Assembly: GCA_000004695.1 (NCBI GenBank) | Contig: CM000150.2 | Span: 4,640,001-4,704,000, forward strand | Direction of reading: 5' to 3' | DNA length: 64,000 bases | Source of the DNA: Dictyostelium discoideum | Taxonomy: Eukaryota | Part shown: in pieces, positions 1-64,000 of the stretch | Layout of the letters: every line of letters begins with the position of its first letter | How positions within the stretch are numbered: position 1 is the stretch's first letter | Program-made: the position numbers and the translations under genes | Notes under the pieces: generated by a model | The model's database searches: none | What the model saw: only the letters and a program-made list of their open reading frames with translations | What the model was told of the DNA's origin: nothing

Positions 1-1353
<1,353 letters not shown>

Positions 1354-1554
1354 TCTTTTTTTTTATTTCCTTTGTTTTTCTAGAAATGTAAAATTTTCTG
1401 ATAATCTCTCCCAACAACAAACCAACCCCTTGAAATTTTCGAAAAATAAAAAAAAAATGAAAAATAAAAAAAATAAAAATTAAAAAAAAATAAAAATTAA
1501 AAAAAAAATTGATTTTGAAATTATTTTTTTTATTAATTTAATAAAAAAATTTTC

Positions 1555-1586
<32 letters not shown>

Positions 1587-1716
1587 TACACAATAAAAAA
1601 AAAAATATAGTAATAATAACAAATACATTTACATTATATATATATATTTATATATATTTAAAAATCAATAATTTTAAAAAATCAAAATAAAATATATAAA
1701 AAAAAAAAAAAAAAAA

Positions 1717-3879
1717 ATGAAAACAAATTTCACACCACCATCAAAAATAATTAAAAAGAATATATTTGATTTAACATTTACAATTAATAGTTTACCAACA
1801 CATTTAATTAGAAAGATATTATCATATTATTATAATCACTGTTTATCAATGTATGAGTATATTGAAAAGAGTAAAGGTAGTCAATTCTCAGGATATAAAT
1901 TAAGATTTCGTTGGATGGATTTATGTTTAGTTTGTAAATTTTGGATGGAAATGGTTATGCCGTACCTACCGAATACATTCTATTTTATGGATTCTCAGCA
2001 AAAGTTGGAAACCTATTTAAATCTATGTGAATATGGTGGCACGTTTCCAAGACGTTATTTAAAGCAAACTGTACTTCGTGTATCAAAACCACCAGCTTCA
2101 ATAAAGAAATACCCATTCCACATAAACTCGCTAGCAATTTATATCAATCGTTATCAAATGCCAAATCATTATCAGCCAGATACAATCATACCAGAATTTA
2201 TCTATCAACAAATCTTAAAGATATCACCAGACTTGAAGAATCTTAAATTTCAAACTGCAAAAACTGAAAAAGATTTATACTACCTATTGAAATCAATTAA
2301 TGAATCTATAACTCAATCGATTACACCATTACTATCATCATTGAATTTCGATTATTCAATATTTTCAGCCTCAATGCTTTATCAACTTTGTAAAATAATA
2401 GAATCACCAAATTGTACTATTACAAATCTATCATTAAACAATTGCACTTTGTCAACCAATTCATTAGGTGAATTTAGTGATGGCATCATTGATGATGGTG
2501 ATGATGATACAAAAGTTTCATTCATTACATCATTTAAAAAGAATAAATCAATTACAACTTTAAAAATGAATGAAAATAATTTCTTTACAAATTCAAAATC
2601 ATCAAAGAATAGAATTTTAATGGGTGGCACAATTTTACAATTTTTAAAATTGGTTTTAGTAGATTCAACTTCAATTTCAAATTTTCAATTCAATGGTAGT
2701 GAAATATTTTTAGATGAATTAAATAATGAATGTAATAAAATCAATTATCTAACACCAATGCAATCATCATTTGAAAAACTATCATTATCCCTATTGAATA
2801 TTGATAGTTTCTTACCATATTTAGAATATTTAATCACTAGTTCAAGTAATAGTATTAAAGAATTGGATCTTTCTCATTCAAGATTTTCAAATTATTCAAA
2901 TTTAAATAATTTATTAATTTCAATTCAACATTGTCAATCATTATTAAAATTAAATTTATCATCTTCTTCATTTAATATAATTGAAAATTCAAATAATAAT
3001 AATAATAATGTTGGTTTTATTCAACATCCTCAACCACAACAACCACCATTACCACCACAACAACAACAAGATTTTAATGGAAATGGTGGTGATGATGATG
3101 AATTTTTTGATGAAAATGGTGGTGGTGGTTTTGGTGGTAATAATTTTGATGCAAATTCAACAAATGCTTTTAATGAAAATTTTAATGATCAAACTTTATT
3201 TAATAGATCACCAATTGGTTGGGAAAGATTTAGTTTTTTATATGGTACACAATCGTTGATTTCAATTAATTTATCATCGATTAGAATGAGAGATGAAAAA
3301 GAGATGAACTCATTATTTCAATCATTGTGTGGTTCACCTCAAATTCAACAACTATATTTGAATAGATGTGGTTTAACAAGTGGTTGTTTAACTCAATTAA
3401 CCAATTTCATTAGACAACCAAATTCAAAGTTAGAGCTATTACATATTGGTAGTAATGGATTGGGTGGTGGTGGCTCGTCAATTCAAATTCTATTAATGGC
3501 ATTTCAATTAAATAAATCATTAAGTGATATCGATTTATCCTATAATAGTATGACTGATATAGAGGGTTATCATATTGCAAACTTTTTAAAATCAAATGTA
3601 TATGGTGATAAACAACAAATTAGACATTTAAATCTTTCTGGTAGTAGTTTTAAATTGGGTGCAATCAATCAATTGGGTCATGCTCTAATGACCAATAATT
3701 CTTTGGTCTCTTTAAACCTTTCAAATATTCAAATGGGTATGTTGGAAATTACCTATATCTTTGATGCTTTGGTCTCTCATCCAACTATCTCTTTATTAAA
3801 TCTTTCAAATGTTGGTTCAAATGAAATGATTACTTCTTTAGTTCAAACTTCTGCTTTGCGTTGTAATGTAATTTATTAA
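1717..3879 (+). CDS. F-box / leucine-rich-repeat (RNI-like LRR) protein, single exon, 720 aa.
   Basis: The N-terminus LPTHLIRKILSYYY...WMDLCLVCKFWMEMV fits the F-box consensus (LP..i...IL..L, VCK.W). The C-terminal half has repeated LxxLxLSxN/LxLxxN units (LNLSGSSFKLGAINQLGHALMTNNSLVSLNLSNIQMG, LLNLSNVGSNEM) like ribonuclease-inhibitor-type LRRs. Low-complexity N/Q/G inserts are typical of Dictyostelium. The sequence is a long ORF with A-rich flanks. Confidence 0.75.
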   Translation: MKTNFTPPSKIIKKNIFDLTFTINSLPTHLIRKILSYYYNHCLSMYEYIEKSKGSQFSGYKLRFRWMDLCLVCKFWMEMVMPYLPNTFYFMDSQQKLETYLNLCEYGGTFPRRYLKQTVLRVSKPPASIKKYPFHINSLAIYINRYQMPNHYQPDTIIPEFIYQQILKISPDLKNLKFQTAKTEKDLYYLLKSINESITQSITPLLSSLNFDYSIFSASMLYQLCKIIESPNCTITNLSLNNCTLSTNSLGEFSDGIIDDGDDDTKVSFITSFKKNKSITTLKMNENNFFTNSKSSKNRILMGGTILQFLKLVLVDSTSISNFQFNGSEIFLDELNNECNKINYLTPMQSSFEKLSLSLLNIDSFLPYLEYLITSSSNSIKELDLSHSRFSNYSNLNNLLISIQHCQSLLKLNLSSSSFNIIENSNNNNNNVGFIQHPQPQQPPLPPQQQQDFNGNGGDDDEFFDENGGGGFGGNNFDANSTNAFNENFNDQTLFNRSPIGWERFSFLYGTQSLISINLSSIRMRDEKEMNSLFQSLCGSPQIQQLYLNRCGLTSGCLTQLTNFIRQPNSKLELLHIGSNGLGGGGSSIQILLMAFQLNKSLSDIDLSYNSMTDIEGYHIANFLKSNVYGDKQQIRHLNLSGSSFKLGAINQLGHALMTNNSLVSLNLSNIQMGMLEITYIFDALVSHPTISLLNLSNVGSNEMITSLVQTSALRCNVIY

Positions 3880-4151
3880 AAAAAATAAAAATAAAAAATA
3901 AAATTTTAAAAAAAAAAATAAATAAATAAATAAATAATAAAATAAATAAATAAATAATAAAATAAAATAATAATAAAAATCAAATAATCATTTTTTAAAA
4001 TCCTGGAAAAAAAAAAAAAAAAAAAAAAAAATAAATAAAAAAAAAAATGTCACCCCAATTTTTCACCATGATTTTAACCTCTAAATAAAATTTTCAAAGA
4101 AAAATGCCAAAATTAATCAACCTGGTCCTCCCAGATAATTTATTTAGAATG

Positions 4152-4190
<39 letters not shown>

Positions 4191-4389
4191 ATAAATTTCT
4201 AAACATGTCTAAAATTCTTATTTTCATTTTTTTAAACCTTCACTCCGTCGTCAAGTGTCAAATTTTATTTGAATTTATTTATTTTTAATTATTTTTAATT
4301 TTTTTTTTTTTTTTTTTACGATAATTTATTTTTAATTTTTTTAATTTAATTTTTTTTTTTATTATTTTTTTTTTTTATTTTTAAATTTT

Positions 4390-4435
<46 letters not shown>

Positions 4436-4689
4436 TTTTTTTAATTTTTATTTCTATTTTTATTCACAATTGAAATAAAAATATAAACATAAAAAATAAA
4501 TAAATATATATAGGGTTTTGCAGAGCAAAAAAAAAAAAAAAAAAAAAAAAAAAGATATAGCAAAACAAAACAAAATAAAATAAAATAAAACAAAAAAAAA
4601 TAAAATAATAAAATTAGAATTTTTTAGCACAGATAGAGTAATATTATAAACGAATTAGTAATATCAAAAAAAAAAAATAATAATTAAAT

Positions 4690-4938
4690 ATGTCATCATT
4701 AAATAAATCAATTGGAAGTGTTACAGAATCACCAATTAATGTAGTAGTTCATAATTATGATAATAATGACCCAACAGAAACTAGACATGAAGTTCAAACT
4801 AAACATGGTAAATTAGTTTGTTTTCAAAAAATAGGTTCAAATCAATCACCAAATATGCCAACAATAATTTCTTATCATGATTTGGGATTAAATCGTATGT
4901 TTTTTTTTTAAAAAATTTTTTATTTTAATTTATTTTTT

Positions 4939-4983
<45 letters not shown>

Positions 4984-5066
4984 CCCATATTATTAGGAAT
5001 TTAAATATTAATCAAAATTATTTTATTTGTAAAAAAAAAAAAAAAAACCAACATCAACAACTTTTT

Positions 5067-5144
<78 letters not shown>

Positions 5145-6184
5145 AATAGATACAACATGTTTTTCACCATTTTTCAATCATCCAAATATGAATCATATTT
5201 TACCATATTTAAATATTATTCATATCGAAGCACCAGGTCATGAATTTAATGCAGAAACCATTCCATCATCACAATATCCATCAATTACTGAAATGGCTGA
5301 AGACATTCAATATGTTTTAGATTATTTTAAGTATGTAGTATATATATAAATTAAAATATTTTACATTTTCTAACATGTAACTTTTATTTTTTATTTTATT
5401 TTTTTTTACTTAGGGTTAAAGTATTTATTGGATTAGGTGCAGGTGCAGGTGGTTGTATTTTAACACAATATTCAATTTTTTATCCAAGATCAGTGGTTGG
5501 TTTAGTTTTAGTTGGTTCAGTTATTAAATCATTTAGTTGGTTAGATTGGGTTAAATCATGGGTTGAATTAACAACATTACCATCTTTAAAAAATCCAACT
5601 GGTGTTAGAAAATATCTTATTGATCATTATTATGCTGATGTAAGCTTAGAGGATTTTTTTTATTTTTTAATTTTTATTTTTAAAATTTTCATTCTAATAT
5701 ATTTATTTTATTTATTATCTATATATTTAGAATTTAGAAGAAACCAACCCAGATTTATTAGAGATAATTAAAAAGGAAATGGTTTTAATTAATCCAGATA
5801 ATTTATATCATTATGTTCATTCATTTGTAAAGTGAGTAGTAAAATTAATATATATATATATATATATAAATTAATTAGATTTATGGTTATTAACAAAATA
5901 ATAATAATAATAATAGGAGAGATGATATTAAAGAAGAACAAATTAAAGCATTAGGATGTAAAATTTTATTAGTAGTTGGTAAAGATTCAACATATAAAGA
6001 GGATATCATTGATTTATTCTCACAATTTAATCCAAGAAATTCAACTATTCTTCAAGTTCCAGATTGCGGTATTTTGGTAACTGCTGAGAAACCAGGTGAT
6101 ATCGTAGAACCATTTAAATTATTTATGCAAGGTATTGGTTTCTTATTGGATTATTATCAAAGTCATGACGATGCTCAAAAATAA
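4690..6184 (+). CDS. NDRG-family (N-myc downstream-regulated, alpha/beta-hydrolase fold) protein with 5 exons: 4690..4894, 5150..5330, 5414..5639, 5731..5831, 5917..6184.
   Basis: Exon 1 encodes ...KHGKLVCFQKIGSNQSPNMPTIISYHDLGLN, matching the NDRG motif YHD(I/L)GLN. Exon 2 encodes HTTCFSPFFNHPNMNHILPYLNIIHIEAPGHEFNAETIPSSQYPSITEMAEDIQYVLDYF. Exon 3 encodes VKVFIGLGAGAGGCILTQYSIFYPRSVVGLVLVGS...DWVKSW. Exon 4 encodes NLEETNPDLLEIIKKEMVLINPDNLYHYVHSFV. Exon 5 encodes KILLVVGKDSTYKEDIIDLFSQFNPRNSTILQVPDCGILVTAEKPGDIVEPFKLFMQGIGF and then stops. The donors are GTATGT/GTAAGC/GTGAGT and the acceptors are (t/a)nAG, all phase-consistent. The ORF-track pieces at 4690 and 5493 are fragments of this gene. 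Confidence 0.8.
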
Positions 6185-6244
6185 TACATATTAAATAAAT
6201 TTTATTTTTTTTATTTTTATTTTTTTTTTTTTTATTTTTTAATT

Positions 6245-6275
<31 letters not shown>

Positions 6276-6537
6276 TTAGATTCTTATTATTTTTTTATTT
6301 TTTATTTTATTTATTTATTTTTTTTTTTTTTGTTGGGTTCTATTGTTTCTTTGAGAATTCTTTTTTTTTTTTTTTTTTTTTTGAACATTGTTTTAAATTA
6401 ATTTTAATTTATTTTTATTTTTTTTTATTTTTTTATTTTTTTTGGAAAAATGTTTTATTAATTAATTTTTTAATTTTATTTTCTTATTTTTATTTTTTAT
6501 TTTTTTTTTTTTTTAATGAAAATTTTTAATTATTTAA

Positions 6538-6978
6538 ATGCTTTCTTCTAAATTTTTTTCATTGTATTCAAAAACAAAGTTATTAAAATCAACAACATCA
6601 AATTTTATATTATTTAATAAATTAAAGTACAGTAGTAACAATCAAGATTTCGAGAAAAGATTTTTTAAAATGTCAGATAACAAAACAACAACAACAACAA
6701 CGACAGCTACATCAACATCAACACCAACACCATCAACATTAAATGATAAATCGACTATAAAAACAACTCCAATAACAGATAATAATAATAATAATGAAAA
6801 TTTTAAATATACAAATAAATTAATAAATGAAAAATCACCATATTTATTAAAACACGCTCATAATCCAGTTGATTGGTTGCCATGGGGAGAAGAGGCTTTT
6901 AAAATTGCAAGAGATAATGATAAATTAATATTTCTTAGTGTTGGTTATATGGCATGTCATTGGGTAAGTAAATAGTAA

Positions 6979-7037
<59 letters not shown>

Positions 7038-9118
7038 TTTAAATTCTAATATTTTTAAAAATATATTAGTGTAATGTTATGGAACGTGAATGTTTTGAAA
7101 ATGTTGAAATTGCTAAAGTAATGAATGAATATTGTGTAAATATTAAAATTGACCGTGAAGAAAGACCAGATATTGATAAGATTTATATGACCTATTTAAC
7201 CGAGATTAGTGGATCAGGTGGTTGGCCGATGAGCATTTGGTTAACACCTCAATTACATCCAATCACAGGTGGTACATATTTCGCACCAGAAGCAAAGTAT
7301 GGTAGACCAGGGTTCCCTGACCTTATAAAGAAATTGGATAAACTTTGGAGAAAAGATAGAGAAATGGTTCAAGAGAGAGCAGATTCATTCATTAAATTCT
7401 TGAAGGAAGAAAAACCAATGGGTAATATTAATAATGCATTGTCAAGTCAAACCATAGAGAAATGTTTTCAACAAATTATGAAAGGTTATGATCCAATCGA
7501 TGGTGGTTATTCTGATGCACCAAAATTTCCAAGATGTTCGATTTTCAATCTCCTATTAATGACTTTAAAAGAGGATTATTCAAAACAAGTTGGATCATTA
7601 GATAAGCTAGTATTCACATTGGAGAAAATGGCAAATGGTGGAATGTATGATCAAGTTGGTGGTGGTTTTCATAGATATTCAGTTACCTCTGACTGGATGA
7701 TACCACATTTTGAAAAGATGTTATATGATAATGCACAATTGGCATCAGTTTATTTAGATGCTTATCAAATCACTAAATCACCATTATTTGAAAGAGTAGC
7801 TAAAGAAATCTTACACTATGTTTCAACTAAATTAACTCATACTCTTGGTGGTTTCTTTTCAGCTGAGGATGCAGATAGTTTAAATTTAGAAATAAATGAA
7901 AAACAAGAAGGTGCATTCTACGTTTGGTCATATCAAGATATTAAAAAAGCAATTCAAGATAAAGATGATATTGAAATTTATTCATTTCACCATGGTTTAA
8001 TTGAAAATGGTAATGTAGATCCAAAAGATGATCCACATAATGAATTTAAAGATAAGAATGTAATAACAATTGTAAAGAGTTTAAAAGAAACTGCAGCATA
8101 CTTTAAAAAGACTCAAGAGGAAATTGAAAAATCATTAAATCAATCAAAAGAGAAATTATTCAAATTTAGAGAACAATTTAAACCAAAACCACAATTGGAT
8201 GATAAAATCATTGTATCATGGAATGGTTTAATGGTATCATCATTTTGTAAAGCTTATCAATTATTTAAAGATGAAAAATATTTAAATAGTGCAATTAAAT
8301 CAATTGAATTCATAAAAACCCATCTATACGATAGTGTTGGTGATGATAATGATTACGATGATGAAGACGATAAACTTAATAATTGTAGATTAATTAGAAA
8401 TTATAAAGATGGTCCATCGAAAATTCACGCATTCACAGATGATTATTCATTTTTAATTCAAGCATTATTGGATTTATATCAAGTTACATTTGATTATAAA
8501 CATTTGGAATGGGCAATGAAATTACAAAAACAACAAGATAATTTATTCTATGATTTAGAGAATGGTGGTTATTACTCAACATCTGGTTTAGATAAATCAA
8601 TTCTATCTAGAATGAAAGAAGAACATGATGGTGCTGAACCATCACCTCAATCAATTAGTGTTTCAAATTTATTAAAACTTTACTCAATAACCTATAATGA
8701 AGCCTATAAAGAGAAAGCAAAGAAAACCTTGGAGAATTGTTCATTATATTTAGAAAAGGCACCACTTGTTTTCCCACAAATGGTTTGTTCATTATATTTA
8801 TACTTAAATTCAATCAATACAATCATTCTATCAACTAATAGTAATGATAATCAACAAAAACAACAATTACTATCAATTCTTGATGAAATTCATTCAAATT
8901 ATATACCAAATAAATTAATTCTATTAAATGATCATTCAAATAATTCAATTACACAATTCTTTGAAAAGAGTACTTCAAATTTAAATTTATCACTTTCAAC
9001 ACCAGTTTATGATAAAACTACATTTTCATTATGTAATCCAAATGGTTGCACAATTTCAACAAATCAATTACAACAAATTAAATCAAATTTAATAAATCAA
9101 ATTTATCCAAAATATTAA
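6538..9118 (+). CDS. SPATA20-like protein: an N-terminal thioredoxin-like DUF255 domain plus a six-hairpin glycosidase-like domain. Two exons: 6538..6963 and 7070..9118.
   Basis: Exon 1 ends ...[43 protein letters not shown] at a GTAAGT donor (6964). Exon 2 begins [40 protein letters not shown] after the acceptor tattAG (7069). The spliced junction ACHW|C(N)VME reproduces the conserved YxxCHWCHVM motif of the SPATA20/YyaL family. Start at ATG 6538 is uncertain; an in-frame Met also occurs at about 6663. Confidence 0.8.
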
Positions 9119-9482
9119 AATTTTGTTAAATAAAAATTAAATAAATAAAAAAAAAAAAAAAATAATAAAAAAAGATATTCTTTTTTTTTTTTTTAAGAAA
9201 AATATCTGAATATTGGTGACTGTGTTTTTAAGGGAGTCATATATTGAAAAAAAGTAAAAATAAAAAACTGACCAATGCCACATAAAATTACTTTTCACCT
9301 TTTGGTTTCAGTTTTTTTTTTTTTTAATTTTTTTTTTTATTTTTTTTATTTTTACAATTTTGATCAAAAAAAAATCTTTTTTTTTTTTTTTTTCTTAATT
9401 TTTTATTTTTACTCCCACCATAAAAAAAAAAAACAATCAAAAAAACAAATATTTTCAAAGTTATATAAAAAAAATTATAAAA

Positions 9483-12400
9483 ATGGAAATCTTATTCTGG
9501 AAAGTTTTTAAAAATAAATATTTGTTTAGATTAATATTTGATGATGTAAAGAATCAAAGTATATATAGTGATCAAAGAAGACATATGATTTCAAAAAGAA
9601 TTAGATTTGAACAAATTCAATCATTAGAATGGTTAATTCAAAAGAAACAATATAATCTTTTAAAAGATAAATTAAAATCAAATCAACCAATACATATAAC
9701 TGAACAATCTATAAAGAGATTATTTCAAGATATTAAATCAATTGAAATTAAATCAAAACTTGGAAAACAAATAATTGAAATTTTAAAACTTTTATATCAC
9801 CACAAAAGAGATGAAATGAATACACTCGATTTAATTGAAACATCAATGATTTTTAATTCAAAAATTGCATTATCAACATTTTTAGAAATTTTCAATAATA
9901 CTACTGATGATAGTGAAGATGATGATGAAAATAATAATGAAAATAATAATAATAATAATAAATTATCAAAAGAATTATTTGATTTAGGTATAATTAATTC
10001 AAGTTTTGAATGTTTAAAATTTATAATTGAAAATTATTCAATTAATTATACAGAGTCAGATTTAATAAAGAATGCGTTGGATTCAAATGAACCAGATAGA
10101 ATGTTAGAATTTATTGAAATTGAATTAAAATTAGATTTAAAAGAATTGATTAATAAATATAGAGATAGGAAACAAAGTCATATTAAATGTTTATCAATTT
10201 ATTTTTTAAAATCAATTAGATATAAATTATTAATTTTAGAGAATAATTTCATTATTGATAAAGGTGATGATGGTGCACATAGTCAAACTATTTCAACGAC
10301 ATCATCGAATTTCGCTGCTATAATGGATGGTCCAAATAAGAATTCATTTCAAGAACAAGAGGAGAATTCTTCAAATTTAGATTTCAACAATTTAAAAGCA
10401 ATGCTATTGGAAAGATTTGATACGACTTTAAAGAGAACACCAATAATTGAATCAATGAAAAATGTTACAACAACTAATCAACTATTGGAATTACATAAAA
10501 AACATTTAGATTTACAATTTATATCATTCAATGTTATAAATGAAAGAGTTGATGATGAAATTCCAACATTTTTAAAATCGATTTTCTTAACTAGGAATAC
10601 ACTATTTCATCTTATTAAATTATCTTGTATGTATTTTAATTTGGATGCTTTGAATCTTTATTTTAAAGTTTCTAGTTCCGGTTGTGATTTAAGATTTCCA
10701 GATGCTGTAAATGTTTCATCATTCAATTATAATGGAATTAATAAATTGGTTCAATCTGAAACTAAAATAGTGGAATTTATAAATAAAGCCTTTGAAATAC
10801 TTTCAGAAAAACTACTTTATGAAAAAGATATCTTTAAAATCATTGTAAATGTATTATTAATTAAATATGATAGTAATGTAATTGAAGCAGTATTAAACAA
10901 TTGTTTATCTTTTTCAAGTCAATTTCTATCATTCATTTTAAATGATTCAATTAATGGTGATGAAGTTGTAAGGTTAATTTGGAAAAATCCAACAATACCA
11001 ATAGATAATTTATTAATAGTTTTATCAAGAAAACGTGAACCATTTAGAGAAAGAGGTTTATCATTATTCATTTCAAATCATACCGATCAAGATAAAATTA
11101 AAATTTTTAATAATATTTGTAAAGTTGATAGAATCTTATTAAAATCAAAAGGATTACAACCATCATTAACAAAATCCTATAGAAAGAAATTAATTGAAGA
11201 TTATTTACAATTAAATAAAAAATCATTATCAAATTCAATTAATATATTTAAACAATTAGATTTAGATTCAATTGAATTAAAAGATGAAATCATTTCATTT
11301 TTATTTAAAGATTTTATTTTAAATTCAATATTTAATAATGATAATGATTATGATAATGGTCAAGAAGAAGAAGAGGAGGAAGAAGATAAGGAAAATAAAA
11401 TTAAAATATTAAATGAAATTTTTACAAATATATCTCAAGTTTGTGGTGATGGTGAAAATCAAATAGTTTTTTCAATTGATTTATCAATTATTGAAAAAAT
11501 TACAATAATTTTTAAAATTTTAAAAAATAATTTTATAAATATTGAAATTATAAAGAAATCAATTGAAAAAGGATTTTCAGATGAATTAATTATAAAATTA
11601 TTTCAACTTTCAAAAGAATGTAATTCGATTATACCAAAGGATATAATTTTTAATAGTTTATTAGTTGATAAAAGATATTTTTTAGTTAGTAACCTTATTG
11701 AATCATTTAAAGAATCAAATGGTAAAATTCAATATTTTACACCATCACCATTTTCATTGGATCCAAGTTTTAGAGAATCAAGTTTAAATGTTGATAGATT
11801 ATTTACAAATTTAAAGAATAAACAATTTTTAAGTTCAAAAATTCCATTAGGTGCAGATTGGAATCTAACAAGTCATAATGAATTTCTTTTAGATTTTAAA
11901 TCTTCAAATTCAATTGCCAGTTGTTTCTTTAAGAGAAGTGATATTTTTGAACATTTAATTGAATTTTTAGATTTCAGTAGGTTTAAATCAATTTATTCTT
12001 TAGATCATTCATTTGATGAAAAAATAAAGAAATCATTACCTTCACTTATAAAAGCAAATAGATTAGATCTTTTACAATATTATTTCCCATTCATTCAATT
12101 TCAATCGTCAAATGAAGTTACACCATTAATAATGTTATCAATTCAATTGGGTAATATTCAAATTTTAAATTTCTTTTTAAACTATCCAACTTTTAAAAAC
12201 TCTGAAATACAATTAGATTTTCAAGAACTTTTTAGAGAATCTTTAAAATTTTGTCATTTTAATATTATTAAATTATTAATTTCAACCGTTTCAAATAGTA
12301 ATAATAATAAAAAGAATTCCCTTGAAATTAATTCAAATCAAATTTGTCATCTTATTATCAATAATAGATTAGAGATTTTAAAATACCTATACAAAGAAAG

Positions 12401-12713
12401 GTTATTGGGAATTTCTGATTTTCAAGATTTCTCACTTGATACTCGTACAAATTCAATCATTTCCAGAAAATCTTTATTTGCTACTCGTCTACAAAAAGAT
12501 AATTATACTTTCTTTGCAAATTATCTGTACCCAATTTTTATATCACCATCAAATATTATATTACCTGAAAAATTATTTTATTTTATATTAAAAATTAAAG
12601 AAAATGATTGTTTAGTTTTTAACGAAAAAAAAACAAAAAAAATCATTGAAATTCGTAATAACAAAAGATTAGAAAAATTAATAAAACAAAAAAATAAAAT
12701 GAAATTAACTTAA
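9483..12713 (+). CDS. Large hypothetical protein (1076 aa), single exon, no confidently recognisable domain. There may be weak ankyrin-like helical repeats near the C-terminus.
   Basis: The call rests on a continuous 3.2-kb ORF with Dictyostelium codon bias (NNN, EEE tracts) and a plausible ATG in an A-rich context. The convergent downstream gene stops only about 115 bp away. Confidence 0.6.
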   Translation: MEILFWKVFKNKYLFRLIFDDVKNQSIYSDQRRHMISKRIRFEQIQSLEWLIQKKQYNLLKDKLKSNQPIHITEQSIKRLFQDIKSIEIKSKLGKQIIEILKLLYHHKRDEMNTLDLIETSMIFNSKIALSTFLEIFNNTTDDSEDDDENNNENNNNNNKLSKELFDLGIINSSFECLKFIIENYSINYTESDLIKNALDSNEPDRMLEFIEIELKLDLKELINKYRDRKQSHIKCLSIYFLKSIRYKLLILENNFIIDKGDDGAHSQTISTTSSNFAAIMDGPNKNSFQEQEENSSNLDFNNLKAMLLERFDTTLKRTPIIESMKNVTTTNQLLELHKKHLDLQFISFNVINERVDDEIPTFLKSIFLTRNTLFHLIKLSCMYFNLDALNLYFKVSSSGCDLRFPDAVNVSSFNYNGINKLVQSETKIVEFINKAFEILSEKLLYEKDIFKIIVNVLLIKYDSNVIEAVLNNCLSFSSQFLSFILNDSINGDEVVRLIWKNPTIPIDNLLIVLSRKREPFRERGLSLFISNHTDQDKIKIFNNICKVDRILLKSKGLQPSLTKSYRKKLIEDYLQLNKKSLSNSINIFKQLDLDSIELKDEIISFLFKDFILNSIFNNDNDYDNGQEEEEEEEDKENKIKILNEIFTNISQVCGDGENQIVFSIDLSIIEKITIIFKILKNNFINIEIIKKSIEKGFSDELIIKLFQLSKECNSIIPKDIIFNSLLVDKRYFLVSNLIESFKESNGKIQYFTPSPFSLDPSFRESSLNVDRLFTNLKNKQFLSSKIPLGADWNLTSHNEFLLDFKSSNSIASCFFKRSDIFEHLIEFLDFSRFKSIYSLDHSFDEKIKKSLPSLIKANRLDLLQYYFPFIQFQSSNEVTPLIMLSIQLGNIQILNFFLNYPTFKNSEIQLDFQELFRESLKFCHFNIIKLLISTVSNSNNNKKNSLEINSNQICHLIINNRLEILKYLYKERLLGISDFQDFSLDTRTNSIISRKSLFATRLQKDNYTFFANYLYPIFISPSNIILPEKLFYFILKIKENDCLVFNEKKTKKIIEIRNNKRLEKLIKQKNKMKLT

Positions 12714-12828
12714 AATAAAATTCTTATTTAAATTTTATTATTACTATGAAGATTTGTTTTAATTATTTATTTATTAAATTTAATTTTATTTTTTATTTTT
12801 CTTTATTATTTTCTTTTTTTGGTTGTAT

Positions 12829-13941
12829 TTATATACATAATAGAGATACTGAATTCATATCAGGAACACAATTTCCAGTTGATTGATCACAGTAGTGATT
12901 TCTACAAATTAATCCTATAAGAATAATGTCCACAACTTTTTTTGGTGGGCATGTAATATTTGTATGTGTACAACCATTTAGACCACATTGATCTATAGTG
13001 CATTTCTTTCCATCATTACAATTTGAATTATTCAATGTGAATTGGCAACCAGTGGAGGGATTACAGGTGTCATCAGAACATGGATTTCCATCTTCGCAAA
13101 CTATTGGAACTGGTAATGAACAACCATCTTCAGTACATGTACTATTTACACATTTATTACCATTTGTACAAATAGTATCATTTAATATTGAACCACATCC
13201 AAATAAGGGATGACAAAAATCTTCTGAACATGGGTTATCATCATCACAATCGACCTCTTGTTGAACACATCCATTGTCGGTACATATACCTTCGGAACAT
13301 GCACTTAGTGAATCACAATTCCAATCGTTTTTTTGTGAAACACATCCGTTTTTAAAATCGCAATAATCATCTGTGCATGGATTACCATCATTGCAATTAT
13401 CTTCTACGTATTTACAGCCAAACTCTCCACATACTCCACTTAGGACACAAGTAGAGAAGTTACTTGCTTTATTTGAACAAATGGTATCATTGGAAAAGTG
13501 GATGCATTCTCCAAGTATTGGGTCACAATAGTCGTTGGTACATTCATTATCATCATGGCAATCAATTTCATCGTATTCACAAATACCAGTTTCTCTATTA
13601 CAACCTAATGGAATTTGACATGGGTTTGGTGCTGGACAATTTACTTTTGGTATAGCAACACAACCACTTTGAGTATCACATAGAAACATATCACATAAAT
13701 TTTCTGGTGGGCATAATGAATTATTTGGAGTATTTTTAACACCATATCTATCACTACATGTGTCGACTGTACAATCAACTTCATCATCTAAATCTATTGT
13801 TTCATATAAACATGTTGAATTTCTGCAACCTATAAATGAATAACAATTTCTATTTTCAACGCAATAAGTTTCTCCACAATACTCTGAACAACAAAGTTTT
13901 ATAGCAAATAATAAAAATACTACAATATATAATAATTTCAT
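12829..13941 (-). CDS. Secreted cysteine-rich protein built of Dictyostelium CTDC-type repeats (Dicty_CTDC, PF00526-like), single exon.
   Basis: There is an N-terminal signal peptide, MKLLYIVVFLLFAIKLCCS. About 10 tandem units of the form C.D.N.CT.D.C....GC follow (for example CNDGNPCTDDYCDFKNGCV, CDDDNPCSEDFCHPLFGCGS, CHDDNECTNDYCDPILGEC). This is the pattern of prestalk/prespore extracellular-matrix repeat proteins. Confidence 0.75.
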   Translation of the reverse strand: MKLLYIVVFLLFAIKLCCSEYCGETYCVENRNCYSFIGCRNSTCLYETIDLDDEVDCTVDTCSDRYGVKNTPNNSLCPPENLCDMFLCDTQSGCVAIPKVNCPAPNPCQIPLGCNRETGICEYDEIDCHDDNECTNDYCDPILGECIHFSNDTICSNKASNFSTCVLSGVCGEFGCKYVEDNCNDGNPCTDDYCDFKNGCVSQKNDWNCDSLSACSEGICTDNGCVQQEVDCDDDNPCSEDFCHPLFGCGSILNDTICTNGNKCVNSTCTEDGCSLPVPIVCEDGNPCSDDTCNPSTGCQFTLNNSNCNDGKKCTIDQCGLNGCTHTNITCPPKKVVDIILIGLICRNHYCDQSTGNCVPDMNSVSLLCI

Positions 13942-14028
13942 ATTATTTAAAATTAGATTTAATTATTATAATAAATTAAATAGAATGTAGTTTGTTTATT
14001 TAAAAAAAGAATTTAAAAAAAAAAAAAA

Positions 14029-14062
<34 letters not shown>

Positions 14063-14260
14063 GATTTTGGTTACCGAAAAAAGTTTGATTTAAATAAACG
14101 GTTAATTTTATTATGTAATTTTGAAATAAAATTTATGACGAAAAAAAAAAAAAAGGAAAGAAATCTGGTTTGGAGATTTTTAGCTTGTGGGCCAATCTAA
14201 AAAAAAAAAAAATAATCTTGAATTAAAAATCATTGAACGGGGCTAATCAAATTAATATTT

Positions 14261-14292
<32 letters not shown>

Positions 14293-14439
14293 CCCAAAGA
14301 TATTGATTTTTAAAATATTAGACCCAATAAATTTAAAATTTTTCAGTTTTTATCTTTAGAAATGGAGTGATGAAAAAATTTTTTTTTTTTTTTTTTTTTT
14401 TAATTTAATTTTTAATTAATTTAAATTGAGAATCGTAAA

Positions 14440-14565
14440 ATTTATTGGGCAACTTTTAAAAAAAAACAAAATGTTTGGGCAACTTTTTAAAAAATTTATT
14501 GGGCAACTTGATCCTAAAAAACAAAATTTATTGGGCAACTTTTTAAAAAAAACAAAATGTTTGGT
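14440..14565 (+). promoter_or_regulatory. Array of 5 direct copies of a 15-16 nt motif, TTTATTGGGCAACTT (with the variants tttgggcaact and ttggtcc), lying 170-290 bp upstream of the ATG at 14733.
   Basis: The copies are spaced 17-35 bp apart and separated by A-runs. They are GC-richer than the surrounding DNA. Related TGGGCAA/TGGGCGAA motifs recur in the HDAC-Ras intergenic region (29231-29258 and 29757-29781). Confidence 0.4.
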
Positions 14566-14732
14566 CCTTTAAAATATTATGGGTCAATTAATTCACAAAA
14601 ATCATTATTTTAAAGCAAAGGAAAATTTCAGGTAATACTATTTAAACTTAATAGTTTTTTTTTTAAAATTTTAAATACATTATATTTTTTTTTTAAAAAA
14701 AAAAAAATTTAATCACTATCGATTTTATCAAA

Positions 14733-15617
14733 ATGAAAAAAGTTATCTTTTTATCTTTAATTGTTTTTTTATGTTTATTACTTTTACCTTCAAATGATGC
14801 TCATATAGTAAATGATCCCACATTACCAGATTATATTGGTTTGGTTAGAGGTGGTAAGATTTATTTCTTTTAATTAAAATTGAAATTTTAATTTTAAAAA
14901 AACTAATTATATTTCATTTTAGGAATTTGTAGTATTCCAGTTTATGGTGCAGCCATAGATTCTTGTTTATATTTTGTATTCAATTTGGTATGTATTATTA
15001 AATTATTAAATTATGATAAAAAAGCTTTAAAATATTAATTTTAAAATCTAGTTTTATCCAAAACAACCAGAAGAACCAAAAGTAACGTAAGTAAAACACT
15101 TTTTATAAAAATAAAAGATATATATTGTAAATATATTTACAAATAATTTTAAAATTTAATTTAATTTAGAATGAAAGAGTTTAACGAAAGGTTGGAATTT
15201 ATTGCAAAAGATATGAAAACCTATACCAATAAAGTCATTAATGCAAGTGTTCTTCAAACATGCAGATATCAATTTAAAACTTTGAAAAAATCTTCAGATA
15301 ATTATATGGATATGCTCAATATATGGAAAAAAGAATTTGGTGCAACTGGTTTAACTACAGAAGAAACTAAAAACAATTTACCACCAGTGTTTTATGTTTT
15401 TTTAAGTAAATTGGAAGATTGTTTAATACAATTTTCAGATCCAACTCGTATTAGCCTCTTAGCCAAATTGTATATTGATACTGCAGTAATATACTCAGCA
15501 CTACTCCGTGATGCTAATTATAATGGAATTTCAATGGGTTTACATCCAGGAATTGTAAATGGAACAAACAAAGATATAATATTTAGTGCTAAAATTCGAT
15601 TACATTCACTTGATGTA

Positions 15618-15698
<81 letters not shown>

Positions 15699-16612
15699 CT
15701 AATTCTTTATTATGATTACATGTTAAATAGGTGTTTTCAAATTATATGATTATTTTACCACAAATATTAATTCAAAATGATAATAGATGTAGAACAAATT
15801 CAAATGGAAATTGGCGTTGTGAAGATAAATTTCCAGTACCAGATTGGAGCGGAACTATTTCACTATTCTTGTACTCAGATGTTACAAGATATGACCGTGA
15901 GGTAGTTTATAAACCAACCTCGACATCCTCAACAGGTGAAAGAATCAGTTGGGAACGTGGAGATAATACACAGAAAGGTGATAGTGGAACAATTATTATT
16001 CGTGACTTTGCAGATGTTGGTAGAAATATTAAAAAAGGTGTAGTTTGGACGTTGCCTTATGAAAGACCTCAACAATCTTTTGATTTTTTAACAGGATGCT
16101 ATGGAATTTACGTTCAATCTTATCCCTATAGAAAGTATGTTTCAGATGATGCTGTTGATATAACTTTTGTTGAGACTGAAAATCAACCAAATTATGATAT
16201 AGCCTTCATTCAAAGCTTTTTGTTATCCAAGCCAAACAATCAAGTTAAAATCAGAATTTATTATTCATATCACTTAAATAAAACCTATGAATATATACCA
16301 AATAACTTTCAACTAAAAGTAATAAAAACAAACTCAAATGGATATGAACTTAATAAAATTAGAAGAATTCTTGCCTCTGGATCTGATGACCTTTATTATT
16401 TAAATAAAACATACAGTTTTCATACTCAAGGATCAAGTAAAAACTTGGTTACTCGTTTAACATTCCATCAAAATAGAAGTTATCAATTGTATGATAGATT
16501 TGTATTTGAAACTCCAAAATTTGATGTAGGAAAGGATTTCTCTGTAATTCTATTACCAATCTCAAGATTTTCAATCCATTTATTTTCTATAGAAGTTATA
16601 TCTGATAAATAA
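14733..16612 (+). CDS. Secreted protein of unknown family. Five-exon model: 14733..14853, 14923..14987, 15052..15086, 15170..15614, 15731..16612.
   Basis: Exon 1 encodes MKKVIFLSLIVFLCLLLLPSNDAHIVNDPTLPDYIGLVRG (a signal peptide) and ends at a GTAAGA donor in phase 1. Exon 2 encodes GICSIPVYGAAIDSCLYFVFNL and ends at GTATGT. Exon 3 encodes FYPKQPEEPKVT and ends at GTAAGT. Exon 4 is the ORF 15171-15614. Its intron carries an 80-nt poly-T tract before the acceptor aaatAG. Exon 5 is the ORF 15731-16612. Phases are consistent throughout. The first two exons and the last 35 codons are independently conserved in the truncated paralog at 18843-19171, which supports the model. Confidence 0.6.
15621..15698. 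repeat. T(78) homopolymer inside intron 4 of the 14733-16612 gene.
   Basis: There is an uninterrupted T run between the donor at 15615 and the acceptor at 15730. Confidence 0.9.
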
Positions 16613-16992
16613 AATATTTAATCATGAGATAATATTTTTTTATTTTCTTAAATAAAATAATTACTCCAATAAAAATTTAGTTTTCTTTATTTCTACTTTT
16701 TTTTTTTTATTTTTTTTATTTTTGGTGTAGTAATTATTTTATTTTTGTTTTTATTTCTATTTTTTCAACCTCATTAACTCTCCTCTGTCTTAATTAGAAT
16801 TAAAACAAGTAAAAAAAAATTTCAAATAAATTAATTTTTACCAGCACACTGTTAATAATATTTTTTTTTTTTTTTTTTTTGGGAGATCTAACCACAACCA
16901 ACCTTTAATGTGGTTATTATTTTTTTTTTTCAGTGATTTCAAATTTTTAATATAAATTGATTTTTACAATAATAATAATAATTAATAATAAT

Positions 16993-17054
<62 letters not shown>

Positions 17055-17130
17055 TAATAATAATAATAAAAATAATAATAAACTGAATTGGAGAGCACTA
17101 AAATTATTAACTTGTAAAAAGTTTTTTTGA

Positions 17131-17190
17131 AGTAATTATCTCACAAGTATGGGTTAAAATTAATTTACGTTTTTATCACCCCAACAGTTT
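17131..17190 (+). promoter_or_regulatory. Conserved upstream element of the small-secreted-protein gene family, 180-240 bp 5' of the ATG.
   Basis: The element at 17131-17190, agtaattatctcacaagtatgggttaaaattaatttacgtttttatcaccccaacagttt, is about 85% identical to the reverse complement of 52388-52495. It is also found at 56740-56838 and a second time at 56877-56978. Confidence 0.5.
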
Positions 17191-17371
17191 ATTAAATAAA
17201 TTAATTTTTTATTTATAAATAATTAATATTATTTTTTTTTTTTTCTATAATAATTAATATTATTATTTTAGGTATTTAAACAATTATAAAAAAAAAATTA
17301 ATTTCATTTTCAAAAAATTTTATTCAATTGTAAATAACCAATTAAAATAAAATAAATTATTAAATTTAAAA

Positions 17372-18181
17372 ATGAAATTATTATTAGTTTTATTATCTCT
17401 TCTTTTAACATTTTCAGTATTGGTACAATCTGAAGAAGCCTATTTTGCTTTAAAAACCTATCAAGACAATGATTTTATTTTCAAATTAACTGATTCAGAA
17501 AAAATACAAAAAGCCAGAGATATTTTGTCTGGAAGTATGTTATAAATTTTAACAAACTTTAATAATAATAGTAACAATATACACGATTTTATAAAAATAT
17601 CCATATGCTAAAAATATTTTTTTATTTTTAAAATATAGAGGAAACTGAAGAAGTTCATGTAATGGGTAGAATTAGAAAGTCAAATAAAGACTATAATCCA
17701 AGTAAATATTGTTTTGACTTTTAATTAATTTTTTTATAATTATTTTACTAATTTCATTTCATCACTTATAGAGTATTCCTTTCATATTGACCCAGATACA
17801 GTCACATTTTTCAGTATGGCCATTGAAGTTTGTGATGCTACAGCTAGTTATGTAGAAGATTACCTTGATGAGGCCTGTGGTGGTGAGTATTTTAATATAT
17901 AAATTATAAAATTTTAATTAAAAACTAATACAATATTATTATTATTATTATTATTATTATTTTTTTTTATTTTTTTTTTATTTTTTTTATAAAATAAATA
18001 ATAGCTTTCCTCCCAGGGTATGTATTTAATTAAATATAATTTTGAAAAAATTAAAAACTACAATTTGATTAACACATATTTTTTTATAAAAAAAAAAAAT
18101 ATATATATAAATAATAAATGATTCAATAGTTGCTTCTGGTGTCCATGGGCTTCAAAGCTAACAAAAGAAATTAAAGTTTAA
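17372..18181 (+). CDS. Small secreted protein, about 135 aa, paralogous to the genes at 51403..52188 and 55724..56533. Five-exon model: 17372..17534, 17639..17701, 17772..17882, 18004..18016 (a 13-nt micro-exon), 18130..18181.
   Basis: Exon 1 encodes [55 protein letters not shown] (a signal peptide) and ends at GTATGT in phase 1. Exon 2 encodes [21 protein letters not shown] and ends at GTAAAT. Exon 3 encodes [38 protein letters not shown] and ends at GTGAGT. The micro-exon CTTTCCTCCCAGG encodes AFLPG and ends at GTATGT. Exon 5 encodes CFWCPWASKLTKEIKV and then stops. Exon lengths of 163/63/111/13/52 match the two paralogs almost exactly. Confidence 0.7.
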
Positions 18182-18842
18182 GAGTTAAATCAAATTAGCC
18201 ATGATAAATCAAATTAAATAATTTTTAAAAAAATTATTAATAAAGTTTTTTTTAACTAAAGTTTTTATAAAAAAAAATATGTATATTCTTTATAAAATAT
18301 TTTCTTGTTTTTAAATACTGCACTTCTTTGTGATGGTTATTTCAATGGATTTTAATGGTTTTACATAAATCATAAATAAATGAAACAATATCAGATGAAA
18401 TGACTTTTTCAACAAAACTATAACTACATTCAAAAGAGGTATTTTCTAACTATATGTATATTTTGTCAAGGTTTAATGTGGCTGCTGAAATTAATATTGT
18501 AATTCTAGCAGACATAAGTCCATATTAATTTTGGCATGGGACACTTGGAACATAAATCCTATAGGCACCTATAGGATATTACAAAATCAAAACTTTGTTT
18601 ATACCTTAATTACCAAATTATACCTTGATCTATATTTTTACCAACATCAGCAAAGTAACTTATATGAGGAATACCTCTATCACCATAATAACATCAATAC
18701 ATTACTTTGGTATTAATTCCCATGCAACTCTATCTCGACCTTTTATTGAGGGGTAAAATTGTACAAAAAGATCATATGTTTTAACATCAGAGTATAAAAA
18801 CAGTGATATTTTACCACTTCAATCTGGCACTGGATCATAAAT

Positions 18843-19171
18843 TAAAAAAGTTATCCTTTTATCATTTTTTGTACTTCCTTCCTTTGGTTCTGGTTATAGT
18901 TTAAATGACCCGACTACTCCTAATTATGTTGGTTTGGTTCGTGGGGGTATTTATTTTTTTTTTAATTTATTTTAAAATAATAATTAATAATTTTGTTTTT
19001 TTATAAGGTATATGCTCTATCCCTACTTACGGGGCAATAGTAGATTCTATTTTCGGATTTGTTTTTGAAACTGAAACTTTGGTTGTTTCTTCAAATAAAT
19101 TTACAATACTCATTTTACCAATACAAAGATTTTCCACCCATTTATTAACCTTAGAGGTTATTATTGATTAA
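18843..19171 (+). pseudogene. Truncated relic paralog of the 14733..16612 secreted-protein gene. It retains exons 1-2 fused to the last 35 codons, has no ATG, and has an in-frame TAA immediately upstream.
   Basis: The first segment, KKVILLSFFVLPSFGSGYSLNDPTTPNYVGLVRG|GTATTT, matches exon 1 of the full gene. The second segment, GICSIPTYGAIVDSIFGFVFETETLVVSSNKFTILILPIQRFSTHLLTLEVIID*, matches exon 2 and the C-terminus ...FVFETPKFDVGKDFSVILLPISRFSIHLFSIEVISDK*. The start codon is mutated: the sequence is ataaattaaaaaag where the intact gene has atgaaaaaag. Confidence 0.5.
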
Positions 19172-19265
19172 TAAAAAAAATAAAAAAATAAAAATAAAAT
19201 AAAATTATTAAATTAAAAAAAAAAAGAAAAACATCTTATATACAAATGTTTATTAGAGTGTACAA

Positions 19266-19315
<50 letters not shown>

Positions 19316-19321
<6 letters not shown>

Positions 19322-20142
19322 TAATTTTGATTCTGATTGTTGGTCAGCAATATTTGAATTTCTTAACCATAAAATTAAATTTGTTCTTTCACCACTTGTT
19401 AAACCTAATGCACCATGACGATGAACACCAATATGAATTAAAGCTACACCTGGAATATGTTTGAATTCAAAGTATTCGTTATGAGTTTCAGGTTTATCTA
19501 AAATTCCTTTAAAGTATAAAGAACCGCCAGTGAATTCGCTACCTAAACATAAATTTACAGTTATATCAGATTCATCATAATGGAAACCTAATTCTTTTTC
19601 TTTATCCATTTTATATTGAACTGCAAATGCATGATGACTATTTAACTTTTCACCATTGTAATCTTTATATAGAATTGATGTGAATAATGATAAATAATCT
19701 TCTCTAAGTTGTTTAAAAAACTCGGTGAATCCCATTTCATCCAATACTGCGCCATAATTATTCATAGAGTTTGGTCTTGCTGTTGGTAATCCTGTATTTT
19801 TAAAATTTTCGATCTCTTCTAATAATTTACTAAAATAAAAATAAAAATGAAAATAAAATTAAAATTAAAATTAGATTTTTTTACTTTTGTTAATCAATTA
19901 TAATAATAATAAAATTAAATTACATACGTGCAAAATTCCATTGTAAATATTCTAAAAGAATAAATTCTAGTTTCAGTTAATTTCGTTAATGCTTTTAAAA
20001 GGTCATCTTGGTTTTTAGTTTTCTTATATTGTTTAATTGGTTCTATGAAATCTTTATCAAAATACTCTTCTCTCAATTCAAAAATTTCTGGATATTTTCT
20101 TTTATATAATTTCGAAATCATATTAATTCTAGCCTCTCTCAT
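19316..20142 (-). CDS. 2-oxoglutarate/Fe(II)-dependent dioxygenase family protein. Two exons: 20142..19928 and 19829..19316.
   Basis: Exon 1 encodes MREARINMISKLYKRKYPEIFELREEYFDKDFIEPIKQYKKTKNQDDLLKALTKLTETRIYSFRIFTMEFC and ends at a GTATGT donor (19927..19922) in phase 2. The acceptor ttttattttAG sits at 19831-19830. Exon 2 encodes TKLLEEIENFKNTGLPTARPNSMNNYGAVLDEM...GFHYDESDITVNLCLGSEFTGGSLYF...HIPGVALIHIGVHRHGALGLTSGERTNLILWL. The HxD...H...R pattern is diagnostic of the Fe2OG dioxygenase fold. The 3'UTR begins with (TAA)n. Confidence 0.75.
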
Positions 20143-20212
20143 TTTTAATAGTTTATTAAATCCTATATTATATTAAATATTAAATATTAAATTGGAAAAA
20201 AAAAAAAAACTA

Positions 20213-20875
20213 TTAGTATAAAAAAAAAAAGAAATAATAAAATTGAATATAATTACCATTTTGTGAATTTTGAATACGCTTTAGTTCTGATTTGGTTGCG
20301 TTATGATGCTTTGAACAACATTGTTGCGAATCTTCATTGTCATCATGTTCATGATGACCATCAGTATTACAACATCCCTTATGTTCGTGTTGGTGATGCT
20401 CATGCTCATGCTCATGCTCATGATCATTGTCATTGTCATGTTTTTCGTTGTGTGTTTCATCTTCATCAGCATCATCATCACTTTCGTCGGTATCACTATC
20501 TAAATCTTTCTCCGATACAATAGTATAGGTTTTATTTGGTACCAAATCATAATTATTATCCTCATCTGGGAAGTATTCTTCACCATTTCCGTCTACAACG
20601 ATGAGACCTCCTTCAGTTTGAAATAAATCATCCAATATATCTTTGGTTGAATATTTTTTGGCCAATCTTAATTCTCCATAACCTTTTTTTAAAATTGTAT
20701 AAATAATAATAAAAAAAAAGAAAAAAAATAAAAAAAGAAAATAGTTAATAAAAATGATATTGTTTTTTTTTTTTTTTTTAATATTCTATTACTTACCCAA
20801 ACTTGTGAAATGAATAATTTCATTGTTGATGTTGTTGTTATTGTTGTTGTTTGAAGAAGAAATTGAAGTTGTCAT
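20213..20875 (-). CDS. Acidic, His/Glu/Asp-rich protein with HEHEHEHEHHQHEH and CC motifs. Two-exon model: 20875..20797 and 20682..20213.
   Basis: Exon 1 starts at ATG 20875 and encodes [26 protein letters not shown], ending at a GTAAGT donor (20796..20791) in phase 1. The acceptor aaaaaaAG sits at 20684-20683. Exon 2 encodes GYGELRLAKKYSTKDILDDLFQTEGGLIVVDGNGEEYFPDEDNNYDLVPNKTYTIVSEKDLDSDTDESDDDADEDETHNEKHDNDNDHEHEHEHEHHQHEHKGCCNTDGHHEHDDNEDSQQCCSKHH.... The long ORF itself lacks an ATG (it begins at TTG), which supports the upstream exon. The C-terminal end (..GNYIQFYYFFFFLY) is doubtful; a GTAATT donor at about 20277 could terminate the protein earlier. Confidence 0.5.
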
Positions 20876-21546
20876 TTTGTTTATTATTGAGTTTTAAAAT
20901 TATTATTGGAAAGTTATTTGTTTATTTGTTTGAATAAAAAAATTATTTAGAACTTATATATATATATATATTTAATATTATTTATTTAAATTTGAATATA
21001 AAAATAAAAAAATAAAAATAAAAAAAATATTTTGTTTTAAAATTTTAAGTGGGAAAGGGGGTGTGTTATTATTATTATTATTATTATTATAATTATTTTT
21101 ATTATAATTGTTTTTTGCTTTATTTTAAAAATATAAAAGAAAAGAAAAAAAAAAAAAAATTTTATTTAGTTATTTTTAAAATATCTATGCTTTTTTTTTA
21201 ATATCTATAAAAAGGTAATCGATTTTTTTTTTTTAATTTTTTAATTTTTTTTTATTTTTATTTTTAAATTAAAAAAAAAACGATTTCAATTTTTTTTCTT
21301 TTTTTTCTCATTTTTATTTTTTTTTTATTTTTTTATTTTTTTATTTTTTTTTATTTTTTTATTTTTTTTTTTTTTTTAATTTAAATTTGAAATTAAAAAA
21401 TGAAAAAAAAAAAATGGAAATAAAGAAAATAAATTAATTAATTAACCTGATTATTCGGATTTTAGGAAAAAACCATGAAACTTGAATTAAATAATTATTT
21501 AATTAAAAATAATATTTTTTTTATTACTCTGTTTTTTTAAATATTA

Positions 21547-22128
21547 TCAAAAATTATTTAATATTGTTTTCTCAATTGTTTGTAAATCTGATCCAGCTTT
21601 AGTTTGGCAAAAATACAAAAATTAAAAATTAAAAATTAAAAAAATAAAAAAATATGGGGTTAATAAATAAATAGATAAATAAATAAAAAAAATAAAAAAC
21701 CAAATACATACAATACTCTGATATTTTAGAACCATTTTTTAAAAAAATGAAATGAAGAACGGTGGATAACTTTGAAATCAATGGATGAATCAAACTTTGG
21801 ATATCTACTTTTAAGAAATTAACTGTTGGATATTGTTCACTTAATTTTGAAAAAGGTTGTGAAATCATTCTACATAACTATTAATAATATTAAAATTAAT
21901 ACAAAAAAATATTTAAGTTGCACTTTAATATTAAATTTAAAACATAATTGCCTGGATTTTTTTTTTTTTTTAAAAAAAAAATACTATTATTATAAAAAAA
22001 AAAAAAAAAAAAAAAAAATATTTATAATACTTACATTTTAATGAACTGTAAAATACAAAAACATATATAGACCTGTTTAGATAAAAGTCTAATTCTTGAG
22101 ATGAATTTATAATTATTACTTTTTCCAT
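21547..22128 (-). CDS. Thioredoxin-like protein of about 95 aa with an apparently degenerate active site. Three-exon model: 22128..22057, 21877..21712, 21596..21547. Only the middle exon appears in the ORF track.
   Basis: The assembled protein is MEKVIIINSSQELDFYLNRSIYVF | LCRMISQPFSKLSEQYPTVNFLKVDIQSLIHPLISKLSTVLHFIFLKNGSKISEY | SGSDLQTIEKTILNNF*. It parallels the thioredoxin layout (V.HV.S.EELD.YL...VVVDF...WCGPCR.ISPVFEKLS.EF..F.FLHVDID......I......PTF.FY.NGSKVSEFSGA....L..TLEA) across its whole length. The WCGPC region is reduced to LC and the PTF motif to LHF. The exon 2 donor is GTATGT (21711..21706, phase 1). The exon 3 acceptor is ctaaAG (21598-21597). The exon 1 donor is a weak GTATTT, and the alternative GTAAGT at 22031..22026 is out of phase, so the exon 1/2 junction is uncertain. 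Confidence 0.5.
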
Positions 22129-22178
22129 TTTGTTAATGAAAAAAAATTCAAATAAATGAAAAAAAAAAATTCAAATAA

Positions 22179-22214
<36 letters not shown>

Positions 22215-22404
22215 AAAAGTAGTGTTTCATAATTTACCTTTTTTATATAGATTGTAATGTTTATTTTTATTGTTTTGATAAAATAATAATTTAAACTTTA
22301 TTAATAAAAACATTCAAGTTTGAGACTTTTTTAAAACTTTTAATTTTAATTTTTATTTTTATTATTTTAAAACTTTTAATTTTTATTTTTATTATTTTAA
22401 AAAA

Positions 22405-26147
<3,743 letters not shown>

Positions 26148-26182
26148 TTATTACTTGTCTATTATAGAGATACAAAGATAGG

Positions 26183-26215
<33 letters not shown>

Positions 26216-27183
26216 CCGAACGACAAAAAAAAAAAGGTTTTTTCAAATAATTATTTTTAATTTTTTTTTATTTTTTTATTTTTTTTATTTTTTTTTTTTA
26301 ACTGAAGTGTAATTAAAAAAAAAAAAAAAAACAGTGTTGTTGGAATTGTGATTAAAATGTTCTAGGGCATAGTTGGTTTTCCGATTATCAAGAGTGTAAT
26401 CAATTGGATCAAAGGTTTTTGAATTTATATTGGAACTCTCATCAGCTGTGCTTAAAAAATCATTATCATTTGATTTTTGTTGGTAATAGAAATACCATTG
26501 TTCACAATCCCACAATTAATTTAAAAAGCCACTTGATGAAATCTATTTATTTATTAACTCATTTCCTAAAAGAATATTCAGTAAACTCGATTTCAACAAA
26601 TTTCCTTTTTTTTTTTTTTTTTTTTTTTTTGTCAGATCAATGGATATTAGTTTGAATAAATATTTTTTAGTTTTTTAGTTTTCTTTTTTCTTTATCATTT
26701 CAAAGGGTGTCATTTTATTTCGACATTTATTGGGTAAAAAATAAAAAAAATGATAAATATCTTTTATTTTGGATTTTAACCCAATGTTACGTTTGTTTCA
26801 AAAAAAAAAAATAAAAATATATTTTTTCAACAATTTTTTTTTTTTTTTTTTTTTTTTTAAAATTTTTTTTTTTTTTTTTTTTTTATTTCAACAAATAATA
26901 CCAAAAAGATAAAAATAAAAATTTACTTAACCTTTGTATATTAGTAGTTTTTCTTTTTTTATTTAATAGAAAAGAAAAAAGAAAAAAAGTATCAACTTTA
27001 TAAACCATTAAAGATTGTTTCTCATCTTCATCATTCTTCATTCATAATTGTGGTCATTATTGGTATCATAAATAGAATTAATTTTAGTTTAATATAATTT
27101 CGTAAAAATACACATAAAATATAAAAATACATTAAACAATAATCATTCTTCATTCATCATTCATCATTATCATTTTTTAAAAT

Positions 27184-27553
27184 ATGGAATATAATACAAT
27201 TTTAAACAATACAAGTAAAACAAGAGTATGTTATTTCTTTGATCAAGATGTTGGTAATTACTTTTATGGTCCTTATCATCCAATGAAACCTCATCGTTTA
27301 TGTTTAACAAATAATTTAGTTTTAAACTATGGTTTACATAAGAAAATGCATCTTTACAAAGCTAGACCTGCTGATGCTGAAGATATGTTGAAATTTCATT
27401 CTGAAGATTATGTTGATTTTTTAGAAAGGTATTTATAATAACTATTATAATAATTATCATTATTTATTTTAATTCTAATTGTAATTTAATTTATATTTAC
27501 TTTATATGTAATAATAAAAATAAATTACAAATTCAATTCAATTCAAAAAAAAA

Positions 27554-27602
<49 letters not shown>

Positions 27603-28684
27603 ATAATAAAAAAAAGAGTTACACCAGAAAATATTAATGAATGGAAAGATGTTAAAAGGTTTCATATTGGAGAGGATTGTCCAGTATTTCCAGGATTGTA
27701 TGATTATTGTTCAATTTATTCAGGTGGATCAATTGAAGGAGCGTTAAAATTAAATCATAGGATGTATGATATTGCAATTAATTGGAGTGGTGGATTACAT
27801 CATGCAAGAAAGGATGAAGCATCTGGTTTCTGTTATGTAAATGATATAGTATTGGCAATTTTAGAACTTTTGAAATTTCATGCACGTGTACTCTACATTG
27901 ATATCGATGTTCATCATGGCGATGGTGTTCAAGAGGCATTCTATCTAACTGATAGAGTTATGACTGTAAGTTTTCATAAATTTGGTGGTGATTTCTTTCC
28001 TGGTACTGGTGATATCGATGAAATTGGTGCTAAAACTGGTAAACTCTATTCTGTAAATGTACCATTAGCTGATGGTATTGATGATAAAAACTATTTAAAT
28101 ATTTTTAAACCTGTAATTCAAGTAAGTAATTAATAAATAATAATAATCAAGTTCAATAAAAATACTAATAATAATAATAATAATAATGATTAATAAAAGG
28201 GAGTAATGGATTATTATAGGCCATCAGTTATAGTATTACAATGTGGAGCAGATTCATTAAGATTTGATAGATTAGGTTGTTTTAATTTAACAATTAAAGG
28301 TCATGCAGAATGTGTTAGATTTGTAAAGAGTTTTAATATACCAACCTTGGTATTGGGTGGTGGTGGCTATACAGTTAGAAATGTAGCAAGATGTTGGACT
28401 TATGAAACATCAGTTTGTGTAGACACTGAAGTTAATAATGAACTACCATACAATGATTACATTCAATTCTATAGTCCCGATTTTCAATTGATACCTGATT
28501 ACACTGGTTTACCATTTAAATATGAAAATGCAAACACCAAGTCTTATTTAGAATCTCTCAGAATTAAAATTTTAGAAAATTTAAGAATTTTACAATGGGC
28601 ACCAAGTGTTCAAATACAAGATGTTCCACCTGATATAATGCCAATTGATTTTGATAGAGATGAAGATTCAAAAGTAAGTTGGAG

Positions 28685-28716
<32 letters not shown>

Positions 28717-28853
28717 ATTATTATTATTATAAAAAAAAAAATATCCAGGGTTGCTAATAGATTTTTTTATTTTTTTTATTTTTTTATTTATTTATTTATA
28801 AAAATTAGGAAAATATGGATAAAAGAAAGAAAAAGCATAATGATTTTAGTTGA
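27184..28853 (+). CDS. Class I histone deacetylase (HDAC1/RPD3-like). Four exons: 27184..27428, 27617..28121, 28200..28673, 28809..28853.
   Basis: Exon 1 encodes [81 protein letters not shown], which is near-identical in pattern to HDAC1 residues 8-90. Exon 2 encodes (R)[46 protein letters not shown]...[51 protein letters not shown]...[14 protein letters not shown]. Exon 3 encodes [72 protein letters not shown].... Exon 4 is short and basic, encoding [14 protein letters not shown]. The donors are GTATTT (forced by reading frame), GTAAGT and GTAAGT. The last exon is the least certain. Confidence 0.8.
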
Positions 28854-28891
28854 CACCCAAAAGCAAAGAATGAAAGAACGAAAAGAATGGG

Positions 28892-28924
<33 letters not shown>

Positions 28925-29709
28925 AGACCACAATCAAAAGATTTGTTGTTCTACTTTGCCAAATGATGTTTTTTTTTATTTTTATTTTATTTTTTTTTTT
29001 TAGAAATTTTGACTTTAATAAAGATTAAAAAAAAAAAAAAAATTGCAAAGATACTGTTGTAAATACTGCTACCCAAAAAATTCGTTTTTTTTTTTTTACT
29101 TTTAAAATTTTATTCCCATTTGCTGAAACCTTTTGGTTTTAAACGAAAGACACAACGAGATCAACACAATCACGGTTTTTATTTTTACTCTAATTTTTAT
29201 TTTTATTTTTTTTTATTTTCATTTTTTTTTTTTTTTTTTTATCGTCTGGGATGATTGGGCGAATTTTTATTTTTAACTACAACACGAGAAATTTTTTTTT
29301 TTTTTTTAAATAATTTCAAGGAAGTGGTGGAAAATTAAATTTGATTGGGTCATTTTTTATTCTATTTTTAAAATTTTTAATCACACCATTAATTAAATTT
29401 TAAATTAATTAATTAATTAAAAAACCGTTTACCCAGGTAATTTTTACTAATTTCTGTTTTTGCACAAAACACAGAAAAAAACGTCAAAACATAAATTTTA
29501 GAAACAACTTGTTGACGTTTTTAATATTAAATTTTTTAACTGAAAAAAAAAAAGTGTTATAATTCCATTTTAATAGCATTCATTGTATTGATTATTATAA
29601 TAAGGGAATCAATCACCAAAAAATATCCAAAAAATAAAAAAAAATAAATAAAAAAAAATAAAAAAAAAAAATTAAATCCTAAAATTGTGGCGATTGTTTT
29701 ATTTTTTTT

Positions 29710-29758
<49 letters not shown>

Positions 29759-30321
29759 GATGATGGGCAATCGTGAGAAGAATCTAAAAAAAAACTTTTT
29801 TCCCACCCAATAAAAATCTTTTTATCGTTTTTGTGAACCAATGAGCTATCAGTTTTTTACTTGAAAATGGATTTTTTTTTTCTTTTTTTTTTAATTTTGA
29901 GTTATTTTTTCAGTCGAATCATTTGATGATTTTTTTTTTTCACTTTTTTTTTTTTTTTTCAATTTTGATTAAAAATCAAAAATCAATTATCATAATCCAT
30001 TTTTTATTAAATTATTATAATTTTATTAAATTTTTTTTTGTTTGTCCCAATATCAAAAAAAAAAAAAAAATTAAAAAATAAAAAATAAAAAATAAAATTA
30101 AATATTGGTAATAACACCTTAAACACAATAATTTGTAAAATAAAATAAAAGATAAATAAATAAAATTTTAAATAAATAAAAAAATAAATAATTAAATTAT
30201 TAAATAAATAAAATAAAATAAAATAAAATAAAATAAATTAAAATAAAATAAAATAAAATAAAATAAAATAAAAACAAAAATAAATAAAATATATAAATTT
30301 AATAAAATAAAATAAATAAAA

Positions 30322-30514
30322 ATGCAAACCTATAAAGTAGTTGTTTTGGGCGCAAGTGGTACTGGTAAGACTTCATTAACTGTTAGATTTGTCAATGGTG
30401 ATTTCGTTGAGACAGTATGTATAATTAAATAATCCACAATATTATAATTTTTTTTTTTTTTTTTCATTCTTGCTTTCCTAAAAAAAAAAAAAAAAAATAA
30501 AAATAAAAATAAAA

Positions 30515-30595
<81 letters not shown>

Positions 30596-31453
30596 TAATA
30601 ATAATAATAAAATCTAACCGTCATCTTTATAATTTTATTTTTATTTTTATTTTTATTTTTTTTTTTTATTTATTTTTTTAATTTATTTTTTCCTTATTTA
30701 TTTTTTTAGTATGATCCAACAATTGAAGATTTATATAGAAAAGTAATTGAAACTAATAAAGGTGAACATATTATGTTAGAAATTATGGATACATCTGGTA
30801 CAGAAAGATATTTGGCAATGAGAGATTTATATATAAGAAATGCCCAAGCTTTTGTATTGGTTTATTCAATTACATCACGTGTTAGTTTATTAGAACTTGA
30901 AAATATTAAAAATTATATTTGCCAAGTTAAAGATAGACCAATTTCACAAATTCCAATGGTTGTTTTGGGTAATAAATGTGATTTAGAAGATACACGTGTT
31001 GTTTTTCCAGAAGAAGTTGAAGCATTGACTAAAAAGTGGGGTATTGAAGATTTCTTGGAAACATCAGCCAAAATAGATATGAACATCCAAAGTGCCTATG
31101 ATTGTCTAACACTTCAATTAATGTCAAAACAATCATTTTTAAATGGATCATCCAATGGAAAAGATAAAAAAGATAAAAAAGAAAAGAAAACTCATAAAAA
31201 AGATTCTGGCTCCAATAACTCTTCAATTAATAGTAGTAGCTCCTCTTTATCAGTTTCTGGTGGTTCAAATTTAAGTATCAGTAGTAGTTGTAGTTCAAGT
31301 TCATTTTCTAATCTAAGTAACTCTACAAGTTCCACTAGTGTAAACAATTTAAATCAATCACAAACCAATGCTCCAATTAGAACTAAATCTAAAAGATCCT
31401 TAAAATCTGCCAAGGTTGACAAAAATCCAAAAGGAAAATGTTTAATCATGTAA
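30322..31453 (+). CDS. Ras-superfamily small GTPase (Rap-like, Thr at the Q61 position) with a long Ser-rich C-terminal extension and a CAAX box (CLIM). Two exons: 30322..30414 and 30710..31453.
   Basis: Exon 1 encodes [31 protein letters not shown] (the P-loop GxxxxGKT) and ends at a GTATGT donor (30415). Exon 2 encodes [60 protein letters not shown]...VVLGNKCDL...ETSAK... followed by a 100-aa S/N-rich tail ending KGKCLIM*. G1-G5 are all present. DTSGTE replaces DTAGQE, as in Rap proteins. The length (about 279 aa) and tail are reminiscent of Dictyostelium RapC, but this is not verified. Confidence 0.85.
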
Positions 31454-31954
31454 ATAGTTTAAACCCAAAAAAAAAAAAACACAAAAAAACCACAAATCAA
31501 ATTATTTAATTTCTCGTCTCTTCCTGTATTTTACTCTTTATCCGTTGTAAAAAAAAAAATAACCAAAGTAGAACTTCATACGCCATCCCATTCAAACATC
31601 ATTGCCAAGTGTTGGGTAAACTCAGAGGGAAATCATTTGATCTTTAATATATCAAAAAAAAAAAAAAAGAATTCAAATGATTAATGGTACCTTCTTTAGA
31701 AACCAAATCTCGGATTATTCCTTTACATCATATATATTATTGTATTGGATTTAATTTATAATTATTTATATTTATTTATTAATTTGGAATTTCCAAAAAA
31801 AAAAAAAAAAAAAAAAAAATTAAATTTAATTATATATAATAATTAAATTTATATTTAAAATTTATAAAAATACAAAAATAAATAATTTTTTATAGTATTG
31901 TTAAAAGAATAAAGTTTTAAAATTTGGTTTTTTATTTATTTTTGTTTTTAATTA

Positions 31955-33019
31955 TTAATAAAATAATATTAATCTTTCAGGTTCACAATTATTATAAAAT
32001 TCTTTTGATATACAAGTGTATGAATTTGTTAATTGATAACAGTAATAATGAGGTGGGCAAGAATCATGACTACATTTTGCAAGGTCAATAGGTGGTATTG
32101 TTCCAGTGGAACCTGTTGTTGGGGTTGTTGTTGTTCCTGTTGCTCCTGATGTCGAAATTGATGTTGAAATTGTTGGTATTCCCGTTGTTGAAGTTGATGA
32201 AGCAGTGGTTAATATACCAGTTGTTGAGGTTGTTGAAGCAGTGGTTAATAAACCAGTTGTTGAAGTTGTTGAAGTTATGAAACCAGTTGTAGTAACAATG
32301 CCAATCGTTGAAGCTGTTACACCAGTGGTAGTTACAAAACCAATTGTTGAAATTGATAAATCAGTTGTTGATACAGGACCAATTGTAGATATAGAAATGC
32401 CAGTGGTTGTAACTATACCAGTGGTTGAAATATCAACAGAGCTTGAATCAACTTCACAAACTGAACATTGACCATCAAAACATACAGATGTTGGACAATC
32501 TGGTTCTAAATTTGCACAATCAATTGGAATTGTTAAACAAAGATCACCAGAACAATACTTTGGATAACATAAATCTTCAGTGAAACAAGTTGTAGAGTTA
32601 CATTGACAATTTGGAATCATTTCATGTGAACAACCTAATAAATCATCACAGGTGTCAATAGTACATGCATTAAGGTCATCACAAATTGTTTTATTTTCAA
32701 TTGTACAACCAAAACCTTCTAAACAAACTGGTACTGTACAAAAAGTTTCACTACCCGGACAAATTCTTGGTATATCTCTAACACAATTACCACAAATTTC
32801 TTTTGGTTCAACACATTGTGTTGGGTCATCAACACATGGAGCACTTAAATCTAAACCATTACAAACGCCACCATCATCAACCCAACTACAAAAGAAATTA
32901 CCTGATGCCATTATTGTTAATGGTGTTGATTCTGGATCAACATCAATTGATCTAACACATGAATAAAGATCAATGGGATAAACATAATTCTAATATTTGA
33001 ATTGATTTTAATTTTAGTA

Positions 33020-33052
<33 letters not shown>

Positions 33053-33828
33053 TTTTTAAAACTTACTTCATCATTGTAAACAACACCATCAATTGTATTT
33101 GGATAGAAATTAACTGAGCCTGAAAATCCATTTGATTGACCAGCTTGATCAGCTATTAAAGTATTATTGAAGAAAACCCAAATTTCACCCATAATTGAAA
33201 AACGGAAAAAGTCATTATATTCATCGAGTGGAATATATGAGAGATGAAGCTCAAAACAATGATACTGATTGAATCGATCACTTGCATACTCAGGGAATAG
33301 ATTAGGGTCACCAAATCCAACACCATCAGTTGGTGCAAATGGTCCACCACCACCTATTATATTAAAATTATCCCAAAGATCTAGATCTAATTGATAACTT
33401 AAAAAATAATTTGAACAAAGATCATCACTATTGAACCATTTATTAAAGGATTGTTCATCATTTACAATTAAAACTCCTTGATCATCAACGACAGGATTTT
33501 CGCCACAACAATATTTTGGTCTTTTATCATCTCCCAAGGTTGGTTGCATAATACCAGTTACAAGATCATCACTTAATCGGATTCCAAAATCTGGATTACG
33601 ATCAGGTTTAAAATTTCTTATTATTAATTGTTGAGGTATTGGTCTTAATCTACCATCATCATCACTAGATTGACCTATAAAATTATTTTTTTTATTAAAA
33701 AAAAATTATTATAAAAATTAATAAACTTTGTTAGTTTTTTATATTTTTATATTTTTATTTTTTTATTTATTTTTACCAAAAACATAGTTTATTAAAATAA
33801 TAATAAATATTAATATTATTAATTTCAT
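31955..33828 (-). CDS. Secreted PA14-domain protein with Dicty_CTDC cysteine repeats and a Thr/Ser-rich mucin-like region (psi-factor / PsiA-family-like). Three exons: 33828..33777, 33674..33067, 32989..31955.
   Basis: Exon 1 encodes MKLIILIFIIILINYVF (a signal peptide) and ends at a GTAAAA donor in phase 1. Exon 2 encodes GQSSDDDGRLRPIPQQLIIRNFKPDRNPDFGIRLSDDLVTGIMQPTLGDDKRPKYCCGENP...YHCFELHLSYIPLDEYNDFFRFSIMGEIWVFFNNTLIADQAGQSNGFSGSVNFYPNTIDGVVYNDE. This shows the PA14-like pattern (Y.F....DD...v.id..lvid.gG) and ends at a GTAAGT donor (33066..33061). Exon 3 encodes C-rich repeats (CDDLNACTIDTCDDLLGC), then (TTTG/ISTIG)n Thr-rich repeats, then a C-terminal Cys cluster. Phases are consistent. 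Confidence 0.75.
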
Positions 33829-34129
33829 ATTATTGATTTGGGAGTATATTGAATGATCCTAATATTTTTTAATTTTTTACTATTTTATATTCAAAAAAAT
33901 AAATCAACAAAAAAAAAAAAAATATTAATAAATAAATAAAAAAAAAAAAAAGTAATAAAATTGTATGTTTACAAATTAAAAAAATAACCACACTTTGAAA
34001 AAAAAATATATAAAATGTGGGAGGTGTGGTAAATAATTATTTTACAAATAGAAACATCATTTCCATTCTACAAAAATTTAATTTTATTATCCAAAGCCAT
34101 TGCAATATTTATTAATATTATAAATCTTT

Positions 34130-34714
34130 TTAATAGTTATCAAACTCTTCTATTAAAGAAATAATTTTTGATAAAATTTTATAATTATTAATATTAATAT
34201 TAATATTATTATTATTATAATTATTTTTAATAATTGAATTAATTATGGTTAGTTGATCTTCATCATCTAAAAATAAAAATTGGAATAGTAGATCACCATC
34301 CAACATATTCTTTGAGAAAGATAATTCAGACCTATAGAGTTGATGATCATTATTTAACAATGGTCTAGTATTATTTGATTTTTTTAAAATTTGTTGAATA
34401 TTATTAAGTATACGATATTCCCTTTTACTTAATTTACCAAACACAATTACACTTCCTAATAATGAACAAGTTATAATTTTATTTTTATTTGATAGTGGTG
34501 ATTTTAATTGATATAATTTCATACATGTTTCTTTTAAACTAAATTGTACTACAGGATCAAGAATAACTGGCATAAAATTATTTACAATCGGTGGTACAAT
34601 ATCTTCACCATCTTGTTGCTGTTGTTGTTGTTGTTGTAATGGTAATAATTTATGTTTTTGGTTCAAGTTTAAAATTTTAAAATTACCATACTTATCAACA
34701 GTTGCAATTAAATT

Positions 34715-34745
<31 letters not shown>

Positions 34746-35335
34746 TCAAAAGATAAAAATAAAGCATCTGTTATATATTTTGATTTATCAGAAGCAATTA
34801 CATTGAAAATATCATTTTCATCTTGTTCTTCCATTTCTTCCATTTCTTCATTATTGTTATTATTATTATTATTTATAGTCCAACTATAAATATCAGAACC
34901 ATTTAATTCAGTAGCTAAAAATATTTTATTTGTTGATTGATTAAATTTTGAAATTGTTATTGGATGAGGTGTTAAGATTTGAGAGTTTTGAGTGTCTTCT
35001 AAATTAATTTGTCTACCACTATTGTAATCAATTAATAGATTACCACCAGTTGTAAAAACCATATATTTTTCATTTGAAATTAGTAATACTGATGAGATTT
35101 GATCTGGAATTAATTTGGTTTTTTCTAATGTTAATGAAACATCTTCACTACCACCACTACTACTACTACCACTACCACCATTACCATTTAATTGAACAGA
35201 ATAAAATAAAATTGTACTTTGATTAATAAAATCAGTACCATAAACTATAATTAAATTCTTTTGTGACCAATATTTAATTGAATGTCCAAATTTAATATTT
35301 AAATTATTTTTTGTTGAATAAATTTCTTTATAAAA

Positions 35336-35378
<43 letters not shown>

Positions 35379-37672
35379 GATTCTGAAGCAGAAGTTAATA
35401 ACCAAATATTTGTATCACCTAATACAACGATAATATTATACTTTTCAATGAATAATATTCTATTTGGATTTTGTTTACTTCTACTATTATTATTGTTGTT
35501 ATTATTATTATTTGTGATTGAATTATCAATTTTTCTAATACTAATTCTTTTTGAGAAATCAATTGAAACTAAAGAGAAACCAAGATCAGGATTAATAAAT
35601 ATAAATTCTAATTTTGAACTACCATTTATAATATCAAGTGATGATTGTAATTCTAATTGAATTTGTTGTTCTGATTGTAATTGTAATTGTGGTTGTGGTT
35701 GTGATTGTGATTGTGAGTCACTTGAATTTAAAGATTGAGAATTTGGTATTGAATGAAAAGGTATTCTATTAAATAAAGAAGCACCACTAACCATTTGATC
35801 ATCTTTATAAGAGATTTTAATCATTGTTAAATGATTTTTTATACTTGTTAAATAGTATGGTAAATTAGTTAAAATGATTGCACCATGATTCATCACTGGT
35901 ATAATTGAAATTGGTGAATTTGAAATAGTCTTTGAATATAAATTACTAGAGAATTCAATCACTTTCTTCTTTTGGTGATGATGATGATCATCATCATGAT
36001 CATCATCATGATCATCATCATTATTTAATTTTAAATTAAAATTTAAATCCCATTTTAAAAGTTTACCATCTCTTAAACCACATAATAATTTAAATTTAAT
36101 TTTATTATCATTTTTTGATTGTTGTTGTAATGGTTGTTGATTTAAAATACTTAATAAAATTGAATGTGGTATTGCACTTAATTCAGTTCCAACTTGTTCT
36201 TCTCCTTCTTGTTGTTGATTAATTTTACTTGATGATGATGATGATGATGATAATGAAAATAATAATTTATTTAATTTAAAATCTAATAATATTATATCCA
36301 TTGAATAATTACCAATACAACATGTATTGAATAAATGATCATTATCAAAATCTATTACTTTACTATGATCAAAATGTGGTAATGATATACAAGAGATTTC
36401 ATAATCCAATGATATATCATTGATTGGTGTGAATTTGAAATTTGATGAATCATAATCATTATCTTGAATTGTGAATGATAATAATTTATTTGGTTTTGAA
36501 ATTGAAACTAATAATAGATTATCTCTTGAACATGAGTTAGTGATAACACTACCCTCCATTGTATTCCATCTAATGGTATTCTTTGTAACATTATATTTAC
36601 AATTATATAATATTATTGATTTTGGTGTCACTTGTAAAAATGTACCATTTGAAGTTCTACAACAATAGATTGTTGGTTGATTGGTTAAGAAATTTAAATT
36701 ATCAGGTTCACCACTACCACCACCACCACCACTACCACCACCACCATCAACTTGTGAAATTAAAGTTGACTCAACTAAACCAATTATAATGTATGGATTA
36801 AAACACCAAACATTTGTTGGAATACCATTTAATTTATTATCACCTAGAATATTTGTTGGTATTGAATTTTCAATGACTTTGACAGAACCAAAACTATTTG
36901 AACCACCACAAACACTATAAATCTTTGTTGAAAACTTTTGTTTATGAACATCGAAATCAATTATACCACCATGATTATCAAATGTTTCTATCATTTCCAC
37001 TGATTGATTATTACTTTTAAAATCAAATTTAAATATACCACCATCTGATAAATCACCAAGTATAAAGAAATAATCATCTTTTAAATTTATAATTGATTGA
37101 ATTGGATTAAATTTAAAATCGAATCTTTTTGCAAATTCATTTGATGATGATGATGATGATGAAGAATTACCACCACTACCATTACTAAATTTGATAATTT
37201 CAGAATATTTGAAATTAACATTATAAATTGAACCTCTTTCATTACCAATAATTAAATTAATATTGGATTCTGATGATAAATACCAACTCCAACCAGTAAA
37301 TAATTGATTATTACCTAATACTTTATAACCATCTTCATCATAAACATCATCATCACAAACATCATCATCATCATCATCACCGTCATCATCATGGTCTATA
37401 ATTTGTTCCTTTCCAACATTTACAATTTTTAAAATTTCAAAATTTGAATTTGAAAGTATAATTTGATTTGAATCATTTGAAAATAAAAGGAAATAATGAT
37501 GAAAATTAAAATTTGAAAGTTGATCATCCAATTTATTTGGTAATGTTATTATTTCATAATTAAATGTTGAATTAATTATTGATGATGGTATAATAATCTT
37601 TTCAATTTTATGTGTTGAAAAATTAAATTTATATTTTGTTAAAATCGTTGATATCGTTGTATTTGTATATGC

Positions 37673-37747
<75 letters not shown>

Positions 37748-38038
37748 ATTATTAATATTATAATTATAATTATAATAATTTTTATGATTTTTATCAATTT
37801 TACTAACTACAATTATATATAAATGATCACAAGTTGAATAATATAAATCCTCTTTATCATATGTAAAATTGAATGAATAAACATCACCAATTACATCAAT
37901 TTCAATTTGTTTTGAAATTATTGAAAATGGATCATTAATATCACCGTCATCATTACTATTTACTAAAAATATTGATAATTTCTTTTTTAATGCACATACA
38001 CCTATAACTCTATTACTAAAATAAATAAATTAATATAA

Positions 38039-38070
<32 letters not shown>

Positions 38071-38854
38071 GATTGTAATATATGTATTATACATACCATG
38101 GTGAAATTTGAATTTTTTCACCTAAATATTTAAAACTATAACCTGGTGGTGATATTTTAAAGTGTTGAACAAATAAAAATTGTTTTTTTAAATTTGACCA
38201 TGATAAAACTGATAAATAACCAGAATCTGATGTTAAGATTAAAAAATCTTTTTTTTTAAAATTTTTATCAAAATATTTTAATTCTTCTGCATTTCTTTTA
38301 AGATTATGTTGTGATTGTGATTGTGATTGTAGTTGTGATTGTGATTGTGGTTGTGGTTGTGGTTGTGGTTGTTGGTATGAATTAGTATTATATGAATAAA
38401 ATTGTGATAAATTTTGTGATGATGATGATTGTTGTGAATCTGATAATGAATTTGATTGTTGTTGTTGTTGCTTTTGTTGCTGCTTTTGTTGTTGATTCAA
38501 TTTTAAATAATTTGTAATTGAATTTAAAGGTAATGTTAAAACTTTAATATCTTTTACAATTGAGAATATAGGTTGATGATTAATAGATTCTAATGATTGA
38601 GAAGATGTAAAATATTCTAATATCTCTAAACAGTTATCTTTAATGAAAACCAATTCCCTTTGTTTCAATTCTTCATTATCATTTATTGAATTCCTAAAAT
38701 TACCACCTACACAATGTGTGATTATACTTGGATTTGAAACTGTCTTTGAATAGAAAAAAACATCTTCCACTTCTTCTTCTTCTTCTTCTTCTTCTTCCTC
38801 TTCCTCTTCTTTTCCCATTAAGATTGATGAAAATATATCATAGTCATTTTTCAT
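34130..38854 (-). CDS. CPSF160 / DDB1 / SF3b3-family beta-propeller protein, about 1550 aa, with large N/Q/S/G low-complexity insertions. The best guess is the CPSF1 ortholog. Two exons: 38854..38097 and 38015..34130.
   Basis: Exon 1 encodes MKNDYDIFSSILMGKEEEE...VFFYSKTVSNPSIITHCVGGNFRNSINDNEELKQRELVFIKDNCLEILEY. This is the family N-terminal pattern (tA..G.vTGHF......lvv.k...LEiy). It ends at a GTATGT donor (38096..38091) in phase 2. The acceptor tttattttAG sits at 38017-38016. Exon 2 encodes CNRVIGVCALKKKLSIFLVNSNDDGDINDPF..., then poly-N from (AAT)n, then the ORF 34130..37531. The C-terminus, NMLDGDLLFQFLFLDDEDQLTII, matches the family C-terminal motif (vDGdL...fL.L...e...l; CPSF1 has [22 protein letters not shown]). 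The ORF-track start at 37531 is a TTG, not ATG, which supports the upstream exon. Confidence 0.7.
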
Positions 38855-39817
38855 CTCGTTTTCTTTTTTTTTTTTTTAAAAGGTTGGTTTTCTATAGTAA
38901 CCCTGTTTTTTTTTTTTTTTAGTTTTTTAGTTTTTTAGTTTTTTAATTAATTAAAAAATGAATTTAAAAAAAAAAAAAAAATAATGACGAAAATGTGAAT
39001 TTAAAAAAAAAAAAAAAATAATTTCAGGGGGAAAATTTTTTTTTTTTATTTTATTTTTATTTTATTTTATTTTTTATTTTTTTTTTTTTTAACAATGATT
39101 TAATTTTTAATATTAATTTAGTATAAAAAAAAGAACACTCCCAAAGATACCCCAATGATATAAAAATATAAATAAAAATGAATGTAATCATTTTTTTTTT
39201 TTTTTTAAAATTTTTATAAATAAGATTTTCTTTTTTTTTTTTTTTTTTTTTTTTTTCATTTCTGAATAAATATATTATTAATTATTTATTAATAAAATTT
39301 TTTTTTATTTTTTTTAATCTAAAAATAAAAATTTAATTTTAGGGCTTTTATTATAATAAAATAATACCCTTTTACCATTTTCTTATTTTGGATATTTCCA
39401 GATTTGGCAATTTTCTTTTAGGTTTTTAGATTTTACTTAAAATAGTAAAAATTTCTTTTTTCTTTATTTCAAATAATTTAAAATTGAAAAATGGTCGAGT
39501 ATAAATAGAGTAAACTTTGAAAAAAAAAAAAAAAAAAAAATAATCATTCAAGCAAATATAAAAAAAAAAAAAAGTAAATCTAACTCTAACAATTAAAAAG
39601 AATTAGATAAAAAGTTGATTGTTTGTTTAAAATAAAATAAAAAAAATGGTAAAGCAATAAAAAAAAAAAAATAATGAAAAAAAAAAAAAAAAAAAAAAAA
39701 TAATTACCATTTTTATTCTACCTTTAATAGTATTATTTTTTTATTTATAAAGTAGTTTTTTTCCCAAATAAAAAGGGTTTACATTCAGTTATAATCTAAA
39801 TAATAATAATAATTTTT

Positions 39818-39978
39818 GAATCAATACCAATCAAATGATAGAGAAAGGAAAGATTTATCTATGCACTTTATCATAAAAAAAAGGTTGATGATCATCATAT
39901 AAATATTTTATTTCTAAAGTAATAAAATGAATCAATACTAATCAAATGTCAGAGAAAGGAAGGATTTATCTATGCACT
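39818..39978 (+). repeat. Two direct copies of a 50-nt GC-richer motif (39818-39867 and 39929-39978, 88% identical, period 111 bp) in the intergenic region upstream of the CPSF160-like gene.
   Basis: Copy 1 is gaatcaataccaatcaaatgatagagaaaggaaagatttatctatgcact and copy 2 is gaatcaatactaatcaaatgtcagagaaaggaaggatttatctatgcact. Neither has coding potential. The motif does not recur elsewhere in the window. Confidence 0.6.
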
Positions 39979-40230
39979 GAGGCATTTTGAAAAGATGATA
40001 TCATTTATAAAAGAAAAAAAAAAAAATTATAAAACAAAAAATTAAAAATAAAATAAAAAAAAAAAGGTTTAAAAAAAATAAATATATATTTATTTTAATT
40101 AATATAAAATAAACTATTTCCTTTTATTCTATTATTAATAAAAAATTCAAATTATACAAATGATTTGTTATTATCATTTTCATAAAATTAAAACTGATCA
40201 ACAATTGTAAGTTGGTCCCTACCATTTTAT

Positions 40231-40274
<44 letters not shown>

Positions 40275-40331
40275 TTGATTGTGGTGATAATATTATTTAA
40301 ATTAAATTATTTATTAGATTTAAATTGATTA

Positions 40332-42412
<2,081 letters not shown>

Positions 42413-42428
42413 TTCTATAATTATTATA

Positions 42429-42463
<35 letters not shown>

Positions 42464-42680
42464 CTATATTATTGTAACTTTAATATATAAAAATATAAAA
42501 TAAATATAATTTGTGTAAATTGTGGAAATTAAAGAAATGAAAAAAAAAAAAAATAATAAAAAAAATTGAAAAAAAAAAAAAGTGAAAACTTGAAAAAAAA
42601 AAAAAAATTAAATAAATTAATTTTTTTGTATTTCTATATTTAGATTCATAGGATTCTGAGATAAGATGGGTGTCAAGATA

Positions 42681-42686
<6 letters not shown>

Positions 42687-42725
<39 letters not shown>

Positions 42726-43415
42726 TGAATTTTTCCAGATATCCAGAAAACTATTTTTATTTTTTTCTTGAAATAAACTGAAATTGTTTTCAAGTTGTAT
42801 TGGTTTCTTATTAAAAACTAATATTACAGAAGATTCTAATCTAAATGTTTTGAAAAATTTTTCATCTGGATTTGTAAAACAATGTGTGTGAGAAATTGGA
42901 GGTTTGGTGATTGATAATGTACCAAAATGATTTGAGATTTTGAATTTGAATTCTGTAATGAAGGTATTGATAAGATCATAAGTTACTTTTTCATTTTCAT
43001 ACATATTTTATGAGAATGTGGTTGTTCCTTCTTTACCATCATCTGATATCTTGATATTTAAATTTGAAGCAGATACAAAAGGAGAAAACAGAAAAACATA
43101 TTTTTGATCAGGGGATACCAATTCTTGAAAACTAAATGACTGACATTCTGGATGTTCCATTGGATAACCAAAATACCCACCACCACCACCATCATCATCA
43201 CTTATTTTTTGTTTTTTATATGGATTAATTTGATTATAATTATTGAATAGTTCACCAGAATAATTATAATTGGAAATGGTTTTTCCTACCTCTTTTACTT
43301 TATCTTTTTCATTTTTTGAATTCACATGTGAAGATAATATTGGTGTGGTGGTGGTGGTGGTAGTGGGATAGTTTGTAAGTTGTGTAAAGTTGTTAATTGA
43401 TTGATTAACTGCCAT
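42687..43415 (-). CDS. Hypothetical protein interrupted by a single in-frame TAA (43010..43008). It is either a very short 51-nt intron (GTAAAG...aaaaAG, phase 1) or a disabled gene.
   Basis: The two ORFs are collinear. The first is MAVNQSINNFTQLTNYPTTTTTTTPILSSH...ISDDGKEGTTTFS*. After a 3-bp gap comes MYENEKVTYDLINTFITEFKFKISNHFGTLSITKPP.... Splicing gatgG|TAAAG...aaaaag|taactt joins ...KISDD(G/V)TYDLINTF... in frame. No homology is recognisable. Confidence 0.45.
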
Positions 43416-43460
43416 AGTCTTGTTTATTTTAAAAATGTTAGCTATAATATTTCCCTTTTT

Positions 43461-43501
43461 CCAGTTACTTGAATTCTTTGAATATTATTCAAAGTAACTG
43501 G
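43461..43501. promoter_or_regulatory. 41-bp imperfect nested palindrome, 45-85 bp upstream of the ATG at 43415.
   Basis: The sequence is ccagttactt gaattc tttgaata|tattcaaa gtaactgg. The outer arms ccagttactt / aagtaactgg and the inner arms tttgaata / tattcaaa are exact reverse complements. The EcoRI-site hexamer gaattc is present on the left side only. Confidence 0.5.
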
Positions 43502-44535
43502 ATCTTTGAATTATATATAGTATTCCCTATTGGGTATTTCATATTAAATTAATTTAGTTGTATCATTGTTTATTATGGCACCTAATTTTGAAAGTGTGTT
43601 GTATATTATTAGTTTATCTTCTTTACTAATTTCATTTAAAAATATAATTTTAATTGATTTTGAATCTGACCAAGGAACAATTTCAAAATTTATAGATGTA
43701 AAAGCATATTCCCAAAAATAACTGAATATGACTTTTCATCAATTGACTCTTTAACTGCATATTCATTAGAAGTTGTATCAAATATTTCTTTTCCTTTTCC
43801 TTTTCTTTTTCTTAATATTACTACATTTTAAATTAATTTATTTATATATTATTTTATTTTATTTTTTATTTATTATTTTTTTTTTATTTTACATCTTTAT
43901 TTTTTTTATTTTTAAATATTAATTTCAAAAAAAAAAAATATGTATATTAAATTCAAACCATCTGCGTGAGTTGTAATAGTTTGTTAGGGGTTAAATTTGC
44001 CTAAAGATGAATTTTTGTAAGTAAAAAAAAAAATTTTTTTGTAAAAAAAAATGAAAAAAAATGTTAAATGTTATCCAAATCAAATGAAAAAAAAACTTTT
44101 AAATGCCAGAATGATAAGATTTTCAAAGATGAATTGATTCTACCTAAAAAAATAATAAAAAATTAATTTTACTTTTTATAGATATTTTTTATTCTTATAA
44201 AAAAGTTGTTTAAATAAATTTATTTGTGTAATTATTATTTTCAATTGAATTTTTATTTAATTTTTATATTATTTTTAAAAGAAATAAAAATGATAATAAA
44301 AAAAAAAAAATTAATATTATATTCGAATTTTCAAAAAAAAAAAAAAAAGGAAAATAAGAAAATAATAATATATAATGTTGTGAAAATATTTTAATAAATA
44401 TTATAATAAAATAAAGTTTAGATTCCTAAATGTCTATTAAAAATAGTAAAACAATAATAATTATTTATTGAACATAAATAAATATGAAATTTGTTTTTTT
44501 TTTTTTTTTTTTTTTTGATTTTGATTTTTTTTTTT

Positions 44536-45855
44536 TTACATATATAAACCTTCTGGAGCACCAGCTGTTTTTCTGTATAAAACTTTTTCTTTTGCTTTTT
44601 TAAAATCAGTATGAGTTACTCTCATTCTACGTTCTCTGAGTGCTAAAAGACCAGATTCAGTACAGATGGCTTTGATATCAGCACCGGATAAATCATCTTT
44701 AGACATAACAAACTCTTCAAGGTTAACATCTTCAGAGAGATTCATTTTAGCAGTATGAATTTCAAAGATCTTTCTCTTGGTCTTAATATCTGGAAGAGGG
44801 AATTCAATTTTACGATCGATACGACCTGGACGAATGAGAGCAGGATCTAAAGTTTCAATACGATTTGTAGCCATGATAACTTTTACATCGGTTCTAGCAT
44901 CGAAACCATCCAATTGATTCAAGAGTTCCAACATAGTTCTTTGAATTTCACGTTCACCACCAGATTGAGAATCATAACGTTTGGTACCAACAGCATCGAT
45001 TTCATCAATGAAAACAATTGATGGTGCACATTCATCTGCAACTCTGAATAATTCACGAACTAATTTTGGACCATCACCTAAATACTTTTGAATTAATTCT
45101 GAGCCTACAACACGTAAAAATGTAGCGGATGTTTGATTTGCTACGGCTTTGGCTAATAAAGTCTTACCAGTACCTGGCTCACCATAGAGGATGACACCCT
45201 TTGGTGGTTTGATACCAATCTCCTCATAGAGCTCTGGATGAGTCAATGGCAATTCGATGGCTTCTTTCATCTCTTGAACTTGTGCTTCCAAACCACCGAT
45301 ATCGCTGTAGGATTCGGTTGGTGCCTTTTCAACCTTCATTACGTTCACCATTGGGTCGACTTCACCATCGATTACACCAACCACAGAGAGGGTCTTGTTA
45401 TTTAATAAAACAGTTGCGCCTAGGTAAAGTTTTGATTTATCTACAAATGACATGATACGGACATAATGCTCTGGTCCTACGGTTGATGACACGATGGCGT
45501 GATTATCATCGATAATCTCCTCCAAATTACCAACTGTCAATGGATCACCACGGAGTTCCTCAATGATTTTCTCATCGGCTTGTTCTTTGCTATTTTCATC
45601 AACCTTTGGTTGATTGAGATCATAGTTTTGTAAAAATTCTTGTTCCATTAATAAATAATCTTTAATACGTTCAAGTTTCAATTGTTTTAATTTACATTTT
45701 GAATGTGGTGTAATAACTGGTAATTTAGTTGATGTCTCTGCTCCTCTTCTCTTTTTCTTTTTACCAAATTGTGTTGGTGGTGGTGGTGGTTGATACTTTG
45801 GCTGATCTTTTTTTTCACCTTTATCACCTTGGCCTTGTGATTGATTATTACCCAT
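44536..45855 (-). CDS. psmC1: 26S proteasome regulatory subunit 4 (Rpt2 / PSMC1), an AAA-ATPase, single exon, 439 aa.
   Basis: There is near-identity in pattern to PSMC1 throughout. Examples are the N-myristoylation start [26 protein letters not shown], the Walker [50 protein letters not shown], the Walker [10 protein letters not shown], and the C-terminal [14 protein letters not shown]. Confidence 0.95.
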
Positions 45856-46329
45856 TTATTTATTTAATCTTTTTTTTTCCTTTATTTTTCTTTTTATTTT
45901 AAAATTTATATGTTGATGAAAAAAAAAAAAATTATAAATATATAAAAGAAATATGAAAAAAAATAATTATATGTACAAAAAAAAAAAAAAATTATATATA
46001 TTTGAAAAAATTAAAATGAAAAAAATTAAAAAAAAAAAAAAAAAATTTTGGTGAAGTTAAATTTTTTTAATTTAGTTGTGAAAAAATTAAAAAAAAAAAT
46101 TAAAAAAAATTAAAAAAAAAATTTTAAAAAATAAAAATAAAAAAAAAAAAAATAAAAATTAAAAAAAAAAATAAATAATTAAATAAAAAAAAAAGTGAAT
46201 TTATCACTGTTTGATCAACAATCAGAAATTGTTTTTTTTTTCTTTTTTTTTTTTCCTAAACATAAACTTTTTTTTTTTATTTAAAAAATTTATTTAACAT
46301 TTTTTTTATTTTTATTTTTATTTTTTTTT

Positions 46330-46846
46330 TTAAACAATCCATTGATCATGTAATAAATTCATGATACGAATTGTAATGAAAGCAATTACAGAAAGAAAAG
46401 AGAAACAAGTAATAAATATGAAACCATCTTTTCTTTTTTTATATGGAATTATAATTGGTAATTTCAAATAAGCTAATGATACATAGGCAACTAAAATTTC
46501 TGTTACAACAGAGAAAGCCAATTGAATTGCCATAATTTTAAATTGTTTGGAAATATCATCTCCATAATTTGTTGTAAATACAAAAAAATAACAACAAACC
46601 ATATATGTTGAAACAAAAGTTGCTAAAAATTCAAAAAAATTAAAAAATTAAAAATTAATATTATTTATTTTTTTTTTTTTTTTTTAAAAAAAAAAATACA
46701 TACAAGTTAAATCATAAATCATTTCAAATGATTGATATTCAGTATATAATGGTAAATTTTGTTGCATTACAGCAGCTGCATTTCCAGAACATCTACATCT
46801 ATTATTTATAAATCTTAATTAGTTAGTTTGTGAATATTTTTAATAA

Positions 46847-46885
<39 letters not shown>

Positions 46886-48286
46886 CCAGAAAATAATATT
46901 AATAAAAATACTCACAAAAATCTAACAATAAATGAATCTCTAGCTCTTAAAGAACATTTCCAAATAATTTCTAATAATGAAAGTATTAAAGATGAAATTA
47001 CAACACCTTGTAAAGTATCCATAGTATTACCAAACAATCTACCGTAGAAAGAATTGAAACAAATTGGAATTAACATTAAGGAGATTACAGATCTTGGTTT
47101 TAAATAAGCCAATTGATTAATACAAAATCTTGATATTAAAAGTAAAATTGCAGTTATAACTGGATGAATTACAATTCTAACTACTGATTTTTCAAATTCA
47201 CCAGTTGAATCTTTAATATACCATTTAATAAGGAAATAATCATATGCTATTAAAATGACACCCATTGAAATGTATGGCAATGATACCCATAAACAAAATA
47301 ATTTACTCTTGAACGATTTATAACCAACTATGAATGATACAATGATGATATTACCAAGTGTGAGGAAATACTTTGGTATGAAATCGGCAGTACCCGTTAT
47401 TCCATACACTCTACCGCAGGTTGTGAATACAGCAGATGCAATTGAGAATAGTAAGGCAACTGGTAGGCCACATTTTGTATTTTTAAAACCAAATTGTGAT
47501 GTTAGTACAGAGTATGCAATTGTCACTAACAATTGCTCATTAATTACACCGGCGATAATCGAGACCGCTAGACCCCATCGGGGCTTACTATCATCAAATA
47601 CAAATCTATTACCCAATACAATATAAAATGTTAAATATACACACGCAATCACTGTGACAAGTATTGAAATCAATGTTAATTTTGAAAGATATGACGTTGT
47701 TGTAAACATTGTATCCAATTGCCACCATTTCTTTGGTTTTACAAATAGCTTCAATTCACCTTTTTCTGTATAATATTCATTATAATAATCTAATTCTTTT
47801 GGTTTCTTTTCACCGTTATTACCATCACCGTGATCATCATCACCATTATCACCACCAGCACCATTGGTTGTTGAATCACCACCTTCTTCCAAATCTGTAC
47901 CATCTCTTTCTACATCTTGTTCTTTATTAATTGATGGCCCTATTAATCCATCCATTAAAATTTTATTTCTTGGTGATTCAACCACACTTAATATACTACC
48001 ACTTCTACCATTATTATTATTATTATTGTTATTATTATTTCTCGGAGAACCATTATTACTTGAATTACTATTATTTCTATTTATTTTATTGATATTTAAT
48101 TGAAATTTTGCACCAGAAGCAGTCCTATTGATTTTTGAATCATTGGAAACTAAATCTGATCCATTATCAGCACTATCTTTTAAACTTTTTTGGTCATTTG
48201 ATAATATTGTTGACCCAACTTGACTTTCTGGATCTTGATTTTGTTCTTGTGAGCATTCAATTTCATTGGAATTATTTATTTGATGT

Positions 48287-48320
<34 letters not shown>

Positions 48321-48375
48321 CAACTGTATTTCTTCTTGCACCAGCCACAATATCGAAAAGTTCAAAAAAACTCAT
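46330..48375 (-). CDS. Multipass transmembrane protein of unknown family with a long low-complexity N-terminal region. Three exons: 48375..46916, 46798..46704, 46622..46330.
   Basis: Exon 1 is the ORF 46912..48375 minus its last two codons. It ends in phase 2 at a GTGAGT donor (46915..46910). The acceptor aataAG sits at 46800-46799. Exon 2 encodes LCRCSGNAAAVMQQNLPLYTEYQSFEMIYDLT and ends at a GTATGT donor (46703..46698) in phase 1. The acceptor tttttAG sits at 46624-46623. Exon 3 encodes STFVSTYMVCCYFFVFTTNYGDDISKQFKIMAIQLAFSVVTEILVAYVSLAYLKLPIIIPYKKRKDGFIFITCFSFLSVIAFITIRIMNLLHDQWIV*. There are about 9-10 hydrophobic helices in total. Confidence 0.65.
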
Positions 48376-48400
48376 TTTTTATATTTTTTTTTACAAAAAA

Positions 48401-48441
<41 letters not shown>

Positions 48442-48541
48442 CGGCAAAAAAATTAAAATTAAAAGACGAATCTAAAAATAAATTCTATTTTCAGTTTAAA
48501 AAATTTAAAAATTTAAAATTTATTTTTAGTTTAAAAAAAAA

Positions 48542-48578
<37 letters not shown>

Positions 48579-49326
48579 AATAAGTGTTTATATAAAAAAA
48601 AAAAAATTTTTGTGATATTATTTGTAAAAATAAATTATAATAAAATGAGTGGTGTTGATGGGAATTTACTGAAAATTGTTTTGAAAATAATTTTTGCAGT
48701 ATATCTAAAAAAAAAATTAGGAAAAAAAAAAAAAATTAAAAAAAAAAAAAAAAAAAAAGTAAAAAAGTGACTAGATATTTTTTTTTGGAAATCAAAAAAA
48801 AAGGAAAAATTAAAAAAAAATTAAAAATTGTTGATCATTGATTAATTTTACCGTGAGGAGATTATTTTATCCGTTCTGCAAATAATATTTTTTTTTTTTA
48901 TACAGCAAGCGAATCTTTGAAATTAAAAAGAAAAAAAAACTATAGTATATAACCAAGTACTTTTTCATTTAAAATAATATCTTTTTTTTTTTAATTTTAA
49001 TTTTTTAATTTTTTTTTTTAATTTTTCCTTTTTTTTTTTTTTTTTTTTTGGGCAAAAAAATATCTTTCCAATCATTGATTTATATAAATTATTTTATTGT
49101 TATTTTTATTTTTTTTAATAATTTTTTTTTTTTAACTTTTGCAAATTTGTGAATATCAAATTTTTTGTTTTGGTACTATGACAAATAATATCACAAAATT
49201 TATTATATAAATAAATTAATAAAATAAATTAATATAATATATTATAACATACTTTTATGTAAATATATAATTATTGGGGAAACAAAGAACCAAGAGTTAA
49301 AAAAAAAAAAAAAAAAAAAAAAAAGA

Positions 49327-49366
<40 letters not shown>

Positions 49367-50015
49367 CATGCCAAATCACATTTTATTATTATCGTGTGGC
49401 TTTGGGTTTTTTGTATAAATAAAAAAAAAATATGAAATACACGATTTTGTGCAGGATTGTGGAGCGAATATTAAAAAAAAAAAAAATACCATTTGACACA
49501 AAGAAATTGTTTCTAAAAATATATTTTTTTTTGTTGCTTCCATTTTATTTTCTTTTTTTTTTTTTTATTTTATTTTTAATTTTTTTTTTCATTTTTTTTT
49601 ATTTTTTTTGCTGTTCAAAGTTTGGGGTGCAATTTTCAGTTTTTTTTAGATTTTTGAGTGGAGTCTTAAAGTTTTTTTTTCATTGCAAAAAAAATTTTCA
49701 CTTTTTTATGAATAGAAAATTAATAATAAAAAAAAAAGGTATTTTTATCTTCTTTTAAATTTGTTTAAATCAAAATAAATTTATTTTGTTTATTTTATTT
49801 TTATTTTTATTTTTATTTTTATTTTTATTTTTATTTTTTTTATTTTTATTTTTTTATATAAATATATATATATGCTTATAAAAAAAAAAAAAAATAAAGT
49901 TAAATAAAAAAAAATAATGGAGCCATTATTATAAATAAAAAACATCAAAATAATACTATAAAAGGTAAATATTTTCTGGTTTTTTTTTCAATTTCTAATT
50001 TTTTAATTTTTAATT

Positions 50016-50046
<31 letters not shown>

Positions 50047-50186
50047 GAAATTGTTTTTTTAAATTTAAATTTAATTTTTTTTTCATATATCTCTTTTTTT
50101 TTTATTAATCTTATTTAATATTTATTATTATTATTTTTTTTGTTTAAGTAACAAAAAAAAAAAAAAAAAAAAAAAAAGTATTTAGA

Positions 50187-50444
50187 ATGACACAAAACAT
50201 AAAAGAAAAGAATACTCACAATCACCATTATCAGTAATCAATATATAGAAGATACTCAATTAATTAGAGCTTTACAAAGAGTATTACCAGCTAAAATTCT
50301 CAAAGAGATTGAAGGTGATTTAACACAATTTGGTGAACGTGTTGTTAAGGATATTTTAGAATTAGGTAGAGCTTCTGAAAATAATCCACCAAAATTAATT
50401 CAATATGATGCATGGGGAAAGTAAGTTTTTCATTTATTTCTTTA

Positions 50445-50481
<37 letters not shown>

Positions 50482-51199
50482 TAATAATAAAAAATATTAA
50501 AAAAAAATTAAATAGGAGAATTGATAAAATTGTAGTTGATGAATCATGGAATAAATTAAAAGATATTGGATGCTCAGAAGGATTAGTATCAATTGGATAT
50601 GAAAGAAAATATCAAGAATATAGTAGAATTTATCAATATATAAAGATTTATTTATTTGCATGTTCATCAGCAGTATTTGATTGTCCAATGTCAATGACTG
50701 ATGGTGCAGCACGTTTAATTGAATTGTATGGTGATAAAGGAATGAAGGAGGATGAATATAAACATGAAGGTCAATGGATGACAGAGAAAACTGGTGGATC
50801 TGATGTTTCAAAATCTGAGACCATTGCTGTTAGCAGTGGTAGTGGTGATGGTAAAACATGCAATCTTAGTGGTTACAAGTTATGAATGGCGATATGGAAT
50901 ACGCAGAATCTAATTCACGTAGATTCGCTTATTTAATGGCTCAAACTTATATGGCATCGCTTTTATTAGAACATGCAGTTTGGTCAAAGGATGAATTGGA
51001 TGCTCAGGTCGCTGAAAGATGGTGTTTTGTTAAACTTGAAAATGGAAAAACTAATAAAAACTCTACAATTTCATTCACTGATGTTGATGAAAAATGGAGA
51101 GAATTAGACATTAAATTAGCTTTGGATTTAAATGAACATGGTCAACCAAAATTAGGTACCTATGATATTAATTCAACAAAATTAAGATCAAAATATTAA
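50187..51199 (+). pseudogene. AidB-like acyl-CoA dehydrogenase pseudogene, the degenerate duplicate of 53514..55492.
   Basis: Exon 1 carries a 33-bp deletion and a frameshift, giving MTQNIKEKNTHNHHYQ* with a premature TAA at about 50235. Exon 2 (50515-50885) lacks FISRDPKTFWTS. It jumps from ...CNLSGYK directly to VMNGDMEYAESNS... via an internal deletion of about 900 bp that creates a stop (GYKL*). The C-terminal 105 codons (50882-51199) are otherwise identical to the intact copy. Confidence 0.65.
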
Positions 51200-51261
51200 T
51201 AAAACAATAAAATGTTGTATAAAGAAATTAAAAAAAAAAAAAAAAGATCCTTTTTAAATAA

Positions 51262-51295
<34 letters not shown>

Positions 51296-51402
51296 TATTT
51301 TTTTTTTATAAAAACTTTTGTTTAATAAACTTTATTATTAAATATTTAAGTATTTAATTTGATTAAATTTAATCATGAGTAATTTAATTTTACTCTTATA
51401 GT

Positions 51403-51592
51403 TTAAATTTTAATTTCTCTTGTTAGTTTTGAAGACCATGGGCACCAGAAGCAACTATCGAATTATTTATTTTTTATATATTTTTATTTTTTTTATTTTT
51501 TATTTTAAAAAAAAAAATTAGTAAATTAATCGAATTGTATTTTTCAAAATTTTATTTAATTAAATACATACCCTGGGAGGAAAGCTATTATT

Positions 51593-51658
<66 letters not shown>

Positions 51659-52188
51659 TATTAGTTTTAAATAAAAAGTTTAAATTTTATATGTTATAAT
51701 ACTCACCACCACAGGCCTCATCAAGGTGATCTTCTACATAAATAGTTGAAGCATCACAAACTTCAATAGCCATGGAAAAAAATGTGATTGTATCTGGGTC
51801 AAGAATAAAGGAATACTCTATAAGTGATGAAATGAAATTAATAAAATAATTATAAAATAATAATTAAAAGTCAATAGAATATTTACTTGGATTATAGCTT
51901 TCAGGTCTCTTTCTAATTCTACCCATTACATGAACTTCATTGGTTTCCTCTATTTTAAAAATTAAATAAAAATATTGTTAACAATATGAATGTTTTTTTG
52001 TTAAAAATAATATAAAACTTACTTCCAGACAAAATATCTCTGGCTTTTTTAATTTTTTCTGAATCTGTTAATTTGAAAATAAAATCATTATGGTCACCAT
52101 GGGTTTTTAAACCAAAATAGGCTGTTTCAGATTGTACCAATACTGAAAATATTAAAAGAAGAGATAATAAAACAAATAATAATTTCAT
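51403..52188 (-). CDS. Small secreted protein, a paralog of 17372..18181. Five exons: 52188..52023, 51949..51887, 51817..51707, 51594..51582 (13-nt micro-exon), 51454..51403.
   Basis: The protein is [56 protein letters not shown] | [21 protein letters not shown] | [38 protein letters not shown] | AFLPG | [16 protein letters not shown]. The donors are GTAAGT/GTAAAT/GTGAGT/GTATGT. Exon sizes of 166/63/111/13/52 are the same as the paralogs. Confidence 0.7.
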
Positions 52189-52387
52189 TTTTTAATTGAG
52201 TTTTTAATTTGTTGTTTATAATTGAATTTGAATTTTAATTTGATAATGAAATAATTTAATTTTCAATTGTTTAAATACTTTTGGAAAAAAAAGAATAATA
52301 ATAATAATTATAATTAATATTAATTATTAATTAAAAAAAAAAAAAAAATAATAATATTAATTATTATTATTAATAAAAAATAATTTC

Positions 52388-52486
52388 CAAACTTCTAGGA
52401 TGATAAAAACGTAAAATAATTTTAACCCACACTTGCGAGATAATTACTCCAAAACTTGTAATTTTATCCAATTGGGTGTGTTATTA

Positions 52487-52495
<9 letters not shown>
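52388..52495 (-). promoter_or_regulatory. Conserved upstream element of the small-secreted-protein gene, 200-300 bp 5' of ATG 52188. It contains CCCACAC and GGGTGTG boxes about 47 bp apart.
   Basis: The element is conserved with 17131-17190 (inverted copy). In copy B it is tandemly doubled (56740-56838 and 56877-56978). Confidence 0.5.
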
Positions 52496-52557
<62 letters not shown>

Positions 52558-53372
52558 TTTTATTTGTTTTATTTTTCTTTTTTTTTTTCATAATAAAAAA
52601 ATCTTCACGCAAAAAACACCACACATCCAATTAAAAAAAAAAAAAAAAAATCTTTCTGTGAAGATTTAATAAATCTAATTATTATAATTTAATGACAAAA
52701 AAAAAAGGATAATTATATAATTAAATTGAAATTTCTTTGAATTTTTTATAGTGAAAATTATATATTATTAATTTTTTTTTTTTTGAAAAAAAAAGAAGTT
52801 CTTAAAAATAAAATTGATGACTTTTTTTTGAAAATCTTGTTTTGATGATTAGGGGAAAATATCTAAAAAAATCAAAAAAAAAAAAAAAAAAAAAAAAAGT
52901 TTTATTAAAAAAAAAACAAAAAAAAACAAAAAAAAAAAGTATTTTTGTCTTCTTTTAATTTGTTCAAATCAAAATAAATTTATTTTGTTTATTTTATTTT
53001 ATTTTTATTTATTTTTTATTTGATTTTATTTTTTTTATATAAATATAATTATTTTTTTTTTTTTTTTAATAAGCATATAAAGTTAAATAAAAAAAATAAT
53101 GGAGACATTATTATAAATAAAAACATCAAAAGAATACTATAGAAGGAAAATATTTTCTGGTTTGAAATTTCAATATTTTATTTTTTAATTTTTATTATTT
53201 TCCAAAAAAAAATTACGTTTTGATGATTTTTTTTTTATTACCATCTTTCTGTTTAGGATTAATAAATTAAGGAAAATATGTCGCTATTTTTTTTTTCAAT
53301 TTCTAATTTTTTAATTTTTAATTTATTTTATTTTTTTTTTTTTTTTTTTTAAAAATTTTTTTTTTTAAATTT

Positions 53373-53406
<34 letters not shown>

Positions 53407-53513
53407 CTTTTTTCATATATCTCTTTTTTTTTATTAATCTTATTTAATATTTATTATTATTATTTTTTTTGTTTAAGAAACAAAAAAAAAAAAAAAAAAA
53501 AAAAGTATTAAGA

Positions 53514-53806
53514 ATGGCCCAAAACATAAAAGAAAAGAATACTCAAACTGGTTATTCTGGTAGAGAGTATTTCCAACAACAATCACCATTATTAGGTAAT
53601 CAATATATAGAAGATACTCAATTAATTAGAGCTTTACAAAGAGTATTACCAGCTAAAATTCTCAAAGAGATTGAAGGTGATTTAACACAATTTGGTGAAC
53701 GTGTTGTTAAGGATATTTTAGAATTAGGTAGAGCTTCTGAAAATAATCCACCAAAATTAATTCAATATGATGCATGGGGAAAGTAAGTTTTTCATTTATT
53801 TCTTTA

Positions 53807-53840
<34 letters not shown>

Positions 53841-55492
53841 TAATAATAAAAAATATTAAAAAAAAATTAAATAGGAGAATTGATAAAATTGTAGTTGATG
53901 AATCATGGAATAAATTAAAAGATATTGGATGTTCAGAAGGATTAGTATCAATTGGATATGAAAGAAAATATCAAGAATATAGTAGAATTTATCAATATAT
54001 AAAGATTTATTTATTTGCATGTTCATCAGCAGTATTTGATTGTCCAATGTCAATGACTGATGGTGCAGCACGTTTAATTGAATTGTATGGTGATAAAGGA
54101 ATGAAGGAGGATGAATATAAACATTTCATATCACGTGATCCAAAGACATTTTGGACAAGTGGTCAATGGATGACAGAGAAAACTGGTGGATCTGATGTTT
54201 CAAAATCTGAGACCATTGCAGTTAGCAGTGGTAGTGGTGATGGTAAAACATGCAATCTTAGTGGTTACAAGTATTTCACATCAGCAACTACCTCAGAGGG
54301 TGCAATGGTATTGGCAAGAGATGTTGACGATGCAAAAACCATGAAAGGTGCAGTTGAGGGATCCAGAGGTTTATCAGTTTACTTTATAAAATTAAGAAAA
54401 CCAAATGGTGAACTCGATCGTATTCAAGTTCACAAGTTAAAGAATAAATTTGGAACAAAAGCAGTACCAACCGCAGAACTTGAGTTAATGGGTACACCAG
54501 CAGTTAGAGTTGGACCAAAAGGTAGAGGTGTACCAGTGATTGCCTCCATATTAAATATCACTAGAATTCATAATGTAATCCATTCAGCAGCCACAATGAG
54601 AAGATGTGTTGCAATTGTAAGAGATTTCGCTCATCGTCGTACTGTATTTGGTAAATTATTAAAAGATAACTTATTATATCTTTCAACATTGGCAGAGATG
54701 GAATTAGAATTTAGAGCTAGTTTACATTTACTTTTGGATGTTACCTTATTGTTGGGTAAGAGTGAACGTATTGTTGAAAAACAATCATCAAATAGTGAAG
54801 AACAAAAACAAATTGACCTCCTATTACGTATTGTTACACCACTTTCAAAATTGTATACTGCAAAACAAAGTGTTACAGTCGCATCAGAGGCTATTGAAGC
54901 ATTGGGTGGCACTGGTTATATGGAAGATTCCGATATGCCACGTCTATTTAGAGACACTCAAGTAACATCGATTTGGGAAGGTACAACCAACGTTTTATCA
55001 ATGGATATTTGGAGAACCTTAAAAGAACCATTAACAATTAAATTCTATTTCCAATCAATTGAAAATCGTTTAATTCAAGCAAATAAATTATTAAATAATG
55101 ATAACAATATTCAAAAAGTTATTTCAGTAATTAGAGAAGCAATGAAAACTATTCGTTCAGTTATTGATAAAGTTATGAATGGTGATATGGAATACGCAGA
55201 ATCTAATTCACGTAGATTCGCTTATTTAATGGCACAAACTTATATGGCATCGCTTTTATTAGAACATGCAGTTTGGTCAAAGGATGAATTGGATGCTCAG
55301 GTCGCTGAAAGATGGTGTTTTGTTAAACTTGAAAATGGAAAAACTAATAAAAACTCTACAATTTCATTCACTGATGTTGATGAAAAATGGAGAGAATTAG
55401 ACATTAAATTAGCTTTGGATTTAAATGAACATGGTCAACCAAAATTAGGTACCTATGATATTAATTCAACAAAATTAAGATCAAAATATTAA
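53514..55492 (+). CDS. Acyl-CoA dehydrogenase family protein of the AidB type. Two exons: 53514..53782 and 53875..55492.
   Basis: Exon 1 encodes MAQNIKEKNTQTGYSGREYFQQQSPLLGNQYIEDTQLIRALQRVLPAKILKEIEGDLTQFGERVVKDILELGRASENNPPKLIQYDAWG and ends at a GTAAGT donor (53783-53788) in phase 2. The acceptor aaatAG sits at 53873-53874. Exon 2 encodes KRIDKIVVDESWNKLKD...GQWMTEKTGGSDVSKSETIAV...KYFTSA...ELMGTPAVRVGPKGRGV...ALGGTGYMEDSDMPRLFRDTQVTSIWEGTTNVLSMDIWR.... The junction PPKLIQYDAWGK|RIDKIVVDESW aligns with E. coli AidB PPELLRYDAQGRRLDDVRFHPAW. MTEKTGGSDV aligns with AidB MTEKQGGSDV. LPRLFRD..V.SIWEG..N aligns with AidB LPRLYREMPVNSIWEGSGN. I prefer the ATG at 53514 over the track's upstream Met at 53469. 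Confidence 0.85.
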
Positions 55493-55555
55493 TAAAACAA
55501 TAAAATGTTGTATAAAGAAATTAAAAAAAAAAAAAAAAAGATCCTTTTTAAATAA

Positions 55556-55616
<61 letters not shown>

Positions 55617-55723
55617 TATTTTTTTTTTATAAAAACTTTTGTTTAATAAACTTTATTATTAAATATTTAAGTATTTAATTTGATTAAATTTAATCATGAG
55701 TAATTTAATTTTACTCTTATAGT

Positions 55724-55905
55724 TTAAACTTTAATTTCTCTTGTTAATTTTGAAGACCATGGGCACCAGAAGCAACTATCGAATTATTTATTTTTTATAT
55801 ATTTTTATTTTTTATTTTAAAAAAAAAAAATTAGTAAATTAATCGAATTGTATTTTTCAAAATTTTATTTAATTAAATACATACCCTGGGAGGAAAGCTA
55901 TTATT

Positions 55906-56004
<99 letters not shown>

Positions 56005-56533
56005 TATTAGTTTTTAATAAAAAGTTTAAATTTTATATGTTATAATACTCACCACCACAGGCCTCATCAAGGTGATCTTCTACATAAATAGTTGAAGCAT
56101 CACAAACTTCAATAGCCATGGCAAAAAATGTGATTGTATCTGGGTCAAGAATAAAGGAAAACTCTATAAGTGATGAAATGAAATTAATAAATAATTATAA
56201 AATAATAATTAAAAGTCAATAGAATATTTACTTGGATTATAGCTTTCAGGTCTCTTTTTAATTCTACCCATTACATGAACTTCATTGCTTTCCTCTATTT
56301 TAAAAATTAAATAAAAATATTGTTAACAATATGAATGTTTTTTTGTTAAAAATAATATATAACTTACTTCCAGACAAAATATCTCTGGCCATTTGAATTT
56401 TTTTGGAATCTGTTAATTTGAAAATAAAATCATTATGGTCACCATGGGTTTTTAAACCAAAATAGGCTGTTTCAGATTGTACCAATACTGAAAATATTAA
56501 AAGAAGAGATAATAAAACAAATAACAATTTCAT
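55724..56533 (-). CDS. Small secreted protein, copy B paralog. Five exons: 56533..56368, 56294..56232, 56163..56053, 55897..55885 (micro-exon), 55775..55724.
   Basis: The protein is almost identical to the 51403..52188 copy. Exon 1 is [56 protein letters not shown]. It has the same splice signals and the same 13-nt micro-exon, cctgggaggaaag, on the plus strand. Confidence 0.7.
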
Positions 56534-56975
56534 TTTTTAATGGAGTTTTTAATTTGTTGTTTATAATTGAATTTTAATTTTAATTTGATAATGAAATAAT
56601 TTTATTTTCAATTGTTTAAATACTTTTGGAAAAAAAAATAATAATAATAATTATAATTAATATTAATTATTAATTAAAAAAAAAAAAAAAAATAATAATA
56701 TTAATTATTATTATTAATAAAAAAAATATTTTCCAAATTGCTAGGATGATAAAAACGTAAAATAATTTTAACCCACACTTGCGAGATAATTACTCCAAAA
56801 CTTGTAATTTTATCCAATTGGATGTGTTATTATTTTTATTATTATTATTATTATTATTAATAAAAAAAATAATTTCCAAACTGTTGGGATGATAAAAACC
56901 TAAAATAATTTTAACCCACACTTACGAGATAATTACTCCAAAACTTGTAATTTTATCCAATTGGGTGTGTTATTA

Positions 56976-57006
<31 letters not shown>

Positions 57007-57434
57007 TTTTATTTGTTTTATTTTTTTTTTTTTTTTTTTCATAATAAAAAAATCTTCACACAAAAAACACCACACATCCAATTAAAAAAAAAAAAAAAAT
57101 CTTTCTGTGAAGATTTAATAAATCTAATTATTATAATTTAATGACAAAAAAAAAGGATAATTAAATAATTAAATTGAAATTTCTTTGAATTTTTTAAAGT
57201 GAAAATTATATGTTATTAATTTTTTTTTTTTTTTTTGAAAAAAAAAGAAGTTCTTAAAAATAAAATTGATGACTTTTTTTTGAAAATCTTGTTTTGATGA
57301 TGATTAGGGGAAAATATCTAAAAAAAATCAAAAAAAAAAAAAAAAAAAAAAAAAGTTTTATTAAAAAAAAAACAAAAAAACAAAAAAAAAAAAAAAAACC
57401 CTCAAACTCAATTTCCAAAGCAAAATCTTAAACA

Positions 57435-59014
57435 ATGACTAGTTTAACATTATATTTGATTATATTTTCAATTATCTTATATTTGTTTGTAAATGTAATT
57501 TTTTATTTTTTTTTTTTTATTTTTTTTTTCAAAAATTGATTTATCTTTATCTTAAAACTAATTTTTTTTTTATTTATTTTAAATTAATTAACTAGAGAAA
57601 TAAAAGAAAAAATTTAAAAATTCCAGGACCTAATGGAATTCCAATTTTCGGTAATTTATTATCTTTAAGTGGTGAAATGCATTTAACACTACAAGAATGG
57701 TATAAAACTTATGGATCTGTATTTTCCATTAGAATGGGTAATATTGATACAGTGGTTTTAACTGAATATCCAACTATTAGAAAAGCATTTGTTGATAATT
57801 CATTAGCATTTGCAAGTAGATATCAATTGAAAAGTAGAGTTGTATTAACTGGTGCTAAAGATCTTGCTATTCAAAATGGTGAAATTCATTCATTATTGAA
57901 AAAAGTAGTTTTATCAGAAATGACTACAACCAAAATCAAAAGAATGGAAATTCATATAATTAAAGAAACTGAAAAAATTTTAAAAATTTTAGATAAACAT
58001 GCTGAACGAGGTGAACCATTTATAATTAATAATTATTTAAATATGTTTTCAATGAATGTTATACTTCGATTTTTATTAGGTATTGATTATCCATATGAAA
58101 ATGTTGATGAAACAGTTGGATATGTTAAAAGCATTAAAAGTTTCTTTGCAGTTGCTGGTCTCCCAATTCTATCAGACTTTATTCCTATCCCATTGAAAAA
58201 ATCTGGTGTTTTCTTTGACTCTTATAAAGAATTAGAAATTGAAACTGATAAATTAATTGAAAAATTTAAAAAATCTAGAAATGAGAAAATTGAAAATGGA
58301 ACATACAATGAAGAAGAAGATGAATCAATTCTATCAAAATTATTAAAAGAATATGAACATGGTAATATCACATGGGAATGTGTTTCACATACATGTATTG
58401 ATATAATTTCCGCTGGTACTGATACTTCTGCAAATACATTGGTTATGGCATTGATTGAATTAATAAATAATCAAGAAATTCAATCTAAAGCTTTTTCAAG
58501 TATTAGATCATCATGTTTAAATGATTCAAATGATGATGATGATGATGATGAAATTGTAATCACTCATAGTAAATATCGTTCATTATTACCTTACATTTCA
58601 ATGATAATTAAAGAAACATTTAGAAAACATCCAATTGCTTTACTTGGTTTACCACATGTTACAACTGAAGATGTTGAAATTGATGGATATAAAATTGAAG
58701 CTGGTACATATATCATTCAAAATATTTTCTCAAGTCATAGAAGTGATAAAATTTTCCAATCACCAAATGAATTCATTCCAGAAAGATTCTTTGAATCATC
58801 TCAAAATCAAGGTTTAATTCATTTTGGTTTAGGTGTTAGAGACTGTGTTGGAAAGTCATTAGCAGAGTGTGAAATTTTCACATTAATTGCAACCTTATTA
58901 AATAGATATCAATTTATTAATCCAAATAATTCAAAAAAATTAAATGATATTGGTACATTTGGTTTGGCTCAAGTTTGTCCAGATACTAATATTATTTTAA
59001 AAAAAAGAATTTAA
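57435..59014 (+). CDS. Cytochrome P450 monooxygenase. Two exons: 57435..57488 and 57596..59014.
   Basis: Exon 1 encodes MTSLTLYLIIFSIILYLF (a membrane anchor) and ends at a GTAAAT donor (57489) in phase 0. The acceptor aactAG sits at 57594-57595. Exon 2 encodes RNKRKNLKIPGPNGIPIFGNLLSL (the proline-rich PPGP hinge), ...AGTDTSANTL (the I-helix AGxDTT), ...ETFRKHP (ExxR), ...PERF..., and FGLGVRDCVGKSLAECEI (the heme-binding FxxGxRxCxG). Confidence 0.85.
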
Positions 59015-59500
59015 AATAAAAATAAAATAAAATTAAAAAATTAAAAAATAAAGAAATATTAAATTAAAATAAAAAAAATAAAAAAATTAATTAATTGGTA
59101 CTAGATATTTATTATTGTCGATATTAATTAATTTTTTTTTTTTTTTTTTTCTTTATTAATAAAATAAAAATATCCTGGTTATTTTTTTTTTTTTTTTTTT
59201 TATATGAACAAATTTCATGATTTTATTTTAAAAAAAAAAAAATTATTAATAACTCACATCGGTAATGAAATCAAAAATCAAAAAGGTTACAAATTATAAA
59301 ATGCAGGGTAAGATTTTAAAATTACAATAAAAAATGATGAATGATGGTGAAACACGACAAGATATTTTCAAGTCAAATTATTTTTTATTTTTTTTTTTTT
59401 TTTTTAAATTTTTTTTTTTTTGCGAGTTTATTCGTGTTTTTTTGTTTTTTTTTTTTTTTTTTTTTTTTTTTAATCAATTGATTAAATAATAATAATAAAA

Positions 59501-60297
59501 ATGGATTATTTTAAAACATTAGAAATTAATAATTTTAATGATTATTTAAATCATTTGATTCAAGGTAATAAAGTTGTAATTGGTACAAGTATCCTTGGTT
59601 TGGTAATTGCAATTTTCATTTTCATTAAAATCAAGTTAATGAGATGTATTGAATTGGATACCAAAATATTACATGAATGCACTAAAAAAGGTGTTGGTTT
59701 ACCAATTGATGAGGCCTTTGAAGCTATCCATAAAGAATTAATTAAACACTATCCACAATTCATTACTGCTAAACGTAATTGGTTATTATTTAATGGTGGT
59801 GGTGCTATGGTAAATATAAATAACTATTTAAAAAAAAAAAAAAAAAATTAGTAATCAATCAATAAATAAATTAATAAATAAATAAATATATATATATTTT
59901 TTAGGGTCAAATGTGTGTATTACATGCATCATTATCAGAGTATCTTATTTTCTATGGTACTCCATTATACAGTCAAGGTCATAGTGGTCGTTATTTAATG
60001 GATGTTTATGATTTTATGATTCAAGGTACTACTAAACAATTCTTCCCAGGTAAATTCCAATCAATTGATTTCCCAGCTGGTAAATTCTCTTATTTACCAA
60101 TGATGGTTGCAAAAGGTTACTGTTGTGAACCAAATTCATGGATGTTGGAATATGGTCGTGGTGTTATCCCATTGGCTTTACCATACTTTTTATTCTCTTC
60201 AATCTTTGTTACTCTTGATATCGTTCCTTGGATTTCTGCTGTATTTTATGTTGGTAGAGAAGTTACAAAGAATTTATTAATTAGAAGAAAGATTTAA
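59501..60297 (+). CDS. Sigma-1 receptor / ERG2 (sterol C8-isomerase)-like protein. Two exons: 59501..59809 and 59905..60297.
   Basis: Exon 1 encodes MDYFKTLEINNF...VVIGTSILGLVIAIFIFIKI (a TM helix) ...HYPQFITAKRNWLLFNGGGAM and ends at a GTAAAT donor (59810). The acceptor ttttAG sits at 59903-59904. Exon 2 encodes GQMCVLHASLSEYLIFYGTPLYSQGHSGRYLMDVYDFMIQGTTKQFFPGKF...PNSWMLEYGRGVIPLALPYFLFSSIF.... This matches the sigma-1R motifs WMGAMCLLHASLSEY, GT.LGSRGHSGRY and NTWMVEYGRGVIP. Confidence 0.85.
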
Positions 60298-60391
60298 AAA
60301 ATACCACCTAAAATCTCTATATTGAGATTTATCCATTTTTTTTTTTTTTTTTTTTCAAAAAATAATTACAAATTATTTTATCGATCAATTT

Positions 60392-60428
<37 letters not shown>

Positions 60429-60482
60429 AATTAGAATTGATTCAAATAAATATTTTTAAAAAATTATTCAATATTACCCGTA

Positions 60483-60538
<56 letters not shown>

Positions 60539-61021
60539 ATTAATTATTAATTATTATTAATTATTAATTATTATTTTTTTTTTTTTTTACCCACAAAATC
60601 CAATCAAAAAAAAATAAAAAAAAAAATTAAAAAATAAAAAAAAAAAAAAGTTTTATAAATATAATAATATAATAATATTTGATAAATAATTTATTATATT
60701 TATTTCCTTTATTTTATTTATTGTTTTTTTTTTTTTTTTTAATTTTTTTTTTTTTTTTTTTTTATATTTTTTTTTATAATATTCTTTTATTTATTTTTCA
60801 GAGTAGAAAAATTAAAATTAATTTGAAAATTATAAAAAAAATGAAATTCCTTTTTTATTTTTTTTATTTTTTTTTTTTTTTTTTTTTTTTTCATTTTTTA
60901 TTTTTTAATTTTTTTATTTTTAATTTATTTTTTTATTTTCAACAACACACAAACTCATAAACAATTACAACTATAGGGGTTTAATATTACAATACCAATA
61001 GCATATATATAATTTTAAAAT

Positions 61022-62819
61022 AAATAAAACTATGGAAGACCCTGATATTTTATCAAACTTTTTATCAATTACAGGTTGTGATGATTCTTCATTGGCTACA
61101 ACCATTTTAGAGGTAACGTAATTATGGAAAAATAAAAATAAAAAAAAAAAAAAAAAAAAATTAAAAAATTAAAGGCTAACTTCAAATAAACATATTTTAA
61201 AAAAATATTTGCACAAAAAAAAAAAAATTAAAAAAATAAAAATAATAATTAAAAAATAGAACAATAATTGGGATGTTGAAAGAAGTGTAGATTTCTTTTT
61301 TACAATGAATGATCCATCAAATGTGAAACCAACAACATCATCAAAAAAGACATCATCCCCACCAACAGCATCATCATCATCAGCATCATCAGAATTTGAC
61401 TACAATGAAGATGAATTCAGAGATCCAATTCCTCAGAAAATGGATAAATTAGTAGATCACTATTATCAACCAACTCAAAGAAGTTACCAAAAACAAACCA
61501 ATGTCTTTGAGGCATTTAGAGATTTTGAGAAAGAAAGAGGTATAAGTATGTTTATTAATATTTTTTAAAATTTGATTTGATTTTATTTTATTTTAAATTT
61601 AATATTTATATATTTTTTTTTTTTTTTATTTTTTATTTTTTATTTATTTTTATAATTTTTTTTTTTTACAAAAGATCAAGATAAGGCAACAGAAAAACAA
61701 AAATCACTATCAGAATTATTTAAACCACCATTAGATATATTAACATTTGGAACATTTGATGAAATTAAAAAGATGGCGGAACAAAAGAAATATTTTGTAT
61801 TAGTAAATATTCAAGATGTTCAAGAATTTGATTGCCAAAAATTGAATAGAGATACATGGTCAAACAAAGATTTAAAAGAGTTAATAGGTGAAAATTTTGT
61901 ATTTTGGCAAGTGAATAGTGCAAATCCTGAAGGAAAATGGTTCACTCAAATCTATCCAGTTTTTAAATTTCCTTATATTGCAATCATTGACCCAAGAACA
62001 GGTCAAAAATTACAAGATATGACTGGATTTATAGATGCAGAAGAGATGGCTCAATATTTGGTTACATTTTTATCAACAAATTCTTTCAGTGGTCAAATTG
62101 ATCCACCACCATCATCCTCTTCATCTGGTGCCTCTAAAAAACAAAAGAAATACAACACAGAAGATGAAGAATTAGAATTAGCAATTGCGTTATCATTAAA
62201 ACAAGAACAAGAGAGAAATTCAAAAAGTGGTTCAACCTCACCACTATCACAACAACAACAACAACAACAACAACAAAATAATAATAATAATAATAATAAT
62301 AATAGTAACAATAATAATTCAACTTCAACAACAACTACAACATCAACTACTACTACTAAAATATTGGGAACAAATAATAAAAAAGATGAAAAAGAAGATG
62401 AAGATGATGTTGAAGAAAAAGATGAAGATTTTGAAGATGATGATGAAATTGAAGAGGATAACTATGATGATAATTATTATTACGGAGAAACAGTTCAAAA
62501 AGAAATATCAGAAGAAGAACAAAAGAAAGTTGAAATTAAACAACTCGTTGAGAAAATACAAGTTACCAGTAAAATTGGTACTGAAGGTGATTGCATCATT
62601 CAAGTTAGATGTCCCGGTGGTGAAACATTAAAAGGTCAATTCCATAGCCATGATCAAATTAAAAATATCTACTATTATGTTCAAGTTAAAACTGGTATTT
62701 CAAATTTCAAACTATTTACCTCTTTTCCAAAGCTTGACTTGTCTGGTGAATTAATGTCCAAAACTTTAAAAGAATTAGATTTGGCACCAAGAGCTGTTCT
62801 TAATATGCTACAAGAATAG
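61022..62819 (+). CDS. UBX-domain protein with UBA-UAS-UIM-UBX architecture (UBXN7/UBXD7-like p97 adaptor). Three exons: 61022..61102, 61260..61545, 61675..62819.
   Basis: Exon 1 encodes MEDPDILSNFLSITGCDDSSLATTILE and ends at a GTAACG donor. Exon 2 encodes NNNWDVERSVDFFFTMNDPSN.... Together these form the UBA-like fold (f..iTg.....A...Le...WdlE.Av..ff). Exon 2 ends at a GTATGT donor (61546) in phase 1. Exon 3 contains the UAS thioredoxin-like region (KKYFVLVNIQDVQEFDCQKLNRDTWSNKDLKELIGENFVFWQVNSANPEGKWFTQIYPVFKFPYIAIIDPRTGQKL). It also contains the UIM (EDEELELAIALSLKQEQE), a poly-Q/N/T linker, and the C-terminal UBX (IIQVRCPGGETLKGQFHSHDQIKNIYYYVQ...FKLFTSFPKLDLSG...LKELDLAPRAVLNMLQE*). Confidence 0.8.
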
Positions 62820-63099
62820 ATTTTTTTTTTTTTTTAAAAATCTTTTTTTATTGTATAATTATTTTTTTTTTTTGAAAAAAAAAAAAAAAAAAAAAGAAAA
62901 CTTGGTTAAATAAATACATATTGAACAAACATATAAATGAATCTATTTAGTGCTTGATTTTAATATATTCTAGTTTTAAAAATTTTTTTTTTTTATTTTA
63001 GATAGGGTAATCATAAAAGGTTTTAAAATTTTTTTTTTTTTTCTACAGATATTAATTAATTATTTGTGAGATCTAGAGCAATAGTAAATGTTTTTTTTT

Positions 63100-63720
63100 T
63101 TTTTTTAATTTATAACACTAAATAATTAGATAATAAAATTAAAATTAGGATTTAAAAAGGCTATTATTATTTTTTTTTTTATCATTATTTTTGATACCCA
63201 GTTTTAAATATTGTATCTAGAATTTTATAAATTTATCAAACAATAAAACTTTCTTTAAATGAATTGATTGAAGGAGACTATTATCAGAATCACTTGACTT
63301 GAAAAATATAAACTTTGCAAGTTACTTTTCTTAGTTATTTGTTTTAGGAAATGGTTTGAATATTTAAAACTTATTAGAACTTTTGGATTAATTTTAAATT
63401 TTTTTTTTTTTTTCTATTTTTTATACTAAAATCCTTTAAACTATCTAAATTAACATACAACTCATACATAGAAAGTTTTAATGATGAAATTGATCAAATT
63501 TAACAATTGGTTGAATGATTTCAATACCAAATAGTAAGAAACTTAAAGAGGTTTCAAGATAAATATAAGCCAACGAAAAAAGGATCAATATCATATGAAA
63601 AAAGGAGTGGAATACCTAGAGCATTGACCAGAGACAAAACGCTCAAAACTCTAGATAATAAACCAATTCATATACCAACAAAAATCTGGAAAATCAATTG
63701 AAGAATAACATGGATTTCTT

Positions 63721-63761
<41 letters not shown>

Positions 63762-64000
63762 TGGATTAACAAGATTGATATATGTCTATCTGTGTTAATA
63801 CGAGTTTTATTTAATATTTATTTAAAGGCTTATCATTTAAGCTGAAGGGTTATTTTAATCATATGAATTGATCAAAAGATATAATATTTGGGAGAGATGA
63901 TTCTGGAATACAATAGTAATTAGCTGTTTTTTTTCTTAGCTTGATCGTTGAAGTGAGAAGGATCTTAGGATCTTTGAAGTTATTATGGTCTTTTGCTGAT
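63100..64000. other. Moderately GC-enriched, non-microsatellite sequence without long ORFs at the window's 3' edge. It could be a degenerate mobile-element remnant or simply unusual intergenic DNA.
   Basis: The composition departs from the surrounding A/T homopolymer-rich intergenic DNA. A short ORF fragment, ...ISYEKRSGIPRALTRDKTLKTLDNKPIHIPTKIWKIN*, lies at about 63590-63700. No terminal repeats are visible within the window. Confidence 0.2.

Follow-up and report, generated by a model that had tools for sequence, protein, structure and literature searches.

The window analysed here, a stretch of 64,000 nucleotides from chromosome 1 of Dictyostelium discoideum AX4 with about 22% G+C and short, AT-rich introns, contains a spliced gene of the thioredoxin (Trx) fold on the minus strand at 22128-21547. 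Its presence had been predicted from the letters alone and is borne out by its exons, its profile match and its homology. The gene is not unannotated, as had been assumed: the locus is already on record as DDB_G0270780 (XP_646717, Q55BW4), a hypothetical protein of 139 aa. This deposited model reads into the low-complexity intron and leaves out the conserved last exon, and the deposited 139-aa AX4 protein has no match in Pfam. A literature search returned nothing relevant on DDB_G0270780, nor on micro-exons or introns of Dictyostelium thioredoxin genes. The gene is adjoined by importin-4 (22405-24666, minus strand), a large ORF that is 99% identical to D. discoideum importin-4. Another ORF on the same strand (20213-20665) begins with MAKKYSTKDILDDLF, continues with a low-complexity stretch rich in His, Asp and Glu (HEHEHEHEHHQHEH...CC...), and is probably the first exon of an OGFOD2-like gene. 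An OGFOD2-like gene follows the Trx-like gene in all related genomes, and the corresponding site of D. firmibasis has no such neighbour.

Orthologous loci were taken from seven further genomes, located via the importin-4 neighbour or the ortholog protein, giving eight genomes with AX4. The compared set consists of the D. discoideum assemblies FIR and FIW, the D. cf. discoideum assemblies FIY and FIZ, two D. citrinum strains and D. dimigraforme; FIR and FIW, which are labelled D. discoideum, are about as distant from AX4 as the assemblies labelled D. cf. discoideum. A homolog search with the spliced product returned two proteins only, DDB_G0270780 of AX4 and a 112-aa protein of D. citrinum, with zero matches among Logan-derived proteins. 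For the splice models, every combination of GT and AG sites that leaves the frame open was enumerated. The features of the AX4 locus are the following:

22035-22128, minus strand: exon 1, 94 nt, encoding MEKVIIINSSQELDFYLNRSIYVFVFYSSLK and ending with the first base (T) of the first active-site Cys codon
22029-22034, minus strand: 5' splice site of intron 1, canonical GTAAGT, phase 1; kept in seven of the eight genomes, deleted in FIZ
21947-21953, minus strand: acceptor AG (21953-21952) with the micro-exon remnant (21951-21947), GCAAT in AX4 and GCAAA or GTAAA in the seven others
21941-21946, minus strand: destroyed donor of the micro-exon, TATGTT in AX4 against GTATGT or GTAAGT in all other genomes
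21938-21943, minus strand: weak cryptic donor GTTTTA, the only in-frame micro-exon route in AX4 (8-nt exon 21951-21944, C-N-Y-L-C)
21712-21877, minus strand: exon 3, 166 nt (exon 2 of the original prediction), encoding LCRMISQPFSKLSEQYPTVNFLKVDIQSLIHPLISKLSTVLHFIFLKNGSKISEY, plus T
21779-21781, minus strand: AX4-specific TTG (Leu) at a conserved Ser (TCN in the other genomes)
21755-21757, minus strand: cis-proline position, CTT (Leu) in AX4 and CCT (Pro) in all seven other genomes
21597-21711, minus strand: last intron, 115 nt, GTATGT...AAG, phase 1 in a Ser codon, with a position and phase common to genuine trx genes
21547-21596, minus strand: exon 4 (exon 3 of the original prediction), encoding (S)GSDLQTIEKTILNNF, followed by the TGA stop

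The second and third of the three exons originally predicted (21877-21712 and 21596-21547, with a GTATGT donor and an aag acceptor) were reproduced exactly, as was the 95-aa translation, and both exons are kept as coding sequence in the seven other genomes. What does not stand is the junction 22057|21877 between the first two: its GTATTT donor is missing in D. citrinum and D. dimigraforme, and purifying selection on the coding frame extends 22 bases beyond it, through VFYSS[L/I]K to the conserved GTAAGT at 22034. The exon 1 frame, with synonymous changes up to AAR T|GTAAGT, is found in seven of the eight genomes, this part being lost in FIZ, and genuine Dictyostelium trx genes have their TGG T|GTAAGT boundary at the same place and in the same phase. 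At the start of exon 3, the variants TTA/CTA and TGT/TGC of the Leu-Cys codons are likewise synonymous. In D. dimigraforme (L004, ~7981) and FIZ (L008), the last intron of the Trx-like gene begins with GC rather than GT (TATT|GCATGT) and is probably of the GC-AG type.

With exon 1 ending in phase 1 and exon 3 beginning in phase 0, an insert of 3n+2 nucleotides is required between them, and the sole conserved candidate for this insert is a 5-nt micro-exon (21951-21947) that the three-exon model had overlooked. Seven of the eight genomes have ag|G[C/T]AAA|GTA[T/A]GT at this place, which restores the frame, and this pattern is kept in D. dimigraforme although the flanking intron cannot be aligned. 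The 13-nt pattern AGGYAAAGTAWGT occurs neither in the 64-kb AX4 window nor in 100 shuffles. In four genomes (FIR, FIY, D. citrinum and D. dimigraforme), inclusion of the micro-exon gives a clean coding sequence of 104-106 aa whose introns measure 61-263 nt; L010, the other D. citrinum strain, shows the same structure when read by eye. When the micro-exon is skipped, a stop follows within 2-13 codons in every genome. Five genomes encode K-C-K-L-C and one, the second D. citrinum strain, encodes K-C-K-Q-C, while FIZ is without the part of exon 1 that gives the first Cys. K-C-K-L-C is collinear with W-C-G-P-C, with zero indels. From the conservation of the 5-nt exon and its homology with trx genes, we infer that it is spliced in. 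Two candidate models with a 28-nt exon were rejected, because D. dimigraforme and the second D. citrinum strain conserve only the first 5 nt and the donor: Model C (GTAAGT, 28-nt exon, tgtag|A), which reaches only 18 bits with Pfam, and Model D (GTATTA, 28-nt exon, tag|TTATGT, giving CKQLCFKFNIKLC), which was dropped despite its collinearity with the deposited D. citrinum protein.

The dN/dS of the gene lies between 0.13 and 0.29 (ω of 0.10-0.29 for exon 1 and 0.15-0.23 for exons 3-4, each in its own frame), with ω values of 0.05-0.10 for the adjacent importin-4 control; it should be noted that these are rough estimates, based on the Nei-Gojobori method applied to ~310 nt in an AT-biased genome. 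Purifying selection on exons 3-4 is reflected in Fisher p values from 1e-4 to 9e-8. As a separate observation, the between-species dS is 0.54-0.76 for the Trx-like gene and 0.35-0.44 for importin-4, a difference of ~1.5-2x. Both active-site cysteines are invariant in the intact orthologs despite synonymous TGT/TGC changes. With both cysteines under purifying selection, the intact orthologs would have retained a thiol-based CxxC function, with the protein working by dithiol/disulfide chemistry or possibly by metal binding. The original prediction was thus right in that the canonical WCGPC is missing, there being no CGPC at this locus and CKLC or CKQC in the orthologs. It was mistaken in supposing that the gene lineage had lost its CxxC, since the intact orthologs encode K-C-K-L-C under purifying selection. 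It had offered two alternatives, a wrong exon 1/2 junction or a redox-inactive pseudo-enzyme, of which the first proved true. The second failed, because the gene family kept the CxxC motif and the problem of AX4 is a lost donor, not a stable single-Cys protein. A different exon 1 restoring CGPC, which had also been envisaged, does not exist; the motif that is restored is CKLC.

The micro-exon has a precedent in the genuine Dictyostelium trx genes. In these genes, exon 1 ends with TGG T|GTAAGT and the next long exon starts with ag|CCA TGT AGA (P-C-R); the GT GGT needed for the cDNA-verified W-C-G-P-C is present only as ag|GTG|gtatgt plus ag|GT|gtatgt, in two independent genes. These micro-exons of 3 nt (GTG) and 2 nt (GT) sit between introns of ~90-120 nt, and are located at ~1687-1689 and ~1810-1811 in L002 (gene at 1501-2184) and at ~2185-2187 and ~2308-2309 in L009 (gene at 2001-2716). 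Our literature search found no paper on the 3 + 2 nt micro-exons of Dictyostelium trx genes. Four deposited automated trx models (P0004, P0007, P0008 and P0009) miss both micro-exons and so come out without CGPC. Directly downstream of the intact L009 gene lies a tandem trx pseudogene (3228-3920) with an in-frame TAA at codon 11 and with the acceptor of the first micro-exon changed from ag to gg; the deposited 149-aa P0004 fuses parts of the intact gene and of this pseudogene.

An architecture of two phase-1 introns with 5 nt supplied by one or more micro-exons is shared by the trx gene of L002, the first gene of L009 and the orthologs of DDB_G0270780. The gene described here resembles Trx1 and Trx3 (trxA/trxC; THIO1_DICDI, DDB_G0294489) in several aspects: ~40% identity over the full length, which agrees with the predicted relation to the Dictyostelium trx paralogs; the same length class of 104-106 aa; the same Trx fold with an active site built through micro-exons; and phase-1 introns that interrupt the first active-site Cys codon and the Ser codon of E[FY]-S-G. 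Because all intron positions are shared, the gene is best seen as a DNA-level duplicate of the trx genes. It differs from Trx1 and Trx3 in having K-C-K-L-C (or CKQC) for W-C-G-P-C and Phe or Val for the buried Asp of VVVDF, in using a single 5-nt micro-exon where theirs are of 3 nt and 2 nt, and in evolving faster, being confined to a few sister species and being disabled in several strains including AX4.

The intact orthologs, in the CKLC model, score 33.9-39.3 bits with Pfam Thioredoxin (PF00085; gathering cut-off 23.5 bits), and the alignment passes through the active site. The deposited D. citrinum model scores 28.3 bits, and the AX4 models are borderline, with 22.9 bits for the 95-aa product, which is below the cut-off, and 25.8 bits for both the 101-aa and the 105-aa product. 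A phmmer search against PDB chains matched human, insect and reconstructed ancestral thioredoxins with E values of 1e-9 to 1e-8. AlphaFold2 gives the deposited D. citrinum ortholog a confident Trx fold (pLDDT 88.9, pTM 0.83), with a central β-sheet flanked by helices and the CxxC starting helix 2; the only weak block, residues 31-40, corresponds to the extra residues of that deposited model. The top Foldseek matches of this structure are all thioredoxins (TM 0.83-0.88), as the original prediction of a Trx fold had led one to expect. The best matches in both sequence and fold are human TXN (1ERT/3M9J), Drosophila Trx (1XWA) and LECA Trx (2YOI). These solved cytosolic thioredoxins and the family of the gene alike have the CxxC at the N-terminal end of helix 2, facing the cis-Pro loop, but none of the solved proteins has CKLC or CKQC.

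Outside the clade, an exhaustive HMMER search found no close relative, only generic thioredoxins of at most 40% identity, and neither CKLC nor CKQC was present in any of the 148 representatives that came nearest in a set of 1.8 billion proteins. In place of the buried Asp (Asp26 in E. coli numbering), which helps to deprotonate the second Cys, every ortholog has Phe or Val by alignment (VFVFY against VVVDF). With other residues in place of the Trp, the Gly-Pro and the buried Asp, the protein probably differs from thioredoxin in its redox properties. Among atypical Trx-like proteins, TRP14/TXNDC17 (CPDC), nucleoredoxin (CPPC) and atypical plant Trx have the Trx fold and retain the dithiol, and the altered dipeptide of these families changes the redox potential and the substrate range. 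The gene is like these proteins in keeping the dithiol with an altered dipeptide, and unlike them in its origin: it has no specific sequence relationship to them and is a recent, lineage-specific Dictyostelium trx offshoot.

Taken together, these data point to the reading that we prefer and consider likely, namely that the gene is a CKLC paralog of thioredoxin, restricted to one clade, whose AX4 copy is in decay. DDB_G0270780 would be a divergent, young trx duplicate present only in the group of D. discoideum, D. citrinum and D. dimigraforme. In its intact form it would have four exons, the first of which stops one base into the codon of the first active-site Cys; the micro-exon G[C/T]AAA would complete this Cys and add a Lys, exon 3 would open with Leu-Cys, and exon 4 would provide the C-terminal helix. 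The predicted intact product is a Trx-fold protein of 104-106 aa with K-C-K-L-C at the W-C-G-P-C site and with the cis-Pro kept. In AX4, destruction of the donor would prevent inclusion of the micro-exon through the conserved sites, resulting in a frameshift between exon 1 and exon 3.

The alignment of the eight genomes shows that AX4 alone reads tccag|GCAAT·TATGT at 21951-21941, the G of the donor being gone. With the conserved splice sites, exon 1 of AX4 joins exon 3 out of frame (MEKV...SSLKFM*), with a stop after 33 codons, and a two-Cys CxxC is not obtained. The coding exons themselves have no frameshift and no stop. There are only ~5 AX4-specific substitutions, three synonymous and two non-synonymous, and both of the latter affect conserved residues. 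The cis-proline (Pro76 in E. coli numbering, before strand β4) is Pro in the seven other genomes and Leu in AX4. The replacement of the cis-Pro motif had thus been read correctly for AX4, but it is not a loss of the lineage. These AX4 lesions, which come from one reference assembly, suggest that the AX4 allele is probably a recently inactivated pseudogene, and the inactivation, if real, would be very recent. The allele resembles unitary or polymorphic pseudogenes that arise by splice-site loss, in that a required GT donor is lost, a premature stop would follow from canonical splicing, and other strains have null lesions of independent origin; it differs from them in that an in-frame cryptic route exists.

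This cryptic route is the basis of the first alternative, according to which the AX4 allele has kept a function. Splicing at GTTTTA, which lies 3 nt downstream of the lost donor, would define an 8-nt micro-exon and yield a 105-aa protein with C-N-Y-L-C (CxxxC) and with Leu for the cis-Pro, i.e., a remodelled and probably redox-impaired Trx-like protein; the junctions expected in AX4 transcripts would be ...AAAT|GCAATTAT|TTATGT.... The 8-nt exon holds the frame exactly, its product scores above the Pfam cut-off, and the absence of stops and frameshifts from the AX4 exons would be in line with it. However, GTTTTA deviates from GTAAGT and GTATGT, one or the other of which is found at all remaining donors in this gene and in the trx genes examined, the cis-Pro that has been lost is the most conserved fold residue in alignments A3 and A4, and null lesions in two other strains show that the gene is dispensable. 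We therefore regard this alternative as unlikely. A broader version would be that micro-exons of 2-5 nt build the CxxC, that inclusion of the 5-nt exon acts as an all-or-none switch, and that the AX4 allele is not dead but either makes a re-spliced CxxxC protein of the Trx fold that lacks the cis-Pro or uses regulated skipping; this strikes us as a speculative and rather doubtful idea.

It could also be argued that the AX4 reference is wrong at 21947/21946, and perhaps at 21756, and that real AX4 cells have an intact CKLC gene, with GCAAAGTATGT at 21951-21941 and CCT at 21757-21755. The region is extremely AT-rich and adjoins long homopolymers, and the lesions come from a single assembly. Such an error is nevertheless improbable, because it would have to account for three separate AX4-specific changes (AG>T, CCT>CTT and TCN>TTG) in a non-homopolymer context, and the deposited AX4 protein reflects the identical sequence.

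The remaining alternatives concern the gene model itself. In a three-exon model of 101 aa, a GTATTA donor at 22030 is joined to the second AG (tgtag|A, 21870/21869) to give SSLKCKMISQPF, a single-Cys product whose active site is shorter by 3 residues. Its frame is open, the AG and the GTAT are conserved, the sites exist in both AX4 and D. citrinum, and the equivalent D. citrinum product reaches 30.5 bits. It is very improbable all the same: the weak donor overlaps a perfect GTAAGT, the first AG has to be skipped, both substitutions in the 8 nt that it treats as intron (TTA/CTA and TGT/TGC) are synonymous in the Leu-Cys frame, the conserved micro-exon is left unexplained, and the score is below that of the CKLC model in every species.

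The three-exon, 95-aa model, i.e., a stable, redox-inactive, single-Cys pseudo-enzyme spliced at 22057|21877, has an open frame and an alignment to Trx that sets in at the second Cys, but we give it hardly any credence. Besides depending on a donor that D. citrinum and D. dimigraforme do not have and removing 22 nt that evolve as coding sequence, it cuts out most of strand β1 and the active-site loop, has the lowest Pfam score among the models that join exon 3 at 21877, and bypasses the canonical GTAAGT, which is homologous to that of the trx intron.

It is equally far-fetched that the deposited models are correct, even though they are public annotations and the D. citrinum micro-exon begins at the same acceptor: the 139-aa dictyBase model fails for the reasons given above (no Pfam match, translated low-complexity intron, omission of the conserved last exon), and the 26-nt micro-exon of D. 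citrinum (CKVC-FTYIK-LC) has no counterpart in D. dimigraforme, requires a 42-nt intron when the other introns of intact copies are 61-263 nt, reads CKVCFTYIKLC in one D. citrinum strain and CKVSFTYIIQC in the other, and adds 7 residues that are the sole low-confidence part of the AlphaFold model. The Cys->Ser change within this exon in the second strain corresponds to GTATGT>GTAAGT, a better donor. Both deposited D. citrinum entries, ACTFIU_009296 (L001, 6001-6564) and ACTFIV_000088 (L010, 1501-2050), use the 26-nt exon with the 42-nt intron and contain the 7 spurious residues.

The preferred reading of a CKLC paralog in decay can be extended to the other strains. Intact copies are found in FIR, FIY, D. 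citrinum and D. dimigraforme. In FIW, the exons have suffered two deletions of 1 nt each, and FIZ lacks the 3' half of exon 1 along with the donor that follows it. The FIW and FIZ lesions could in principle be assembly errors, but the adjoining 3.3-kb importin-4 coding sequence is intact in both. In D. firmibasis, no Trx-like copy is present at the corresponding site beside importin-4 (L003, 6826-8250), which indicates a local rearrangement or loss; this site holds a different gene, with a BP74_N domain (L003, 7246-8009). Given the lesions in FIW and FIZ and the absence in D. firmibasis, the gene looks dispensable elsewhere in the complex.

In summary, the gene family is a known one and no new class of mechanism is opened by the gene described here. 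Three public gene models are corrected, those of AX4 DDB_G0270780 and of both D. citrinum entries. The by-product of most interest is the 5-nt micro-exon together with the 3 + 2 nt micro-exons of the canonical trx genes: annotation pipelines repeatedly mis-build Dictyostelium thioredoxin genes, whose active-site Cys-Gly or Cys-Lys sits on micro-exons of 2-5 nt. If AX4 did make a re-spliced protein or skip the micro-exon in a regulated way, the locus would be a natural experiment in the remodelling of a redox site by splice-site drift. If the copy of AX4, the laboratory reference, is broken as we propose, a knockout in AX4-derived strains would be uninformative, and the gene should therefore be studied in intact wild strains. 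The locus would then represent a small and young Trx offshoot with an unusual CKLC motif that has been under selection in some lineages and has been broken independently in others, including AX4.

Follow-up and report, generated by a model that had tools for sequence, protein, structure and literature searches.

One question raised by this part of the Dictyostelium discoideum genome is whether two neighbouring blocks of near-identical DNA, one with an intact acyl-CoA dehydrogenase (ACAD) gene and the other with a broken copy, record a real duplication followed by decay, and if so how and when this came about. The window, that is the whole 64,000-nucleotide stretch of DNA analysed here, is from chromosome 1 of strain AX4. 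The reading favoured here, with a probability of about 0.9, is a tandem duplication in the NC4 lineage followed by the decay of one ACAD copy, with a small neighbouring gene left intact in both units. The units are as follows:

49739..52938, unit A (3.2 kb): an ACAD pseudogene and an intact BP74_N gene, spA
52939..57398, unit B (4.46 kb): the intact ACAD gene DDB_G0270352 and the BP74_N gene cmbC (DDB_G0269116)
56699..57001, nested within unit B only: a 143-bp sequence repeated in tandem (2.1 copies, 94% matches); unit A and isolate L001 have it once

Self-BLAST and global alignment placed the two units adjacent, collinear and in the same orientation, or head-to-tail. The global alignment contained 57 mismatches over 3,141 aligned positions (98.2% identity), which bears out the claim of a first-pass annotation that two head-to-tail units were more than 90% identical; the boundaries given there (49738-52929 and 52930-57395) were at most 10 nt from those found here. 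With positions closer than 5 nt to a gap set aside, 43 of 2,757 were mismatched (1.6%), and the 40 indel events were chiefly length changes in microsatellites or homopolymers. Beyond the unit boundaries the alignment drops to noise. The microsatellites that had been described as shared and intergenic are common to both units, but their lengths differ: (AAT)n lies at 51257-51295 in unit A and 55551-55616 in unit B, (TTA)n at 52481-52557 and 56970-57006, and (TAA)n, at 51594-51657 and 55907-56003, is intronic. With collinear copies, one novel junction of right-end to left-end sequence, single-copy relatives and confirmation that does not depend on the assembly, units A and B are a true tandem segmental duplication. 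The duplicated segment is about 4.4 kb long; it begins about 575 bp before the ACAD gene and stops 36 bp short of the start codon of the neighbouring cytochrome P450 gene.

One caveat is that Dictyostelium DNA is AT-rich, laden with microsatellites and difficult to assemble, and that the AX4 reference was assembled long ago from Sanger reads. One locus could have been wrongly expanded, or the lesions in copy A could be sequencing errors, and three clustered differences between AX4 and AX2 (53478-53519) could indeed be reference errors. However, misassembly of a single locus cannot yield 57 substitutions, 40 indels and a 901-bp deletion between units. Additionally, a de novo Nanopore and Illumina assembly (L003, GCA_054883475.1) reproduced the A/B junction and all three lesions of copy A base for base, and differed from the AX4 window over 8,180 nt by 3 substitutions and 4 homopolymer indels. 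We infer that L003 is AX2-214 from 99.4% identity and the strain list of PMC12745789, where AX2-214 was assembled de novo from Nanopore and Illumina reads. An assembly artefact, which the first-pass annotation had named as a danger, is effectively refuted.

The comparison of isolates, which was limited to six relevant assemblies, showed that copy number is polymorphic. One unit each was present in two Central American D. discoideum isolates (L001 and L002) and in two D. cf. discoideum isolates (L004 and L005), always in the order upstream gene, ACAD, BP74_N, P450, and the counterpart of unit B in L001 lies at about 9402-13827. Both assemblies that carry the duplication are NC4-derived, and AX2 and AX4 have a recent common ancestor; Ax2 and Ax3/4 are separate derivatives of NC4 (PMC2643946). 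The p-distance between units A and B was 0.026, compared to 0.071-0.075 to L001/L002 and 0.13-0.14 to L004/L005, and the two units were each other's closest relatives in every sub-region, including intergenic DNA of low constraint. The sister relationship of A and B, together with one unit in each of the four other isolates, places the duplication in the NC4 lineage. It could also be proposed that the duplication is ancestral to the D. discoideum complex, was lost independently elsewhere and appears young through gene conversion, as near-identical tracts (0 of 183 nt different between the ACAD and small genes; 1 mismatch over B 53596-54124) could be conversion tracts. Such a history is highly improbable: it needs at least 3-4 independent, precise losses (L001/L002, L004, L005), the sister relationship holds even in the weakly constrained intergenic DNA, and the single-copy loci have intact A runs at both sites and not deletion scars.

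An origin in the NC4 lineage does not mean a very recent one, since noncoding DNA has diverged by about 1.7% between units. With a dS of 0.03-0.04, about one third of the divergence between AX4 and the Central American isolates, the duplicate described earlier as young and freshly disabled is so only in a relative sense. Divergence was uneven, at 0.7% in ACAD coding sequence, 3.0% in small-gene coding sequence and 0 of 183 nt in the intergenic DNA between them, and this is not fully explained by a simple neutral model with a single age. The unevenness may go back to gene conversion, or to two alleles that had already diverged when the units arose.

The breakpoints suggest how the duplication may have formed:

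49728..49737, plus strand, left breakpoint: an A10 run directly before GGTATTTTTATC; an A7 run in single-copy strains
52928..52938, plus strand, A/B junction: a hybrid A11 run where the right-end sequence of the unit is joined to the left-end GTATTTTTGTC
57382..57398, plus strand, right breakpoint: an A17 run, then the unique flank CCCTCAAAC; a long A run in single-copy strains
57435, ATG of the cytochrome P450 gene, just beyond the right breakpoint

The junction is identical in the AX2-lineage assembly (L003, 9421). Both breakpoints sit in poly(A), in agreement with the earlier placement of the breakpoints in A/T homopolymer runs. A runs of at least 8-10 nt hold about 9-12% of AT-rich noncoding positions, so that both breakpoints would fall in runs of the same type by chance in about 2% of cases. 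The breakpoints have no sequence in common other than the A run (10 nt at the left one, 17 nt at the right one), and the tens to hundreds of bp of homology expected at parental breakpoints under classical non-allelic homologous recombination were not found. Unequal crossing-over between low-complexity tracts had been proposed; the low-complexity A runs are there, but classical homologous unequal crossing-over would be expected to use a longer match than a homopolymer of 10-17 nt, which counts against that explanation, and because the homology is confined to this run a replicative template switch is just as plausible. Judged from the sequence, the breakpoints fit an exchange or template switch mediated by microhomology or low complexity. 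Scans of the whole window for tRNA genes and Rfam families gave no matches, and no tRNA-targeted retroelement or RNA gene accounts for the breakpoints.

The decay of copy A can be measured against its intact sister:

53514-53782 and 53875-55492, plus strand, exons of the intact ACAD gene of unit B, DDB_G0270352 (Q55BV1): 628 aa, exactly XP_646730.1

This is the two-exon gene that the first-pass annotation had placed, correctly, at 53514-55492. Its product carries AidB_N, Acyl-CoA_dh_M, Acyl-CoA_dh_1 and ACDH-11_C domains above the Pfam thresholds and aligns over its full length to Caenorhabditis elegans ACDH-11 (4y9j, E = 5e-130). The architecture is that of the group formed by ACDH-11, the ACAD domain of mammalian ACAD10-ACAD11 and E. 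coli AidB. The earlier label "AidB-like" fits the domain content (AidB_N), but by sequence ACDH-11 is much the closer match: E values were about 1e-130 for ACDH-11 and a bacterial relative, whereas Escherichia coli AidB is far more distant (1.5e-46). The motifs SRDPxxxWTSGQWMTEKxGGSDV and IWEGTTNV are common to the Dictyostelium protein and ACDH-11, and the segment SIWEGTTNV lines up with the corresponding motif of 4y9j, 6sd8 and 3djl; by analogy with ACADs in general, the Glu of IWEGT is the catalytic base. Mammalian ACAD10/11 have an N-terminal kinase-like (APH) region. The Dictyostelium protein is unlike them in this respect, as Pfam found no APH domain in it. The dN/dS against orthologues was 0.08-0.16, and the intact gene is under strong purifying selection. 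It is best described as an ACDH-11/AidB-type acyl-CoA dehydrogenase with predicted FAD binding and activity.

The corresponding gene in unit A is disrupted at three places:

50187..51199, plus strand, ACAD pseudogene (copy A), found as tblastn pieces; intron 50421-50515 kept
50218..50237, plus strand, lesion 1: a 34-bp deletion after 50218 and a 1-bp deletion, with a premature TAA at 50235-50237
50766..50768, plus strand, lesion 2: GAA in place of 36 nt (B 54125-54160), with loss of FISRDPKTFWTS
50877..50880, plus strand, lesion 3: a frameshifting 901-bp deletion at an AAGT microhomology

These three disabling lesions, set against copy B, uphold the earlier view that the same gene is decaying to a pseudogene in copy A, although the details needed correction. 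The first lesion had been read as a 33-bp deletion that created an early stop; the early stop is real, but B 53545-53578 (34 bp) and B 53595 (1 bp) are what was lost, and the frame reads MTQNIKEKNTHNHHYQ*, with the stop as codon 17 after 16 codons. The second had been described as the loss of 12 codons, and 36 bp are indeed gone; GAA was inserted in their place, for a net loss of 33 bp that keeps the frame, and the missing sequence is a motif conserved in ACDH-11 and 6sd8. The third had been given as a deletion of about 900 bp (54273-55175) that fused ...GYK to a stop. It is real, with corrected limits of B 54273-55173 between copies of AAGT at B 54269-54272 and 55170-55173, and the frame reads ...GYKL*. 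It removes residues ~222-521, which hold the middle and C-terminal ACAD domains and the catalytic Glu of IWEGT.

The tblastn pieces of copy A (aa 1-14, 26-90, 90-222 and 522-628) lie in different frames, three in all, and the retained coding sequence differs from copy B by only 3 A-derived and 3 B-derived substitutions. Homology to unit B is retained upstream and downstream. The intron is kept, so that copy A is an unprocessed duplicate, and with flanking DNA also kept and disabling lesions relative to a functional paralogue it has the features of an unprocessed pseudogene that is probably without function. It could be argued that the remnant is still alive, as a truncated AidB_N/ACDH-11_C protein or as a regulatory transcript. 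The AX2 annotation predicts a 281-aa product over it with AidB_N and ACDH-11_C matches, its whole native upstream region and intron remain, and over its last 107 codons it matches copy B at 99% identity. However, the natural ATG meets a stop after 16 codons, the surviving pieces are in three frames, the FAD/substrate-binding and catalytic domains are absent, and the AX2 model needs a start in low-complexity sequence some 850 bp upstream. In the AX4 annotation no protein is recorded at this place, the accessions XP_646729-31 being consecutive. A living remnant is therefore very unlikely, and at least one automated annotation has taken the pseudogene for a gene.

The small gene had a different fate. 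Three members of its family lie in the window:

51403..52188, minus strand, spA (DDB_G0270788): BP74_N protein of 134 aa, identical to the AX2 model KAM9940611.1; five exons, 52188..52023, 51949..51887, 51817..51707, 51584..51572 (a 13-nt micro-exon) and 51454..51403
55724..56533, minus strand, spB, which is cmbC/CaM-BP15 (DDB_G0269116, Q9U7C7): BP74_N protein of 134 aa; exons 56533..56368, 56294..56232, 56163..56053, 55897..55885 and 55775..55724
17372..18181, plus strand, spC (DDB_G0271074): an older, inverted paralogue of spA

The splice sites and open reading frames of spA and spB are intact, as had been claimed for the small secreted-protein gene in each unit. The family is BP74_N (PF23621): spB is CmbC itself, and spA and spC are members by profile match (~1e-50). 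BP74_N matches to PF23621 scored 166.9 and 174.7 bits (cut-off 27) over profile positions 1-112/114. The family-invariant residues AIEVCDA and DEACGAFLPGCxWCPW are kept in all three proteins, in spA only under the model with the 13-nt micro-exon, and the reference model of DDB_G0270788 appears to be mis-spliced. spC is about 78% identical to spA in nucleotide sequence over 1.3 kb, introns and flanks included, and no ACAD remnant or third ACAD fragment was found beside it.

CmbC has been found in conditioned buffer and in the NC4 slime sheath (PMC7079120). Calmodulin binding by CmbC/CaM-BP15 is putative, the label coming from source names only. A full-text literature search with the four DDB gene identifiers found no paper, CaM-BP15/cmbC appeared only in a microarray table and a review, and a literature search on BP74 returned nothing relevant. 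In a structure search the BP74_N model resembled no solved structure. The family is strikingly conserved across amoebae, Mucorales fungi and soil bacteria.

Taken in order, the favoured history begins in the ancestry of NC4, the parent of AX2 and AX4, where a 4.4-kb segment of chromosome 1 was duplicated head-to-tail, probably when two poly(A) runs on the same strand underwent unequal exchange or served for a replicative template switch. Redundancy would have freed one ACAD copy from selection, and this copy would then have gained the 34+1-bp frameshift, the in-frame loss of a motif and the microhomology-mediated 901-bp deletion of its catalytic core. The co-duplicated CmbC-type gene is intact in both units, and both copies presumably continue to function.

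A further explanation is that selection kept the duplication for a second, diverging CmbC-like secreted protein, with the ACAD copy as collateral, so that it would not be a neutral variant that is about to be lost. In the coding sequence of the small gene 12/405 sites differ between units, a higher proportion than in its introns (2/331, p=0.027) or in the coding sequence of the ACAD gene (6/876, p=0.003). Nine of the 12 coding changes are nonsynonymous, and five changes lie together in a 16-nt stretch of unit B exon 1; peptides such as ...SEKIKKAR and ...SKKIQMAR tell spA and spB apart. The conserved residues are all unaffected, and further paralogues exist in the family. As a conversion source for the exon 1 cluster spC was rejected, since it does not have those states. 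The eight amino-acid differences between spA and spB all fall at family-variable positions: the 41 residues that never vary among the bacterial and fungal proteins have 0 nonsynonymous changes, compared to 8.5 at the 71 that do. However, dN/dS between spA and spB (0.62 for the whole protein, 0.84 where the family varies) does not exceed the values found among orthologues (0.6-1.5), and neutral substitution of surface residues under no constraint could account for it; the numbers of changes are low, and the synonymous ones, too, are more frequent than changes in the introns. A test of the small gene for positive selection gave a dN/dS of 0.6-0.9 overall and of about 1 at sites that vary in the bacterial and fungal proteins, which is unconvincing as a sign of adaptation, and retention by selection is doubtful. 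More doubtful still is a wider non-neutral proposal, in which the duplication persists in the NC4 lineage by supplying a rapidly diverging CmbC variant, from a family whose almost invariant Cys-rich core, 60-75% identical with Mucorales and soil bacteria, would suggest inter-kingdom transfer and whose surface would evolve at or above the neutral rate. If this is true, the adaptive event was a gain in copy number of a gene for an extracellular protein, and the dead ACAD gene came along as a by-product.

Under duplication followed by decay of one ACAD copy, the locus is a real but ordinary case, and it leaves the current understanding of gene duplication unchanged. It is useful mainly as an example in which, in a genome of extreme AT richness, a small tandem duplication can be followed cleanly and in full detail, from breakpoints that both lie in poly(A) to the microhomology-mediated decay of one gene and the survival of its neighbour. 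There is also a practical side, as AX2 and AX4 carry two near-identical cmbC-type genes, which is relevant to knock-outs, RNA-seq mapping and proteomics.

Other small tandem duplications and copy-number variants of D. discoideum (Bloomfield et al. 2008, PMC2643946; the tgr locus, Holland et al. 2025, PMC12745789) are likewise head-to-tail, hold few genes and are present or absent among isolates; one of them, which covers two genes of chromosome 3, is variable in NC4 stocks and in wild isolates (PMC2643946). The present one differs in that it lies on chromosome 1, is only 4.4 kb long, below the detection size of array CGH (at least 15 kb as a rule), and is common to AX2 and AX4. At about 1.7% noncoding divergence it is old enough for one gene to have decayed. 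Like other unprocessed pseudogenes, copy A keeps its intron, promoter region and flanks and has several independent lesions, while its sister copy is under purifying selection. Compared to typical examples nothing about it is unusual; only the co-duplicated neighbour escaped decay.

Self-BLAST of the window (22% G+C), whose assembled proteins are exact matches to D. discoideum AX4 chromosome 1 records, matched 49.7-53.1 kb to 52.9-57.5 kb in three collinear plus/plus blocks. When 49738-52938 and 52939-57396 were aligned globally, there were 57 mismatches over 3,141 aligned positions (43 over 2,757 when positions were at least 5 nt from any gap) and 40 indel events totaling 1,376 nt, the largest share being one 901-bp gap. 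Alignment past the unit ends was noise. The first-pass annotation had read this locus as a young tandem duplication of an AidB-like acyl-CoA dehydrogenase (ACAD) gene with one copy disabled, and its coordinates were within 10 nt of the boundaries found here (unit A, 49739-52938; unit B, 52939-57398). The relevant genes, including small genes of the BP74_N family, are as follows.

17372-18181, spC (DDB_G0271074), third BP74_N paralogue in the window
50187-51199, ACAD pseudogene of unit A (copy A), three lesions relative to unit B
51403-52188, minus strand, spA (DDB_G0270788), BP74_N gene of unit A
53514-53782 and 53875-55492, two-exon ACAD of unit B, 628 aa (XP_646730.1, DDB_G0270352, UniProt Q55BV1)
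55724-56533, minus strand, spB (cmbC, DDB_G0269116), BP74_N gene of unit B

The intact ACAD in unit B carries the Pfam domains AidB_N, Acyl-CoA_dh_M, Acyl-CoA_dh_1 and ACDH-11_C. Among solved structures it is closest to C. elegans ACDH-11 (4y9j, 5e-130, full length) and to a bacterial ACAD (6sd8, 4e-130), whereas E. coli AidB is a far weaker match (1.5e-46). The AidB-like label therefore holds at the domain level, but ACDH-11/ACAD11-like is the better name. Judged by its dN/dS of 0.08-0.16 between isolates, the intact gene is under strong constraint.

Copy A of this gene is disrupted at three places. A 34-bp deletion after 50218 plus a 1-bp deletion, rather than the single 33-bp deletion originally described, cause a frameshift and the early stop that had been noted (MTQNIKEKNTHNHHYQ-stop at 50235-50237). 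The rest of the earlier description of the lesions was accurate. At 50766-50768 GAA stands in place of 36 nt, and the motif lost, FISRDPKTFWTS, lies directly ahead of GQWMTEKTGGSDV and is conserved in ACDH-11 and 6sd8. The third lesion is a 901-bp deletion with AAGT at both edges in unit B (54269-54272 and 55170-55173), which causes a frameshift (…GYKL-stop) and takes out residues ~222-521, among them the IWEGT motif, whose Glu is the catalytic base in ACADs generally. The intron (50421-50515) and the flanks of the gene are kept, which argues that copy A is an unprocessed pseudogene. The AX2-lineage annotation places a 281-aa protein with AidB_N and ACDH-11_C matches over this pseudogene (L003 5838-7693, window ~49331-51199); the call is probably an artefact of the gene finder, which joined the pieces across the frameshifts.

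Loci around ACAD orthologues were compared across five recent assemblies (L001-L005). The two-unit structure was also found in L003 (GCA_054883475.1). Aligned to window 49500-57700 over 8,180 nt, L003 shows only 3 substitutions and 4 gaps due to homopolymer length, and it has an identical junction and all three lesions. The tandem duplication and its lesions are thus real, being reproduced in another assembly. The assembly project used Nanopore and Illumina de novo assembly of strains that included the lab strain AX2-214 and D. discoideum CR116C and OT3A (Costa Rica, Mexico), along with M4B and S6B, two possible cryptic species (PMC12745789). We infer that L003 is AX2-214. Ax2 and Ax3/4 were derived independently from NC4 (PMC2643946), so the duplication and lesions are older than axenic selection. 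AX4 and the AX2 lineage differ by only three substitutions in these 8.2 kb (window 53478, 53510 and 53519), all in a 42-nt stretch that takes in the start of the unit B ACAD and the sequence immediately upstream; at each of them AX2 has the ancestral state, as do unit A and the outgroups. Either the AX3/AX4 line underwent a clustered mutation here, or the old reference contains errors at this spot, which adjoins a long A run.

The other four assemblies have a single unit, with ACAD and then BP74_N lying between the upstream gene and cytochrome P450. The A-B distance is 0.026 (2,724 ungapped columns), compared to 0.071-0.075 to L001/L002 and 0.13-0.14 to L004/L005. Each sub-region places units A and B as sisters. 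These comparisons are most simply explained by one gain in the NC4 lineage once it had separated from the Central American isolates. In noncoding sequence, A and B diverge at 25/1,476 positions (1.7%); dS, estimated from very few sites in each case, is 0.029 for ACAD and 0.044 for the small gene. At a base-substitution rate of 2.9e-11 per site per generation (Saxer et al. 2012, tabulated in PMC6330053), these values correspond to a rough age of the order of 10^8 generations, an overestimate if the units descend from already-diverged alleles. The duplication is therefore young on an evolutionary scale but not otherwise. A nested 143-bp tandem duplication (56699-57001, 2.1 copies, 94% matches) lies between spB and P450 in unit B only; the segment is single-copy in unit A and isolate L001, so it came later than the main duplication.

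The left breakpoint reads …AATAATA(10) followed by GGTATTTTTATC, the right …CA(17) followed by CCCTCAAAC, and the A/B junction …CA(11) followed by GTATTTTTGTC. A runs are at both breakpoint sites in single-copy isolates too. About 9-12% of the window's AT-rich noncoding positions are within A runs of at least 8-10 nt, and the chance of both breakpoints falling in same-type runs is ~2%, which supports an exchange within poly(A) tracts. Such an exchange could be meiotic or mitotic unequal exchange, or replication slippage or template switching, which the 10-17 nt of homopolymer homology does not separate. The duplicated segment stops 36 nt ahead of the P450 ATG (57435), which accounts for the present arrangement upstream of the unit B ACAD, where a duplicate of the sp-P450 intergenic region now lies ahead of 575 bp of native sequence.

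Each unit has one minus-strand small gene of five exons, including a 13-nt micro-exon, for a 134-aa product with an N-terminal hydrophobic leader and a full-length BP74_N domain (~1e-50). The proposal that it is secreted is supported by detection of the unit B product, CmbC, in conditioned buffer and NC4 slime sheath (PMC7079120). The AX4 model of spA (XP_646729.2) splices from a GT that lies 4 nt beyond the micro-exon (51568-51584), and it loses the conserved C-terminus. The GTATGT donor of the 13-nt micro-exon, as in the AX2 annotation, gives back the family-invariant end. The AX2 model has the conserved form, and that of AX4 is probably mis-spliced.

The small gene evolves fast everywhere (dN/dS 0.6-0.9), and spA and spB differ at 12/405 nt, 9 of them nonsynonymous, and at 8 residues. 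Positions were classed by an independent criterion, namely whether nine homologues from bacteria and fungi are invariant there. The 41 positions that are invariant had omega 0-0.27 and zero A/B changes, whereas the 71 variable positions (omega 0.84-1.46) held all A/B replacements. With no core change between the copies, both genes appear still constrained, and we infer that both are functional. Coding divergence of the small gene between the units (3.0%) exceeds that of its own introns (0.6%, p=0.027) and of ACAD coding sequence (0.7%, p=0.003), a suggestive excess from small counts that is not demonstrably adaptive. Five of the 12 differences fall within 16 nt of spB exon 1 (56390-56405; E44K, K47Q, K48M and a synonymous change) and are mostly derived in unit B. 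Copying from spC is ruled out, as spC is without those states; the cluster could reflect selection, a complex mutational event, or conversion from a paralogue not seen here.

spC lies in an older inverted paralogous segment (16961-18277, ~78% nucleotide identity) that includes the BP74_N introns, the micro-exon and the flanking (AAT)n microsatellite; no ACAD remnant was found adjoining it. C-like proteins are present in other isolates, so this duplication is older than their split. A fourth paralogue, DDB_G0270796, is elsewhere on chromosome 1. The Dictyostelium BP74_N proteins are 60-75% identical to those of Mucorales fungi, myxobacteria, actinobacteria, a cyanobacterium and an alphaproteobacterium (soil-bacterial matches in Sorangium, Archangium, Stigmatella, Nocardia, Streptosporangium, Hassallia and Inquilinus), and share a near-invariant C-terminal, four-Cys motif, AIEVCDA…DEACGAFLPGCxWCPW. 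Such a scattered occurrence across kingdoms suggests horizontal transfer. Many bacterial members carry the wrong label "calmodulin". An AlphaFold2 model of a BP74_N protein had no significant PDB neighbour.

The original interpretation is supported overall, with only small numerical and naming corrections: the locus is a well-behaved tandem duplication in which one gene was afterwards non-functionalised. Of the loose ends, the biology of the co-duplicated BP74_N/CmbC family is the most interesting. The process of duplication and non-functionalisation is itself well known, and small polymorphic duplications are documented in D. discoideum.

Follow-up and report, generated by a model that had tools for sequence, protein, structure and literature searches.

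A conserved upstream module, putatively cis-regulatory, of the cmbC/BP74_N small secreted-protein genes of Dictyostelium

We identify a compact upstream module shared by three paralogous small secreted-protein genes within a window of 64,000 nucleotides, the whole stretch of DNA analyzed here, which a protein search places on chromosome 1 of Dictyostelium discoideum AX4. The module has a defined internal anatomy, is conserved across species at distances where introns are saturated, and precedes genes with a common developmental and cAMP-dependent induction. We propose that it is probably a conserved cis-regulatory module (upstream activating region) of the cmbC/BP74_N genes, a putative function to which its conservation and the co-expression of these genes point.

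In the proposed mechanism, short predicted protein-binding blocks, S1–S4, whose order and orientation with respect to the gene do not vary, would be bound by sequence-specific factors that switch a silent promoter on during aggregation and mound formation. S4 would act as the core determinant, with the G-boxes adjusting level or timing in an auxiliary role, possibly as sites for GBF. The module would travel with its gene at duplication, and it appears to have been duplicated itself at least three times independently: in AX4 copy B, at locus L004 (452 bp apart), and in D. dimigraforme, where S4 alone is repeated (44-bp tandem). In Dictyostelium, where extreme AT-richness hides regulatory DNA, few promoters have been dissected. 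A compact, footprinted module of ~100 bp in front of genes that go from silence to being among the more abundant developmental transcripts could be used as a substrate to identify the factor(s) acting downstream of cAMP, GtaC or GBF, and as a strong inducible promoter element; it changes no concept.

Gene family and anatomy of the module

The genes of copies A, B (cmbC) and C have five exons each and encode products of 133–134 residues with a signal peptide and a BP74_N domain (PF23621, E 6e-52). CmbC was found by proteomics in conditioned buffer and in the slug sheath (review PMC7079120), in agreement with secretion. Protein searches also return bacterial and fungal proteins at 65–75% identity to the Dictyostelium BP74_N proteins, with matches in myxobacteria (Sorangium, Stigmatella, Archangium), actinomycetes (Nocardia, Nocardiopsis, Streptosporangium), one cyanobacterium, and Mucorales fungi. 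Such unusually high identity and the patchy distribution of BP74_N suggest that horizontal transfer may have occurred among soil organisms.

An earlier note, made from the window sequence, had described a block of ~100 bp upstream of each paralog that is doubled in copy B and stands out as a GC island, and these descriptions hold. The element spans ~95–115 bp and lies 150–310 bp 5' of every ATG; it is present twice upstream of cmbC as the result of a 144-bp tandem duplication; and its GC content is 20–24% compared with 3–13% in the flanks, making it an island in relative terms (Table 1). Read in the sense of the gene, all D. discoideum-complex copies share the order (AAT)n, S1 ACACCCAATTGG, S2 TTTGTAAAGATG, S3 AAGTGTGGGTTAAAAT, S4, TATA box, ATG. 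S4 reads ACGTTTTTATC[A/T]TCCCAACAGTTTGG, and its opposite strand presents a WGATAR core (TGATAA/AGATAA) adjoining an AACNGTT palindrome; the sole change seen in the WGATAR core leaves the consensus intact. We infer that these cores may be assignable to GATA and Myb-like factors. S4 is positioned at -150 to -225 relative to the ATG, with 80–135 nt from its start to the TATA box, which itself lies at -68 to -108 in copies from the D. discoideum complex, from D. citrinum and D. dimigraforme, and from D. firmibasis, where it takes the variant form GTATTTATT in one copy.

Table 1. Genes, module units and associated elements of the three paralogs, in window coordinates
Feature	Position	Strand	Details
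Copy A gene (DDB_G0271074)	17372-18181	+	
Copy B gene, cmbC (DDB_G0269116)	55724-56533	-	
Copy C gene (DDB_G0270788)	51403-52188	-	
Module, copy A	17084-17193	+	S1 position degenerate, no C-rich box; S2 ACTTGTAAAAAG; S3 CTCACAAGTATGGGTTAAAAT (box broken); S4 ACGTTTTTATCACCCCAACAGTTTATT at 17167-17193; profile match E 1.5e-24
Module, copy C	52387-52480	-	Gene-sense S1 CACACCCAATTGG at 52468-52480; S2 remnant; S3 CTCGCAAGTGTGGGTTAAAA at 52420-52439; S4 ACGTTTTTATCATCCTAGAAGTTTGG at 52387-52412, AACAGTT part mutated; KGKGKGK matches at 52425, 52473, 52475; nhmmer match 52381-52481, E 3e-25
Module, proximal B unit	56733-56826	-	S4 ACGTTTTTATCATCCTAGCAATTTGG, degenerate; S3 GTGTGGGTT at 56770-56778; S1 CACATCCAATTGG, degenerate box
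Module, distal B unit	56876-56969	-	S4 AGGTTTTTATCATCCCAACAGTTTGG, AACAGTTTGG intact; S3 GTGTGGGTT at 56913-56921; S1 CACACCCAATTGG at 56957-56969
TATA-like box, copy A	17272-17280	+	GTATTTAAA; 100 nt before ATG
TATA-like box, copy C	52270-52278	-	Same 9-mer, GTATTTAAA
TATA-like box, copy B	56615-56623	-	Same 9-mer, GTATTTAAA
Tandem duplication, copy B	56693-57001		144 bp; 56693-56859 vs 56837-57001, 93% identity
(ATT)n microsatellite, copy C	52482-52557		Abuts distal edge of module
Microsatellite counterpart, copy A	16961-17083		
Microsatellite counterpart, between B units	56827-56860		
Microsatellite counterpart, distal to B	56971-57015		
Further G-box-type site, copy C	52619-52625	-	TGTGTGG; ~437 nt upstream of C
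Further G-box-type site, copy B	57070-57076		Counterpart of the copy C site
Inverted repeat, copy C side	52594-52668		ATCTTCAC...GTGAAGAT
Inverted repeat, copy B side	57046-57118		

The earlier note had described paired CACAC/GTGTG boxes in all copies, but they are not present in every copy, and the view that they define the element is not supported. In copy A, CCCACAC is replaced by CCCATAC and the distal box is absent, the proximal B unit reads GGATGTG, and the S4 block (ACGTTTTTATC..AACAGTTTGG) is better conserved than the boxes. Among 11 copies, column agreement is 0.97 in S4a and 0.98 in the TTAAA flank, compared with 0.90 in the S3 box and 0.79 in S1, and the stretch of highest agreement (0.97–0.98) runs from GGTTAAA through ACGTTTTTATCATCC. 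It is therefore S4, at the edge of the interval first described, and not the CACAC/GTGTG pair that forms the core of the module.

Individual blocks have been lost or altered in several lineages. The S3 box is missing from AX4 copy A and its positional orthologue L001, and S1 is additionally lost in AX4 copy A. A 14-nt deletion removed S2 in the cmbC lineage (AX4 B, AX4 C, and L002), and L005 retains only S3 and S4. Within S4, CCTAG(A/C)A replaces CCCAACA in copy C and the proximal B unit, yet copy C, its S4 partly mutated, is still induced several hundred-fold. With S2 deleted in the cmbC lineage and S4 partly mutated in C and proximal B while C remains inducible, no single block is shown to be necessary. 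Copy A with its lost boxes, the cmbC lineage without S2, C with a mutated S4, and B with two units are natural variants that together offer a ready-made mutational series.

Almost all paralogs and species that we examined, D. citrinum and loci L001–L007 (~3500–3750) among them, have an (AAT/ATT)n microsatellite abutting the module distally; the position of this microsatellite is conserved and its length, from ~10 to >100 repeats, is not. The junction of the B duplication falls within an ATT-rich repeat, an arrangement that suggests the doubling may have come about by unequal exchange or slippage between the AT-rich repeats flanking the module. Further upstream of B and C, the inverted repeat listed in Table 1 encloses a poly(A) run and the G-box-type site (AATTGGATGTGTGGTGT) and is partly conserved, with that site, in L002 (~3540–3620) and L006. 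This inverted repeat belongs to a region held in common with the divergent neighbors, a cytochrome P450 gene for B and an acyl-CoA dehydrogenase (ACAD) gene for C. Copy-A type and cmbC_ps2 type loci have a second upstream block distal to the microsatellite, GGGAGATCTAACCACAACCAACCTTTAATGTGGTTATT ... GTGATTTCAAATTTTTAATATAAATTGATTTTTACAATAAT (window 16878–16960, L001 3568–3650, L005 3566–3680), with an invariant 6-bp inverted repeat, AACCAC/GTGGTT.

Whole-window repeat finding was swamped by low-complexity families, and duplications are described from a blastn self-comparison of the window. Copies B and C lie inside a ~2-kb segmental duplication that is 94–95% identical end to end. The duplicated segments pair 50218–51199 with 53469–55492 and 50877–52938 with 55170–57395, forming a complex segmental duplication. 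A full AidB-like ACAD gene occupies 53469–55492 on the plus strand; the second ACAD copy, at 50218–51199, is truncated and internally deleted, with pieces up to 98.9–99% identical to the full gene, and a BP74_N gene follows each. Since the syntenic loci L002 (another D. discoideum assembly) and L004 carry a single BP74_N gene beside a single ACAD, copy C and the ACAD fragment look like a recent duplication in the AX4 lineage.

The module stays with the BP74_N gene whatever the upstream neighbor (P450, an NYN-domain gene, or others). The AidB-like ACAD gene that shares the upstream region of copy C, tentatively DDB_G0270786 at ~4.686–4.688 Mb of chromosome 1, is vegetative-biased and shows no co-induction, which supports a module that serves the BP74_N gene. 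On the other side of the locus, the P450 gene (57677–59014, plus strand) is divergently paired with cmbC, and this pairing is kept in L002 (1650–3227) and in L009 of D. dimigraforme (5201–6781).

Developmental expression and candidate regulators

The prediction that this family is developmentally regulated is borne out by published RNA-seq, in which A, B and C show almost no expression in vegetative cells or at 0 h and are then induced, all three by several-hundred- to over a thousand-fold at 5–11 h. In the series of Parikh 2010, as tabulated by Kin et al. 2018 (PMC6198379) for 0, 4, 8, 12, 16, 20, and 24 h, expression of cmbC is 2.1, 74, 1290, 2452, 3177, 1388, and 918; that of copy A is 1.6, 29, 891, 2348, 3258, 1532, and 815; and that of copy C is 0, 0.8, 460, 984, 913, 306, and 165. 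Vegetative values are ~1 or less, and the three genes fall into one k-means cluster. B and C are strongly stalk-enriched, and cmbC-family transcripts are not prespore-specific. Hourly filter development (Rosengarten 2015, raw counts) resolves the onset further, with cmbC rising from 5–7 h and copies A and C from 9–11 h; in the Parikh series the timing of A and C parallels that of cotD. In suspension, where cells were pulsed with 30 nM cAMP between 2 and 6 h and afterwards given 300 uM cAMP, cmbC is induced during the pulses, whereas A and C respond modestly during the pulses and strongly after 300 uM cAMP.

Copy B, with two module units, is expressed 2.5–6 times higher than copy C, with one, and its onset is 2–3 h earlier. 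The suggestion that the doubling is an enhancer-dosage variant agrees with the higher and earlier expression of B, but the comparison is confounded, because copy C and the proximal B unit carry a mutated AACAGTT and because reads may cross-map between the 94%-identical copies. Natural copy number forms a series, with a single unit in C, two each in B and L004, and a tandem S4 in D. dimigraforme. We tentatively put forward a more specific model, which we hold to be possible and not likely as a whole: S4 would be a composite site for a candidate pair of developmental factors, a GATA-family zinc finger and a Myb-like factor, and this pair would be the on-switch of the BP74_N/cmbC family. The module would form an enhancer cassette that is portable and flanked by AT microsatellites; these would duplicate it again and again, and its copy number would tune the level and onset of expression.

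Among candidate regulators, GtaC has a measured effect on one of the genes. Wild-type cmbC expression rises from ~1 at 0 h to ~1600 at 5 h, compared with 3–5 at 5 h and 540–1130 at 8 h in the gtaC-null, and it never exceeds ~10 in a GtaC zinc-finger mutant (Santhanam 2015, PMC4506546). cmbC depends on GtaC for timely induction. Expression in the null recovers by 8 h, so this dependence may be indirect, and cmbC does not appear in the part of that study's list of putative direct GtaC targets that was covered here.

A different regulator was named in the earlier note, according to which a pair of G-box/CA-rich half-sites bound by GBF turns the genes on after aggregation, a reading that we regard as doubtful. 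A GBF-regulated element would be expected to hold at least two half-sites close enough to make up one binding site. S3 (TGTGGGT) and S1 (TGGGTGT/GGTGTGT) do fit the GBF half-site consensus (T/G)G(T/G)G(T/G)G(T/G) quoted in PMC2257962, and at least two such half-sites occur in copy C (52425, 52473), the distal B unit, and most orthologues, the proximal B unit having one site. The window contains 44 KGKGKGK matches compared with 27 ± 5 in shuffled sequence, 10 of the 44 lying in two short regions upstream of B and C, where a third G-box stands further upstream. G/C-rich boxes are kept at both positions (S1 and S3) in D. citrinum and D. dimigraforme. The rise of A and C at 9–11 h on filters, and again after 300 uM cAMP, is that of GBF-type genes, and the parallel with cotD has been noted above.

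Several observations weigh against GBF as the switch. No KGKGKGK match is present within 800 nt upstream of copy A, yet copy A has the same profile and amplitude of expression, and S3 is missing from its positional orthologue L001 as well. Conservation is lower in the boxes than in S4, and the S1–S3 half-sites are 43–57 nt apart, whereas described pairs are closely located (PMC2257962). cmbC is already induced by 30 nM cAMP pulses, and at 5 h in wild type, and C-rich boxes are also bound by DimB, which recognizes CCCCAC. As stated, the assignment to GBF is not supported, and it is weakened by a co-expressed copy A that lacks the site and by a cmbC that is early, pulse-induced, and GtaC-dependent; a role for GBF at the module is plausible but unproven.

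Cross-species conservation and readings without a regulatory role

Similarity inside the window is weak evidence of constraint, which is shown only by comparison across species. Copies B and C are 94–95% identical throughout, so their agreement carries no information, and A and C are 87% identical in the element core, inside the 73–94% range of their introns; within AX4 the element is thus not conserved above introns. These figures suit an account in which the element has no function and is the decaying remnant of a recent duplication or gene conversion, visible because G/C-containing sequence stands out from an AT microsatellite. We consider that account improbable, and it is largely refuted by the cross-species control described below.

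We compared the DNA around twelve homologues, some in other assemblies of D. discoideum or 'cf. discoideum' and the rest in D. citrinum, D. firmibasis, D. dimigraforme, D. purpureum, and P. violaceum; the D. purpureum homologue lies at a contig end, without upstream DNA. In distant species the module is misplaced by global pairwise alignment, so we searched with profiles; the one for the module was made solely from the 11 D. discoideum-complex copies and was run against both strands of 165 kb. The module profile matches only BP74_N upstream regions, always in gene sense. A weak match at 62000–62076 lies inside coding sequence and was discarded as chance. In species that did not contribute to the profile, it finds both D. 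dimigraforme genes (E 2.7e-7 and 9.4e-6) and the tandem S4 repeat of that species (5.5e-4), as well as D. citrinum (E 1.7e-4; range 4e-5 to 2e-4 overall).

As a control, identical segment-wise profiles were made for introns 1–4, the module-to-TATA spacer, the TATA-to-ATG stretch, the 3' flank, and the exons. The module (E 1.4e-7, 9.7e-6, and 3.7e-5) and all exons find their counterparts in D. dimigraforme and D. citrinum, whereas the profiles of introns 1–4, the spacer, the TATA-to-ATG stretch, and the 3' flank yield no positionally correct match in these two species. Intron identity to D. dimigraforme and D. citrinum is ~0.43–0.69, near or modestly above the unrelated-DNA baseline of 0.52–0.55. 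The module is accordingly the sole non-coding segment under detectable constraint. A functionless remnant sits poorly with a block that is found in the right place and orientation in species whose introns and flanks are undetectable.

The pattern of conservation within the module is that of our preferred reading, a cis-regulatory module. Its sub-blocks are collinear and variably spaced, with a 43-nt insertion between S3 and S4 in D. citrinum, an arrangement that would be typical of binding-site modules. Within the 165 kb, all 11 occurrences of CGTTTTTATC fall in BP74_N upstream regions and in gene sense, as do all 11 of AACAGTTTG, 10 of them in gene sense. WGATAR (TTATCA/TTATCT) is present in every D. 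discoideum-complex copy and in D. citrinum and D. dimigraforme, one tandem unit of L009b being degenerate. Conservation above neutral and an order, orientation, and position fixed relative to the gene characterize the element as a footprinted cis-regulatory module. The upstream regions of D. firmibasis and P. violaceum give no profile match, D. firmibasis retaining only copies of AACAGTTTG. The two tandem BP74_N paralogs of P. violaceum share an upstream block of their own, AAAAAAGATCCCATCAATCAAAACACTTTG(G/A)AA..AACAACACTG (L011 3757–3800 and 5247–5290), in which the part ATCCCA...ACACTTTGGAA is loosely like S4 (ATCCCAACAGTTTGGAA); it may be a very diverged counterpart of the module.

Some conservation continues between module and ATG, as it might if the block were transcribed within a long 5'UTR or belonged to an alternative first exon upstream, but we think this scarcely likely. 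In almost every copy the TATA box GTATTTAAA lies 80–135 nt downstream of S4 and 68–108 nt before the ATG, and an element upstream of a conserved TATA box is probably not 5'UTR. Moreover, no splice-donor-like site follows the block in copies A, B, or C, and the variable spacing of sub-blocks suits binding sites better than an exon.

Read away from the gene, AACCCACAC followed 51 nt later by GGGTGTG could be taken for the DUSE and TGTG box of a Class I-type small ncRNA promoter, a very improbable interpretation that we rejected because each defining feature fails: the DUSE consensus WCCCAHAA ([AT]CCCA[AT or CT]AA) is unmatched, the copies reading ACCCACAC or ACCCATAC and none of its 14 window matches lying in the element; downstream there is only the (ATT)n microsatellite of highly variable length; the exact Class I motif CTTACAGC is absent from the whole window; copy A has no TGTG box; and orientation is fixed relative to the protein gene. 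An Rfam scan of the window returned no family and a tRNA scan no tRNA, and neither strand of copy C or copy A, folded as RNA, outperformed shuffled sequences (z -1.7 to +0.4). Elsewhere in the window, one exact DUSE-consensus match, ACCCACAA (60589–60596, plus strand), also overlaps a KGKGKGK match.

Comparison with known systems

A literature search by gene identifiers and BP74 returned no promoter study of these genes, and a search by half-site returned nothing. We found no earlier description of these promoters, and we regard the module as ordinary biology that is not surprising; its closest precedent is the sigN family, discussed last.

Class I ncRNA promoters (Kjellin et al. 2021, PMC7919456) resemble the module in having a CCCA box and, ~50–60 nt later, a TGTG box. 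Such a promoter would be expected to have a Class I RNA, with its 5'/3' stem and CTTACAGC motif, or another ncRNA ~60 nt downstream or beyond a TGTG box, whereas the cmbC-family module does not match the DUSE consensus, is followed by no RNA gene, and takes its orientation from a protein-coding gene.

The cotC (SP60) prespore promoter combines GBF-binding CA-rich elements with an essential AT-rich element and CudA regions (PMC3253789). The present module likewise places G/C-rich boxes beside an AT-rich element, and the timing of its genes is similar to that of cotD. In contrast to cotC, cmbC-family transcripts are not prespore-specific and end strongly stalk-enriched; the likeness is one of architecture.

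GtaC-dependent early genes with GATA-like motifs (Santhanam et al. 2015, PMC4506546) offer a further parallel, as cmbC needs functional GtaC at 5 h and S4 contains a near-invariant WGATAR. cmbC differs in that it does not appear in the part of the list of putative direct targets covered here and in that its expression recovers in the null by 8 h.

The sigN Group 2 promoters (Vicente et al. 2008, PMC2257962) come closest. They too belong to a multigene family whose small protein products are induced in development, around the mound stage, and in which paralog upstream regions can be aligned and contain G-rich boxes of GBF consensus. In sigN the GBF-like sites form closely spaced pairs, and one member is documented to be GBF-dependent, whereas in the cmbC family the boxes are 43–57 nt apart and missing from one co-expressed paralog, and the best-conserved block, S4, is not a G-box.
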